51,465 nucleotides of DNA from IMG/VR virus record IMGVR_UViG_2872152978_000009, one strand, 5' to 3'. The translations under genes and the position numbers were made by a program. This document shows positions 1 through 51,465 of the stretch, in pieces. The DNA is from a virus. Taxonomy: Duplodnaviria > Heunggongvirae > Uroviricota > Caudoviricetes. The notes beneath the pieces are model-generated. The model saw only the letters and a program-made list of their open reading frames with translations. It did no database searches and was not told the DNA's origin. Positions within the stretch are counted from its first letter, which is position 1. The number at the start of each line of letters is the position of its first letter.

Positions 1-1131
1 TCAAATGACCAGTTTTTTCCATTCCTTACCGCGTGCGTCGTTGTAAATATCGGTCATTTTTTGATTCGAATGGCCTAGCAAAATTTTGGTATCAACCCCC
101 TGCTCTCTGAACAATCGCTCTGATAAAGATCTCTGCTCATGGAAAGAGGGAGGGGTGCCATTAGCACGCCAGTTGTAATCCACAGAATCCCGGGCTTTTT
201 TAAATGCAACGGTTAATGTTGCTGGCTTAACCATCCCGCCGCGCTTAGCTGTCCCTTTCGCGTGATGGTGGTGCAATAGCCACGGACTAAGAACGCAATC
301 GCGGCAGGATGACACCACATCATCCAGGGTGAGATTTAATTTATCGCAACGCAGAGCCAGAGGGATGGCAATCCGGGTTCCTGTTTTTTGCTGTTCGACA
401 TGAAGATAACCATCCCGGATATCCGAAAATTGCATTTTGCAAATATCTGAAAGGCGCTGGCCTGTCATCAGTGCCAGCAGCATACCGCGCTGTAAAAAGT
501 AACCATCCTTTTCCGCTGCGTTATAAATCATCATCCACTCATCAAAAGTCAGTCGCTGTCTTGATATCCGCACCTGCGGTTTTTTTGCCGATTCTGCAGG
601 GTTAAAGCCTGGCGGGACATCGCCCGTTTGCTGAGCTTCCCGGAAAACATCGATCAGTACTTTCCTGAAAATTTGTCCCATTCTGTTATGTCCTCTGGCC
701 TTGTACTCTTCCAGTACTGATACCACATCTTTTACGGTTATGACATCTAACGGTCTGGTGCCAAAACGTTCATCAAATACCCTGAGAGGGGCCGCTTTCT
801 GTTTCAGCGTGTTGAGTTTGATCTCGCCGTTTTCATATCTTTCCTGTTGAATTTTTCTGTAATTATTCAGAAAAATGGTAATGGTTGATGAACCGCCGGT
901 ATCACTAATAATTTTCTCCTGCAGACTGAGCATTTGTTCCATTTGCTGCCGGGCAAGACGGCTGTTCGCTTCTGCTGCAATAGTTTCTGCCAGTTTCTGG
1001 TCAATACTGCCGAGACCGTGATTTTTGCCTGTTATGGGATGCCTGTAACGCCAGTAAACTTTGTTATTTCTTTTGTCAAAATACGGAGATAATCCCGGAA
1101 CATCGGTTTTATATTTTCGCGGGCGCGCCAT
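1..1131 (-). CDS. int: Phage tyrosine integrase
   Basis: 376-aa ORF whose stop codon is at the window edge; tyrosine-recombinase-like C-terminal half; its 5' end is overlapped by an excisionase-like ORF as in lambdoid int-xis modules. Confidence 0.85.
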   Translation of the reverse strand: MARPRKYKTDVPGLSPYFDKRNNKVYWRYRHPITGKNHGLGSIDQKLAETIAAEANSRLARQQMEQMLSLQEKIISDTGGSSTITIFLNNYRKIQQERYENGEIKLNTLKQKAAPLRVFDERFGTRPLDVITVKDVVSVLEEYKARGHNRMGQIFRKVLIDVFREAQQTGDVPPGFNPAESAKKPQVRISRQRLTFDEWMMIYNAAEKDGYFLQRGMLLALMTGQRLSDICKMQFSDIRDGYLHVEQQKTGTRIAIPLALRCDKLNLTLDDVVSSCRDCVLSPWLLHHHHAKGTAKRGGMVKPATLTVAFKKARDSVDYNWRANGTPPSFHEQRSLSERLFREQGVDTKILLGHSNQKMTDIYNDARGKEWKKLVI

Positions 1132-1357
1132 CTTCCAGTATCCTCTTCAAAGCAGGGTGATCTGTGGCGATCACCTCCGGCTTGTTTACCATTCCGACAA
1201 AGCGAGCTTGCGGATCCACTCGCCAGCGTCTTCCAACTTTTTTGGGGAGAGGAAATATCATTCCGGCTTTAGCGTATTTACTTAACGTACTCGGAGTTGG
1301 GACCGGTTCACTGAATTCCTCTTTTGCCCACTCAGTGAGCAGAATAAGTCTTGCCAT
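1109..1357 (-). CDS. xis: Excisionase-like small DNA-binding protein
   Basis: 82-aa basic ORF immediately upstream of and overlapping int; winged-helix-like segment IFPLPKKVGRRWRV. Confidence 0.65.
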   Translation of the reverse strand: MARLILLTEWAKEEFSEPVPTPSTLSKYAKAGMIFPLPKKVGRRWRVDPQARFVGMVNKPEVIATDHPALKRILEDGAPAKI

Positions 1358-1421
1358 GAGCGTCGTTCGCTAATCATGGTCGCCGCCACTATAGCTGGTG
1401 GGCAACGACCGGGGTTGAACA

Positions 1422-3896
1422 TTAAAAATCAGCCTGATTCGGGATCAGTTTTTGCCAGATAACTGAAACGTATTTTGCCTGGTAACGGGCGTCATCAAGT
1501 GCATTATGGCGCTCACCTTCGAATGGAATAGCCGTTCTGGCATCGAAGTCTATGGCTTTCCCCAGCTCAACGATTGTGCGTACATCGCGATCGTTGTAGT
1601 AACGCCACGGGCAGGGGATCCCCTGCCGTTCGTATGAACGGCGCAAAATCGTGTTGTCGAAGTTGGCTCCATTTCCCCAGACCTGAACAAAAAATTCACC
1701 GGAGTTTTCGTCGATAAATTCCCGCAATTGTAACAGTGCATCATCTAACGGGATTTCATCGGTCATAATGGCAGATTGCGCTTCGCGTGATTGCTTAAGC
1801 CACCATTTAATGGTGTCCCGATCAATGACCCCGCCAGCAGTTTCCAGATCGATAGTCTTACTAAATTCCGGTCCCATATCTCCGGTTTGCGGATCGAAAA
1901 ATATTGCACCTATTGAGATGATCGGGGCATCAGGATTTTTTCCCATGGTTTCAAGGTCGATCATTAGATGGTCACACGTCCTGCTGGTGGATGTGATTTC
2001 TTGATGACCGTTCACCTTAATTGAGTGATCTGCCGTCTCGCCAGTTTCATTATCGCTATCGTGATGCTGATTGCCGTCAGTGTTCTCCTTGTGTGGATGT
2101 TCAGCGCCTTCCATTTCCTCCGGATCATCTTCCTGAACTTCAACCTGATACTCTTCATCGAATGTTTCCTGGTATGTTGCGTCGCCCATCACCGCGCCAC
2201 AATCAGGGCAGTTGCCGCCGCCGGTCTGACCGCAGGCGGTGCAGACTTTTTCCACTTCCTGTTGCGCCACTGGTTCAGGCTGTTTCGTTTCTGGCTCGTT
2301 TTGTAACGCATTTGGGCTGTTTTGTTCCGCTTTCTGGCCGTTCTGTTCCGTTTCTTGCTGGTTCTGATTCACTGAATCGCGGGTTTCAATCCCCTTCACC
2401 CATTTCGGATCATTCGGGTCGCTAATCCCTGCAACAAATTCACCACGTGATACAGCAAGCAAATTATTGGCGTCAGGCTGGCTGATATTGGCTGCCTGCA
2501 TAATTTTGTTTACTTCGTCAGCGGTAACTTTTACCGGCTCTGGTTGTGCGATCGTGTCAGATGCACCAGTATTTTGTTGTGAACCTGAGTACGTGCCGTT
2601 TTTACGTGCGAAGTATTCCTCTTTTGTGATTTCCGTAGCTCCCAGGGCCAGTGCTTTTTCCAGACCAGAAAGTTTGTTTGCGCGACCGTATTTTTCGCCG
2701 TCCTTATCGGTGAAAAGGAAGTAGAACGGTCCCTCACGCTCTACAGATGGTTCGTCTTCCACTTCGCATTCGGTTTTTTCGTTGTCCGGCATTGCCGTTT
2801 CCACTGCATCAGTTTCTGGTACTGGTGACGGGAGAGTACCAGCTGTGCCCTGATTTGTTCCTTCGTCATCTTCAAACACGCCCTTGGTAGTCAGGTATTC
2901 AGTGATGTATTTGTTCAGTGCTACGGGATCTTTGTGAATGTCGATCGGACGCTCACGGACAAGGCCAAAAATAGTCTGACGGTCGTAGCGAACGGCATCG
3001 GGTTGTTTGCGCATTGATGCGGAAATGCGCTTCCAGTCTTCGCGATCTTTGTCGATAACTTCATTTTTTGCCCAGCGATGGATGCTGCCGTCAATGTTTC
3101 CGGTATCAATATCGCCAGGCCAGAGAGCGTAGGCCAGTTCTTCATCCAGCGTTTTCCATGTCTGCTTGTATTCGCGACAAATGGCGGCAGTGACTGGGTT
3201 GATTTTTCCTGCTGAGTTTTCAGTGTTCTGTTGATTGACTCTGGCGCTGGCGAGATCAACAACAGACGTGTATTTTCCAGTCTCTTTGCGCTCTGCGTCC
3301 TGCCGTTTTTTCCAGTTACGTAATTCAGCCTGAATTTCGGGCCATTTGGCACCCGGATTACATTTGTGTTTAACCCATCCGATAGCGAACAGTTTGCGTT
3401 CCGGATACATAGCGTTAATTTCAGGCGTTTTCATCAGTGCTTCAACGATATGCCCGTCAAAGGTAGCAACGTCTTCCTGCAGTAATTCCTGCGCGTCAAT
3501 CGCCATATCAACGGTGATGTTTTCACATGTACCGAACTTAACCAGGACCGCGTTCTGTACTTCAAGGGACAGCTTGTCAAAATTGACGTTCATCGGATCG
3601 GATTCTGGTTCGACTGGAATAAAGGAAGCGGATTCCTCATCCCAGCGGTTTTCCTGCATATATTCAGCATCCCAGGAATCGAGGGCAGGGCGGGGTATAC
3701 CGGGTTTATCCTCGCAGACAAGAAATTTATAAGCGCAGTCCTGAGCAGCCGGATAATGTTCCAGGAATTGCCAGTGAAATTTTGCGCGGGCGCGACGTTC
3801 ATCACCGGCTTCAATGGCAGTGGCTACAGCGACGGCACCTTCTTCCTTTATTGCCTGTTCGTCCGGAATGGCGGCGCAAATAAAGACTTTACTCAT
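1422..3896 (-). CDS. Large prophage exonuclease, RecE-like architecture with C-terminal DnaQ/DEDDh-type 3'-5' exonuclease domain
   Basis: 824-aa ORF; acidic low-complexity centre, Cys4 motif CTACGQTGGGNCPDCG, C-terminal DLETMG...ALDDA exonuclease-type motifs; no partner annealase ORF adjacent. Confidence 0.75.
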   Translation of the reverse strand: MSKVFICAAIPDEQAIKEEGAVAVATAIEAGDERRARAKFHWQFLEHYPAAQDCAYKFLVCEDKPGIPRPALDSWDAEYMQENRWDEESASFIPVEPESDPMNVNFDKLSLEVQNAVLVKFGTCENITVDMAIDAQELLQEDVATFDGHIVEALMKTPEINAMYPERKLFAIGWVKHKCNPGAKWPEIQAELRNWKKRQDAERKETGKYTSVVDLASARVNQQNTENSAGKINPVTAAICREYKQTWKTLDEELAYALWPGDIDTGNIDGSIHRWAKNEVIDKDREDWKRISASMRKQPDAVRYDRQTIFGLVRERPIDIHKDPVALNKYITEYLTTKGVFEDDEGTNQGTAGTLPSPVPETDAVETAMPDNEKTECEVEDEPSVEREGPFYFLFTDKDGEKYGRANKLSGLEKALALGATEITKEEYFARKNGTYSGSQQNTGASDTIAQPEPVKVTADEVNKIMQAANISQPDANNLLAVSRGEFVAGISDPNDPKWVKGIETRDSVNQNQQETEQNGQKAEQNSPNALQNEPETKQPEPVAQQEVEKVCTACGQTGGGNCPDCGAVMGDATYQETFDEEYQVEVQEDDPEEMEGAEHPHKENTDGNQHHDSDNETGETADHSIKVNGHQEITSTSRTCDHLMIDLETMGKNPDAPIISIGAIFFDPQTGDMGPEFSKTIDLETAGGVIDRDTIKWWLKQSREAQSAIMTDEIPLDDALLQLREFIDENSGEFFVQVWGNGANFDNTILRRSYERQGIPCPWRYYNDRDVRTIVELGKAIDFDARTAIPFEGERHNALDDARYQAKYVSVIWQKLIPNQADF

Positions 3897-3991
3897 TTTG
3901 TTTTAACCTCATTACAGATTTCAGGGTGAACGAATCCCTGCCATTGCTGGCATTTTTAATCCGTTGGTATGGCGTTAATATGGCTGGCGGG

Positions 3992-4180
3992 TTATCCAGC
4001 CGGTATTTCGTTATTCAGGTTCAGCGATACTTTTTTTAACGGGAGGCATTCACCGGGGATTTTTTGTTCGTCCCTTACCTGAATGCAGGATGACTTACTG
4101 TCATAAATTCCGGTAATCACATTTTGTGGCTCACCCGTTATAAGAAAAACGGTCATCACCAGTGCAAATGCTGAAGTCAC
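3992..4180 (-). CDS. Hypothetical small protein with hydrophobic N-terminus
   Basis: 62-aa ORF with GTG start overlapping the stop of the upstream ORF (GTGA); N-terminal MTSAFALVMTVFLITG is signal/TM-like. Confidence 0.35.
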   Translation of the reverse strand: MTSAFALVMTVFLITGEPQNVITGIYDSKSSCIQVRDEQKIPGECLPLKKVSLNLNNEIPAG

Positions 4181-4365
4181 TGCTGTTCTCCGATAATACC
4201 AAGTTCAAGAAGGGCAATTCTGGAAAGTATGGAATTATCATTGAGAAGATAAGGTTCATATTTTCTCATCTTAATGGCATCTTCCGTAAACTCCCGGTTA
4301 CTGAGCAGAACACCAATATCAAAACAACCTTCAGACGTATTAACGTTTGGTAATAACGTTTCCAT
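4177..4365 (-). CDS. Hypothetical small protein
   Basis: ATG at 4365 preceded by GAGGA ribosome-binding site on the minus strand; 62 aa; the track ORF extends to 4470 from an alternative start. Confidence 0.4.
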   Translation of the reverse strand: METLLPNVNTSEGCFDIGVLLSNREFTEDAIKMRKYEPYLLNDNSILSRIALLELGIIGEQQ

Positions 4366-4897
4366 TATCGCGTCCTCAACAATGAATTTTGTGATGCGGT
4401 GCCTGGTGCCTCCAGGTGACGTTAACCAGTTAACAATTAACGCCGGATACAGAGAATCCACCCATAACACTGTTTTTGGTTTTAACTGTTCCGCGTGCGC
4501 TCAGCCGCATTCACCACATCACAAAATTCACTTTAAAAAGGGCGGCAGAGCAGTCACGGAGTAAAACTGATACCGCCAAACGTCACCAGAAAATTGATAA
4601 CAGAGGGCGTTGCAGCGGGGTTGTCACTTAAGCGTATGGTCAACCTGACAACCCGGTGTCCTCAGCGGGGGAAGGAATAACCCCGCCATACTTACCGCCG
4701 CGCCATTTCGCGGATTGCCACAACCGGAAGCGCACGATCGAATTAAATTTAACGACGACCTATACAGAGAGACTAACTTCTCCGGGCGCTTTCGTGTTAT
4801 GCCCTGACTTTTCAGGGATATATCCTTTTCAGTAAACTGTCAGTGCCGGATTCTTATCCGTGTCCGGCGCACGCACTCTACCTCACCTGTGAATAAA

Positions 4898-5284
4898 TTA
4901 ATGATTAATTGATATTTTGTTGTTTGATTCAACTTTCCCATCGGATGTGTGATGCTTTAAATCACAGGAATTAATACTGCTTGCTGTAAAATGATTTTCA
5001 AGGGGTTCTATTCGAATCCCTTTCTTTTTCATTAACAAGCCAAACCCCTTATCAATGATGTCCATTAGATCCAGGAAGTATTTTTCATGTAAATCCTGGT
5101 TATCAGAGAGCTGCTTCTCTTCGTACAGCCCGATAAAGGCTCGGCGTACGTTACCGGATATATTGTCGATGGTTTCTTTTTCTACGGTACTCAGGTCAAG
5201 AGTCGCCAGTTGAGAGCGAACCACATTCGATGCCATTTCCTGGAATGGTACTGGTAAATCTTTAAATTCCATCGTCAACCTCAT
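4898..5284 (-). CDS. Hypothetical protein co-oriented with the repressor gene
   Basis: 128-aa ORF; internal ATG at 5272 has a better GAGG ribosome-binding site; no recognisable family. Confidence 0.5.
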   Translation of the reverse strand: MRLTMEFKDLPVPFQEMASNVVRSQLATLDLSTVEKETIDNISGNVRRAFIGLYEEKQLSDNQDLHEKYFLDLMDIIDKGFGLLMKKKGIRIEPLENHFTASSINSCDLKHHTSDGKVESNNKISINH

Positions 5285-5624
5285 CAGTCGGAGTTTCTTG
5301 CTAACCAGCGACGCGCGCCAGCTTCGGTTTTAAACGTTTTGCTTTTGGTATACGTCATGGCGGTGAATGTGCCGTCCTGGTTGGGGAGCACACCACATAC
5401 CAGAGATTCGCTGTTGCCAAGATCGATAGTATCCATGCTGACCTCATTACCCTTAACGCCGGGTAGCGGAACTGTTTGCTGAGAACACCGTGCGGTGTCT
5501 TGATGGGTGGTAATTTAGTTTTCCCATGAATATTGGTCAAGCATTTTTAATGAGAAAACTCAATATTTAATGCAAAATAAAGCCAATACATTGAAATGTA
5601 AGGCTTTAAAATTTGTGAAGGGGG

Positions 5625-6032
5625 TTACTGATGTTTGTTACGTTTGCGAGCTTCTAGTAGCTCGGTGAATAGGCGATTAAAATTCTCAACGCGGGCACGG
5701 AGTTCGCTGATTTGTGCTTGCTGCTCTGATTTTGGAAGTGCGCGATACAATCGCAACATCTCCAACTCATCTTCCGATAAGTCTAAGGCGCTGTTGAGTG
5801 CTACTGGTGGATCTGGTGTTTTATCCTCGTCACCAAACAGTATCCAAGTTGGTGAACATTGCAATACCTCAGCCAGGCGATGCAAATTTTGCCCGCGCGG
5901 GGCTGTATGGTCGCTTTCCCATAGTGAAATTGATGAGCCAGATACGCCAGCGGCTTTGCTTAAATCGTTTTGACTTAAACCAACCTGTTTGCGTCTTTCT
6001 CTAATTCGTTGACCTAAAGTTTTCTCGTTCAT
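5625..6032 (-). CDS. dicA: DicA-like HTH (XRE-family) prophage repressor
   Basis: 135 aa; N-terminal HTH GQRIRERRKQVGLSQNDLSKAAGVSGSSISLWE and the LQCSPTWILFGDEDK segment recalled from E. coli DicA; divergent from a Cro-like gene. Confidence 0.85.
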   Translation of the reverse strand: MNEKTLGQRIRERRKQVGLSQNDLSKAAGVSGSSISLWESDHTAPRGQNLHRLAEVLQCSPTWILFGDEDKTPDPPVALNSALDLSEDELEMLRLYRALPKSEQQAQISELRARVENFNRLFTELLEARKRNKHQ

Positions 6033-6109
6033 ATTTAGATATCTTAATAACCCTTGACTCGAGATTCCTTGAATGATTGCTATTGAGAAAACTCAACTTT
6101 GGAGGGGTG
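6033..6109. promoter_or_regulatory. Divergent promoter/operator region of the immunity switch
   Basis: 77-bp intergenic spacer between divergent repressor and Cro-like genes; contains near-palindrome ATTTAGATATCTTAAT. Confidence 0.45.
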
Positions 6110-6337
6110 ATGTTTAAATCAGACGTAATTAATTTTTATGGGACGAAAGCCAAAGTAGCGAAAGCTGCTGGTGTTGATCCATCTGCTGTTTCTCAATGGG
6201 GGGAACTGGTTCCTGAAGGTCGCGCGATGCGCCTGCAAGAGGCATCCGGCGGGGAACTTCAGTACGACCCCAAAGTTTATGACGAATATCGTAAGGCAAA
6301 GCGGGCGGGGCGGTTGAACAATGAAAATCACCCCTGA
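6110..6337 (+). CDS. dicC: DicC/Cro-like small HTH regulator
   Basis: 75-aa ORF with GGAGGGG ribosome-binding site; HTH AKVAKAAGVDPSAVSQW; divergent from repressor. Confidence 0.75.
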   Translation: MFKSDVINFYGTKAKVAKAAGVDPSAVSQWGELVPEGRAMRLQEASGGELQYDPKVYDEYRKAKRAGRLNNENHP

Positions 6338-6872
6338 ACAGGTTTGTGAGGCTCTGGATGCCTGGGTATGTCGACCAGGAATGACACAGGAGCAAGCGAC
6401 GATATTAATCACGGAAGCATTCTGGGCTCTGAAAGAACGCCCGAACATCGATGTTCAACGCGTCACGTTTAATGATGGCGAGGTTGATCAACGGGCGCTG
6501 GGCGTTAACCGGGTGAAGATATTCGAACGCTGGAAAGCTATCGACACCAGGGATAAGCGGAAAAAATTCACGGCGCTGATTCCGGCAATTATGGAGGCTA
6601 TCCGAATTAGTGATTTCAGGTTGTATCGTGAGATCAGTGATGGAAAAAGCATTACGTACATGATCGCCGGATTAAACAAAGAATATGGCGATGTGGTGGA
6701 GTCCGGGCTGCTTTTTGCGGATCCAGCTGTTGTGGAACGTGAGACTGACGAGCTTATAGAAAAAGCTATTGCTTTCAAGCATGCGTATCGTCAGCAATAT
6801 CAATATTACTTTGCAGATAAACAAATGTCTGCCAGGGGTTTGTATGAGTATCGATGCACTACGATGGGCTAA
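6321..6872 (+). CDS. Hypothetical early-region protein (CII position, possibly YdaT-like)
   Basis: 183-aa ORF overlapping the Cro-like stop; position between Cro-like and replication genes. Confidence 0.5.
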   Translation: MKITPEQVCEALDAWVCRPGMTQEQATILITEAFWALKERPNIDVQRVTFNDGEVDQRALGVNRVKIFERWKAIDTRDKRKKFTALIPAIMEAIRISDFRLYREISDGKSITYMIAGLNKEYGDVVESGLLFADPAVVERETDELIEKAIAFKHAYRQQYQYYFADKQMSARGLYEYRCTTMG

Positions 6873-7884
6873 AAAGGTGAAAACCGGCAGTTCATCCAGT
6901 AAGTCTGTATTGACCTGGCTTGCTGATATGTGCGGTGCCGATTTGTGTGCATACCCGTCTGTATCTGCACTGGCAGAAGTAACGGAACTAAACAAAAAGA
7001 CTGTGCAGGACAGCTTACGACACCTGATGGAGATTGGGTTAATTGTTGATACCGGTGAGAGAAAAGGCAGAACAAAGCAAATTGTGGTGTACCGACTTAT
7101 CGGTGTAGAAGAAAGTGTTGCCGAGCCTGAATACACCCAAAAACGGGAGTCTTTAAAGGTGGGTAAAATTGGTGCTGTTAATAAAAACAGTACCGAAAAT
7201 GGTTATGTTTCAGCACAAAACAGACCCAAAAACGGAACTCTTAGCTGCATGGAAAATAACCAAAGACACCCAAATTTTCCATCAAAGACACCCAAAAACG
7301 GATCACGGAACCCAAAGGAACCCAAAGATCTAAACCCCACACATAACGCACGCGAGAGTGCTCCGACCAGTGAGCAGGAAGTTTTGTCGTTACAGGCAGC
7401 ACCCCTTGTATTCCTGGATGGCCTGAGCGAACCCATCGGAAAATTTCCGATGACCGATAGCTGGTATCCGTCACGGGATTTTCGACGACGGGCTGCGTTG
7501 TGGGGGATGGCTTTGCCGGAGACAGAATTTACACCTGCTGAACTTGCCGCCTTCCGGGACTACTGGGCAGCGGAGGGGAAAGTGTTTACGCAGATTCAGT
7601 GGGAGCAGAAATTCGCCCGTCACGTAAATCACGTCAGGGCGCAGGTTAAACCAGTCAGCAAGGGGGTAAACCATGCAGCAGCACCAGGTGGCACCGCATC
7701 ACGGGCAGTTCAGGAAATTCGGGCAGCACGTGAGCAGTGGGAACGTGAAAACGGATTTATCAGCGACGGAAACGGTCTGGAAGCTGTGGGAACTCATGGG
7801 GGAGGTTTATTCGAACCGCTGGACCCAGAAGAACGGGGCCGCACCTTCGAAGCTCTGGATTGCACAGATTGGCGCGATGACTGA
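6844..7884 (+). CDS. Replication initiation protein (O-like; N-terminal winged helix, C-terminal DnaT-like domain)
   Basis: ATG at 6844 overlapping the upstream stop; N-terminal DNA-binding-like region, C-terminal region resembling primosomal DnaT-type domains; followed by a P-like gene. Confidence 0.7.
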   Translation: MSIDALRWAKKVKTGSSSSKSVLTWLADMCGADLCAYPSVSALAEVTELNKKTVQDSLRHLMEIGLIVDTGERKGRTKQIVVYRLIGVEESVAEPEYTQKRESLKVGKIGAVNKNSTENGYVSAQNRPKNGTLSCMENNQRHPNFPSKTPKNGSRNPKEPKDLNPTHNARESAPTSEQEVLSLQAAPLVFLDGLSEPIGKFPMTDSWYPSRDFRRRAALWGMALPETEFTPAELAAFRDYWAAEGKVFTQIQWEQKFARHVNHVRAQVKPVSKGVNHAAAPGGTASRAVQEIRAAREQWERENGFISDGNGLEAVGTHGGGLFEPLDPEERGRTFEALDCTDWRDD

Positions 7885-8338
7885 GCAGCAAATCCGACAG
7901 GTCTGCCGCCAGTGCATGGACCGCTGCCGGGCGGGTGAAACATGGCCTCCGGACCTGGCTGAGTTTGTGGCGCTGATTTCAGAAAGCGGGGCCAATCCAT
8001 TTGGCCTGACGGTGGATGCTGTGATGGAGGAGTACCGCCGCTGGCGTGATGAGTCCTGGCGATATGACGGAAGCGACAAATATCCGTGGCCTCAGCCTGT
8101 GCTGTACCACATCTGCCTCGAAATGCGTACCAGAGGGATTGAGCGCCAGATGACGCAGGGTGAGTTAAAACGACTTGCGGAACGGCAACTGACGAAATGG
8201 GCAAAGCATGTTGGTAACGGGATGAGTGTTCCGCCAGTGCGACGACAACTGGAAGGGGCGAAACACCCGCAAGGGCCAACGCCAATTGAACGGCTGAAAC
8301 AGGAATACGAACGCCGGAAGGCAGCTGGTTTTATTTGA
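7796..8338 (+). CDS. Replication protein P-like (helicase loader)
   Basis: Collinear similarity to lambda P as recalled (YPW...L motif region, C-terminal basic tail); start uncertain, frame is open from 7673. Confidence 0.6.
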   Translation: MGEVYSNRWTQKNGAAPSKLWIAQIGAMTEQQIRQVCRQCMDRCRAGETWPPDLAEFVALISESGANPFGLTVDAVMEEYRRWRDESWRYDGSDKYPWPQPVLYHICLEMRTRGIERQMTQGELKRLAERQLTKWAKHVGNGMSVPPVRRQLEGAKHPQGPTPIERLKQEYERRKAAGFI

Positions 8339-8353
8339 ATCTGAGAAACGATT

Positions 8354-9142
8354 TTGTCGGAGGAAATTTTAATGGAAACCGTATTTGACGCACTGAAAGC
8401 AATGGGAAAAGCCACATCGGTAGAACTGGCCGCGCGACTTGATATCAGTCGTGAAGAGGTTCTCAACGAGCTGTGGGAACTCAAAAGAAATGGCGTCGTT
8501 GATAAAACTGGTCACACCTGGTTTCTGGCTGGCGAAGGTGAATCCCGGGTAACCGAAGAGCGGCCAGTAAAATCTGAAGCACAGGATATGCTGACCGGGG
8601 AGGTCGAACAAAAAGTTACCGCAGACATGATGATTGAGTTTATCGGTCAGGATGGTGCTAAAACGTGTGAGGAACTGGCGGGTAAGTTCGGCGTCAGTAC
8701 TCGCAAGGTTGCCTCCACGCTGGCGGTGGTAACCGCAACGGGGCGGCTGGCACGCGTTAATCAGAACGGTAAATTTCGTTACTGCATGCCGGGCGATAAT
8801 TTACCAGCAGAGCCGAAAGCCGCGCTGGTAACGGAAAGTGATGGTAAGGCCTTTCCTCAGCCAGCAGGTGCTGCGTTACCAGTCCGGGAAGCCGCAACAC
8901 AGGAAGAAATTAAAACAGAAACTGTGGCGGACATTGTGCAGCCGTTGCCATCGTTTACCGAAACGCAAGCAGATGAGCTGATTTTTCCGTCCCTTCGCAG
9001 GGCAAACCTGGCGCTGCGCAGGGCGAAAAGTGATGTTCAGAAGTGGGAGCGAGTCTGCGCCGCGCTGCGGGAGCTGAACAAGCACCGGGATATTGTTCGA
9101 CAGATTACTGATTCTTCCCGCCGTGTTGTATCGGAAAAGTGA
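8354..9142 (+). CDS. Hypothetical prophage protein (DUF1627-like, winged helix N-terminus)
   Basis: 262-aa ORF; N-terminal wHTH-like segment [30 protein letters not shown]. Confidence 0.6.
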
Positions 9143-9550
9143 TTGCCGGAGGCGCTTATGGCAAAAGTATTTACACCAGAAGAGCGGGAAGAAGTGAAGG
9201 CGCGCATTGTGGAATTCGTGCGCCTGAGCGGACGAGAAACTTTTCGACAACTGGCAGATAAAACGGGTGTCAGTAAGACCGCTATTCGTCGTTTATCTGG
9301 TGCGCTTGCGGCCAGTGGTGATGTCTGGCTCTCTGGTTGCGGGGTATTTCCATCAGAGCAGGCGTATCGCGTATGGCGTAAGACACCGGAGAAGGCTGCT
9401 GACCCGACACTGATTCGAAAGTTACCTGACGGAGAAATACGTCGTTACAACAGACGGCAGAACATAATTTGTCGTGAGTGCCGCCAGAGCGAAGTTATGC
9501 AGCGTGTGCTGGCGTTCTATCGGGGAAACTTTCAGGAGGTGATGGAGTGA
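9143..9550 (+). CDS. Hypothetical protein with putative HTH
   Basis: 135-aa ORF directly following the previous stop; segment RQLADKTGVSKTAIRRL. Confidence 0.5.
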   Translation: MPEALMAKVFTPEEREEVKARIVEFVRLSGRETFRQLADKTGVSKTAIRRLSGALAASGDVWLSGCGVFPSEQAYRVWRKTPEKAADPTLIRKLPDGEIRRYNRRQNIICRECRQSEVMQRVLAFYRGNFQEVME

Positions 9551-9843
9551 GGGTCAGAGTTTATATTGCCGGTCCAATGACGGGATATGAAAATTTCAAC
9601 CGTGAGGCGTTTCACAAGGCGGAAGAGGAACTGAAACGGGAAGGGCATACCGTCTTAAACCCGGCAGTACTTCCGGACGGGCTGACACAGCCGCACTACA
9701 TGGATATTTGCATGGCAATGATTCGTTGTGTGGATGCGATTTACATGCTGAATGGCTGGCAGCGGTCAGCGGGCGCTAAGGCAGAGCTGGCACTGGCGGA
9801 GAAACTGGGGCATGCAGTGATTTATCAGGAGGTGGCTCAATGA
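9547..9843 (+). CDS. DUF4406 / nucleoside 2-deoxyribosyltransferase-like protein
   Basis: GTG start after AGGAGG; motif VYIAGPMTG typical of the deoxyribosyltransferase-like fold. Confidence 0.6.
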   Translation: MRVRVYIAGPMTGYENFNREAFHKAEEELKREGHTVLNPAVLPDGLTQPHYMDICMAMIRCVDAIYMLNGWQRSAGAKAELALAEKLGHAVIYQEVAQ

Positions 9844-10301
9844 GAGAGGTTAACTATGAGGCGCTTCGTGAGGCAGCACAAAACTATCAGTCGACGCTGG
9901 CGTGGTATCAGGCTATCCCGGACAGCCCAAATGCTGAACGGGATTGTGATGCGGCTCTTGCTGCGTTTAAGCGTCACATCCGTCATCGGGAAGCGGATAT
10001 TATCGCTGATTTGCTGGATGGACTGGAAGAAGCAAAATCACAACTCAAAGAGCAGCGTGAGTATTACGAAGGCGTTATCTCTGATGGGAGCAAGCGTATT
10101 GCTGAACTGGAAGCGCGGGAAGTTCAATTACCGACTCGCTACGACCTTCGATATGGACACCCGATAAATGCAGATGAGCGACATGTCATGATACCTAAAG
10201 AAAATGGCAGTTGGCTTTACCTGATTGACCTAGAACACGCATTACGCGTCGCTGGCATTCGCATCAAAGGAGAGGAGCATGGAAATAAAACCAGAGGATG
10301 A
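9840..10301 (+). CDS. Hypothetical coiled-coil protein (Ead/Ea22-like position)
   Basis: 153-aa ORF with ATGA overlap to upstream gene. Confidence 0.5.
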   Translation: MREVNYEALREAAQNYQSTLAWYQAIPDSPNAERDCDAALAAFKRHIRHREADIIADLLDGLEEAKSQLKEQREYYEGVISDGSKRIAELEAREVQLPTRYDLRYGHPINADERHVMIPKENGSWLYLIDLEHALRVAGIRIKGEEHGNKTRG

Positions 10302-10635
10302 GTTAAGCAATATCGTTTTATTTCCGGTAAAAGAGGATGACCCTCGTAATCAGGTTAATTTTCTTTATGAGCCATCGGAAAGACCATATTGTCATCACGC
10401 CTCTGTTCGGGTTGACGAAAAAGAGCGTCAGGTCCGCTGTAAAATCTGCGGTGCAGTTGTGGAGCCATTTGACTGGATGCTCTCTGTGGCGAAAAGAGAA
10501 ACCAGACTGGCAGATGATGTAAGGCTATTGCGCCAGGAGGAACAGGAAAGGCGGAAAAATATAGAAAAGTTAATTCAGATTGAGCGTAACGCGAAAGCGC
10601 GGATATGCAGGGCGACAAAATCCAGAACTGAATAA
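10279..10635 (+). CDS. Hypothetical protein with putative zinc ribbon
   Basis: 118-aa ORF; CHH...CKIC Cys/His cluster. Confidence 0.5.
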   Translation: MEIKPEDELSNIVLFPVKEDDPRNQVNFLYEPSERPYCHHASVRVDEKERQVRCKICGAVVEPFDWMLSVAKRETRLADDVRLLRQEEQERRKNIEKLIQIERNAKARICRATKSRTE

Positions 10636-10730
10636 TTAAATTTAGCACTGTAAATAAAATCAAATCCTTAACCGGAGGGATTTCTGCACCCTCAGAACAT
10701 CAGGAGGCCGTCCGAAAGGGCGGTAGTGAA

Positions 10731-10913
10731 ATGCGAAAATTCAAAATAATTATTGAAACGGGAATAGCCGGTGGAGATTTCGAGGATGAATTCGAAGTGG
10801 ATGATGATGCAACACCAGATGAAATACAGGATGAAGCTAAAGATATTTTCTTTAACTACTGCAATTACTCATACCACGAAATAAAAGACGAAGAGGAAGA
10901 ACAAAATGGCTGA
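10731..10913 (+). CDS. Small highly acidic protein
   Basis: 60-aa ORF, more than 30 percent Asp/Glu (FEDEFEVDDDATPDEIQDEAKD...KDEEEEQ). Confidence 0.45.
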   Translation: MRKFKIIIETGIAGGDFEDEFEVDDDATPDEIQDEAKDIFFNYCNYSYHEIKDEEEEQNG

Positions 10914-11082
10914 TTTTGGTTCAACTAAATATAACGCCAGTTTTGAAGAATGGCATGAACTGTTAATGGATTATGCAGAGTTACGCGGTGGAAGTGCCGC
11001 TGATGCTGAAGCATGGCGTGATGATTATGAAGCAGGGAAAACACCGGTCGAAGCATATTGTGATGAGTGGGGCGATGAATGA
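10906..11082 (+). CDS. Small acidic protein (58 aa)
   Basis: ORF below the 60-aa track cutoff, found by eye; overlaps both neighbours by a few bases; coordinates may be off by 1. Confidence 0.3.
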   Translation: MADFGSTKYNASFEEWHELLMDYAELRGGSAADAEAWRDDYEAGKTPVEAYCDEWGDE

Positions 11083-11438
11083 GCGAGATTAATTATCAGG
11101 AAGGGCATGAAAAGGCAGGGCAGGCAAAACCAGTGGCATGGCGATATCGCTACGTGAAAAAAGGCGTTACAGACTTTCAGGGGAAGCAGTGGGTTGGTGA
11201 CTGGAAATATGTCCCGACAAAAGAGGATTGTAACGACAGACCAAACTATGAAATTCAGGCGTTATTCACGGCCCCGCCAGCTTCGGTGACATCAGAAGGA
11301 CTGGTTAAAGCTGTGCGCTTTTATGAACAGGTACGGCGTGAGGATCCGCCAGTTGAAACCGGAGCATGGAAAGACGCTATTGACTGGGTACTCAAGGAGG
11401 CCTGCCTGGTTGTAAACACGGGCATCAAAGGAGGCTGA
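11079..11438 (+). CDS. Hypothetical protein
   Basis: 119-aa ORF in tightly packed co-directional array. Confidence 0.5.
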   Translation: MSEINYQEGHEKAGQAKPVAWRYRYVKKGVTDFQGKQWVGDWKYVPTKEDCNDRPNYEIQALFTAPPASVTSEGLVKAVRFYEQVRREDPPVETGAWKDAIDWVLKEACLVVNTGIKGG

Positions 11439-11654
11439 ATGGGTATTGCCGCAAGTTATACCATGCATCTCTATTGTGATTGCCGCCAGTGTACGGATGG
11501 CAAATATCAGTCGCCAGATTTTGGTGAGTATATCGGTACGTCATGGGCTGGCTGTGCAAAAGAGGCACGTAAAGATGGGTGGCGAATAAGTGCCGACAAA
11601 ACGCGTGCTTTTGCGCCAGGGCATAAAATTTTGAGGAGCAACAAAGGAGAGTGA
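11439..11654 (+). CDS. Hypothetical small Cys-rich protein
   Basis: 71-aa ORF abutting upstream stop; CDCRQC motif. Confidence 0.5.
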   Translation: MGIAASYTMHLYCDCRQCTDGKYQSPDFGEYIGTSWAGCAKEARKDGWRISADKTRAFAPGHKILRSNKGE

Positions 11655-11655
11655 T

Positions 11656-11874
11656 GTGCCTACATTATTCAGAAAAGAATATCCGCGAAAAAGTAGAGCG
11701 ACAGAATTTTTGTTTCTCATTCTGTTTATCGTGTTGATGATACCGATATCCCCGTTAATTCTGGTATGGGGAATCGGAAAAATAATTGAGCCAGTTATTG
11801 AATTGTATAACGACGTGGTATGGGCTCCGTTCAACACACTGCACAATAAAATTAATCCGTATAAGGAAAACTGA
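11656..11874 (+). CDS. Small membrane protein
   Basis: 72-aa ORF with GTG start; hydrophobic core FLFLILFIVLMIPISPLILVWGIG. Confidence 0.45.
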   Translation: MPTLFRKEYPRKSRATEFLFLILFIVLMIPISPLILVWGIGKIIEPVIELYNDVVWAPFNTLHNKINPYKEN

Positions 11875-11875
11875 T

Positions 11876-12139
11876 ATGGCAACTTTGACAAAAAAAGAAC
11901 AGGCATGGTTGAACGAATTACAGGACGTTCTTGATCGCTGTCCATCACCGAAAAAAATTGGTTTTTACACCATTGGCGATAAAAGCATTTACCTGTATGA
12001 CCTGCGCCGCATGGATGAAATCATGGAGGCTCTTGATAATCGTTCGTCAATGGATTGGTGTGTTGCTGTCCATGATATGAATGCAGGGTTTGATGAAAAG
12101 ATTTTGTTCCCCTCATCAGTTGAAAGAACTGCGGGTTAA
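11876..12139 (+). CDS. Hypothetical protein
   Basis: ATG at 11876 within track ORF 11786-12139; 87 aa. Confidence 0.5.
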   Translation: MATLTKKEQAWLNELQDVLDRCPSPKKIGFYTIGDKSIYLYDLRRMDEIMEALDNRSSMDWCVAVHDMNAGFDEKILFPSSVERTAG

Positions 12140-12149
12140 GGAGTAACAC

Positions 12150-12317
12150 ATGACCACTATTACCAAAGAACGTATTGAATTGTTCATTAAAAACCCGCTT
12201 GAAAACGGGCTTACCCGTGGTGAACAAATGGAACTGGCACGGATTGCGCTGGCATCGCTGGAAGCAGAGCCGGTTGTGTTCTGGTTTGAAAAATATCAAG
12301 AAGGGGCTACGGCATGA
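12150..12317 (+). CDS. Small hypothetical protein (55 aa)
   Basis: ATG preceded by AAGGAG; below track cutoff; stop overlaps next ATG. Confidence 0.35.
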
Positions 12318-12517
12318 CGACTTTTACCAGAGAGCAGTTAATAGCTCACGCAGAGGAGACTATTGAAGCACAGAGACTGTGCATACCGGGCACAATCGAC
12401 CATGACATCATCCGCACATATAAGATTAGACTGGCCCCCTGAATCTCCAGACAACCAGTATCACTTAAATAAGTGATAGTCTTAATACTAGTTTTTAGAC
12501 TAGTCATTGGAGTACAG

Positions 12518-12883
12518 ATGATTGATGTCTTAGGGCCGGAGAAACGCAGACGGCGTACCACACAGGAAAAGATCGCAATTGTTCAGCAGAGCTTTGAACC
12601 GGGGATGACGGTCTCCCTCGTTGCCCGGCAACATGGTGTAGCAGCCAGCCAGTTATTTCTCTGGCGTAAGCAATACCAGGAAGGAAGTCTTACTGCTGTG
12701 GCCGCCGGAGAACAGGTTGTTCCTGCCTCTGAACTTGCTGCCGCCATGAAGCAGATTAAAGAACTCCAGCGCCTGCTCGGCAAGAAAACGATGGAAAATG
12801 AACTCCTCAAAGAAGCCGTTGAATATGGACGGGCAAAAAAGTGGATAGCGCACGCGCCCTTATTGCCCGGGGATGGGGAGTAA
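12518..12883 (+). CDS. insC: IS2 transposase OrfA (InsC)
   Basis: 121-aa product [18 protein letters not shown]... recalled as IS2 InsC. Confidence 0.9.
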
Positions 12884-13746
12884 GCTTAGTCAGCCGTTGT
12901 CTCCGGGTGTCGCGTGCGCAGTTGCACGTCATTCTCAGACGAACCGATGACTGGATGGATGGCCGCCGCAGTCGTCACACTGATGATACGGATGTGCTTC
13001 TCCGTATACACCATGTTATCGGAGAGCTGCCCACGTATGGTTATCGTCGGGTATGGGCGCTGCTTCGCAGACAGGCAGAACTTGATGGTATGCCTGCGAT
13101 CAATGCCAAACGTGTTTACCGGATCATGCGCCAGAATGCGCTGTTGCTTGAGCGAAAACCTGCTGTACCGCCATCGAAACGGGCACATACAGGCAGAGTG
13201 GCCGTGAAAGAAAGCAATCAGCGATGGTGCTCTGACGGGTTCGAGTTCTGCTGTGATAACGGAGAGAGACTGCGTGTCACGTTCGCGCTGGACTGCTGTG
13301 ATCGTGAGGCACTGCACTGGGCGGTGACTACCGGCGGCTTCAACAGTGAAACAGTACAGGACGTCATGCTGGGAGCGGTGGAACGCCGCTTCGGCAACGA
13401 TCTTCCGTCGTCTCCAGTGGAGTGGCTGACGGATAATGGTTCATGCTACCGGGCTAATGAAACACGCCAGTTCGCCCGGATGTTGGGACTTGAACCGAAG
13501 AACACGGCGGTGCGGAGTCCGGAGAGTAACGGAATAGCAGAGAGCTTCGTGAAAACGATAAAGCGTGACTACATCAGTATCATGCCCAAACCAGACGGGT
13601 TAACGGCAGCAAAGAACCTTGCAGAGGCGTTCGAGCATTATAACGAATGGCATCCGCATAGTGCGCTGGGTTATCGCTCGCCACGGGAATATCTGCGGCA
13701 GCGGGCTTGTAATGGGTTAAGTGATAACAGATGTCTGGAAATATAG
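12841..13746 (+). CDS. insD: IS2 transposase OrfB (InsD)
   Basis: 301-aa product recalled as IS2 InsD; overlaps insC in -1 frame. Confidence 0.9.
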
Positions 13747-13990
13747 GGGCAAATCCAAAGATGGATATTGCTGTTCTGGAAATCGCACTGGTATCGCTGG
13801 CAGCAGAGCCAGCCGGTAAATTGCATGAATACAAACCAGTGGGATATCAGCGTCTGGTCGATGAGTTAACCATGCTGGTAAAGCAGTTAACCTGGCAACT
13901 GAGGAAAGCGAAGCCAGACTGCAAATTACCGGATAAGGCGATGAGTTATCTGGAGCGGAACGGACTGATAAGCGTGGAGGATATTTTACG

Positions 13991-14074
13991 ATGACCTGGC
14001 CTGAAGCATTAACAACGGTAGGAATTGCGATGGCGGTGGCGCTGGTGGTGTATTCGATTTGCCGCTGGGGATAA
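13991..14074 (+). CDS. Tiny hydrophobic peptide (27 aa)
   Basis: ATGA-overlapped ORF MTWPEALTTVGIAMAVALVVYSICRWG; speculative. Confidence 0.2.
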   Translation: MTWPEALTTVGIAMAVALVVYSICRWG

Positions 14075-14285
14075 AAACGGTTTGCGGGAAAAGGAGAGTT
14101 AAGTAGAATTGCAGCGGGTGCTTGAGGCTATCTGTCTCAGGCATGAACACCAAAAGGCAGATAGAGAAAAGCCCCAGTTAACATTACGCGTCCGGCAAGA
14201 CGCTTAACATTAATCTGAGGCCATATCTATGCTCTACACACGTAGGTTAGCCTCTTACGTGCCGAAAGGCAAGGAGAAGCAGGCT

Positions 14286-14441
14286 ATGAAGCAGCAAAAG
14301 GCGATGCTAATCGCCCTGATCGTCATCTGTTTAACCGTCATTGTGACGGCACTGGTAACGAGGAAAGACCTCTGCGAGGTACGAATCCGAACCGGCCAGA
14401 CGGAGGTCGCTGTCTTCACAGCTTACGAACCTGAGGAGTAA
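14286..14441 (+). CDS. hok: Hok/Gef-family type I toxin
   Basis: 51-aa MKQQKAMLIALIVICLTVIVTALVTRKDLCEVRIRTGQTEVAVFTAYEPEE; AAGGAGAAG ribosome-binding site; overlapping upstream open frame consistent with a mok-like leader; structured 3' region. Confidence 0.85.
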   Translation: MKQQKAMLIALIVICLTVIVTALVTRKDLCEVRIRTGQTEVAVFTAYEPEE

Positions 14442-14509
14442 GAGACCCGGCGAGGGAGAAATCCCTCGCCACCTCTGATGTGGCAGGCATTCTCAACGCA
14501 CCCGCACTT

Positions 14510-14540
14510 AACCCGCTTCGGCGGGTTTTTGTTTTTATTT
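14510..14540 (+). terminator. Intrinsic terminator downstream of hok
   Basis: Hairpin CCCGC-TTCG-GCGGG followed by T-run. Confidence 0.6.
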
Positions 14541-14657
14541 TCAACGCATTTGAAGTTCTGGACGGTGCCGGAATAGAATCAAAAATACTTAAGTAGCGCG
14601 CAGGGATAAGAGGGATGGTCCCTTAAAGGGGAGAGCTAATTATCCGGAAGGATTCTG

Positions 14658-14909
14658 ATGATGAACATCGAAGAACTGCGTAAAATTTTTTGTGAAGATG
14701 GCCTCTATGCTGTGTGCGTTGAAAATGGAAATATTGTTAGTCATTACCGCATTGTGTGTTTGCAAAAAAATGGGGCTGCGTTAATTAATTTTGTGGATGC
14801 CCGAGTGACGGACGGATTTATCTTGCGCGACGGTGAGTTTGTCACTTCATTACAGGTATTGAAAGAGATCGGAATAAAAGCTGGCTTTTCTGCTTTTTCA
14901 GAAGAATAA
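14658..14909 (+). CDS. Hypothetical protein
   Basis: 83-aa ORF with GGAAGG ribosome-binding site and a plausible upstream TTGAAG/TAGAAT promoter. Confidence 0.5.
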   Translation: MMNIEELRKIFCEDGLYAVCVENGNIVSHYRIVCLQKNGAALINFVDARVTDGFILRDGEFVTSLQVLKEIGIKAGFSAFSEE

Positions 14910-14975
14910 ACTCATCTACAATCTTGCGCGGGGCTGAACTCCCGCTGAGTAACACCGTGCCACCGGAGAAAACCG

Positions 14976-15254
14976 ATGGCACGCAACGCAAAATATTACA
15001 AACATGATAATTCGACCGTTCTTGCCCACACGCAGGAGCGGTATTCTCACGCATTTAAGTCAGACTGGTACCAGCATCCCCCATGCACTGAAGAACAGGC
15101 CGAATGGCTCATTCAGTGTTACCGCAGGCGCGGATGCGAGGTTAAAAAAGCCCTTAGCCTCGACTACCGTCACTGGATAATCTCCGTCAGGCTTCCTTAC
15201 TCCGAACGCCCACCGCGTCTGTCCCGCACATACCAGCAACGCATCTGGAGATAA
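14976..15254 (+). CDS. Hypothetical protein
   Basis: 92-aa ORF immediately upstream of the DUF968 gene. Confidence 0.5.
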   Translation: MARNAKYYKHDNSTVLAHTQERYSHAFKSDWYQHPPCTEEQAEWLIQCYRRRGCEVKKALSLDYRHWIISVRLPYSERPPRLSRTYQQRIWR

Positions 15255-15255
15255 C

Positions 15256-16302
15256 GTGCGGGTATTACTTCGACCTGTTCTGGTACCGGAACTCGGGCTG
15301 GTGATCGTTAAGCCGGGCCGTGAATCCATGCCGGTATTCCACAATACCCGGGTACTGGTGGAGCCGGAACCGAAAAGCATGCGTAATCTGCCGTCCGGGG
15401 TCGTTCCTGCCGTTCGCCAGCCGCTGGCGGAGGATAAATCATTACTGCCATCTTTCAGCGACGAACGAGTGATTCGTGCTGCTGGTGGCGCTGGCGCATT
15501 GTCTGACTGGTTACTGCGCCATGTTAAATCCTGCCAGTGGCCACACGGCGATTATCACCACAGTGAAACCGTCATTCACCGTTATGGTACCGGCGCAATG
15601 GTGTTGTGCTGGCACTGCGACAACCAGCTGCGCGACCAGACCTCCGAATCACTCGGGCAACTTGCTCACCAAAACCTGTCTGCATGGATGATTGACGTCA
15701 TACGCCATGCAATGAATGGCTCGCAGGAACGGGAATTATCGCTGGCTGAATTATCCTGGTGGGCGGTCCGCAATCAGGTGGCGGACGCGCTACCGGAAGC
15801 GGTATTACGTCGTTCGCTGGGGTTGCGTGCGGAAAAAATCCGCTCAATGTACCGTGAAAGCGACATCGTACCGGGAGAGCAGACCGCCACCAGCATACTG
15901 AAGCAGCGCACAAAAAATCTTGCGCCGCTGCCTCACGCCCACCAGCAAAACCCGCCACAGGAAGAGACGGTGGTCAGCATTGCCGTTGATCCTGAGTCTC
16001 CGGAATCTTTCATGAAACGACCTAAACGTCGCCGCTGGGTTAACGAGAAATACACACGCTGGGTGAAGACACAGCCGTGTGCGTGTTGTGGTAAGCCAGC
16101 CGACGATCCCCATCACCTGATTGGTCATGGTCAGGGCGGAATGGGGACAAAATCTCACGATATTTTCACGCTACCGCTGTGTCGGGAGCATCACAACGAG
16201 CTTCATGCGGATCCTCTGGCGTTCGAAGAAAAGCATGGTTCTCAGGTTGATTTAATTTTTCGTTTTCTTGATCACGCCTTTGCAACTGGCGTGCTTGGGT
16301 AA
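15256..16302 (+). CDS. DUF968-type protein with C-terminal HNH-like nuclease motif (YdfU-like)
   Basis: 348-aa ORF; C-terminal CACCGKPADDPHHLIGHG...CREHHNELH motif. Confidence 0.7.
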   Translation: MRVLLRPVLVPELGLVIVKPGRESMPVFHNTRVLVEPEPKSMRNLPSGVVPAVRQPLAEDKSLLPSFSDERVIRAAGGAGALSDWLLRHVKSCQWPHGDYHHSETVIHRYGTGAMVLCWHCDNQLRDQTSESLGQLAHQNLSAWMIDVIRHAMNGSQERELSLAELSWWAVRNQVADALPEAVLRRSLGLRAEKIRSMYRESDIVPGEQTATSILKQRTKNLAPLPHAHQQNPPQEETVVSIAVDPESPESFMKRPKRRRWVNEKYTRWVKTQPCACCGKPADDPHHLIGHGQGGMGTKSHDIFTLPLCREHHNELHADPLAFEEKHGSQVDLIFRFLDHAFATGVLG

Positions 16303-16314
16303 AAGAGGTGACTG

Positions 16315-16689
16315 ATGCTCATAGATTTGGTTTTACCTTACCCGCCGACGGTGAACACTTACTGGCGACGCCGTGGCAGCACATATTTTATCTCGGAGGA
16401 GGGAAAGCGTTATCGCCGGGCTGTGGCGCTTATTGTTCGCCAGCAGCGGCTGAAATTAAGCCTGTCCGGAAGGCTGGCGATAAAGGTGATTGCAGAGCCA
16501 CCGGATAAGCGTCGTCGCGACCTGGACAATATCCTGAAAGCACCGCTGGATGCGCTGACGCATGCGGGAGTGTTAATGGACGATGAGCAGTTTGATGAAA
16601 TCAATATCGTTCGTGGTCAGCCAGTATCTGGTGGACGTATGGGGGTGAAGATTTACCCCATAATGCATGAAGAGCAGGTCAAAAAATGA
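16315..16689 (+). CDS. rusA: Holliday junction resolvase RusA
   Basis: 124-aa; conserved RusA-like core (RRRDLDN, KAPLDAL) and position just upstream of Q. Confidence 0.85.
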   Translation: MLIDLVLPYPPTVNTYWRRRGSTYFISEEGKRYRRAVALIVRQQRLKLSLSGRLAIKVIAEPPDKRRRDLDNILKAPLDALTHAGVLMDDEQFDEINIVRGQPVSGGRMGVKIYPIMHEEQVKK

Positions 16690-17507
16690 AACTGGAAGAT
16701 TTACCGAAATACTACTCCCCAAAATCCCCTGGCCTGACCGATGTATCGGCCTCAACGTCAAAAGATGCGCTGAGTATCACTGATGTGATGGCCGCGCAGG
16801 GCATGACACAGAATCGGGCTGAGATGGGGTTTTCTGCGTTCCTGGGGAAAATGGGCATCAGTATGAATGACAGGGCGCGGGCAACAGAATTACTGGCAGA
16901 TTATGCACTCAGTCGGTGCGATCGTGTGGCGGCGTTGAGAAAACTTCCGGCAGAAATAAAACCGGTAGTGATGCGCATTATGGCTTCGTACGCTTTTGAG
17001 GATTATGCCCGCAGCGCAGCGAGTAAAAAGCAGTGCCCTTGTTGCTATGGGGAAAAATTTATTGAAAGCGTAGTTTTTACAAACAAGGTCCAGTATCCGG
17101 ATGGTAAGCCGCCGGTATGGGCAAAGTGTACGAAAGGTGTGTATCCGTCTTACTGGGAAGAATGGAAAAAAGTCAGGGAGGTGGTAAAAGTTGCCTGTCC
17201 GGAGTGTGGCGGAAAGGGTGAGGTTTCCACCGCCTGTAAGGATTGCCGTGGGCGTGGTGTCGCCATTCATCGTGAAGAGTCGGTAAAACGTGGTATGCCT
17301 GTTATCAGAGACTGCCAGCGTTGTGGTGGTCGTGGCTGTGAAAGACTACCATCAACGGAGGCATTTAATGCCATATGCAAAGTGACGAGTGCTATCACGC
17401 TTGATACGTGGAAAAAATCAGTGAAACGCTTTTACGATACGTTGGTGGTTCGGTTTGACATTGAAGAGGCATGGGCGGAGCGGCAGTTAAAGAGGGTAAC
17501 GCGATAG
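16686..17507 (+). CDS. Late-gene antiterminator Q-like protein (phage 82/QuuQ type) with CxxCxGxG zinc-finger repeats
   Basis: 273-aa; three CxxCGG(K/R)G motifs; position between rusA and a promoter-proximal terminator. Confidence 0.65.
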   Translation: MKLEDLPKYYSPKSPGLTDVSASTSKDALSITDVMAAQGMTQNRAEMGFSAFLGKMGISMNDRARATELLADYALSRCDRVAALRKLPAEIKPVVMRIMASYAFEDYARSAASKKQCPCCYGEKFIESVVFTNKVQYPDGKPPVWAKCTKGVYPSYWEEWKKVREVVKVACPECGGKGEVSTACKDCRGRGVAIHREESVKRGMPVIRDCQRCGGRGCERLPSTEAFNAICKVTSAITLDTWKKSVKRFYDTLVVRFDIEEAWAERQLKRVTR

Positions 17508-17509
17508 TG

Positions 17510-17545
17510 TTGTTGATTTTTCCCGAATCTGTGGTAAATTTGCTC
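17510..17545 (+). promoter_or_regulatory. Candidate late promoter PR' (extended -10 TGGTAAATT)
   Basis: TTGATT ... TGGTAAATT with about 16-bp spacer, 50-80 bp upstream of a strong terminator, as for lambdoid PR'/qut. Confidence 0.35.
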
Positions 17546-17589
17546 TAACGATGGGCGTTTTATGCCTGACGTTAGAAGATTTTTTACAC

Positions 17590-17611
17590 CCCGCCGCCTG
17601 GCGGGTTTTTT
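17590..17611 (+). terminator. Intrinsic terminator (tR'-like)
   Basis: CCCGCC-GCCT-GGCGGG followed by TTTTTT. Confidence 0.6.
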
Positions 17612-17733
17612 ATGACTGAAATCGCGTCAGTACAGTAAACGCGCTGGTGGCGGTGAATACCTGTCTTTCAGCTTGCTGGCTTTTTCGACAAGAGTTATTG
17701 GTGTGTCACGTTAACCGGAAAAGGGAAAAAGAC

Positions 17734-17931
17734 ATGCTAAAACAGCAGGATATGACAGAAACCGCCAGAGTGGTGTTTAATGAATTAAGCGTTAACGACC
17801 CGGCGACAGTCGGGGAGATTGCGCAGAATACTTACCTTTCACGCGAACGCTGCCAGTTAATACTGACCCAGCTGGTTATGGCGGGTCTGGCAGACTATCA
17901 GTTCGGTTGTTACAGACGCCTTCCGCAGTGA
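17734..17931 (+). CDS. Hypothetical small winged-helix-like protein
   Basis: 65-aa ORF from ATG at 17734. Confidence 0.45.
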   Translation: MLKQQDMTETARVVFNELSVNDPATVGEIAQNTYLSRERCQLILTQLVMAGLADYQFGCYRRLPQ

Positions 17932-18081
17932 AGGCTTTTTTATTTGTGGTAAATGGGCGGCTGGTGGGTGTTAGGGGCACCCACCAGCCATCTGCTCATG
18001 CGTTGGGTTCACAAGCAAACCTCAGGCCCACTGCTTTGCGCAAAAGCAGAATGAGCCTATCAGAGACAGGCTTAATGATCC

Positions 18082-26409: not shown

Positions 26410-26958
26410 ATGAAGGTTAATAAAAAGAGGCTTGCCGAAATTTTCAACGTGGACCCGCGGACGATTGAACGCTGGCAGTCTCAGGGACTCCCTTGCGCCT
26501 CCAAAGGTAGTAAGGGCATTGAATCTGTATTTGATACTGCCATGGCAATTCAGTGGTATGCGCAGAGGGAAACTGATATCGAAAACGAAAAGCTCCGCAA
26601 AGAACTGGACGATTTGCGTGCGGCAGCGGAGTCAGATTTACAACCCGGCACCATTGACTATGAACGCTACCGGCTCACAAAAGCGCAGGCAGATGCGCAG
26701 GAACTGAAAAATGCCCGTGAAGACGGAGTAGTGCTGGAAACTGAACTGTTTACCTTCATTCTGCAACGTGTGGCACAGGAGATTTCGGGGATACTTGTGC
26801 GTGTGCCGTTGACATTACAGCGTAAATATCCGGACATTTCACCATCACACCTTGATGTGGTGAAAACTGAAATCGCGAAAGCCTCCAATGTTTCAGCTAA
26901 GGCCGGTGAAAACGTGGGCGGGTGGATCGATGATTTCAGACGCGCAGAAGGCAGCTAA
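26410..26958 (+). CDS. nu1: Terminase small subunit Nu1
   Basis: 182-aa; N-terminal w[26 protein letters not shown] collinear with lambda Nu1. Confidence 0.9.
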
Positions 26959-28858
26959 TGCAGCCGGTGCGATAGCTACAGGGCTTTTATCTCTCATTAT
27001 TCCTGTTCCACTGACGACAGTTCAGTGGGCCAATAAACATTATTACCTTCCTAAAGAGTCGTCTTATACCCCGGGGCGGTGGGAAACACTGCCGTTTCAG
27101 GTTGGCATCATGAACTGTATGGGCAACGATCTGATTCGTACGGTTAACCTGATTAAATCTGCCCGTGTTGGTTATACAAAGATGTTGCTGGGAGTGGAGG
27201 CTTATTTTATTGAGCATAAATCACGCAACAGCCTTCTTTTTCAGCCCACGGACTCAGCTGCTGAAGATTTTATGAAATCTCATGTTGAGCCAACGATAAG
27301 GGATGTTCCTGCATTGCTGGAGCTGGCTCCATGGTTCGGAAGAAAACACCGCGATAATACGCTCACCCTGAAGCGTTTTTCATCGGGCGTGGGCTTCTGG
27401 TGCCTGGGCGGGGCTGCCGCTAAAAACTACCGTGAAAAATCCGTGGATGTGGTCTGTTATGACGAGCTTTCCTCGTTCGAACCGGATGTTGAAAAAGAGG
27501 GTTCGCCAACCCTGCTGGGGGATAAACGTATTGAGGGCTCTGTATGGCCAAAATCCATTCGCGGCTCGACGCCTAAAATCAAAGGCTCCTGCCAGATCGA
27601 AAAAGCCGCTAACGAGTCGGCACACTTCATGCGTTTTTATGTGCCCTGTCCGCACTGTGGGGAGGAGCAGTATCTGAAATTTGGCGATGATGCCTCGCCT
27701 TTCGGTCTTAAGTGGGAGAAGAATAAGCCAGAAAGTGTTTTCTACCTTTGTGAGCATCATGGCTGTGTGATCCATCAGTCTGAGCTTGACCAGAGTAACG
27801 GGCGGTGGATCTGTGAAAACACGGGCATGTGGACCCGTGACGGCCTGATGTTTTTCAGCGCCCGGGGTGATGAAATTCCGCCGCCGCGCTCCATCACTTT
27901 CCATATCTGGACGGCGTACAGTCCGTTCACCACCTGGGTACAGATTGTCTATGACTGGCTGGATGCACTGAAAGATCCCAACGGCCTGAAAACCTTTGTG
28001 AACACCACGCTGGGCGAGACCTGGGAAGAGGCCGTGGGCGAAAAACTCGATCACCAGGTACTGATGGATAAGGTTGTGCGTTACACGACGGCGGTGCCTG
28101 CCCGGGTGGTTTATCTGACGGCGGGCATTGACTCGCAGCGAAACCGTTTTGAGATGTATGTCTGGGGATGGGCTCCGGGAGAGGAAGCCTTTCTGGTGGA
28201 TAAAATCATCATTATGGGGCGTCCCGATGAGGAAGAGACGCTATTACGTGTGGATGCGGCGATCAACAAAAAATACCGCCATGCAGACGGAACCGAAATG
28301 ACTATTTCCCGTGTCTGCTGGGACATCGGGGGGATTGATGGCGAAATCGTTTATCAGAGGTCAAAAAAACACGGTGTTTTCCGGGTGCTGCCGGTAAAAG
28401 GCGCATCTGTCTATGGCAAGCCGGTGATCACCATGCCAAAAACCCGCAATCAGCGGGGCGTGTATCTGTGTGAAGTGGGGACGGACACCGCAAAAGAAAT
28501 TCTCTATGCCCGTATGAAAGCCGATCCCACGCCTGTGGATGAAGCCACGTCGTATGCCATCCGTTTTCCTGATGATCCGGAGATTTTTTCGCAGACAGAG
28601 GCGCAGCAACTGGTGGCGGAAGAGCTTGTGGAGAAGTGGGAAAAAGGAAAGATGCGTCTGCTGTGGGATAACAAAAAGCGGCGTAACGAAGCGCTGGACT
28701 GCCTGGTGTATGCCTACGCGGCATTACGTGTGTCCGTGCAACGCTGGCAGCTTGATCTGGCTGTACTGGCAAAATCCCGGGAAGAAGAGACGACCCGGCC
28801 AACCCTTAAAGAACTGGCAGCGAAGCTGTCCGGAGGAGTGAATGGTTACAGTCGCTGA
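26930..28858 (+). CDS. A: Terminase large subunit A
   Basis: Collinear with lambda gpA ([26 protein letters not shown] Walker-like, [14 protein letters not shown]); start overlaps Nu1 end. Confidence 0.9.
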
Positions 28859-29048
28859 ACTGCAGGCGCTGCGTCAGGCGCGCCTTGATTTATTAACCGG
28901 TAAACGGGTGGTGTCTGTCCAGAAAGATGGTCGCAGAATTGAATATACGGCAGCTTCTCTGGATGAGCTTAACCGGGCGATCAATGATGCGGAGTCGGTA
29001 CTGGGGACAACCCGCCGTCGCCGTCGTCCGCTGGGAGTGAGGTTATGA
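28842..29048 (+). CDS. W: Head-tail joining protein W
   Basis: 68-aa, LLTGKRVVSVQKDGRRIEYTAAS like lambda W. Confidence 0.85.
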   Translation: MVTVAELQALRQARLDLLTGKRVVSVQKDGRRIEYTAASLDELNRAINDAESVLGTTRRRRRPLGVRL

Positions 29049-30637
29049 AACGAACGCCTGTCCTGATTGATGTGAACGGCGTTCCGCTTCGTGAGAGTCT
29101 CAGCTACACCGGTGGCGGTGCAGGATTTGGCGGGCAAATGGCAGAGTGGTTGCCACCCTCGCAGAGTGCCGATGCGGCCCTGCTGCCCGCGTTGCGTCTG
29201 GGGAATGCCCGTGCAGATGATCTGGTGCGCAATAACGGAATAGCGGCCAATGCGGTGGCCCTGCATAAGGATCACATTGTCGGGCATATGTTTCTGATTA
29301 GCTACCGTCCGAACTGGCGCTGGCTGGGGATGCGGGAGACCGCGGCAAAAAGTTTTGTCGATGAGGTGGAGGCGGCCTGGTCAGAATACGCAGAAGGGAT
29401 GTTTGGTGAGATCGACGTGGAAGGGAAACGCACGTTTACGGAATTTATCCGTGAAGGTGTGGGCGTTCATGCGTTTAACGGCGAAATCTTTGTGCAGCCG
29501 GTCTGGGATACGGAGAGTACGCAACTGTTTCGTACGCGTTTTAAAGCCGTGAGTCCGAAACGGGTGGACACGCCAGGACACGGTATCGGGAACCGTTTTC
29601 TGCGGGCTGGTGTGGAGGTTGATCGATATGGCCGTGCCGTTGCGTACCATATCTGTGAGGATGATTTTCCTCGCTCCGGGAGTGGACGATGGGAACGGAT
29701 CCCGCGTGAACTACCCACCGGGCGTCCGGCCATGCTGCATATTTTCGAGCCGGTGGAGGACGGGCAGACCCGTGGAGCCAATCAGTTTTACAGCGTTATG
29801 GAACGGCTGAAGATGCTGGATTCCCTGCAGGCAACACAGCTTCAGTCGGCCATAGTGAAGGCGATGTATGCAGCGACGATTGAAAGTGACCTTGATACCG
29901 AAAAGGCCTTTGAATATATCGCCGGTGCGCCGCAGGGGCAGAAGGATAATCCGCTTATTAATATTCTGGAGAAGTTCTCCAGCTGGTATGACACGAATAA
30001 CGTGACACTGGGCGGTGTCAAAATTCCGCACCTTTTCCCTGGTGATGATCTGAAACTACAGACTGCGCAGGATTCAGACAATGGATTTTCTGCGCTTGAA
30101 CAGGCGCTGCTGCGGTATATCGCCGCCGGTCTTGGCGTTTCCTACGAACAGTTGTCCCGTGATTACTCGAAGGTCAGTTACTCAAGTGCCCGCGCCTCCG
30201 CCAATGAGTCGTGGCGCTATTTTATGGGGCGGCGAAAATTTATTGCGGCCCGGCTGGCCACGCAGATGTTTTCCTGCTGGCTGGAAGAGGCACTTCTTCG
30301 GGGGATTATTCGTCCGCCACGGGCACGTTTTGATTTTTATCAGGCGCGATCAGCCTGGTCACGGGCAGAGTGGATTGGTGCCGGAAGAATGGCCATTGAC
30401 GGGCTCAAGGAAGTCCAGGAATCAGTGATGCGCATTGAGGCCGGACTGAGCACGTATGAGAAAGAGCTGGCGCTGATGGGCGAGGATTATCAGGACATTT
30501 TCCGCCAGCAGGTCAGGGAATCTGCTGAGCGGCAAAAAGCCGGACTCTCACGTCCGGTGTGGATAGCGCAGGCGTATCAGCAGCAGATAGCGGAGAGTCG
30601 CAGGCCGGAAGAGGAGACAACACCACGTGAGACGTAA
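29045..30637 (+). CDS. B: Portal protein B
   Basis: 530-aa collinear with lambda gpB. Confidence 0.9.
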   Translation: MKRTPVLIDVNGVPLRESLSYTGGGAGFGGQMAEWLPPSQSADAALLPALRLGNARADDLVRNNGIAANAVALHKDHIVGHMFLISYRPNWRWLGMRETAAKSFVDEVEAAWSEYAEGMFGEIDVEGKRTFTEFIREGVGVHAFNGEIFVQPVWDTESTQLFRTRFKAVSPKRVDTPGHGIGNRFLRAGVEVDRYGRAVAYHICEDDFPRSGSGRWERIPRELPTGRPAMLHIFEPVEDGQTRGANQFYSVMERLKMLDSLQATQLQSAIVKAMYAATIESDLDTEKAFEYIAGAPQGQKDNPLINILEKFSSWYDTNNVTLGGVKIPHLFPGDDLKLQTAQDSDNGFSALEQALLRYIAAGLGVSYEQLSRDYSKVSYSSARASANESWRYFMGRRKFIAARLATQMFSCWLEEALLRGIIRPPRARFDFYQARSAWSRAEWIGAGRMAIDGLKEVQESVMRIEAGLSTYEKELALMGEDYQDIFRQQVRESAERQKAGLSRPVWIAQAYQQQIAESRRPEEETTPRET

Positions 30638-32099
30638 TCTTTCACACATTATTGCCGCAGCATTCAATGAACCGCTGCTTCTGGAGCCCGCCTATGCGCG
30701 GGTTTTCTTTTGCGCGCTCGGGCGCGAGATGGGGGCAGCAAGTCTTTCGGTACCACAACAGCAGGTACAGTTTGATGCTCCCGGAATGCTGGCTGAAACG
30801 GATGAGTACATGGCCGGAGGTAAACGACCGGCCCGTGTTTACCGGGTGGTGAACGGTATTGCTGTACTGCCGGTGACCGGCACGCTGGTGCACCGGCTGG
30901 GTGGTATGCGGCCATTTTCTGGAATGACAGGCTATGACGGTATTGTCGCCTGTCTTCAGCAGGCAATGGCGGATAGCCAGGTGCGGGGCGTACTGCTGGA
31001 CATTGACAGTCCGGGCGGGCAGGCCGCCGGCGCGTTTGACTGCGCTGACATGATTTACCGCCTCCGTCAGCAGAAGCCGGTCTGGGCACTGTGCAATGAC
31101 ACTGCCTGTTCTGCAGCCATGCTGCTGGCGTCGGCCTGCTCCCGACGGCTGGTTACCCAGACATCCCGTATCGGCTCCATTGGCGTGATGATGAGCCATG
31201 TCAGCTATGCCGGTCATCTGGCGCAGGCCGGTGTGGATATCACGCTGATTTATGCCGGGGCGCACAAGGTGGATGGCAATCAGTTTGAAGCGTTGCCGGC
31301 AGAGGTTCGCCAGGATATGCAGCAGCGGATTGATGCGGCGCACCGGATGTTTGCCGAAAAAGTGGCGATGTATACCGGGTTGTCTGTGGATGCGGTCACG
31401 GGAACAGAGGCCGCCGTTTTTGAAGGTCAGTCCGGCATTGAGGCCGGGCTGGCGGATGAATTAATCAATGCGTCGGATGCCATCAGTGTGATGGCCACGG
31501 CGCTGAACAGTAATGTCAGAGGAGGCACTATGCCGCAATTAACTGCAACGGAAGCCGCCGTGCAGGAGAACCAGCGAGTGATGGGGATCCTGACATGCCA
31601 GGAAGCGAAAGGACGTGAACAGCTTGCCACGATGCTGGCAGGGCAACAGGGCATGAGCGTTGAACAGGCCCGGGCGATTCTGGCCGCGGCGGCACCGCAG
31701 CAGCCGGTGGCATCCGCGCAGAGTGAAGCCGATCGCATTATGGCGTGTGAAGAAGCGAACGGTCGTGAACAACTGGCAGCAACGCTGGCGGCGATGCCGG
31801 AGATGACGGTGGAAAAAGCCCGCCCGATCCTGGCTGCTTCACCGCAGGCGAATGCCGGACCATCACTCCGTGATCAGATCATGGCACTGGATGAGGCAAA
31901 AGGGGCTGAGGCGCAGGCTGAACAGCTGGCTGCCTGCCCGGGAATGACCGTGGAGAGCGCCCGGGCTGTGCTGGCTGCGGGATCAGGTAAGGCAGAACCG
32001 GTCTCTGCATCCACAACCGCCCTGTTTGAACATTTCATGGCGAACCATTCACCGGCTGCGGTCCAGGGGGAGCGTGTCACAGGCGTCAGAAGACGGTGA
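30627..32099 (+). CDS. C: Head maturation protease / scaffold C (with nested Nu3-like C-terminal region)
   Basis: 490-aa; N-terminus like lambda gpC (AFNEPLLLEPAYARVFF); C-terminal triple repeat. Confidence 0.9.
   Translation: MRRNLSHIIAAAFNEPLLLEPAYARVFFCALGREMGAASLSVPQQQVQFDAPGMLAETDEYMAGGKRPARVYRVVNGIAVLPVTGTLVHRLGGMRPFSGMTGYDGIVACLQQAMADSQVRGVLLDIDSPGGQAAGAFDCADMIYRLRQQKPVWALCNDTACSAAMLLASACSRRLVTQTSRIGSIGVMMSHVSYAGHLAQAGVDITLIYAGAHKVDGNQFEALPAEVRQDMQQRIDAAHRMFAEKVAMYTGLSVDAVTGTEAAVFEGQSGIEAGLADELINASDAISVMATALNSNVRGGTMPQLTATEAAVQENQRVMGILTCQEAKGREQLATMLAGQQGMSVEQARAILAAAAPQQPVASAQSEADRIMACEEANGREQLAATLAAMPEMTVEKARPILAASPQANAGPSLRDQIMALDEAKGAEAQAEQLAACPGMTVESARAVLAAGSGKAEPVSASTTALFEHFMANHSPAAVQGERVTGVRRR
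31565..31990 (+). repeat. Three tandem copies of an approximately 43-aa coding repeat in the C-terminal scaffold part of gene C
   Basis: Repeats with shared pattern ...IM..L.(C)(Q/E)EA.GREQLA..LA..PGMTVE.AR.ILAA... read from the translation. Confidence 0.6.
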
Positions 32100-32169
32100 T
32101 GCGGACGTGAAAATGCTCATGGCCATGCCATGAAGTCAGTGCTGAACATCAATACGAGGTTTTAACAAT

Positions 32170-32517
32170 ATGGTGACGAAAACCATCACTGAACAGCGTG
32201 CGGAAGTACGTATTTTTGCCGGTAATGATCCGGCTCACACCGCCACAGGCAGCAGCGGGATTTCCTCGGCAACACCGGCACTGACACCCCTGATGCTGGA
32301 TGGGGCCACCGGGAAACTGGTGGTCTGGGACGGACAGAAAGCCGGTAGTGCGGTTGGCATACTGGTACTGCCGCTTGAAGGCACAGAGGCGGTGCTGACG
32401 TATTACAAGTCGGGGACCTTTGCGACGGAGGCAATCCGCTGGCCTGACAGTGTGGATGAACACAAAAAGGCAAATGCCTTTGCCGGCACCGCCCTGAGTC
32501 ACGCGGCGCTGCCGTAA
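32170..32517 (+). CDS. D: Head decoration protein D
   Basis: 115-aa; NDPAHTAT, TPLMLD, YKSGTF, AFAGTA motifs like lambda gpD. Confidence 0.85.
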   Translation: MVTKTITEQRAEVRIFAGNDPAHTATGSSGISSATPALTPLMLDGATGKLVVWDGQKAGSAVGILVLPLEGTEAVLTYYKSGTFATEAIRWPDSVDEHKKANAFAGTALSHAALP

Positions 32518-32574
32518 CACGTTATCAGGCCACCGCGTTGGCCTGACTGATTTCTTAATGAAAGGAACTGATTT

Positions 32575-33603
32575 ATGGGATTGTTTACGACCCGCCAGTT
32601 ACTCGGTTATACCGAACAAAAAGTTAAATTCCGTGCGCTGTTTCTGGAGCTGTTTTTCCGCCGTACGGTGAATTTCCACACCGAAGAGGTGATGCTGGAC
32701 AAAATTACCGGAAAAACGCCGGTGGCGGCCTATGTCTCCCCGATCGTTGAAGGAAAAGTGCTTCGCCATTGCGGTGGTGAAACCCGCGTGTTACGTCCGG
32801 GCTACGTCAAGCCCAAACACGAATTTAATTACCAGCAGGCGGTTGAGCGCCTTCCTGGTGAAGATCCGGCTCAGCTGAACGACCCGGCCTACCGTCGTCT
32901 GCGTATCATTACCGATAACCTCAAACAGGAAGAGCACGCCATTGTCCAGGTGGAAGAAATGCAGGCGGTGAATGCCGTGCTGTATGGCAAATACACCATG
33001 GAAGGGGATCAGTTTGATACTGTCGAGGTGGATTTCGGGCGCTCTGAAGGAAATAACATTGAGCTGGCTGACGGTAAAAAATGGTCTGAGCAGGACCGTG
33101 ATACGTTTGATCCGACGCATGATATTGACCTCTACTGCGATCAGGCCAGCGGCCTTGTGAATATCGCCATTATGGACGGTACGGTCTGGCGTCTGCTGAA
33201 TGGCTTTAAGCTGTTCCGCGAAAAACTGGATACCCGTCGCGGCTCAAATTCACAACTCGAAACGGCAGTGAAAGACCTGGGGGCGGTGGTGTCCTTCAAG
33301 GGGTATTACGGCGATCTGGCCATTGTGGTGGCGAAAACGTCTTATGTGGCAGAGGACGGTACCGAAAAACGTTATCTGCCGGAGGGCACACTGGTCCTGG
33401 GGAATACGGCAGCAGAGGGCATTCGTTGCTATGGTGCCATTCAGGATGCGCAGGCGTTGTCCGAAGGTGTGGTGGCCTCTTCCCGTTATCCGAAACACTG
33501 GCTGACTGTGGGCGATCCGGCCCGTGAATTCACCATGACGCAGTCCGCACCGCTGATGGTGCTGCCGGATCCGGATGAGTTTGTGGTGGTACAGGTGAAA
33601 TAA
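32575..33603 (+). CDS. E: Major capsid protein E
   Basis: 342-aa collinear with lambda gpE. Confidence 0.9.
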   Translation: MGLFTTRQLLGYTEQKVKFRALFLELFFRRTVNFHTEEVMLDKITGKTPVAAYVSPIVEGKVLRHCGGETRVLRPGYVKPKHEFNYQQAVERLPGEDPAQLNDPAYRRLRIITDNLKQEEHAIVQVEEMQAVNAVLYGKYTMEGDQFDTVEVDFGRSEGNNIELADGKKWSEQDRDTFDPTHDIDLYCDQASGLVNIAIMDGTVWRLLNGFKLFREKLDTRRGSNSQLETAVKDLGAVVSFKGYYGDLAIVVAKTSYVAEDGTEKRYLPEGTLVLGNTAAEGIRCYGAIQDAQALSEGVVASSRYPKHWLTVGDPAREFTMTQSAPLMVLPDPDEFVVVQVK

Positions 33604-33654
33604 TCCGTGAGCGGGGGCGAAATGCCCCCGTGTCTTTTTTCACAGGAGGCTGAG

Positions 33655-34038
33655 ATGGCAACAAAAGAAGAAAATCTGAATCGTCTTCGTCAACTGGCTG
33701 GCCTGCTGGGGCGCGAGGCGGATATGTCGGGGAGTGCTGCGGATATTGCTCAACGTGTGTCTGAGTGGGAAGAGGAGCTTGCTGTTTCCCCGGAGGGCAT
33801 TATGCACTCTGATGAGAGCGGGGCTGATCAAAATCACACAGACGATGGTGAGCAGTTGAACAACACGGATGCTACGGATGATGTTAAAGCGGTCCGTGTG
33901 CGGAAATGCCTGCATGTGATGGGGTATTGCCCGGAGACAGGCCGTCCCGTTGAACTGACGTACCGGGGCATGCGTGTTATGGTGCCATCACTACTGGCGA
34001 CAGCCATGATACAGCACGGAACGGCTGAGCATGCGTGA
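33655..34038 (+). CDS. FI: DNA packaging protein FI-like
   Basis: ATG preceded by AGGAGG; position between E and FII; acidic centre. Confidence 0.65.
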   Translation: MATKEENLNRLRQLAGLLGREADMSGSAADIAQRVSEWEEELAVSPEGIMHSDESGADQNHTDDGEQLNNTDATDDVKAVRVRKCLHVMGYCPETGRPVELTYRGMRVMVPSLLATAMIQHGTAEHA

Positions 34039-34384
34039 TTTTCAGAATGCCTTTGATGCTGCCCTTGCCGGGGTGGACAGCACGATTGTTGAAGTGATGG
34101 GGCTCTGTGCGCAGTTCACCTCGGGAGCACAGCGTGGAAGCGAAGTTCAGGGGGTTTTTGACGATCCGGAGTCGCTGGGTTTTGCCGGTGGCGGGGTCCG
34201 TATTGAAGGAAGCAGCCCGTCATTATTTGTGCGGACGGATACGGTGCGTGCCGTGCGGCGTGGTGACACGCTGACCATTAACGGCGAGATGTTCTGGGTG
34301 GATCGTATTTCTCCGGATGACGGGGGAAGCTGTTATCTCTGGCTCAACCGTGGGCAACCACCCGCTGTTAACCGGCGACGATAA
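34031..34384 (+). CDS. FII: Head-tail connector FII
   Basis: 117-aa collinear with lambda FII. Confidence 0.85.
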   Translation: MRDFQNAFDAALAGVDSTIVEVMGLCAQFTSGAQRGSEVQGVFDDPESLGFAGGGVRIEGSSPSLFVRTDTVRAVRRGDTLTINGEMFWVDRISPDDGGSCYLWLNRGQPPAVNRRR

Positions 34385-34399
34385 ACGCAGGGTGAAATT

Positions 34400-34975
34400 A
34401 TGGCGATAAAAGGGCTTGATCAGGCGATTGATAATCTGAGCCGGGTTCGTAAAAACGCCATTCCGGCGGCTTCAGCAATGACGATTAACCGCGTGGCCAC
34501 AACGGCGATTAATCAGTCTTCGTCACAGGTTGCCCGGGAAACCAGGGTGAGACGGAAACTGGTAAAGGAACGGTCCAGACTGAAACGGGCGACGGTCAGA
34601 AATCCGAATGCCAGAATTATCGTTAACCGCGGTGATCTCCCTGTGATTAAGCTGGGGATCAGAATGCTGGGACGTCGTCCGAACAGCATACTCAAAGCCG
34701 GTCAGCATCGTTATCAGCGGGCATTTATCCAGCGATTAAATAATGGGCGCTGGCATGTTATGCAACGTCTTCCCCAGGCCAGATATGAGGAGGGCAATGA
34801 CGACAAGGGAAGGAAAAAGCGTAATCGCCTTCCCATTCAGGTGGTGAAAATCCCGATGGCGGCCCCACTGAAACAGGCATTTGATGAGAATGTTGACCGT
34901 ATCCGGCGTGAACGCCTGCCTAAAGAACTGGCATACGCGCTGAAACAACAACTGAGGATTGCGATAAAACGATGA
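34400..34975 (+). CDS. Z: Tail completion protein Z
   Basis: 191-aa collinear with lambda Z. Confidence 0.85.
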   Translation: MAIKGLDQAIDNLSRVRKNAIPAASAMTINRVATTAINQSSSQVARETRVRRKLVKERSRLKRATVRNPNARIIVNRGDLPVIKLGIRMLGRRPNSILKAGQHRYQRAFIQRLNNGRWHVMQRLPQARYEEGNDDKGRKKRNRLPIQVVKIPMAAPLKQAFDENVDRIRRERLPKELAYALKQQLRIAIKR

Positions 34976-35367
34976 AACACACTGACATTCGTGCCGCAGT
35001 GCTGGATGCACTCGAGCAGCATGAACACGGGGCGACGCGGTTTGATGGTCGCCCCGTTGTTTTTGACGAAGAGGATTTTCCTGCGATCGCGGTTTATCTG
35101 ACGGATGCAGAGTATACCGGTGAAGAGCTGGATGCAGATACCTGGCGGGCCACGCTGCATATTGAGGTGTTTTTACCGGCACAGGTACCGGATTCAGAGC
35201 TTGATCAGTGGATGGAAAGCCGGATTTACCCGGCGATGACTGCGATCCCGGCACTGGCAGGACTGATTACCACGATGGTTACGCAGGGCTATGAGTATCG
35301 TCGTGATGACGATATGGCGTTATGGAGTTCTGCAGATCTGACTTATTCCATTACATACGAGATGTGA
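34972..35367 (+). CDS. U: Tail terminator protein U
   Basis: 131-aa nearly collinear with lambda U. Confidence 0.9.
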
Positions 35368-35374
35368 GGACGAT

Positions 35375-36127
35375 ATGGCAACACCAAATCCCCTTGAGCC
35401 GGTAAAAGGTGCCGGTACCACTCTGTGGGTTTACAACGGCAAGGGTGATGCTTATGCAAACCCGTTGTCAGACGATGACTGGCAGCGACTGGCTAAGGTG
35501 AAGGATCTGACGCCGGGCGAGATGACGGCAGAATCCTACGATGATAACTACCTGGATTATGAAGACGCGGACTGGACCGCGACCGGGCAGGGGCAGAAAT
35601 CTGCAGGTGATACCAGTTTTACGCTGGCCTGGAAACCGGGAGAGGAAGGCCAGAAAGGGCTTATAGGCTGGTTTGAAAGCGGCGATGTCCGGGCCTATAA
35701 AATCTGTTTTCCGAATGGCACGGTGGATGTGTTTCGTGGCTGGGTCAGCAGTATCGGTAAGGCCGTGACGGCGAAAGAAGTGATCACCCGCACGGTGAAA
35801 GTCACTAACGTGGGTAAACCTTCTGTAGCGGAAGAACGCAGCAAAATTACGCCGGTCAGTGCGATTAAGGTGACGCCGACATCCGGTACGGTGGCAAAAG
35901 GGAAAACAACCACCCTGACGGTTTCTTTTGAGCCGGAAAGTGCAACCGACAAGACGTTCAGAGCGGTTTCCGCCGATCCGTCGAAAGCCACCATTAGTGT
36001 GAAAGATATGACAATTACGGTAAACGGCGTGGCGACAGGTAAGGTGCAGATCCCTGTGGTGAGCGGAAATGGTCAGTTCGCCGCAGTGGCTGAAGTCACC
36101 GTTACTGAAGCGGGCGCTGCAGGGTAA
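35375..36127 (+). CDS. V: Major tail protein V
   Basis: 250-aa collinear with lambda V. Confidence 0.9.
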
Positions 36128-36140
36128 ACGGAGGTAATAC

Positions 36141-36572
36141 ATGTTTCTGAAAACAGAACAATTTGAATATAACGGTGTGTCTGTCACGCTTTCCGAATTG
36201 TCTGCGCTGCAGCGTATCGAGCATCTTGCCCTCCTGAAACGGCGTGCAGAACAGGCAGAATCCTGCGGCAACCTGCAGGTAAGCGTGGAAGATCTCGTCA
36301 GAACCGGCGCGTTTCTGGTGGCGATGTCCCTGTGGCATAACCATCCACAGAAAACGCAGTCATCGTCAATGAATGAGGCCGTGATGAAGATAGAGCAGGA
36401 AGAGCTCACCACCTGGCCTGCCGATGCCATTGCCCGGGCGGAAGACGTGGTGTTGTGCCTGTCCGGGATGATCGAAGCTGTTCGTCCGGATACTGATATT
36501 ACTGAAGTGGCGAAAAATAACACGCTGACTGATGATGATTTTTCTGCGGGAAAGTCTTCGACGGCGAGCTGA
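36141..36572 (+). CDS. G: Tail assembly chaperone G
   Basis: 143-aa collinear with lambda G. Confidence 0.85.
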   Translation: MFLKTEQFEYNGVSVTLSELSALQRIEHLALLKRRAEQAESCGNLQVSVEDLVRTGAFLVAMSLWHNHPQKTQSSSMNEAVMKIEQEELTTWPADAIARAEDVVLCLSGMIEAVRPDTDITEVAKNNTLTDDDFSAGKSSTAS

Positions 36573-37012
36573 ACTTTGCCCTCAGACTGGCGCGTGAGAT
36601 GGGGAGACCCGACTGGCGCGCCATGCTTGCCGGGATGACATCCACCGAATATGCCGACTGGCACCGTTTTTACCGCACGCATTATTTTCAGGATACCCAG
36701 CTGGATATGCATTTTTCCGGGCTGACGTACGCTGTACTCAGCCTGTTTTTTTGCGATCCGGATATGCATCCCTCTGATTTCAGTCTGCTTGTCCCCCGGC
36801 ATGAGGAAGAGCAGGTGGAGAGGCCGGATGAGGACAAAATGCTGATGCAGAAAGCGGCAGGACTTGCCGGAGGCGTCCGGTTCGGTGGGGACGGAGGGCG
36901 CGATATTTTATCGTCTGCGGATGTGGCGGATGTCATGGTGGATGATGCCGCATTAATGATGGCTTCAGCGGGGATTCCGGGAGGTGTGAGATATGTCCCA
37001 GCCGGTTGGTGA
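36141..37012 (+). CDS. T: Tail assembly chaperone G-T fusion made by programmed -1 frameshift at GGGAAAG (36548-36554)
   Basis: Slippery heptamer G GGA AAG near the end of G; -1 frame stays open to 37012 and encodes a T-like sequence. Confidence 0.7.
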
Positions 37013-46572: not shown

Positions 46573-49548
46573 ATGACAGTAAAGATTTCTGGTGTACTGA
46601 AAGATGGTGCAGGTAAGCCGATACAAAACTGCACCATTCAGCTAAAGGCCAGGCGCAACAGCACCACGGTGGTGGTGAACACAGTGGCCTCAGAAAATCC
46701 GGATGAAGCCGGGCGTTATACAATGGACGTCGAGTATGGTCAGTACAGCGTCAGTCTGTTGGTGGAGGGATTCCCGCCGTCACACGCCGGGATTATCACC
46801 GTATATGAGGACTCAAAGCCGGGCACACTGAATGATTTCCTCGGTGCAATGACGGAGGATGATGTCCGGCCAGAGGCACTGAGCCGTTTTGAACTGATGG
46901 TGGAAGAGGTGGCGCGTAACGCGTCCGCAGTGGCACAGAACACGGCAGCCGCGAAGAAGTCAGCCAGCGATGCCCGCACATCAGCCCGTGAGGCGGCAAC
47001 CCATGCGACTGATGCTGCAGGCTCAGCACGCGCAGCCAGCACGTCAGCCGGACAGGCCGCGTCGTCGGCTCAGTCAGCGTCTTCCAGCGCAGGAGCGGCA
47101 TCAACAAAGGCCAGTGAAGCATCGAAAAGTGCTGCTGCTGCAGAGTCCTCAAAAAGCGCGGCAGCTACCAGTGCCAGTGCCGCGAAAACGTCAGAAACGA
47201 ATGCGGCAGCGTCACAACAATCAGCAGCCACTTCTGCATCCACCGCGACCACGAAAGCGTCAGAAGCAGCCACTTCAGCACGGGATGCGTCGGCTTCAAA
47301 AGAGGCGGCAAAATCATCAGAAACGAACGCAGCCTCGAGCGCCAGCAGCGCAGCTTCCTCGGCAACGGCGGCAGCAAATTCTGCGAAGGCGGCAAAAACG
47401 TCCGAGACGAACGCCAGGTCTTCTGAAACGGCAGCGGGACAGAGCGCCTCAGCTGCGGCAGACTCAAAAACAGCGGCTGCATTATCTGCCAGTGCCGCGT
47501 CAACAAGTGCCGGGCAGGCCTCAGCCAGTGCCACCGCCGCCGGAAAATCGGCAGAAAGTGCTGCATCGTCTGCTTCAACAGCCACAACGAAGGCTGGCGA
47601 AGCCGCTGTACTGGCCAGCGCAGCAGCGAGGTCTGCTTCCGCAGCGAAGACATCCGAGACGAACGCGAAAGCGTCGGAAACCAGCGCAGAATCCTCAAAA
47701 ACGGCTGCCGCATCGTCCGCCAGTTCGGCGGCGTCATCGGCATCATCTGCGTCTGCTTCAAAAGATGAGGCGACCAGACAGGCGTCAGCAGCAAAGGGCA
47801 GCGCCACGACGGCATCCACGAAGGCGACAGAGGCAGCTGGCAGTGCGACGGCGGCAGCTCAGAGCAAAAGTACGGCGGAATCCGCGGCAACGCGCGCTGA
47901 GACAGCGGCAAAACGGGCAGAGGATATTGCATCCGCCGTGGCGCTTGAGGATGCGAGCACGACGAAAAAGGGGATAGTACAGCTCAGCAGTGCGACTAAC
48001 AGCACTTCCGAGTCACTGGCGGCAACGCCAAAAGCCGTTAAGGCCGCGTATGAGCTGGCTAACGGGAAATACACCGCACAGGATGCAACGACAGCACAGA
48101 AAGGGATAGTTCAGCTTAGCAACGCGACCAACAGCACATCTGAAATGCTGGCGGCAACGCCAAAGTCGGTAAAGGCAGCCTATGACCTTGCTAACGGGAA
48201 ATATACTGCTCAGGACGCTACGACAGCACAAAAAGGAATTGTCCAGCTCAGTAGTGCAACCAACAGCGCATCTGAAACGCTTGCCGCGACACCGAAAGCA
48301 GTGAAAGCAGCTAATGATAATGCGAATGGTCGGGTACCTTCTGCCCGTAAGGTGAATGGTAAGGCGCTTTCAGCGGATATAACACTGACGCCGAAAGATA
48401 TTGGTACGCTTAACTCAACAACAATGTCATTCAGCGGTGGTGCTGGTTGGTTCAAATTAGCAACGGTAACCATGCCACAGGCGAGTTCTGTTGTTTCAAT
48501 TACGTTGATTGGTGGTGCGGGATTTAACGTGGGGTCACCTCAACAGGCAGGTATATCTGAACTTGTTTTGCGTGCAGGTAATGGTAATCCGAAGGGGATT
48601 ACTGGTGCTTTATGGCAGCGCACATCGACAGGGTTTACAAATTTTGCCTGGGTCAATACATCTGGTGATACTTACGATATTTACGTTGCAATCGGAAATT
48701 ATGCAACTGGTGTAAATATTCAATGGGATTATACCAGTAATGCCAGCGTGACGATTCATACGTCACCAGCATATTCTGCTAATAAGCCGGAAGGGTTAAC
48801 GGACGGTACAGTTTATGCACTCTATACGCCATCAGAGCAGTTTTATCCGCCTGGCGCACCAATCCCGTGGCCATCAGATACCGTTCCGTCTGGCTATGCC
48901 CTGATGCAGGGGCAGACTTTTGACAAATCTGCATACCCGAAACTTGCAGCCGCTTATCCGTCAGGCGTGATCCCTGATATGCGTGGCTGGACGATTAAGG
49001 GCAAACCCGCCAGTGGTCGTGCCGTATTGTCTCAGGAACAGGACGGCATTAAATCGCACACCCACAGCGCCAGCGCATCCAGTACGGATTTGGGGACGAA
49101 AAACACATCGTCGTTTGATTACGGAACCAAATCCACGAATAACACCGGGGCGCATACGCACAGTCTGAGTGGCTCTACGGGGTCTGCCGGTGATCATACT
49201 CATGGTAATGGTATTCGTTGGCCAGGAGGCGGCGGTTCTGCGTTAGCATTTTATGATGGCGGTGGGTTCACTTATGTCCAGGATTCACAGTATCAAGTAA
49301 GCCCGGGGACTTCTTCCCGTAGATCGTATTATCAACGTATTCAGACACAGTCAGCAGGTGCTCATACCCACTCGCTGTCTGGTACTGCAGCAAGTTCTGG
49401 CGCACATGCACATACTGTAGGTATTGGTGCGCATACGCACTCCGTTGCGATTGGTTCACATGGACACACCATCACCGTTAACGCTGCTGGTAACGCGGAA
49501 AACACCGTCAAAAACATCGCATTTAACTATATTGTGAGGCTTGCATAA
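46573..49548 (+). CDS. stf: Side tail fibre protein Stf
   Basis: N-terminus [26 protein letters not shown] like lambda Stf; long Ala/Ser-rich region; C-terminal GAHTHS repeats. Confidence 0.85.
47944..48330 (+). repeat. Three tandem copies of an approximately 129-bp coding repeat inside stf
   Basis: Peptide unit [16 protein letters not shown](N/S)ATNS(T/A)SE.LAATPK(A/S)VKAA..LANGKY repeated three times. Confidence 0.6.
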
Positions 49549-50132
49549 TGGCATTCAGAATGAGTGAACAAGCACGGACCATAAAAATTTATAATCTGCT
49601 GGCCGGAACTAATGAATTTATTGGTGAAGGTGACGCATATATTCCGCCTCATACAGGTCTGCCAGCAAACAGTACCGATATTGCACCACCAGATATTCCT
49701 GCTGGCTTTGTGGCTGTTTTCAACAGTGATGAGGCATCGTGGCATCTCGTTGAAGACCATCGGGGTAAAACGGTTTATGACGTAGCGTCAGGGGACGAGT
49801 TATTTATTTCTGAACTCGGTCCGTTACCGGAAAATGTTACCTGGTTATCGCCGGAAGGGGAGTTTCAGAAGTGGAACGGCACTGCCTGGGTGAAGGATAC
49901 GGAAGCAGAAAAAATGTTCCGGATCCGGGAGGCGGAAGAAACAAAAAACAACCTGATGCAGGTAGCCAGTGAGCATATTGCGCCGCTTCAGGATGCTGCA
50001 GATCTGGAAATTGCAACGGAGGAAGAAACCTCATTGCTGGAAGCCTGGAAAAAGTATCGGGTGTTGCTGAACCGTGTTGATACATCAACTGCACCTGATA
50101 TTGAGTGGCCTACGAACCCTGTCAGGGAGTAA
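49548..50132 (+). CDS. tfa: Tail fibre assembly protein Tfa
   Basis: 194-aa nearly collinear with lambda Tfa. Confidence 0.9.
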
Positions 50133-50145
50133 TCATTGGGATTAT

Positions 50146-50195
50146 GCCGCAGCACGTCTTAAGCAAGAACGTGCTGCGGTTGGATGCTATTTTTT
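50146..50195. terminator. Hairpin plus T-run after tfa (candidate bidirectional terminator)
   Basis: 11-bp inverted repeat GCCGCAGCACGT ... ACGTGCTGCGG followed by TTTTTT. Confidence 0.4.
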
Positions 50196-50855
50196 CCCTG
50201 AAGCGGAAAACATTACTACAGTACCTTGAACCTTGGTTTTAACATTCTCGAAATGCTCTGAGAGTATATGTGTTAAGCCTTCTTCGGAATCTTTTGTGTT
50301 TGAAAAGATGCCTTTCTGATTGTAAATGCGCATCAGTTTTTGACCGAAGCTATTGTGCACAACTCCATCGCCAAGAATTGTGGCTCCGTATAGAGTTCCA
50401 TCGTCAGTTAAGGCCTGCGACGCATTGCGTATTACACAGCTTTTTGTAGATATATTTCCAGGCAGGCAGTGAAGAAGGTAAAACATGGAAATGGAATCAA
50501 ATTGACCATGTAACGCCGCGGGATAAGGTTCAAAAACATCATGGCTAATTTTATGTTTAATTTTTGATTCCCCAGCCCTTGTAGATGCCGCGTTCAGGCT
50601 AGCTTCGTTCAAATCCATTAAAGATATCAGACTACTCTCAGGTACGTGAGTAAGGTAAAACCCAGTTCCAACACCAATATCCAGATGGTTGTTACCTACA
50701 TGTTCCAGAAAGTGTGGAAGAAGGTGTTCCTTTGTAGGACATCCCCATGCAAGCCGATTTGATACTCCCAAAACCCACCAGTCATAAAGCTTTAGGGTAA
50801 GTGGTGTGTAAATTTTAGCCCCATCATCTGTGTTTTTTTTCATTGATTTCACCAT
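50187..50855 (-). CDS. Class I SAM-dependent methyltransferase (non-DNA type), low-GC cargo gene
   Basis: 222-aa; motif I LDIGVGTGFY, acidic post-I residue (LMDLNE), motif LLHCL; opposite strand to the tail operon. Confidence 0.7.
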   Translation of the reverse strand: MVKSMKKNTDDGAKIYTPLTLKLYDWWVLGVSNRLAWGCPTKEHLLPHFLEHVGNNHLDIGVGTGFYLTHVPESSLISLMDLNEASLNAASTRAGESKIKHKISHDVFEPYPAALHGQFDSISMFYLLHCLPGNISTKSCVIRNASQALTDDGTLYGATILGDGVVHNSFGQKLMRIYNQKGIFSNTKDSEEGLTHILSEHFENVKTKVQGTVVMFSASGKK

Positions 50856-50911
50856 GTTATAGTTTTATTTGTGAATTAAATCAATTATGGCGATGAATTA
50901 CAAGGGGTTAA

Positions 50912-51232
50912 ATGCTGCCGCAGCATAGCGATATTGAAATAGCCTGGTATGCTTCGATACAGCAGGAGCCGAATGGCTGGAAGACCGCCACCACACAGTT
51001 CTACATCCAGGAATTCAGTGAGTATATTGCGCCACTGCAGGATGCTGTAGATCTGGAAATCGCAACGGAGGAAGAAAGATCGTTGCTGGAGGCATGGAAT
51101 AAATATCGGGTATTGTTGAATCGTGTTGATACATCAACTGCACCGATATTGAGTGGCCTGCAAATCCTGTCAGGGAGTAATCATTGGGATTATGCCGCAG
51201 ACACGTCGTATGCAGGAACGTGCTGCGGTTAG
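50912..51232 (+). pseudogene. Second, partial tail-fibre-assembly (tfa-like) gene with a 1-bp frameshift near the 3' end
   Basis: Encodes [42 protein letters not shown] matching the tfa C-terminus, then diverges where one base is missing relative to tfa. Confidence 0.55.
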
Positions 51233-51294
51233 TTTGTGAGCTTTCGATAGTGGTTGTTATTTTTGCCCTTATTTGTTCCGGAGGCCATGGTTCA

Positions 51295-51465
51295 ATGGTC
51301 CGTCTGCCCCCTGTGGTGATGTCAGCAAAATCAGCCACTGCGCGAACCACAATAGCCCGGGAAGATGCTGAAGATCACCAGGTAAAGCTGTCAGCGCAGA
51401 AACTGGAAGAACTGCTCGCATCAATGGTTAAGGATGAGGTTGATCGCAATGATGGGATTTATTGA
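51295..51465 (+). CDS. Small hypothetical protein (56 aa)
   Basis: ATG at 51295 within track ORF 51184-51465; stop at window end. Confidence 0.35.
   Translation: MVRLPPVVMSAKSATARTTIAREDAEDHQVKLSAQKLEELLASMVKDEVDRNDGIY

Follow-up and report, generated by a model that had tools for sequence, protein, structure and literature searches.

On the minus strand of the viral DNA analysed here (IMG/VR record IMGVR_UViG_2872152978_000009, 51,465 nucleotides; the whole stretch is referred to as the window), the gene of a DicA-type repressor is followed by a PL-like promoter with operator palindromes, ydfA, a gene for a hypothetical 124-aa protein (orf124), a 305-nt untranslated leader, the small RNA DicF, a spacer with a long stem, dicB, ydfD and an exonuclease gene (Table 1). 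This order matches that of the Qin prophage of Escherichia coli K-12 and of phage Tritos: ydfA, dicF, dicB and ydfD are present in the Qin order, while ydfB and ydfC are absent, with orf124 in their place. Variants of this kind are common, and a strain devoid of ydfB was reported previously (PMC5069750). Matches to the region were found in 4,747 of 5,426 E. coli genomes, and the version of the operon bearing orf124 in 222 E. coli genomes. We are highly confident that positions 3897-5624 represent the dicBF operon, i.e. the PL-type early-left operon of a Qin-like lambdoid E. coli prophage. The dicBF system is already known, and the region as a whole is one of the oldest known prophage operons combining a small RNA with toxins. 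The original prediction of an uncharacterised module has to be abandoned in this respect, as DicF, DicB and YdfD are all published, and RefSeq loci 99% identical to the region are annotated likewise. What is said below about repression, processing sites and protein activities is carried over from K-12 by homology. Because the repressor, DicB and YdfD have diverged from their K-12 counterparts (identity of 55, 61 and 46%, respectively), their target specificity could differ.

Table 1. Features of the dicBF-type operon and its flanks (positions in the window)
Feature	Position	Strand	Evidence and remarks
DicA-type repressor, 135 aa	5625..6032	-	NCBIfam NF007257 DicA, 238 bits (cut-off 101); Pfam HTH_3
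Terminator-like hairpin and U-rich tail	5573..5615	-	Directly past the repressor stop codon
PL-like promoter (dicBp equivalent)	5512..5564	-	Promoter scan; inverted/direct repeat search
Spurious ORF, 61 aa, TTG start	5355..5540	-	Overlaps ydfA out of frame, covers the promoter
ydfA, 50 aa, DUF1391, first gene of the operon	5284..5436	-	Pfam PF07151, 98 bits; phrog_751
orf124, hypothetical	4898..5272	-	Start as in RefSeq, with a GAGG Shine-Dalgarno; a start at 5284 would give 128 aa
Upstream part of the DicF leader	4733..4897	-	Aligns to the K-12 ydfC-dicF gap
Conserved pseudoknotted RNA domain	4603..4732 (element 4609-4724)	-	Covariance model R1
DicF sRNA, 53 nt, and intrinsic terminator	4540..4592	-	Rfam RF00039
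Long-stem structure, dicF-dicB spacer	4381..4532	-	Fold of -71 kcal/mol, z = -5.32
dicB, 62 aa	4177..4365	-	Pfam PF05358, 129.5 bits (cut-off 27); NCBIfam NF049927, 111 bits (cut-off 100)
ydfD, 62 aa, DUF1482	3992..4180	-	Pfam PF07358, 56 bits (cut-off 25); phrog_1092
Exonuclease, 824 aa	1422..3896	-	Pfam Rv2179c-like 3'-5' exoribonuclease domain, 227 bits

Four minus-strand ORFs had been placed correctly in the original prediction (4898-5284, 128 aa; 4177-4365, 62 aa; 3992-4180, 62 aa; 5355-5540, 61 aa), and it also holds that none of them resembles RexAB, N, SieB or Kil of lambda, since no such family was found among the Pfam, PHROGs, NCBIfam and PADLOC matches of the ORFs of this arm. Their description as unknown stands for the 124/128-aa ORF, whose function is unassigned, and falls for the two 62-aa ORFs, the products of which belong to the known families DicB and YdfD. 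The dicB ORF sits inside a longer, GTG-started ORF, and conservation of its product relative to K-12 DicB is confined to the N-terminal half, the C-terminal third having diverged. It was shown previously that DicB inhibits division through MinC and provides approximately 100-fold resistance to lambda and other ManYZ-dependent phages (PMC6832061). By analogy, the protein encoded here would recruit MinC to mid-cell, stop cell division and block the entry of ManYZ-dependent phages. The start of ydfD overlaps the stop of dicB, and its product has a hydrophobic N-terminus, in agreement with the signal/TM-like sequence noticed earlier. In K-12, YdfD causes lysis through inhibition of IspG (PMC8835842), and its counterpart here would presumably act in the same way. 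The earlier suspicion of an exclusion or host-modulating function at this site was partly correct, as K-12 work demonstrated exclusion of lambda by DicB, lysis by YdfD and a block of ftsZ by DicF; the uncharacterised nature of this function and its expression in the lysogen are not upheld. The exonuclease corresponds, in intact form, to the K-12 pseudogene ydfE and belongs to the same leftward operon, directed toward xis and int.

The genuine first gene, ydfA (product 86% identical to K-12 YdfA), had been missed. We rejected the frame 5355-5540 as a gene, for it matches no Pfam, PHROGs, NCBIfam or PADLOC family and the TTG taken for its start belongs to the promoter -35 hexamer. Comparison of YdfA with PDB sequences gave no significant match, and a search of the ORFs of the arm with the PADLOC defence-system models returned only a chance-level match of YdfA to AbiEi (E = 0.027).

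The slot taken in K-12 by ydfB and ydfC is occupied here by orf124, the product of which shows no similarity to YdfC and matches no Pfam, NCBIfam or PADLOC family. It does match phrog_6937 (257 bits, alignment from residue 5), and its N-terminus also phrog_1363, phrog_2151 and phrog_9419. An N-terminal domain of about 55-60 aa is conserved, whereas the C-terminus varies. Its 222 homologues come almost exclusively from Escherichia, including E. albertii and E. marmotae, with one from Salmonella, and all are unnamed; the exhaustive search (37 representatives) likewise gave only unnamed enterobacterial homologues. The AlphaFold model is mostly helical (pLDDT 64), and its comparison with the PDB by Foldseek found nothing with E < 0.7. 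The protein may be an accessory one, encoded in a variable slot. The position between ydfA and the leader appears to be a cassette site, which houses ydfB and ydfC in some prophages and orf124-type genes, whose products share the N-terminal domain, in others, and it would be a reasonable place to seek new host-modulating proteins.

The repressor gene lies directly upstream of the operon on the same strand, as had been stated, and the DicA-family match spans all 135 residues of its product. The low identity to K-12 DicA points to a different immunity specificity. The promoter scan revealed a -35 hexamer TTGACC (5535-5540) and a -10 hexamer TAAATT (5512-5517) with a spacing of 17. When the K-12 transcription start is worked back from the 190-nt species and the published 813/814 cut, it agrees to within about 5 nt. 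Just upstream of the -35 hexamer there is an operator palindrome of 16 bp, AATGAGAAAACTCAAT, and a related arm shares positions with both the spacer and the -10 hexamer; the only other copy of the 16-bp palindrome in the window is found between the repressor gene and cro (6082-6097). Judging from their sequence, the palindromes at the promoter are probably operators of the repressor. The hairpin that follows the repressor gene (-12.3 kcal/mol, z = -3.67 by fold computation) is succeeded by UUUAUUUU, which suggests that the repressor transcript ends ahead of the operon promoter. In K-12, dicBp is repressed about 22-fold by DicA, dicBF has no internal promoter, and both low expression in stationary phase and spontaneous derepression in a subpopulation of cells are reported (PMC10448788). 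As was shown for that strain, the DicA-type repressor bound to the palindromes that flank or overlap the promoter would hold the operon off in the lysogen.

This arrangement bears on the original prediction that the arm is transcribed along with the repressor in the lysogen, as an uncharacterised exclusion or host-modulation module resembling lambda rexAB. The genes are indeed co-oriented with the repressor, orf124 cannot be assigned to any known family, expression of DicB leads to exclusion, and the low and subpopulation expression observed in K-12 (PMC10448788) could be taken to favour such a view. Nevertheless, the repressor gene is separated from ydfA by a terminator-like hairpin as well as by a distinct promoter with operators, the K-12 homologue is under strong DicA repression, and for three of the products the activity is known and their expression is toxic; we regard co-expression with the repressor as highly improbable.

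Upon derepression, a single leftward transcript would cover ydfA, orf124, the 305-nt leader, DicF, dicB, ydfD, the exonuclease gene and, probably, xis and int. The DicF segment matches its Rfam model over positions 1-52 of 52 (76.7 bits, gathering score 48; window 4540-4591), its 53 nt are identical to those of K-12 DicF, and its terminator folds with -15.9 kcal/mol and is followed by U5. It was demonstrated that 190-nt and 53-nt DicF species exist in K-12 and that RNase III and RNase E participate in their processing (PMC10448788); a 72-nt species and the targets of DicF have also been described, including ftsZ, whose translation is blocked (PMC5069750). When the published 813/814 site (PMC10448788) is placed by homology, RNase III would cut between 4731 and 4730, 6 nt upstream of the closing helix of the pseudoknotted domain described below, giving the long DicF of about 190 nt, and a cut by RNase E in the 16-nt linker would release the 53-nt form, as both enzymes do in K-12. 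Together with Hfq, DicF would then block translation of ftsZ and several metabolic mRNAs. The upstream part of the leader, about 90-93% identical across more than 3,400 E. coli genomes, is predicted by folding to contain the hairpin CCCUGAAAAGUCAGGG at 4802-4817, and the stem in this part carries the putative RNase III cut in its 3' strand. On the other side of DicF, the outer stem of the dicF-dicB spacer, of about 21 bp, ends just 5' of the dicB Shine-Dalgarno sequence, and the spacer stem is likely the RNase III substrate that gives the published 3' end of the 72-nt DicF. The spacer shares with STnc100 (RF02076) a long outer stem and a CACC-GGAGGCACC-GGCACC hairpin; its Rfam score for this family is 38.7 bits, below the gathering score of 47, and it is not called a member. 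A full STnc100 is present elsewhere in the window, at 19606-19797.

The block 4565-4897 had been described as free of ORFs and AT-rich. The former is correct, as both strands lack ORFs reaching 60 aa (maximum length 59 aa on the plus strand, 31 aa on the minus), and the latter is not: its GC content is 51.1%, higher than in any other part of 3897-5624 (43.9% as a whole), against 52.0% in the window. No tRNA or tmRNA was found in it. The suggestion that it harbours a structured RNA proved right, in that DicF overlaps its low end and the covariance and folding analysis uncovered a covarying precursor domain next to it.

This conserved pseudoknotted domain, situated just upstream of DicF, is possibly the only new item of the region. 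It makes up the 5' portion of the long, 190-nt DicF known from the literature, and its 116 nt fold into four helices and a pseudoknot: 4717-4724 pairs with 4609-4616 to form the closing helix, three further helices or hairpins lie inside it, and a loop pairs with a junction (GUAUGG:CCAUAC). In the alignment, 92-94% of the cells are paired, compared with 30-56% when the partners are slid, and 13-17 pairs show compensatory changes, compared with 3-7; none of 500 shuffled controls reached the observed values of pairing and compensation. Loop and junction nucleotides are invariant (34 invariant columns in the element) and the stems covary. Folding of the single sequence reproduces the helices, with an unremarkable energy (z = -0.8). 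The covariation shows that 116 nt of the 190-nt DicF precursor constitute a selected pseudoknotted structure.

Model R1 matches the window once, at 147 bits, with no second copy in the rightward operon or elsewhere. A search of 3800-6200 against Rfam 15 gave no match to the element at E <= 5, and a search with the 156-nt slice 4585-4740 at E <= 10 gave a single chance match of 9.9 bits. In the open-access literature we found no description of the domain when looking for its invariant strings, for "dicF-like" sequences or for the structure of the DicF precursor. A 31-aa minus-strand ORF lying within the element (4640-4735) was rejected as coding because close relatives have single-base indels in hairpin B (CCCCC in the window and CCCC in K-12) and the stems vary in a compensatory manner.

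The element is also present in the absence of DicF, namely in P1/P7, in CPS-53- and Stx2c-type prophages and in phage-plasmids of several genera of Enterobacterales. An intrinsic terminator follows it in every class: a GC-rich hairpin with a U-run was found 20-80 nt downstream in 26/26 representatives, of which 24 were scored by the terminator scan and two (L011 and L145) identified by reading the sequence. The 3' modules, in turn, differ completely between classes, the DicF seed being present in 91 of 143 copies and some other module in 52. In P1, some 25-45 nt separate the C1-controlled Pban promoter from the element downstream of it, and a "dicF-like region" (NC_005856 68791-68892) is annotated at this place; the element scores 95-98 bits with model R1 and, as here, has an intrinsic terminator next to it and belongs to a repressor-controlled operon. 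P1 has no DicF, the Rfam DicF search giving no match at E <= 0.1, and its likeness to the window is confined to the DicF precursor domain. The closing helix and the 3' module differ. In CPS-53-like and pPE4-like phages, the element is flanked by the repressor on one side and by the first early gene on the other; the promoter scan of the CPS-53-like locus gave none between the repressor and the element. The host range is narrow, all phages being those of Enterobacterales, which limits divergence, and some of the apparent invariance may reflect recent ancestry.

As to the function of the 116-nt domain, our best guess, in which we place slightly less than even confidence, is that it serves as a cis-acting scaffold for maturation and stability. 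In this role it would determine where the two cuts are made and shield the long species, and exchangeable modules, each composed of a 3' seed and a terminator, could be attached to it. The invariant loop and junction nucleotides speak against this, as they suggest a specific partner, for which a passive scaffold has no need. Such invariance, combined with covarying stems, is what would be expected of an RNA on which a protein docks, and one might imagine a put-like RNA which acts in cis in processive antitermination, modifying RNA polymerase so that it passes the strong terminator next to the element and later ones. Read-through would then reach dicB, ydfD, exo, xis and int (or kil, or, in P1, the tRNAs and ban), and polymerases left unmodified would stop and produce the RNA of about 190 nt. 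The presence of the element in early transcripts under repressor control in every case (P1 Pban, CPS-53-like and pPE4-like phages), the terminator behind it, with downstream genes that need read-through, and the lack of a recognisable N-like protein among the ORFs of the arm would all fit. On the other hand, model R1 does not exceed 6.5 bits across the immunity region of HK022, which contains putL and putR, the rightward operon has no copy of the element, four helices and a pseudoknot in about 116 nt contrast with the two stems and about 70 nt of put RNA (PMC9378689), and the K-12 literature attributes the RNA ends to nucleases alone. Antitermination is in our opinion unlikely, and a ligand- or protein-sensing, riboswitch-like RNA, which would set termination or release of the 3' small RNA according to the state of the host, is less likely still. 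The size, the multi-helix junction, the pseudoknot and the unpaired invariant nucleotides among covarying stems are typical of aptamers, a terminator always adjoins the element, and the latter has no Rfam family; but inspection of the sequences by eye across classes revealed no convincing conserved antiterminator pairing between element and terminator, the 3' modules are unrelated from class to class, the DicF seed must remain single-stranded to act, and the invariance itself may partly stem from the narrow host range.

It can further be proposed, tentatively and with rather less confidence than the scaffold function, that the element represents an undescribed class of phage RNA, a portable and active 5' module of repressor-controlled early transcripts in at least four unrelated types of temperate phages. 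The types in question are Qin-like, CPS-53/Stx2c-like and pPE4-like phages and P1/P7 with phage-plasmids, and the genera are Escherichia, Shigella, Citrobacter, Serratia, Trabulsiella, Erwinia and Izhakiella. If this is true, the element steers polymerase past the terminator, senses a host factor or provides a chassis for swapped small RNA seeds, and DicF is one cargo within a wider family. DicF has so far been treated as a 53-nt small RNA cut from a "long untranslated region". The element has spread among temperate phages of very different kinds without depending on DicF, and in each case a terminator comes after it. Understanding it could explain how prophage small RNAs are built and regulated, or how early terminators are passed in phages lacking N, and would add a missing RNA family to the databases.

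The closest known system is the K-12 Qin dicBF operon (dicA / ydfA-ydfB-ydfC-dicF-dicB-ydfD-ydfE), which has the same order and strand logic and an identical DicF. Their alignment gives 81% overall for the stretch that runs from the leader through the spacer, dicB and ydfD into the beginning of ydfE, and 90% for ydfA together with the sequence from the promoter -10 onward; the -35 and the operators are outside it. The two operons differ in the replacement of ydfB and ydfC by the unrelated 124-aa gene, in repressor and operators (hence a different immunity specificity), in the diverged DicB and YdfD, and in the exonuclease, xis and int, which are intact here, whereas K-12 retains only the ydfE pseudogene, interrupted by IS2. 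The lambda PL operon shares the position left of the repressor, control by repressor and operators, and a small division inhibitor with an FtsZ-directed effect, as Kil. The leader of lambda N contains an RNase III site, and the long stem just 5' of the next cistron recalls it. In contrast to the operon described here, which would be silent in lysogens, lambda rexAB is expressed in lysogens from PRM/PLit. A positional analogy, finally, links the element to the put RNAs of HK022, structured RNAs located upstream of terminators in the early operons of a lambdoid phage devoid of N; the covariance model does not match them, and the element occurs once per phage rather than in both early operons.

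The region at 3897-5624 is a known system. Family searches placed every real feature within it on the minus strand, reading left from the repressor, and the gene order matches that annotated in the cryptic prophage Qin of E. coli K-12 (dicA-ydfA-ydfB-ydfC-dicF-dicB-ydfD-ydfE) and agrees likewise with that of phage Tritos. The K-12 DicF sequence is identical at all 53 nt (4540-4592). RefSeq loci 99% identical over the whole 1.7 kb bear the same annotation, and parts of this region are contained in 4,747 of 5,426 complete E. coli genomes. The ORF coordinates of the original prediction were correct; its open frame at 5355-5540 is spurious, with no family match and a TTG start that is the -35 hexamer of a promoter, and it masks the real ydfA, which had been missed. 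The suggestion of exclusion and host-killing functions at this position was right in kind (DicB and YdfD), but these are already published and act on derepression. DicF base-pairs with ftsZ and metabolic mRNAs (PMC5069750); DicB works via MinC, stopping division, and confers approximately 100-fold resistance to λ and other ManYZ-dependent phages (PMC6832061); inhibition of IspG by YdfD leads to cell lysis (PMC8835842). The supposedly uncharacterised module is the dicBF system; of the ORFs behind that idea, orf124 alone remains a candidate. The earlier interpretation is therefore partly supported: right in kind, wrong on expression state and novelty.

Positions of the features considered in the window
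Feature	Position	Strand	Match
DicA-family repressor	5625-6032	-	NCBIfam 238 bits, cut-off 101
ydfA (DUF1391)	5284-5436	-	Pfam 98 bits
orf124 (most likely start)	4898-5272	-	
RNA element	4609-4724	-	covariance model 147 bits (4603-4732), single match in window
DicF sRNA	4540-4591	-	Rfam 76.7 bits, gathering 48
dicB	4177-4365	-	Pfam 129.5 bits; NCBIfam 111 bits, cut-off 100
ydfD (DUF1482)	3992-4180	-	Pfam 56 bits
3'-5' exonuclease, 824 aa	1422-3896	-	Pfam 227 bits
Palindrome copies	6082-6097; 5549-5564		
boxB-like hairpin	4802-4817	-	
tRNA genes	19181-19253; 19264-19337		
STnc100 RNA, full-length	19606-19797	+	130.6 bits
sok antitoxin RNA	14116-14291	+	117 bits
IS009 RNA	49891-50089	+	Rfam 223.8 bits

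The one worthwhile lead, in the ORF-free block, is a conserved, pseudoknotted RNA domain independent of DicF. As predicted, no ORF of at least 60 aa overlaps the block 4565-4897; this block is not AT-rich, its GC content being 51.1% versus 43.9% for the whole of 3897-5624. The structured RNA suspected there is supported by covariance analysis across homologues. An alignment of 25 non-redundant copies supports five helices and a pseudoknot: a closing helix (GUUGUGGC / GCCACAAC), hairpin A, a short CGGU/ACCG helix enclosing the variable hairpin B, and hairpin C, whose invariant 19-nt loop pairs with the junction to form the pseudoknot GUAUGG:CCAUAC. In this alignment 92.4% of cells were paired, compared with 30-55% when the partners were slid, and 13 pairs had changed on both sides (3-7 in the slid controls); none of 500 shuffles reached the observed values. 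A model-based alignment of 40 copies gave 93.9% pairing and 17 compensatory pairs. One pseudoknot pair varies from U-A through U-G to C-G, the last in P1, and the CGGU/ACCG helix shows one U-A to C-G switch in P7-like copies. RNAalifold and single-sequence folding recovered the same helices. A 31-aa ORF inside the element was rejected as coding, given single-base indels between close relatives.

Similarity searches revealed that this piece of the DicF leader, of about 100 nt, is conserved independently elsewhere: in P1 and P7, immediately 3' of the C1-controlled Pban promoter (annotated in P1 as 'dicF-like region'), downstream of the repressor in CPS-53-, cdtI- and Stx2c-type prophages, between dicA and kil in a pPE4-type phage, and in phage-plasmids. 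None of these element loci has an Rfam DicF match. Pattern scans added copies from IMG/VR and from Citrobacter, Serratia symbiotica, Trabulsiella, Erwinia tracheiphila and Izhakiella. The element matched no Rfam family, and its covariance model found no match in the HK022 immunity region. Among 143 copies, 91 are followed by the DicF seed and 52 by other linker-and-terminator modules. In three DicF-linked copies (L018, L063 and L138) a different upstream sequence abuts hairpin A, so that the closing helix lacks its 5' strand; either this helix can be dispensed with or such copies are undergoing decay.

Published work on K-12 attributes a 190-nt DicF species to RNase III and the 53-nt form to RNase E, and found no internal promoter (PMC10448788). 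Transferred to the window, the published RNase III cut (813/814) would fall between 4731 and 4730, 6 nt before the closing helix, with 16 nt between the far side of that helix and the DicF 5' end; the element would thus be exactly the non-DicF portion of the 190-nt species. Because its edges fall at the two processing sites, and given the stability of the long species in K-12, we tentatively favour a role as a maturation and stability scaffold, at somewhat less than even odds. The element might instead, with fairly low probability, act as a put-like antiterminator, as it sits after repressor-controlled promoters, its loops are invariant and a terminator always lies on its 3' side (a strong GC-rich hairpin with a U-run within 20-80 nt in all 26 representatives, 24 scored by the terminator scan, L011 and L145 recognised by reading the sequence); it has no similarity to put, and the rightward operon lacks a copy. 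A ligand- or protein-sensing switch appears more doubtful still, as no consistent antiterminator pairing was seen on inspection by eye.

Several copies carry further features nearby. In CPS-53-like copies from Serratia symbiotica (L136), Trabulsiella (L145), Erwinia (L147) and Izhakiella (L148), and in L055, the terminator loop is enlarged and holds a strong Shine-Dalgarno sequence (AGGAG) and an AUG or GUG with which a short ORF (MFYR.../MFCR...) begins; this ORF reads through the terminator 3' arm and could be an attenuation-like leader peptide. The linker-plus-terminator module is tandemly duplicated 3' of the element in the phage labelled Actinobacillus vB_Apl-pPE4 (L009 2575-2760), whose immunity region (DicA, YdaT, Kil, exodeoxyribonuclease VIII) resembles that of E. 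coli lambdoid phages despite the stated host. The Stx2c phage locus has C4 antisense RNA (80 bits) and isrK (60 bits) matches at L008 39-227 (-), a few kb from the element, hence a second RNA-based immunity module. In the window, the upstream leader contains a hairpin, CCCUGAAAAGUCAGGG, λ boxB-like in its 5' arm and loop, of which L018 has a compensatory variant, CUCUGAAAAGUCAGAG, directly abutting the element; neither boxA nor an N-like protein was recognised.

The fold of the dicF-dicB spacer (z = -5.3) has a ~21-bp outer stem reaching as far as the ribosome-binding site of dicB. The spacer is likely the RNase III substrate behind the 3' end of the 72-nt DicF species, which is published (PMC5069750). 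The spacer is STnc100-like, with a score under threshold. Full-length STnc100 lies directly 3' of two tRNA genes in the window, and partial matches follow tRNAs in P1, P7 and a P1-like plasmid (L007 2842-2961, L010 2910-3025, L004 4385-4505) and one precedes kil in pPE4 (L009 2766-2950); the pattern suggests a long-stem processing module that recurs where RNA genes adjoin mRNAs. In L005 and L008 (CPS-53/Stx2c-type) a ~22-bp stem, ACAAAACAGAGAAGAGCAUCACC ... GGUGUUCUUCUCUGUUUUGU, immediately follows the terminator, ahead of the first gene (L005 ~3200-3290), the same position as the long stem before dicB. Elsewhere in the window, the sok match indicates a hok/sok-type toxin-antitoxin locus within the prophage, and IS009 lies close to the right end.

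A separate problem is orf124, predicted as 128 aa. Its start is most likely at 5272, giving 124 aa, in view of the RefSeq start, a GAGG Shine-Dalgarno sequence and a PHROG profile aligning from residue 5. K-12 has ydfB and ydfC in this slot, and orf124 is unrelated to YdfC. Its homologues, none of them named, are nearly all from Escherichia (also E. albertii, E. marmotae and one Salmonella), and residues 1 to 55-60 are common to proteins with different C-termini. The predicted structure is mainly helical, with modest confidence, and matched no fold in the PDB.

The arm had been taken as lysogeny-expressed. A terminator-like hairpin separates the repressor stop from ydfA, and 3' of it the promoter scan found TTGACC-17-TAAATT. 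This promoter is flanked by a 16-bp palindrome, AATGAGAAAACTCAAT; only two copies of the palindrome (ATTGAGAAAACTCAAT, one mismatch in each) occur in the 51-kb window, both at early promoters, the second in the repressor/cro intergenic region. It is likely the operator of this DicA-type repressor. The K-12 homologue of the promoter, dicBp, which has been likened to λ PL, shows 22-fold repression by DicA (PMC10448788). The separate promoter, the putative operators and dicBp repression indicate an early-left operon that is probably silent in lysogens. Identity between the repressor and K-12 DicA is only 55%, and the stretch with the -35 hexamer and operators does not align to K-12, which argues for an immunity specificity of its own. 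The palindromes at both early promoters follow the same logic as λ OL and OR.

What the first reader, a model, noticed from the sequence alone, without database searches (positions are those of the whole stretch)
10731..11082. Two consecutive very small, highly acidic proteins in the accessory block
ORFs 10731-10913 (60 aa) and 10906-11082 (58 aa) are strongly Asp/Glu-rich. Small acidic phage proteins are frequently DNA mimics or other inhibitors of host defence (the anti-restriction Ocr/ArdA logic), so they are candidate anti-defence genes. This is inferred from composition only.
Basis: inference. Interest (0 to 1): 0.45.

Follow-up and report, generated by a model that had tools for sequence, protein, structure and literature searches.

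The report
Two small acidic prophage accessory proteins
Two tiny, very acidic genes in an E. coli lambda-like prophage are real, conserved and very common, but their function is unknown; blocking a host defence is a reasonable, untested guess.

Summary
ORF A (10731-10913, 60 aa, 33% Asp+Glu, net charge -15) and ORF B (10906-11082, 58 aa, 28% Asp+Glu, net -12) are the two most acidic ORFs in the window. Both are under strong purifying selection (median dN/dS 0.07 and 0.09).

A belongs to Pfam DUF7167 and PHROG 1997. B belongs to PHROG 519 and has no Pfam family. The two are unrelated: A is predicted as a beta-beta-alpha-beta domain and B as a three-helix bundle.

In E. coli lambda-like prophages they travel together behind a conserved 95-nt leader, as a cassette that is present or absent. 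It is found in about 32% of complete E. coli genomes. Distant homologs occur separately. A is found in Klebsiella, Serratia and Pseudomonas prophages and probably in Gram-positive phages. B is found in about 170 Ackermannviridae and 554 plasmids.

Neither protein resembles Ocr, ArdA or any solved anti-defence protein by sequence or fold, and no experiment exists. The acidity is conserved across both families, which fits a protein that binds and blocks a nucleic-acid-binding protein. An anti-defence role is the leading guess (about 0.35) but is not shown. Both are ordinary members of known families of unknown function. Interest is modest.

The parts
10636..10730 (+). Conserved 95-nt non-coding leader. 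It holds hairpin 1 (10675-10693, GAGGG / 9-nt loop / CCCTC), an AGGAGG (10702-10707) and hairpin 2 (10707-10724, GCCGTCC-GAAA-GGGCGGT). Hairpin 2 lies between the AGGAGG and the ATG of ORF A.
   Evidence: The leader is kept in 27 distinct variants whatever gene lies upstream, and conservation begins at the upstream stop codon. MFE is -24.3 kcal/mol. Pairing is kept in 96% of cells, but that is no better than shuffled controls, so the structure is unproven. There is no Rfam match. The same leader precedes a different gene in E. coli strain 405.
10731..10913 (+). ORF A: a 60-aa acidic protein (net -15) of Pfam DUF7167 / PHROG 1997. Predicted topology is beta(2-9)-beta(16-23)-alpha(29-40)-beta(46-51) followed by an acidic tail. 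The conserved core motif is FEV(E/D)DDATxEEIxxEA.
   Evidence: ORF, family, composition; AlphaFold2, pLDDT 76.4; family alignment; dN/dS 0.067; conserved acidic columns D24, D25, D26, E31, E35, E50.
10906..11082 (+). ORF B: a 58-aa acidic protein (net -12) of PHROG 519, with no Pfam family. It is predicted as a three-helix bundle (H13-27, H34-42, H47-55). The family motif is F-x-x-W...L..A...GGS.AD..AWR.DY.AG.TP.EAW.DEWG. Its Shine-Dalgarno sequence (GAGGA, 10893-10897) lies within the Glu codons of A's tail.
   Evidence: 28 (AlphaFold2, pLDDT 80.4); 33 and 36 (77 representative clusters; W37 invariant); 61 (dN/dS 0.088).

Best explanation
A and B are two unrelated accessory proteins of a lambda-like E. 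coli prophage. Both are really translated. They are transcribed without a promoter of their own, as part of the rightward early operon, and they are translationally coupled.

Each folds into one small compact domain whose surface carries a conserved cluster of Asp/Glu residues. The most likely mode of action for each, acting separately, is one-to-one binding: the acidic face occupies the basic, nucleic-acid-binding surface of a bacterial protein and blocks it. The most likely class of target is a widespread anti-phage or anti-plasmid defence nuclease, such as a restriction-type enzyme. That would make them anti-defence proteins of two new families.

Shown: the genes, their conservation, their folds at moderate model confidence, their conserved acidity, their distribution and their cassette behaviour. 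Inferred: that they bind another protein, that the acidic face is the binding face, and that the target is a defence system.
For: - They are real genes under purifying selection.
- The acidity is conserved over family divergence. In A, 14 alignment columns are at least 70% D/E, and the motif FEVDDDATPEEIQDEA is identical between E. coli and a Bacilli phage-like contig. This points to a conserved functional acidic surface and a target found across phyla.
- Their position is between the replication genes and Q, or in the leftward early region among Ea22-like genes in Stx phage ArgO145. No + strand promoter or terminator was found from 9000 to just past the cassette; the only terminator-like site in the 9000-12500 scan lies about 1.2 kb downstream, at 12257-12274.
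- GC content is 40%, against 52% for the window.
- The cassette is present or absent and is found in 1758 of 5426 complete E. coli genomes.
- Each gene moves alone among unrelated mobile elements. B is in about 170 virulent Ackermannviridae and in 554 plasmids, 516 of them conjugative. Plasmids do not shut down their host, which favours defence evasion or regulation over host takeover.
- A is in Serratia, Klebsiella and Pseudomonas prophages, in virulent Klebsiella Guernseyvirinae, and probably in Enterococcus Herelleviridae.
- There is a precedent for a small acidic inhibitor of type IV restriction enzymes that does not have a DNA-like shape: TifA (PMC11322646).
Against: - There is no experimental evidence of any kind, and no paper mentions DUF7167.
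- There is no sequence or structural match to any known anti-defence protein. hhalign of the A family against T7 Gp2 gives probability 0.2%.
- In IncI2 plasmids B lies beyond rep and points away from mobC/oriT, in an operon with a CaiF/GrlA-like regulator, DUF1187, SPFH/NfeD and transfer genes. It is not among the leading-region genes.
- In Kuttervirus-like contigs B lies a few genes downstream of the major capsid gene, not in an obvious early region.
- dN/dS is low (0.07-0.09), with no sign of the diversifying selection often seen in arms-race proteins.
- The peptide motifs are absent from the text-held supplements of two accessory-gene screens, the plasmid leading-region study and the EVADES catalogue.
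Confidence: 0.35

Rival explanations
1. A and B are host-modulating inhibitors of a housekeeping protein rather than of a defence system. The same acidic-decoy mode of action applies, but the target would be, for example, a nucleoid-associated protein, RecBCD/AddAB, a replication or repair factor, a protease or a division protein. Lambda Gam, Kil and CIII and T7 Gp2, Gp5.5 and Gp0.4 work this way.
For: The same structural and compositional evidence applies. Lambda-like early regions are known to hold such inhibitors (established knowledge; dicB and the exonuclease gene are nearby). A's conservation across Gram-negative and Gram-positive phages suits a universal housekeeping target. Low dN/dS suits a slowly evolving target.
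Against: B is common on conjugative plasmids, which have little need for host takeover. The cassette is dispensable and polymorphic. An RNA polymerase inhibitor like Gp2 is implausible in lambda-like phages, which depend on host RNA polymerase throughout, and there is no homology to Gp2.
Confidence: 0.25
2. A and B serve the phage itself. Each would be a small acidic partner, chaperone or regulator of another phage or plasmid protein, for example neutralising a basic neighbour or tuning early gene expression. No host target would be involved.
For: There is tight translational coupling along the string A-B-C-D. A and B are adjacent in 79 of 80 close relatives. In IncI2 plasmids B is coupled in the same way to DUF1187, downstream of a transcriptional regulator. 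In Klebsiella, A is followed directly by a homolog of the Cys-rich protein D.
Against: No partner is conserved. Distant B homologs have unrelated neighbours on both sides, distant A homologs likewise, and A and B separate from each other. Linkage among close relatives is explained by near-identical DNA.
Confidence: 0.15
3. A and B are classical DNA mimics in the strict Ocr/ArdA sense. They would be homodimers whose carboxylates reproduce the phosphate pattern of B-form DNA and so titrate type I restriction enzymes.
For: Net charge density (about -0.2 to -0.25 per residue) equals that of Ocr (compared with the 29% acidic residues quoted for Ocr in PMC11322646). Very small DNA mimics exist, such as phi29 p56 and T7 gp5.9 (own knowledge).
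Confidence: 0.07
4. A and B are spurious or decaying ORFs with no function.
For: They are very short, and A has no canonically spaced Shine-Dalgarno sequence (AGGAGG lies 23 nt upstream of the ATG).
Against: dN/dS is 0.07-0.09. Homologs down to 40-50% identity keep the same length and start. AlphaFold2 models have pLDDT 76-80 from shallow alignments. B has a good Shine-Dalgarno sequence 8 nt upstream.
Confidence: 0.02

Closest known systems
Pfam DUF7167 (PF23768) / PHROG 1997
   Same: ORF A is a full-length member: 54.5 bits against a cut-off of 24.4, covering profile positions 1-60 of 60. It shares the length, start and motif of the family.
   Different: Nothing differs. The family itself has no known function and no literature.
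PHROG 519 (unknown function)
   Same: ORF B matches with E 8.5e-23. Family members in Kuttervirus Salmonella phages were predicted in silico to be anti-CRISPR proteins (PMC9409062).
   Different: B covers only profile positions 76-137 of 143. Nearly all real homologs are stand-alone proteins of 50-65 aa, and the longer forms seen (P0145, the 149-aa ORF in L093) are upstream extensions or fusions. The anti-CRISPR call was never tested.
T7 Ocr and plasmid ArdA (DNA-mimic anti-restriction proteins)
   Same: They are small and very acidic, are expressed early and are carried by mobile elements. Charge density is similar.
   Different: There is no sequence match. Ocr and ArdA are elongated dimers of 116-166 aa subunits that imitate bent B-DNA, whereas A and B are predicted as compact 58-60 aa domains with different folds.
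T7 Gp2 (inhibitor of host RNA polymerase)
T4 Dmd (antitoxin against RnlA/LsoA) and AcrIE2
   Different: There is no sequence similarity and the scores are not significant. Neither is as acidic as A.
TifA (Orf65 of Enterococcus phage phi47), an inhibitor of type IV restriction enzymes
   Same: It is a small acidic phage protein (21% D+E) that blocks a defence nuclease by direct binding, without a DNA-like shape (PMC11322646).
   Different: TifA is described as two globular domains joined by a linker, with an SH3-like N-terminal domain. A and B are single domains of other folds.
Lambda exo-xis region small ORFs (orf60a, orf63, orf61, ea8.5)
   Same: They have the same kind of genomic niche and size. 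In Stx phage ArgO145 the A-B pair sits in that leftward early region.
   Different: BLASTP finds no similarity (best E 0.69).

Membership tests
Pfam DUF7167 (ORF A) | Match to the family HMM above the gathering score over the full domain | tested here: met
   54.5 bits against a cut-off of 24.4, E 1.2e-14, residues 2-53 on profile positions 1-60 of 60. PGAP annotates the identical gene in E. coli 042 as a DUF7167 family protein.
PHROG 519 (ORF B) | Match to the PHROG profile | tested here: met
   E 8.5e-23, residues 1-58 on profile positions 76-137 of 143.
Ocr / ArdA / KlcA(ArdB) anti-restriction families | Sequence match to the Pfam or PHROG families for these proteins | tested here: not met
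   Pfam at E up to 0.1 gives only DUF7167 (plus a weak AnkX_ins match) for A and nothing for B. The best PHROG matches are families of unknown function.
Ocr / ArdA DNA mimics | Elongated dimeric fold whose surface carboxylates copy the phosphate backbone of B-DNA | tested here: not met
DNA mimics in general | Competes with DNA for the binding site of a DNA-binding protein | not testable with these tools
   This needs binding assays or complex prediction.
T7 Gp2-like RNA polymerase inhibitors | Sequence homology to Gp2 | tested here: not met
   hhalign of the A family (A6) against T7 Gp2 gives probability 0.2% over 6 aligned columns.
T7 Gp2-like RNA polymerase inhibitors | Same fold | tested here: inconclusive
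Anti-CRISPR (Acr) loci | Adjacent helix-turn-helix Aca regulator gene | tested here: not met
   The neighbours are a zinc-ribbon-like 118-aa protein upstream and 119-aa and 71-aa proteins downstream. None has a helix-turn-helix match.
Anti-CRISPR (Acr) | Inhibits a CRISPR-Cas system | not testable with these tools
   Only machine-learning predictions exist, for PHROG 519 in Kuttervirus phages (PMC9409062).
Plasmid leading-region anti-defence genes (B homolog in IncI2 plasmids) | Located in the first-entering region next to oriT and transcribed toward oriT | tested here: not met
   In p14EC047a, B lies at 27.96-28.14 kb on the strand pointing away from mobC (43.2 kb) and beyond the rep region. 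The co-oriented small genes with hok, ProQ/FinO and HicAB lie at 32.5-40.5 kb. The position of oriT is inferred from mobC and is not annotated.
Known anti-phage defence proteins (PADLOC) | Match to a defence-system HMM | tested here: not met
   There are no matches at E up to 1 for A, B or six neighbouring proteins.

The most novel reading that the evidence does not exclude
DUF7167 (A) would be a phage-borne inhibitor found across bacterial phyla. Its near-invariant acidic motif FEV(E/D)DDAT-EEI--EA, identical between E. coli prophages and a Bacilli phage-like contig, would dock onto a defence or DNA-handling protein shared by Gram-negative and Gram-positive bacteria. The PHROG 519 protein (B) would be a second, independent inhibitor shared by temperate phages, virulent Ackermannviridae and conjugative plasmids. 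Together they would add two new and very widespread anti-defence families, carried by about a third of E. coli genomes.
Probability: 0.3. Interest if true: 0.6.

Novelty: new member of a known kind. Interest (0 to 1): 0.3.

Why it matters
If either protein blocks a defence system, it would be among the most common anti-defence genes in E. coli. The cassette is in 1758 of 5426 complete genomes, including Stx-converting phages, and the B family is also on mcr-1 IncI2 plasmids and in therapeutic-type Kuttervirus phages. That bears on phage host range, phage-therapy design and plasmid spread. If not, the result is still useful: it assigns two 'hypothetical proteins' to defined families and gives their predicted folds, their conserved residues and a clear experimental route. 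As it stands, this is an ordinary pair of uncharacterised accessory genes.

Tried and rejected
1. A and B as a two-gene system. They are adjacent in 79 of 80 close relatives. However, distant B homologs have no A nearby, distant A homologs have no B within 3 kb, and in IncI2 plasmids B is paired with DUF1187 instead. Rejected: they are two independent modules.

2. Homology to lambda exo-xis ORFs (orf60a, orf63, orf61, ea8.5, ea22, p35). BLASTP shows nothing.

5. A Pfam link for B through DUF5419, which is the label on a Morganella phage homolog. It was not reproduced for nine family members.

6. B as a plasmid leading-region gene. Position and orientation do not fit. Neighbours of B in IncT and large Klebsiella plasmids gave no Pfam matches.

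7. TifA as a relative of the Enterococcus phage A homologs. The paper describes a two-domain protein with an SH3-like domain, so this is not supported.

8. Covariation support for the leader hairpins. It is no better than the shuffled controls.

9. Literature and supplement searches for the families, accessions or peptide motifs. They found only the in-silico anti-CRISPR prediction.

10. The afdb50 fold library was unavailable. One alignment was too diverse for a locus scan. One distant B query found no viral loci.

Full report
**1. The observation**

- ORF A (10731-10913) encodes 60 aa with 20 Asp/Glu and 5 Lys/Arg (net -15, pI 4.05).
- ORF B (10906-11082) encodes 58 aa with 16 Asp/Glu and 4 Lys/Arg (net -12, pI 4.05).

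They are the two most acidic of the 98 ATG-started ORFs of at least 50 aa on the + strand. The third has 19.8% acidic residues.

The stop codon of A and the start codon of B share ATGGCTGA (10906-10913). B and the next gene share ATGA (11079-11082). That gene's stop codon abuts the start of the following one. So A, B, C (119 aa) and D (71 aa) form a translationally coupled string. B's Shine-Dalgarno sequence (GAGGA, 10893-10897) lies within the Glu codons of A's acidic tail.

The A-B stretch is 40% G+C, against 52% for the window.

**2. They are real genes**

- A matches Pfam DUF7167 over its whole length (54.5 bits, cut-off 24.4) and PHROG 1997 (E 2.7e-30). B matches PHROG 519 (E 8.5e-23) and has no Pfam family.
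- Homologs down to about 40-50% identity keep the same start (MRK... for A, MADF... for B) and the same length.
- On codon alignments of unique sequences from the fetched loci, median NG86 dN/dS is 0.067 for A (416 pairs) and 0.088 for B (460 pairs). Every pair is below 0.5.
- The acidity belongs to the families, not to this copy alone. Net charge is -11 to -16 in 27 A homologs, and the median is -10 in 30 B homologs. Specific columns are at least 70% Asp/Glu (A: E9, D19, E22, D24-D26, D30, E31, E35, D38, E50 and the tail; B: E14, E15, D33, E35, D39, D40, E42, E49, D53).

**3. Context**

The window is a lambda-like prophage of E. coli. The collinear prophage of E. coli 042, 99% identical across this block, is annotated in this order:
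- integrase, excisionase, exonuclease, dicB, rha;
- repressor, YdaS and YdaT;
- DnaT-like O protein, P;
- DUF1627, DUF977, DUF4406, Ead/Ea22-like, a hypothetical protein;
- DUF7167 (A), a hypothetical protein (B), further hypothetical proteins;
- hokD, then DUF968, RusA and the Q antiterminator.

So the pair lies in the variable block of the rightward early operon, between replication and Q. From 9000 to just past the cassette the scan found no sigma-70-like promoter on the + strand and no terminator. Its only terminator-like site lies about 1.2 kb downstream, at 12257-12274. In Stx phage ArgO145 the same pair (gp15, gp14) lies instead in the leftward early region, among Ead/Ea22-like genes.

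**4. A cassette with a conserved leader**

In 80 viral contigs whose B is at least 95% identical, A sits at the same -175 nt offset in 79. The genes further out vary.

The 95-nt non-coding stretch before A (10636-10730) is conserved in 27 distinct variants whatever gene lies upstream, and conservation starts at that gene's stop codon. It contains:
- hairpin 1 at 10675-10693;
- an AGGAGG at 10702-10707;
- a GAAA-loop hairpin at 10707-10724, which lies between that AGGAGG and the ATG. The 3' arm of this hairpin also holds an SD-like GGCGGT 6 nt before the ATG.

Pairing is kept in 96% of cells, but that is no better than shuffled controls, because the alignment is 96% identical. The structure is therefore plausible but unproven. 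Rfam has nothing.

The unit leader+A+B covers at least 80% of its length in 1758 of 5426 complete E. coli genomes, with up to four copies per genome. In E. coli strain 405 the same leader runs directly into a C-like gene, with A and B absent. A-B is therefore a dispensable cassette that is present or absent.

**5. A and B are independent**

More distant B homologs have no A homolog nearby and no common neighbour. They come from 157-kb Kuttervirus-like contigs, a 62% G+C contig and other temperate phages.

Distant A homologs in Serratia, Pseudomonas and Klebsiella prophages have no B within 3 kb. In Klebsiella, A is followed directly by a D-like Cys-rich protein.

Among isolated phages:
- B is found in 198 genomes. 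Of these, 174 have less than 60% identity to B, and in the rows listed they are mostly Ackermannviridae-sized (150-160 kb) phages of Salmonella, Klebsiella and Escherichia.
- A is found in 35 genomes. They include virulent Klebsiella Guernseyvirinae (gp18, next to the exonuclease) and 17 Enterococcus phages, those listed being Herelleviridae-sized (~135-150 kb). The Enterococcus copies show 42% identity, E 2e-4, and Pfam DUF7167 at 21.4 bits, just under the cut-off.
- A Bacilli metagenome contig carries a homolog whose core FEVDDDATPEEIQDEA is identical to the E. coli protein.

B is also on 554 plasmids, 516 of them conjugative. About 414 are at 80-90% identity; those listed are ~60-kb plasmids, and the one examined is an IncI2 mcr-1 plasmid. 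A is on only 15.

In the IncI2 plasmid p14EC047a, B is coupled by the same ATGGCTGA overlap to a DUF1187 gene. It lies after a CaiF/GrlA-like regulator and before SPFH/NfeD and transfer genes. It lies beyond rep and points away from mobC, so it is not part of the leading-region gene set.

**6. Structure**

- AlphaFold2 predicts A as beta(2-9)-beta(16-23)-alpha(29-40)-beta(46-51) plus a disordered acidic tail (pLDDT 76.4).
- It predicts B as a three-helix bundle (pLDDT 80.4).
- For B the matches are generic helical lids and UBA-like bundles.
- hhalign of the A family against Gp2 gives probability 0.2%.
- BFVD returns only uncharacterised small phage proteins.
- HMM searches of PDB sequences, PADLOC and NCBIfam give nothing.
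- There is no similarity to the lambda exo-xis small ORFs.

**7. Interpretation**

What is shown: two unrelated, conserved, strongly acidic single-domain proteins, co-expressed with early genes, that behave as a mobile accessory cassette. Each also moves on its own among very different mobile elements.

What is inferred: the conserved acidic face is the functional surface, and each protein acts by binding and blocking a basic, nucleic-acid-binding surface of a bacterial protein.

Anti-defence is the leading class (about 0.35), for three reasons:
- the presence/absence polymorphism;
- carriage of B by conjugative plasmids as well as by temperate and virulent phages;
- precedents such as Ocr and TifA (PMC11322646).

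A housekeeping target (about 0.25) and a role internal to the phage (about 0.15) remain live alternatives. The strict Ocr/ArdA-type DNA mimic reading is disfavoured by sequence and fold (about 0.07). Spurious ORFs are excluded as far as sequence analysis allows.

The only literature touching either family is an in-silico anti-CRISPR prediction for PHROG 519 in Kuttervirus phages (PMC9409062). No paper mentions DUF7167. The peptide motifs are absent from the text-held supplements of two accessory-gene screens, the plasmid leading-region study and the EVADES catalogue.

**8. Verdict**

The genes are ordinary members of known families of unknown function, and they are extremely common in E. coli. 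Interest is modest (0.3). It would rise to about 0.6 if either protein proves to be a broad anti-defence inhibitor.

Noticed in passing
window 10636-10730: A conserved 95-nt leader precedes ORF A whatever gene lies upstream. It holds two hairpins. The second (10707-10724, GAAA loop) lies between an AGGAGG and the ATG, which are 23 nt apart, and its 3' arm contains an SD-like GGCGGT 6 nt before the ATG. This could be a hairpin-bridged or a hairpin-masked ribosome-binding site. Covariation is not significant, and Rfam has nothing.
   Followed up: partly
L121 1501-2003 (E. coli strain 405), compared with window 10636-11438: The same leader precedes a different gene, a 135-aa protein whose C-terminal half matches window gene C, and A and B are absent. 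The leader therefore marks an exchange point where alternative cargo is swapped.
   Followed up: partly
window 12427-13757 and 22330-23660: There are two 100% identical copies of a 1331-bp IS3-family insertion sequence. The first splits a 114-aa ORF that is intact in E. coli 042, leaving the 42-aa stub at 12314-12442.
   Followed up: partly
L111 8793-9177 (IncI2 mcr-1 plasmid p14EC047a): A B homolog (86% identical) is coupled by the same ATGGCTGA overlap to a DUF1187 gene instead of A. Both upstream genes end ...AT GGC TGA, so the left edge of the B module lies inside the last codons of whatever gene precedes it. Database protein P0145 (127 aa) joins the N-terminal part of DUF1187 to a full B, apparently a mis-called or frameshifted reading of this junction.
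   Followed up: partly
L115 3001-3171 (Enterococcus phage Sw5); L119 1501-1698 (Bacilli metagenome contig): DUF7167-like proteins occur in phages of Gram-positive bacteria, and the core motif is almost unchanged. That is an unusually wide host span for a 55-65 aa protein of unknown function.
   Followed up: partly
L087 and L093 around 2971-3180 (about 157-kb Kuttervirus-like contigs): B homologs in Ackermannviridae lie a few genes downstream of the major capsid gene, not in an obvious early region.
   Followed up: no
window 11439-11654; L109 3172-3384: The Cys-rich 71-aa protein D (CDC..C motif, PHROG 926) follows A directly in a Klebsiella prophage. It is another small module that shuffles within this block.
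   Followed up: no
window 9478-9843: A DUF4406 protein, which matches a PHROG annotated as nucleoside 2-deoxyribosyltransferase, lies three genes upstream in the same accessory block. It could act on nucleotides or on DNA modification.
   Followed up: no
L112 and L113 (large Klebsiella plasmid and IncT Providencia plasmid): B homologs (49-52% identical) sit inside long arrays of small hypothetical genes that all point the same way. None of the 10 neighbouring proteins tested has a Pfam match.
   Followed up: partly

Follow-up and report, generated by a model that had tools for sequence, protein, structure and literature searches.

The DNA analysed here is a stretch of 51,465 nucleotides (the window) from a virus (Caudoviricetes; IMG/VR record IMGVR_UViG_2872152978_000009). 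It represents a lambda-like prophage at ompW with the order int ... J, lom, stf, tfa, methyltransferase, tfa' and attR, the last being a 126-bp ompW fragment just past the window end. The side tail fibre gene stf (46567-49548, plus strand, 993 aa; from the ORF list) lies directly upstream of tfa, and in UTI89 it bears the RefSeq name 'prophage tail fiber N-terminal domain-containing protein'. The tail fibre assembly gene tfa (49548-50132, plus strand, 194 aa; UTI89 counterpart WP_000885580.1) is intact, with an open frame and a full-length Caudo_TAP domain (PF02413; E = 1.3e-44, 151.9 bits, profile positions 1-130 of 131). It is followed by a methyltransferase gene on the minus strand (50187-50855) and by a truncated, frameshifted tfa-like ORF on the plus strand (50912-51232), which is the equivalent of K-12 tfaX. 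This ORF matches PHROG 2341 at positions 1-79 of 88 (E = 9.5e-55) and Caudo_TAP only at profile positions 73-122; with this partial profile and a frameshift at 51144/51145, it does not qualify as a tail fibre assembly gene. Intact tfaX versions in phages encode 88-101 aa, RefSeq flags the ORF as a pseudogene in UTI89 and B-1109, and tfaX is also a pseudogene in K-12. The right flank (51231-51465, plus strand) consists of a decayed tail-fibre-like (DUF4376) remnant extending towards attR, which RefSeq annotates as a pseudogene in UTI89 and B-1109. An ORF at 51184-51465 matches PHROG 1141 (tail fibre) and PHROG 7703. A PGAP 'DinI family' fragment at about 50930-51010 on the minus strand was set aside, as no resemblance was seen in the translations.

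The methyltransferase gene is the orthologue of K-12 ybcY. Its product scores above the Pfam cut-offs for Methyltransf_12 (E = 4.6e-09), 23, 25 and 11 and covers positions 1-218 of 218 of PHROG 2132 (E = 1.5e-156); this full-length match and the tfa - ybcY - tfaX synteny place it in the YbcY family. Its GC content is 0.41, against 0.48 for tfa and 0.52 for the window, in agreement with the first-pass annotation, which described a low-GC, opposite-strand class I SAM-dependent methyltransferase between repeats. The true start is probably the ATG at 50843 (218 aa) and not that at 50855, because all homologues begin there, the PHROG profile spans residues 5-222 of the longer translation, and a GGTGA Shine-Dalgarno sequence (50853-50849) lies 5 nt upstream. 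The ATG at 50855 has no conservation in Enterobacter. Sequence inspection and a promoter scan delimit a predicted promoter and 5' region at 50856-50911 (minus strand), with the candidate promoter TTGATT (50884-50879)-17-TATAAC (50861-50856) and a second candidate, TTAACC (50911-50906)-16-CATAAT (50889-50884). The promoter block is common to the Enterobacter chromosomal orthologue. The corresponding ybcY-tfaX spacer of K-12 has been listed with TTGATT-17-TATAAC as an RpoD genomic-SELEX site, and it is also an H-NS target (PMC3946193).

The methyltransferase gene is bracketed by a pair of direct repeats of about 226 bp, located at 49956-50181 (left) and 51005-51230 (right), both on the plus strand. 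The repeat search returned three collinear blocks: 49956-50095 against 51005-51144 (86% identical), 50097-50152 against 51145-51200 (95%), and 50153-50181 against 51202-51230 (90%). BLAST joins them into a single match of 227 columns at 88% identity, and for a match of this length and identity within 3 kb chance is ruled far out. The first-pass annotation had placed the repeats at 49975-50190 and 51021-51236 with 85-90% identity; the region and the identity estimate were right, and the coordinates were 6-19 nt off. Repeat search, pairwise alignment and BLAST define the left repeat, which comprises the final ~177 nt of tfa and, after them, a 49-nt tail containing a hairpin. Its assignment to the true 3' end of tfa holds, as does that of the right repeat to the partial, frameshifted gene. 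About 30 sites tell the two copies apart, and there are two single-base indels: a T is missing from the right repeat between 51144 and 51145, which causes the frameshift of the tfa-like ORF, and an additional A is present at 51201, inside the hairpin.

The left hairpin (50146-50180; 15 pairs, one bulge) is located between the convergent tfa and methyltransferase genes, and the methyltransferase stop codon starts 6 nt past the end of the left repeat. It folds at -28.5 kcal/mol (z = -4.05) on the plus strand and at -25.4 kcal/mol (z = -4.5) on the minus strand; a role in terminating transcription in both directions, or in stabilising 3' ends, is putative. It was missed by the consensus terminator scan, since its T-run begins 12 nt past the stem, and a canonical U-tract is absent on both strands. 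The right hairpin (about 51194-51229) is a degenerate copy with the additional A at 51201 and loop changes; it folds at -24.1 kcal/mol (z = -2.5), and a terminator-like call with a T-rich tail falls at 51211-51227. Both repeats thus end in the same stably folding hairpin, as first described, and since no further copies were found within the window, it is not a dispersed repeat.

The locus is an accessory module, ybcY–tfaX, for which annotations in lambda-like prophages of E. coli already exist. The first-pass annotation had regarded the methyltransferase as an unusual lambdoid cargo; this does not stand, as the gene is ybcY of K-12 DLP12 and its DNA occurs at 98% identity or above in 3836 of 5426 complete E. 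coli genomes (71%), with 1-4 copies each and about 4900 copies in all. Fifteen phage records contain it, viable or inducible phages are among the carriers, and the hosts include UPEC, APEC and O157 strains. In phage PhiR26_1, the order is J - lom - stf - tfa - YbcY - small Tfa - hydrolase - omptin, and the GenBank note reads 'YbcY'. The junction of methyltransferase and tfaX recurs at 98-99% identity in O157, ev243, K-12, PhiR26_1 and Kati. By BLAST, homology to the cassette extends over window 50012-51136 in ev243, 49694-51157 in K-12, and 50141-51136 in O157:H7, where another gene module is inserted between tfa and the hairpin.

The right-hand tfa piece is composite. Up to about 51136 the right repeat equals the tfaX of other phages, and its stretch from 51005 to about 51136 is borne by the cassette and identical in K-12, ev243 and O157. 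Past that point it equals the empty-site allele, and about 51145-51230 is the tfa end type of relatives that lack the cassette. The suggestion that the right-hand copy is simply an alternative tfa gene is therefore too simple: the first 130 nt of the piece accompany the methyltransferase in every context examined, and only the last ~85 nt and the hairpin resemble the resident tfa end.

Comparison among close relatives reveals presence and absence of the cassette at one position. The same ompW prophage occurs without it in 19 complete E. coli genomes and with it in 1126, so the gene is not a conserved core gene at this site, and the proposal of a repeat-bounded cassette is borne out. In all 19 empty sites, the span is exactly 870 bp, corresponding to the flanks plus one repeat copy, and the flanks are 96.4-99.7% identical. 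This single copy is a hybrid in each of the three that were read: left-type to 50096 and right-type from 50112. The homology of the cassette to other phages ends in the same 50096-50112 interval. The empty-site copy of NMBU has, in addition, two right-type sites embedded in its left-type part. Since one crossover interval is common to the three empty sites, they could descend from a single old event.

The same anatomy could be read as a relic, in which the tfa fragment was left from an older tail-fibre/tfa module overwritten by a new stf-tfa host-range module, the methyltransferase is a neutral passenger, and the repeats have no ongoing role. The truncation and frameshift of tfaX here, its pseudogene status in K-12 and UTI89, the decayed tail-fibre-like remnant directly after it, and the inactivated ybcY of K-12 are all compatible with such a history, as are the near-identical E. 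coli alleles, within which no selection is demonstrable. However, the junction of methyltransferase and tfaX recurs beside unrelated left and right neighbours, which indicates that the two have moved repeatedly as a unit. At the empty sites, the missing segment is bounded exactly by the repeats, and one hybrid copy remains. By far most of the 6589 members of the cluster retain an intact ORF, and the dN/dS of the family is 0.12. A mere relic is accordingly judged unlikely.

The product is a class I methyltransferase: it has a motif I of the GxGxG type (DIGVGTG, residues 59-65), an acidic residue ending strand 2 (D81), and a seven-stranded alpha/beta fold. Motif I and D81 show no variation in sets of 32 and 52 homologues, and the family has about 60 invariant columns. 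The AlphaFold2 model has a pLDDT of 90.3. Its best structural matches, which are non-specific, all fall among methyltransferases of small molecules or lipids (PmtA, JHAMT, NodS, SgvM, BelI, RebM and Coq5); the top Foldseek match is the bacterial phosphatidylethanolamine N-methyltransferase 8ys9 (E = 1.4e-11, TM 0.61-0.65), and the PDB profile matches are JHAMT and UbiG. The structure prediction proposed earlier as a way to the substrate thus points to a small-molecule or lipid class, and the non-specific matches go no further. NCBIfam equivalogs for UbiE/MenG, RquA, BioC and NodS reach at best 17.7 bits against cut-offs of 175-390, and 51 distant family members give only weak NCBIfam matches (E at least 5e-09). 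A curated family assignment was dropped, as the NCBIfam matches (BioC, UbiE, CpaM, NodS) are generic and sub-threshold. A role in defence was also dropped, because the PADLOC scan for defence proteins gave no defence-system match, only mad2 (E = 0.0095, 12.8 bits).

Phages commonly bear orphan DNA methylases, and an orphan DNA or RNA methylase that shields phage DNA from restriction or tunes translation would fit this habit. Nevertheless, the first-pass statement that DNA-methylase motifs are lacking proved accurate. The (D/N/S)PP(Y/F/W), C5 and PCQ/ENV motifs are absent, the 222-aa translation contains no PP dipeptide, and 218 aa leave no space for a target-recognition domain. In addition, no DNA or RNA methyltransferase model of Pfam, NCBIfam or PADLOC reaches threshold, and a DNA methyltransferase is already encoded elsewhere in the prophage, close to Q and the tRNA genes. 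A nucleic-acid substrate is therefore highly improbable. YbcY is most likely active and soluble, with a small molecule or lipid, not DNA, as the substrate that it methylates.

The enzyme may alternatively serve the phage itself by modifying the fibre, Tfa, or the receptor lipid or LPS for host range or superinfection exclusion. The gene is constantly found beside stf/tfa and lom/ompT-type envelope genes, and both the 8ys9 match and weak NCBIfam matches to PmtA and RquA would fit this reading. On the other hand, the score under the curated PmtA family model, 15.7 bits, falls short of its cut-off of 390, PADLOC yields no match, and the gene runs opposite to the late operon from a predicted promoter of its own. 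Moreover, the chromosomal orthologues, at 55-68% identity, stand alone and have no phage genes around them. A phage-directed function is quite improbable.

These chromosomal relatives also inform on origin and selection. The Enterobacter loci share 69% DNA identity with the window over 50216-50905, a stretch that contains the promoter and Shine-Dalgarno block. No conserved neighbours accompany the homologues in Salmonella, Enterobacter, Yersinia, Aeromonas and Erwinia; the contexts all differ, and all are monocistronic. A recurring pair of methyltransferase and esterase was considered and rejected, since the alpha/beta hydrolase of the E. coli prophage is unrelated to the carboxylesterase that adjoins the Erwinia homologue (BLASTP E = 0.81; Pfam). 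Domain fusions in distant relatives are limited to N-terminal extensions without a recognisable domain, except for one RCC1 fusion. With a dN/dS of about 0.12 against Enterobacter, sequence comparison shows the methyltransferase family to be under purifying selection. The E. coli alleles differ by 1-3 nt only and are too alike for selection in the prophage context to be demonstrated, so the high prevalence could be hitch-hiking with tail-fibre modules.

The best explanation, with a probability of roughly 0.7, is that the locus is a right-end moron module of the lambda-like ompW prophage, the same as DLP12 tfaD - ybcY - tfaX, in which tfa arms serve as portable homology. Its core would be a stand-alone methyltransferase gene, complete with a promoter and a ribosome-binding site of its own, that was captured from the chromosome of an enterobacterium and put convergent to the phage late operon, right behind the tfa terminator hairpin. 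Two tfa-derived arms would accompany this core, namely the tfa 3' end with its hairpin and the internal tfa fragment of ~130 nt (tfaX). Almost every E. coli has several lambdoid prophages with related tfa genes, and the arms could act as portable homology for this reason. RecA- or phage-recombinase-mediated crossovers in the arms would bring the cassette into another prophage, whereas a crossover between the two direct copies would delete it, with a loss of 1049 bp. In the present prophage, the right-hand crossover may have occurred at about 51136-51160, and the resident tfa end with its hairpin would have stayed behind as the right repeat. The lysogen would produce the methyltransferase, at a level presumably limited by H-NS.

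The module is an annotated and very common one, and its mosaic structure is an ordinary product of lambdoid prophage recombination. Its value lies in being a clean natural example of duplicated structural-gene fragments whose homology would allow cargo to be exchanged at the lambdoid tail-fibre end, with filled, empty and further-expanded states all found in public genomes. YbcY is among the most widespread accessory genes of E. coli prophages, and none of the 11 papers found to mention ybcY deals with its function; in those consulted, the gene appears as a deletion mutant, a SELEX table entry, part of a large deletion, and in locus maps. Conserved, solitary and predicted to have a promoter of its own, the gene lends itself well to functional study. 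It is a doubtful but conceivable proposal that YbcY is an enzyme of lysogenic conversion directed at a specific target, for instance the head-group of a membrane lipid, a quinone, or a toxin or antibiotic of exogenous origin. If true, a host benefit or anti-phage protection would explain the near-invariant allele in ~70% of E. coli genomes, and likewise its frequent presence in several prophages at once, within tfa homology arms.

Among known systems, the small-molecule class I methyltransferases UbiE, BioC, NodS, JHAMT and PmtA share only 11-21% sequence identity with YbcY. In contrast to them, the YbcY family is marked by invariant residues of its own (Y24, H57, H129, C130, D189 and the KGIFSN block), which no characterised family accounts for. 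The closest relative of the whole locus is tfaD - ybcY - tfaX of K-12 DLP12, which agrees with it in gene order and orientation, is 96.7% identical in DNA over window 49694-51157, and has the same promoter block, hairpin after tfaD, and methyltransferase/tfaX junction. The two loci differ in that the methyltransferase ORF is intact here, whereas K-12 ybcY is a pseudogene that has lost the TG of its start codon through a 2-bp deletion, so that the gene is dispensable in the laboratory. The upstream tfa is also complete here and part of a complete prophage at ompW, which differs from K-12. The tfaX copy here runs into a full tfa 3' end and hairpin, which gives a direct repeat of ~226 bp compared to ~150 bp in K-12.

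Lambdoid phage morons include lom, bor and cargo genes downstream of the tail-fibre genes (bioRxiv 10.1101/2024.10.15.618418, citing Juhala et al. 2000, Cumby et al. 2012). The bor, lom and sodC morons have assigned functions, in contrast to ybcY. Similar to such morons, the ybcY cassette is a single gene with promoter-like sites of its own, a flanking hairpin and atypical GC, located between the late operon and attR and present or absent among near-identical prophages. Unlike them, it has at its ends duplicated parts of the structural gene next to it, which could offer homology for both transfer and loss.

Downstream of stf (46567-49548, +), the region comprises an intact tfa (49548-50132, +; Pfam Caudo_TAP, E = 1.3e-44), an opposite-strand methyltransferase ORF (50187-50855, -) orthologous to K-12 ybcY, and a short tfa-like ORF, tfa' (50912-51232, +), that matches only the C-terminal third of Caudo_TAP. 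A repeat search gives three direct-repeat blocks, 49956-50095 versus 51005-51144 (86% identical), 50097-50152 versus 51145-51200 (95%), and 50153-50181 versus 51202-51230 (90%), which are collinear and are joined by BLAST into a single match of 227 columns and 88% identity. The copies differ by two one-base indels: the second tfa copy lacks one T between 51144 and 51145, which shifts its frame, and the right copy has an additional A at 51201. A strong hairpin terminates both copies (RNA fold: left, 50146-50180, -28.5 kcal/mol, z = -4.05; right, -24.1 kcal/mol, z = -2.5). GC content is 41% in the methyltransferase gene and 52% in the window as a whole. The gene product exceeds the Pfam thresholds of Methyltransf_12, 23, 25, and 11, and its family carries the class I motifs DIGVGTG and D81. 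The first-pass annotation had described tfa-derived, hairpin-ended direct repeats of 85-90% identity, a partial and frameshifted second tfa-like gene, and a low-GC class I SAM methyltransferase on the opposite strand; this description is confirmed, with the repeat coordinates shifted by 6-19 nt, and the interpretation built on it is borne out in part.

Several smaller features were also seen. Stf contains a very long low-complexity segment rich in Ala/Ser and three tandem KGIVQLS.ATNS.SE.LAATPK.VKAA motifs; GAHTHS motifs recur towards its C-terminus (direct-repeat family D5, 49147-49440). A 45-aa ORF (50105-50242, +), which is a RefSeq 'hypothetical protein' (WP_001309429.1) and is labelled 'nucleocapsid protein' in K-12 records, extends across the stop codon of tfa and the hairpin into the 3' end of the methyltransferase gene and looks like an annotation artefact. 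In strain B-1109, PGAP places an 81-nt minus-strand 'DinI family protein' fragment at ~50930-51010, in the gap that separates the tfa-like repeat from the putative methyltransferase promoter; the translations showed no resemblance to DinI.

The window matches a complete lambda-like prophage in the ompW 3' end, beside yciEFG-trp, that is present in UTI89, S88, APEC O1, NU14, and many more strains. Its gene order is int-xis, Q region, lysis, terminase, head, tail, and J, followed by lom, stf, tfa, methyltransferase, tfa', a DUF4376 remnant, and attR, which makes the locus an accessory region at the extreme right end. The UTI89 prophage also encodes, further along from its antiterminator gene, a DNA methyltransferase distinct from this one; three tRNA genes (Ile, Arg, Arg) come next (L015:17530-18878, in that locus's own coordinates).

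The window and other carriers stop matching at sharp boundaries, beyond which their genes differ. The shared segment is 50012-51136 in phage ev243, 50141-51136 in O157:H7 FRIK2455, and 49694-51157 in the K-12 prophage DLP12 (96.7% identity). To its left, ev243 has other tail genes, while FRIK2455 (L005:2290-4503) has a Mn-catalase and yciE/yciF/yciG-like stress module exactly between the tfa stop and the hairpin preceding the methyltransferase, a second cargo at the identical spot. On the other side the neighbour is appY, an IS66 element, or an alpha/beta hydrolase with ompT. The unit is thus the tfa 3' end, hairpin, methyltransferase, putative promoter, and a ~130-nt internal tfa fragment. 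In phage Kati (L022:6767-8030), tfa is followed by a DNA invertase gene, with the methyltransferase ~1 kb further on, so that here the cargo also adjoins a possibly switchable tail-fibre segment.

Presence/absence polymorphism at the repeats, which the first-pass annotation had expected, was found with a synthetic query fusing tfa 49548-49955 to the right flank 51231-51465; this speaks clearly against the gene being an invariant core gene of all relatives. In 19 genomes the two query parts lie 227 bp apart (span 870 bp) versus 1276 bp in the window, and the three of these that were opened carry that ompW prophage, in which stf and tfa are followed by the DUF4376 remnant and attR and the methyltransferase is missing. 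Their single repeat copy is a hybrid. As far as 50096 it is left-type and has the T that maintains the tfa reading frame; from 50112 on, all distinguishing sites are right-type, hairpin included. One of the cassette-less strains, NMBU-W13E19, has flanks 99.7% identical to the window and right-type sites at 50045 and 50051 inside the left-type part, as would a conversion patch. In this strain (L012:4997-5826), the stretch from the DUF4376 remnant to attR contains rha- and ash-family genes, which is further turnover in the right-end accessory region. The window's right repeat equals tfaX of ev243, O157, and K-12 up to 51136-51160 (numbered on the right copy) and is identical to the empty-site allele past it; the empty sites switch type in the same interval, which could reflect a single old event. 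On one reading, an empty prophage would have gained the cassette by a crossover between cassette tfaX and resident tfa; on the other, the empty forms would have arisen by a crossover between the two direct copies. Both readings imply homologous recombination within the tfa-derived arms.

Window 50216-50905 shares 69% DNA identity with the chromosomal locus of an Enterobacter orthologue. This stretch contains a promoter-like block, TTGATT-17-T(A/G)T(A/T)AC, and a ribosome-binding site with start, GGTGAAAT(C/T)AATG, and the gene therefore appears to have been captured together with signals for its own expression. Translation probably does not begin at the annotated ATG 50855 (222 aa): the homologue and Enterobacter alignments, the PHROG profile, and a Shine-Dalgarno sequence (GGTGA) agree in favouring ATG 50843 (218 aa). 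Directly adjoining the 50855 ATG is TATAAC, the candidate -10 hexamer. The K-12 ybcY-tfaX spacer is listed as an RpoD-holoenzyme SELEX site and H-NS target with the same hexamer pair, TTGATT-17-TATAAC (PMC3946193), which would fit a foreign AT-rich gene under partial silencing.

A DNA or RNA methylase fails the motif tests. The translation has no PP dipeptide and hence no DNA-methylase catalytic motif, as the first-pass annotation had noted, and the protein is too short to hold a recognition domain. The family has ~60 invariant columns among 32 Enterobacterales homologues and keeps the family-specific invariants Y24, H57, H129, and D189 and the near-invariant C130 down to 31-50% identity; dN/dS versus Enterobacter is 0.12, with dS saturated. 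An exhaustive profile search returned 1779 clusters (50% identity) at E <= 1e-3, 428 of them at E <= 1e-30. The AlphaFold2 model is confident (pLDDT 90.3), and PDB profile matches include JHAMT (E = 5e-06) and UbiG. Neither the window protein nor 51 distant relatives scored close to the cut-off of any NCBIfam equivalog, and a PADLOC scan of the protein for defence systems found nothing. Across five genera, the homologues stand alone and their neighbours are unrelated. The best-supported reading is a predicted self-sufficient methyltransferase from an uncharacterised family, with a small molecule or lipid as substrate; a PmtA-like activity, quinones, and toxins are no more than leads. A role aimed at the tail fibre or envelope is unlikely, as the orthologues are chromosomal and the gene appears to be an autonomous transcription unit on the opposite strand.

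Of 5426 complete E. coli genomes, 3836 (~70%), K-12 among them, have 1-4 copies of segment 50187-50900 at >=98% identity; the full tfa, methyltransferase, and tfa' layout with the window-type right flank is present in 1126 genomes. The exact protein is WP_134807497.1, from a Shigella dysenteriae record. Fifteen phage records carry the gene, including PhiR26_1 (recorded host K-12 MG1655), with the order J, lom, stf, tfa, 'YbcY', small Tfa, hydrolase, and omptin. The earlier description as an unusual lambdoid cargo was thus mistaken: the gene ranks with the most frequent accessory genes in lambdoid prophages of E. coli and had been annotated before. That the unit is a pure relic, kept as leftover baggage, is weakened by its identical recurrence beside unrelated neighbours and by the precision of the empty sites; the E. 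coli alleles are 1-3 nt apart and uninformative, so selection in the prophage context is unproven.

The element was known before as ybcY/tfaX in DLP12, where the order is tfaD, ybcY, tfaX, appY, and ompT, and as PHROG 2132, a family annotated as unknown function that matches the full protein length (E = 1.5e-156). K-12 ybcY, for which RefSeq notes 'frameshifted' and nothing more, is dead because a 2-bp deletion beside an A-run takes TG off the conserved start ATG (L003:5610-5775; window 50841-50843). In kind, the element is ordinary: a moron, or accessory cargo gene, at the tail-fibre end of lambdoid prophages.
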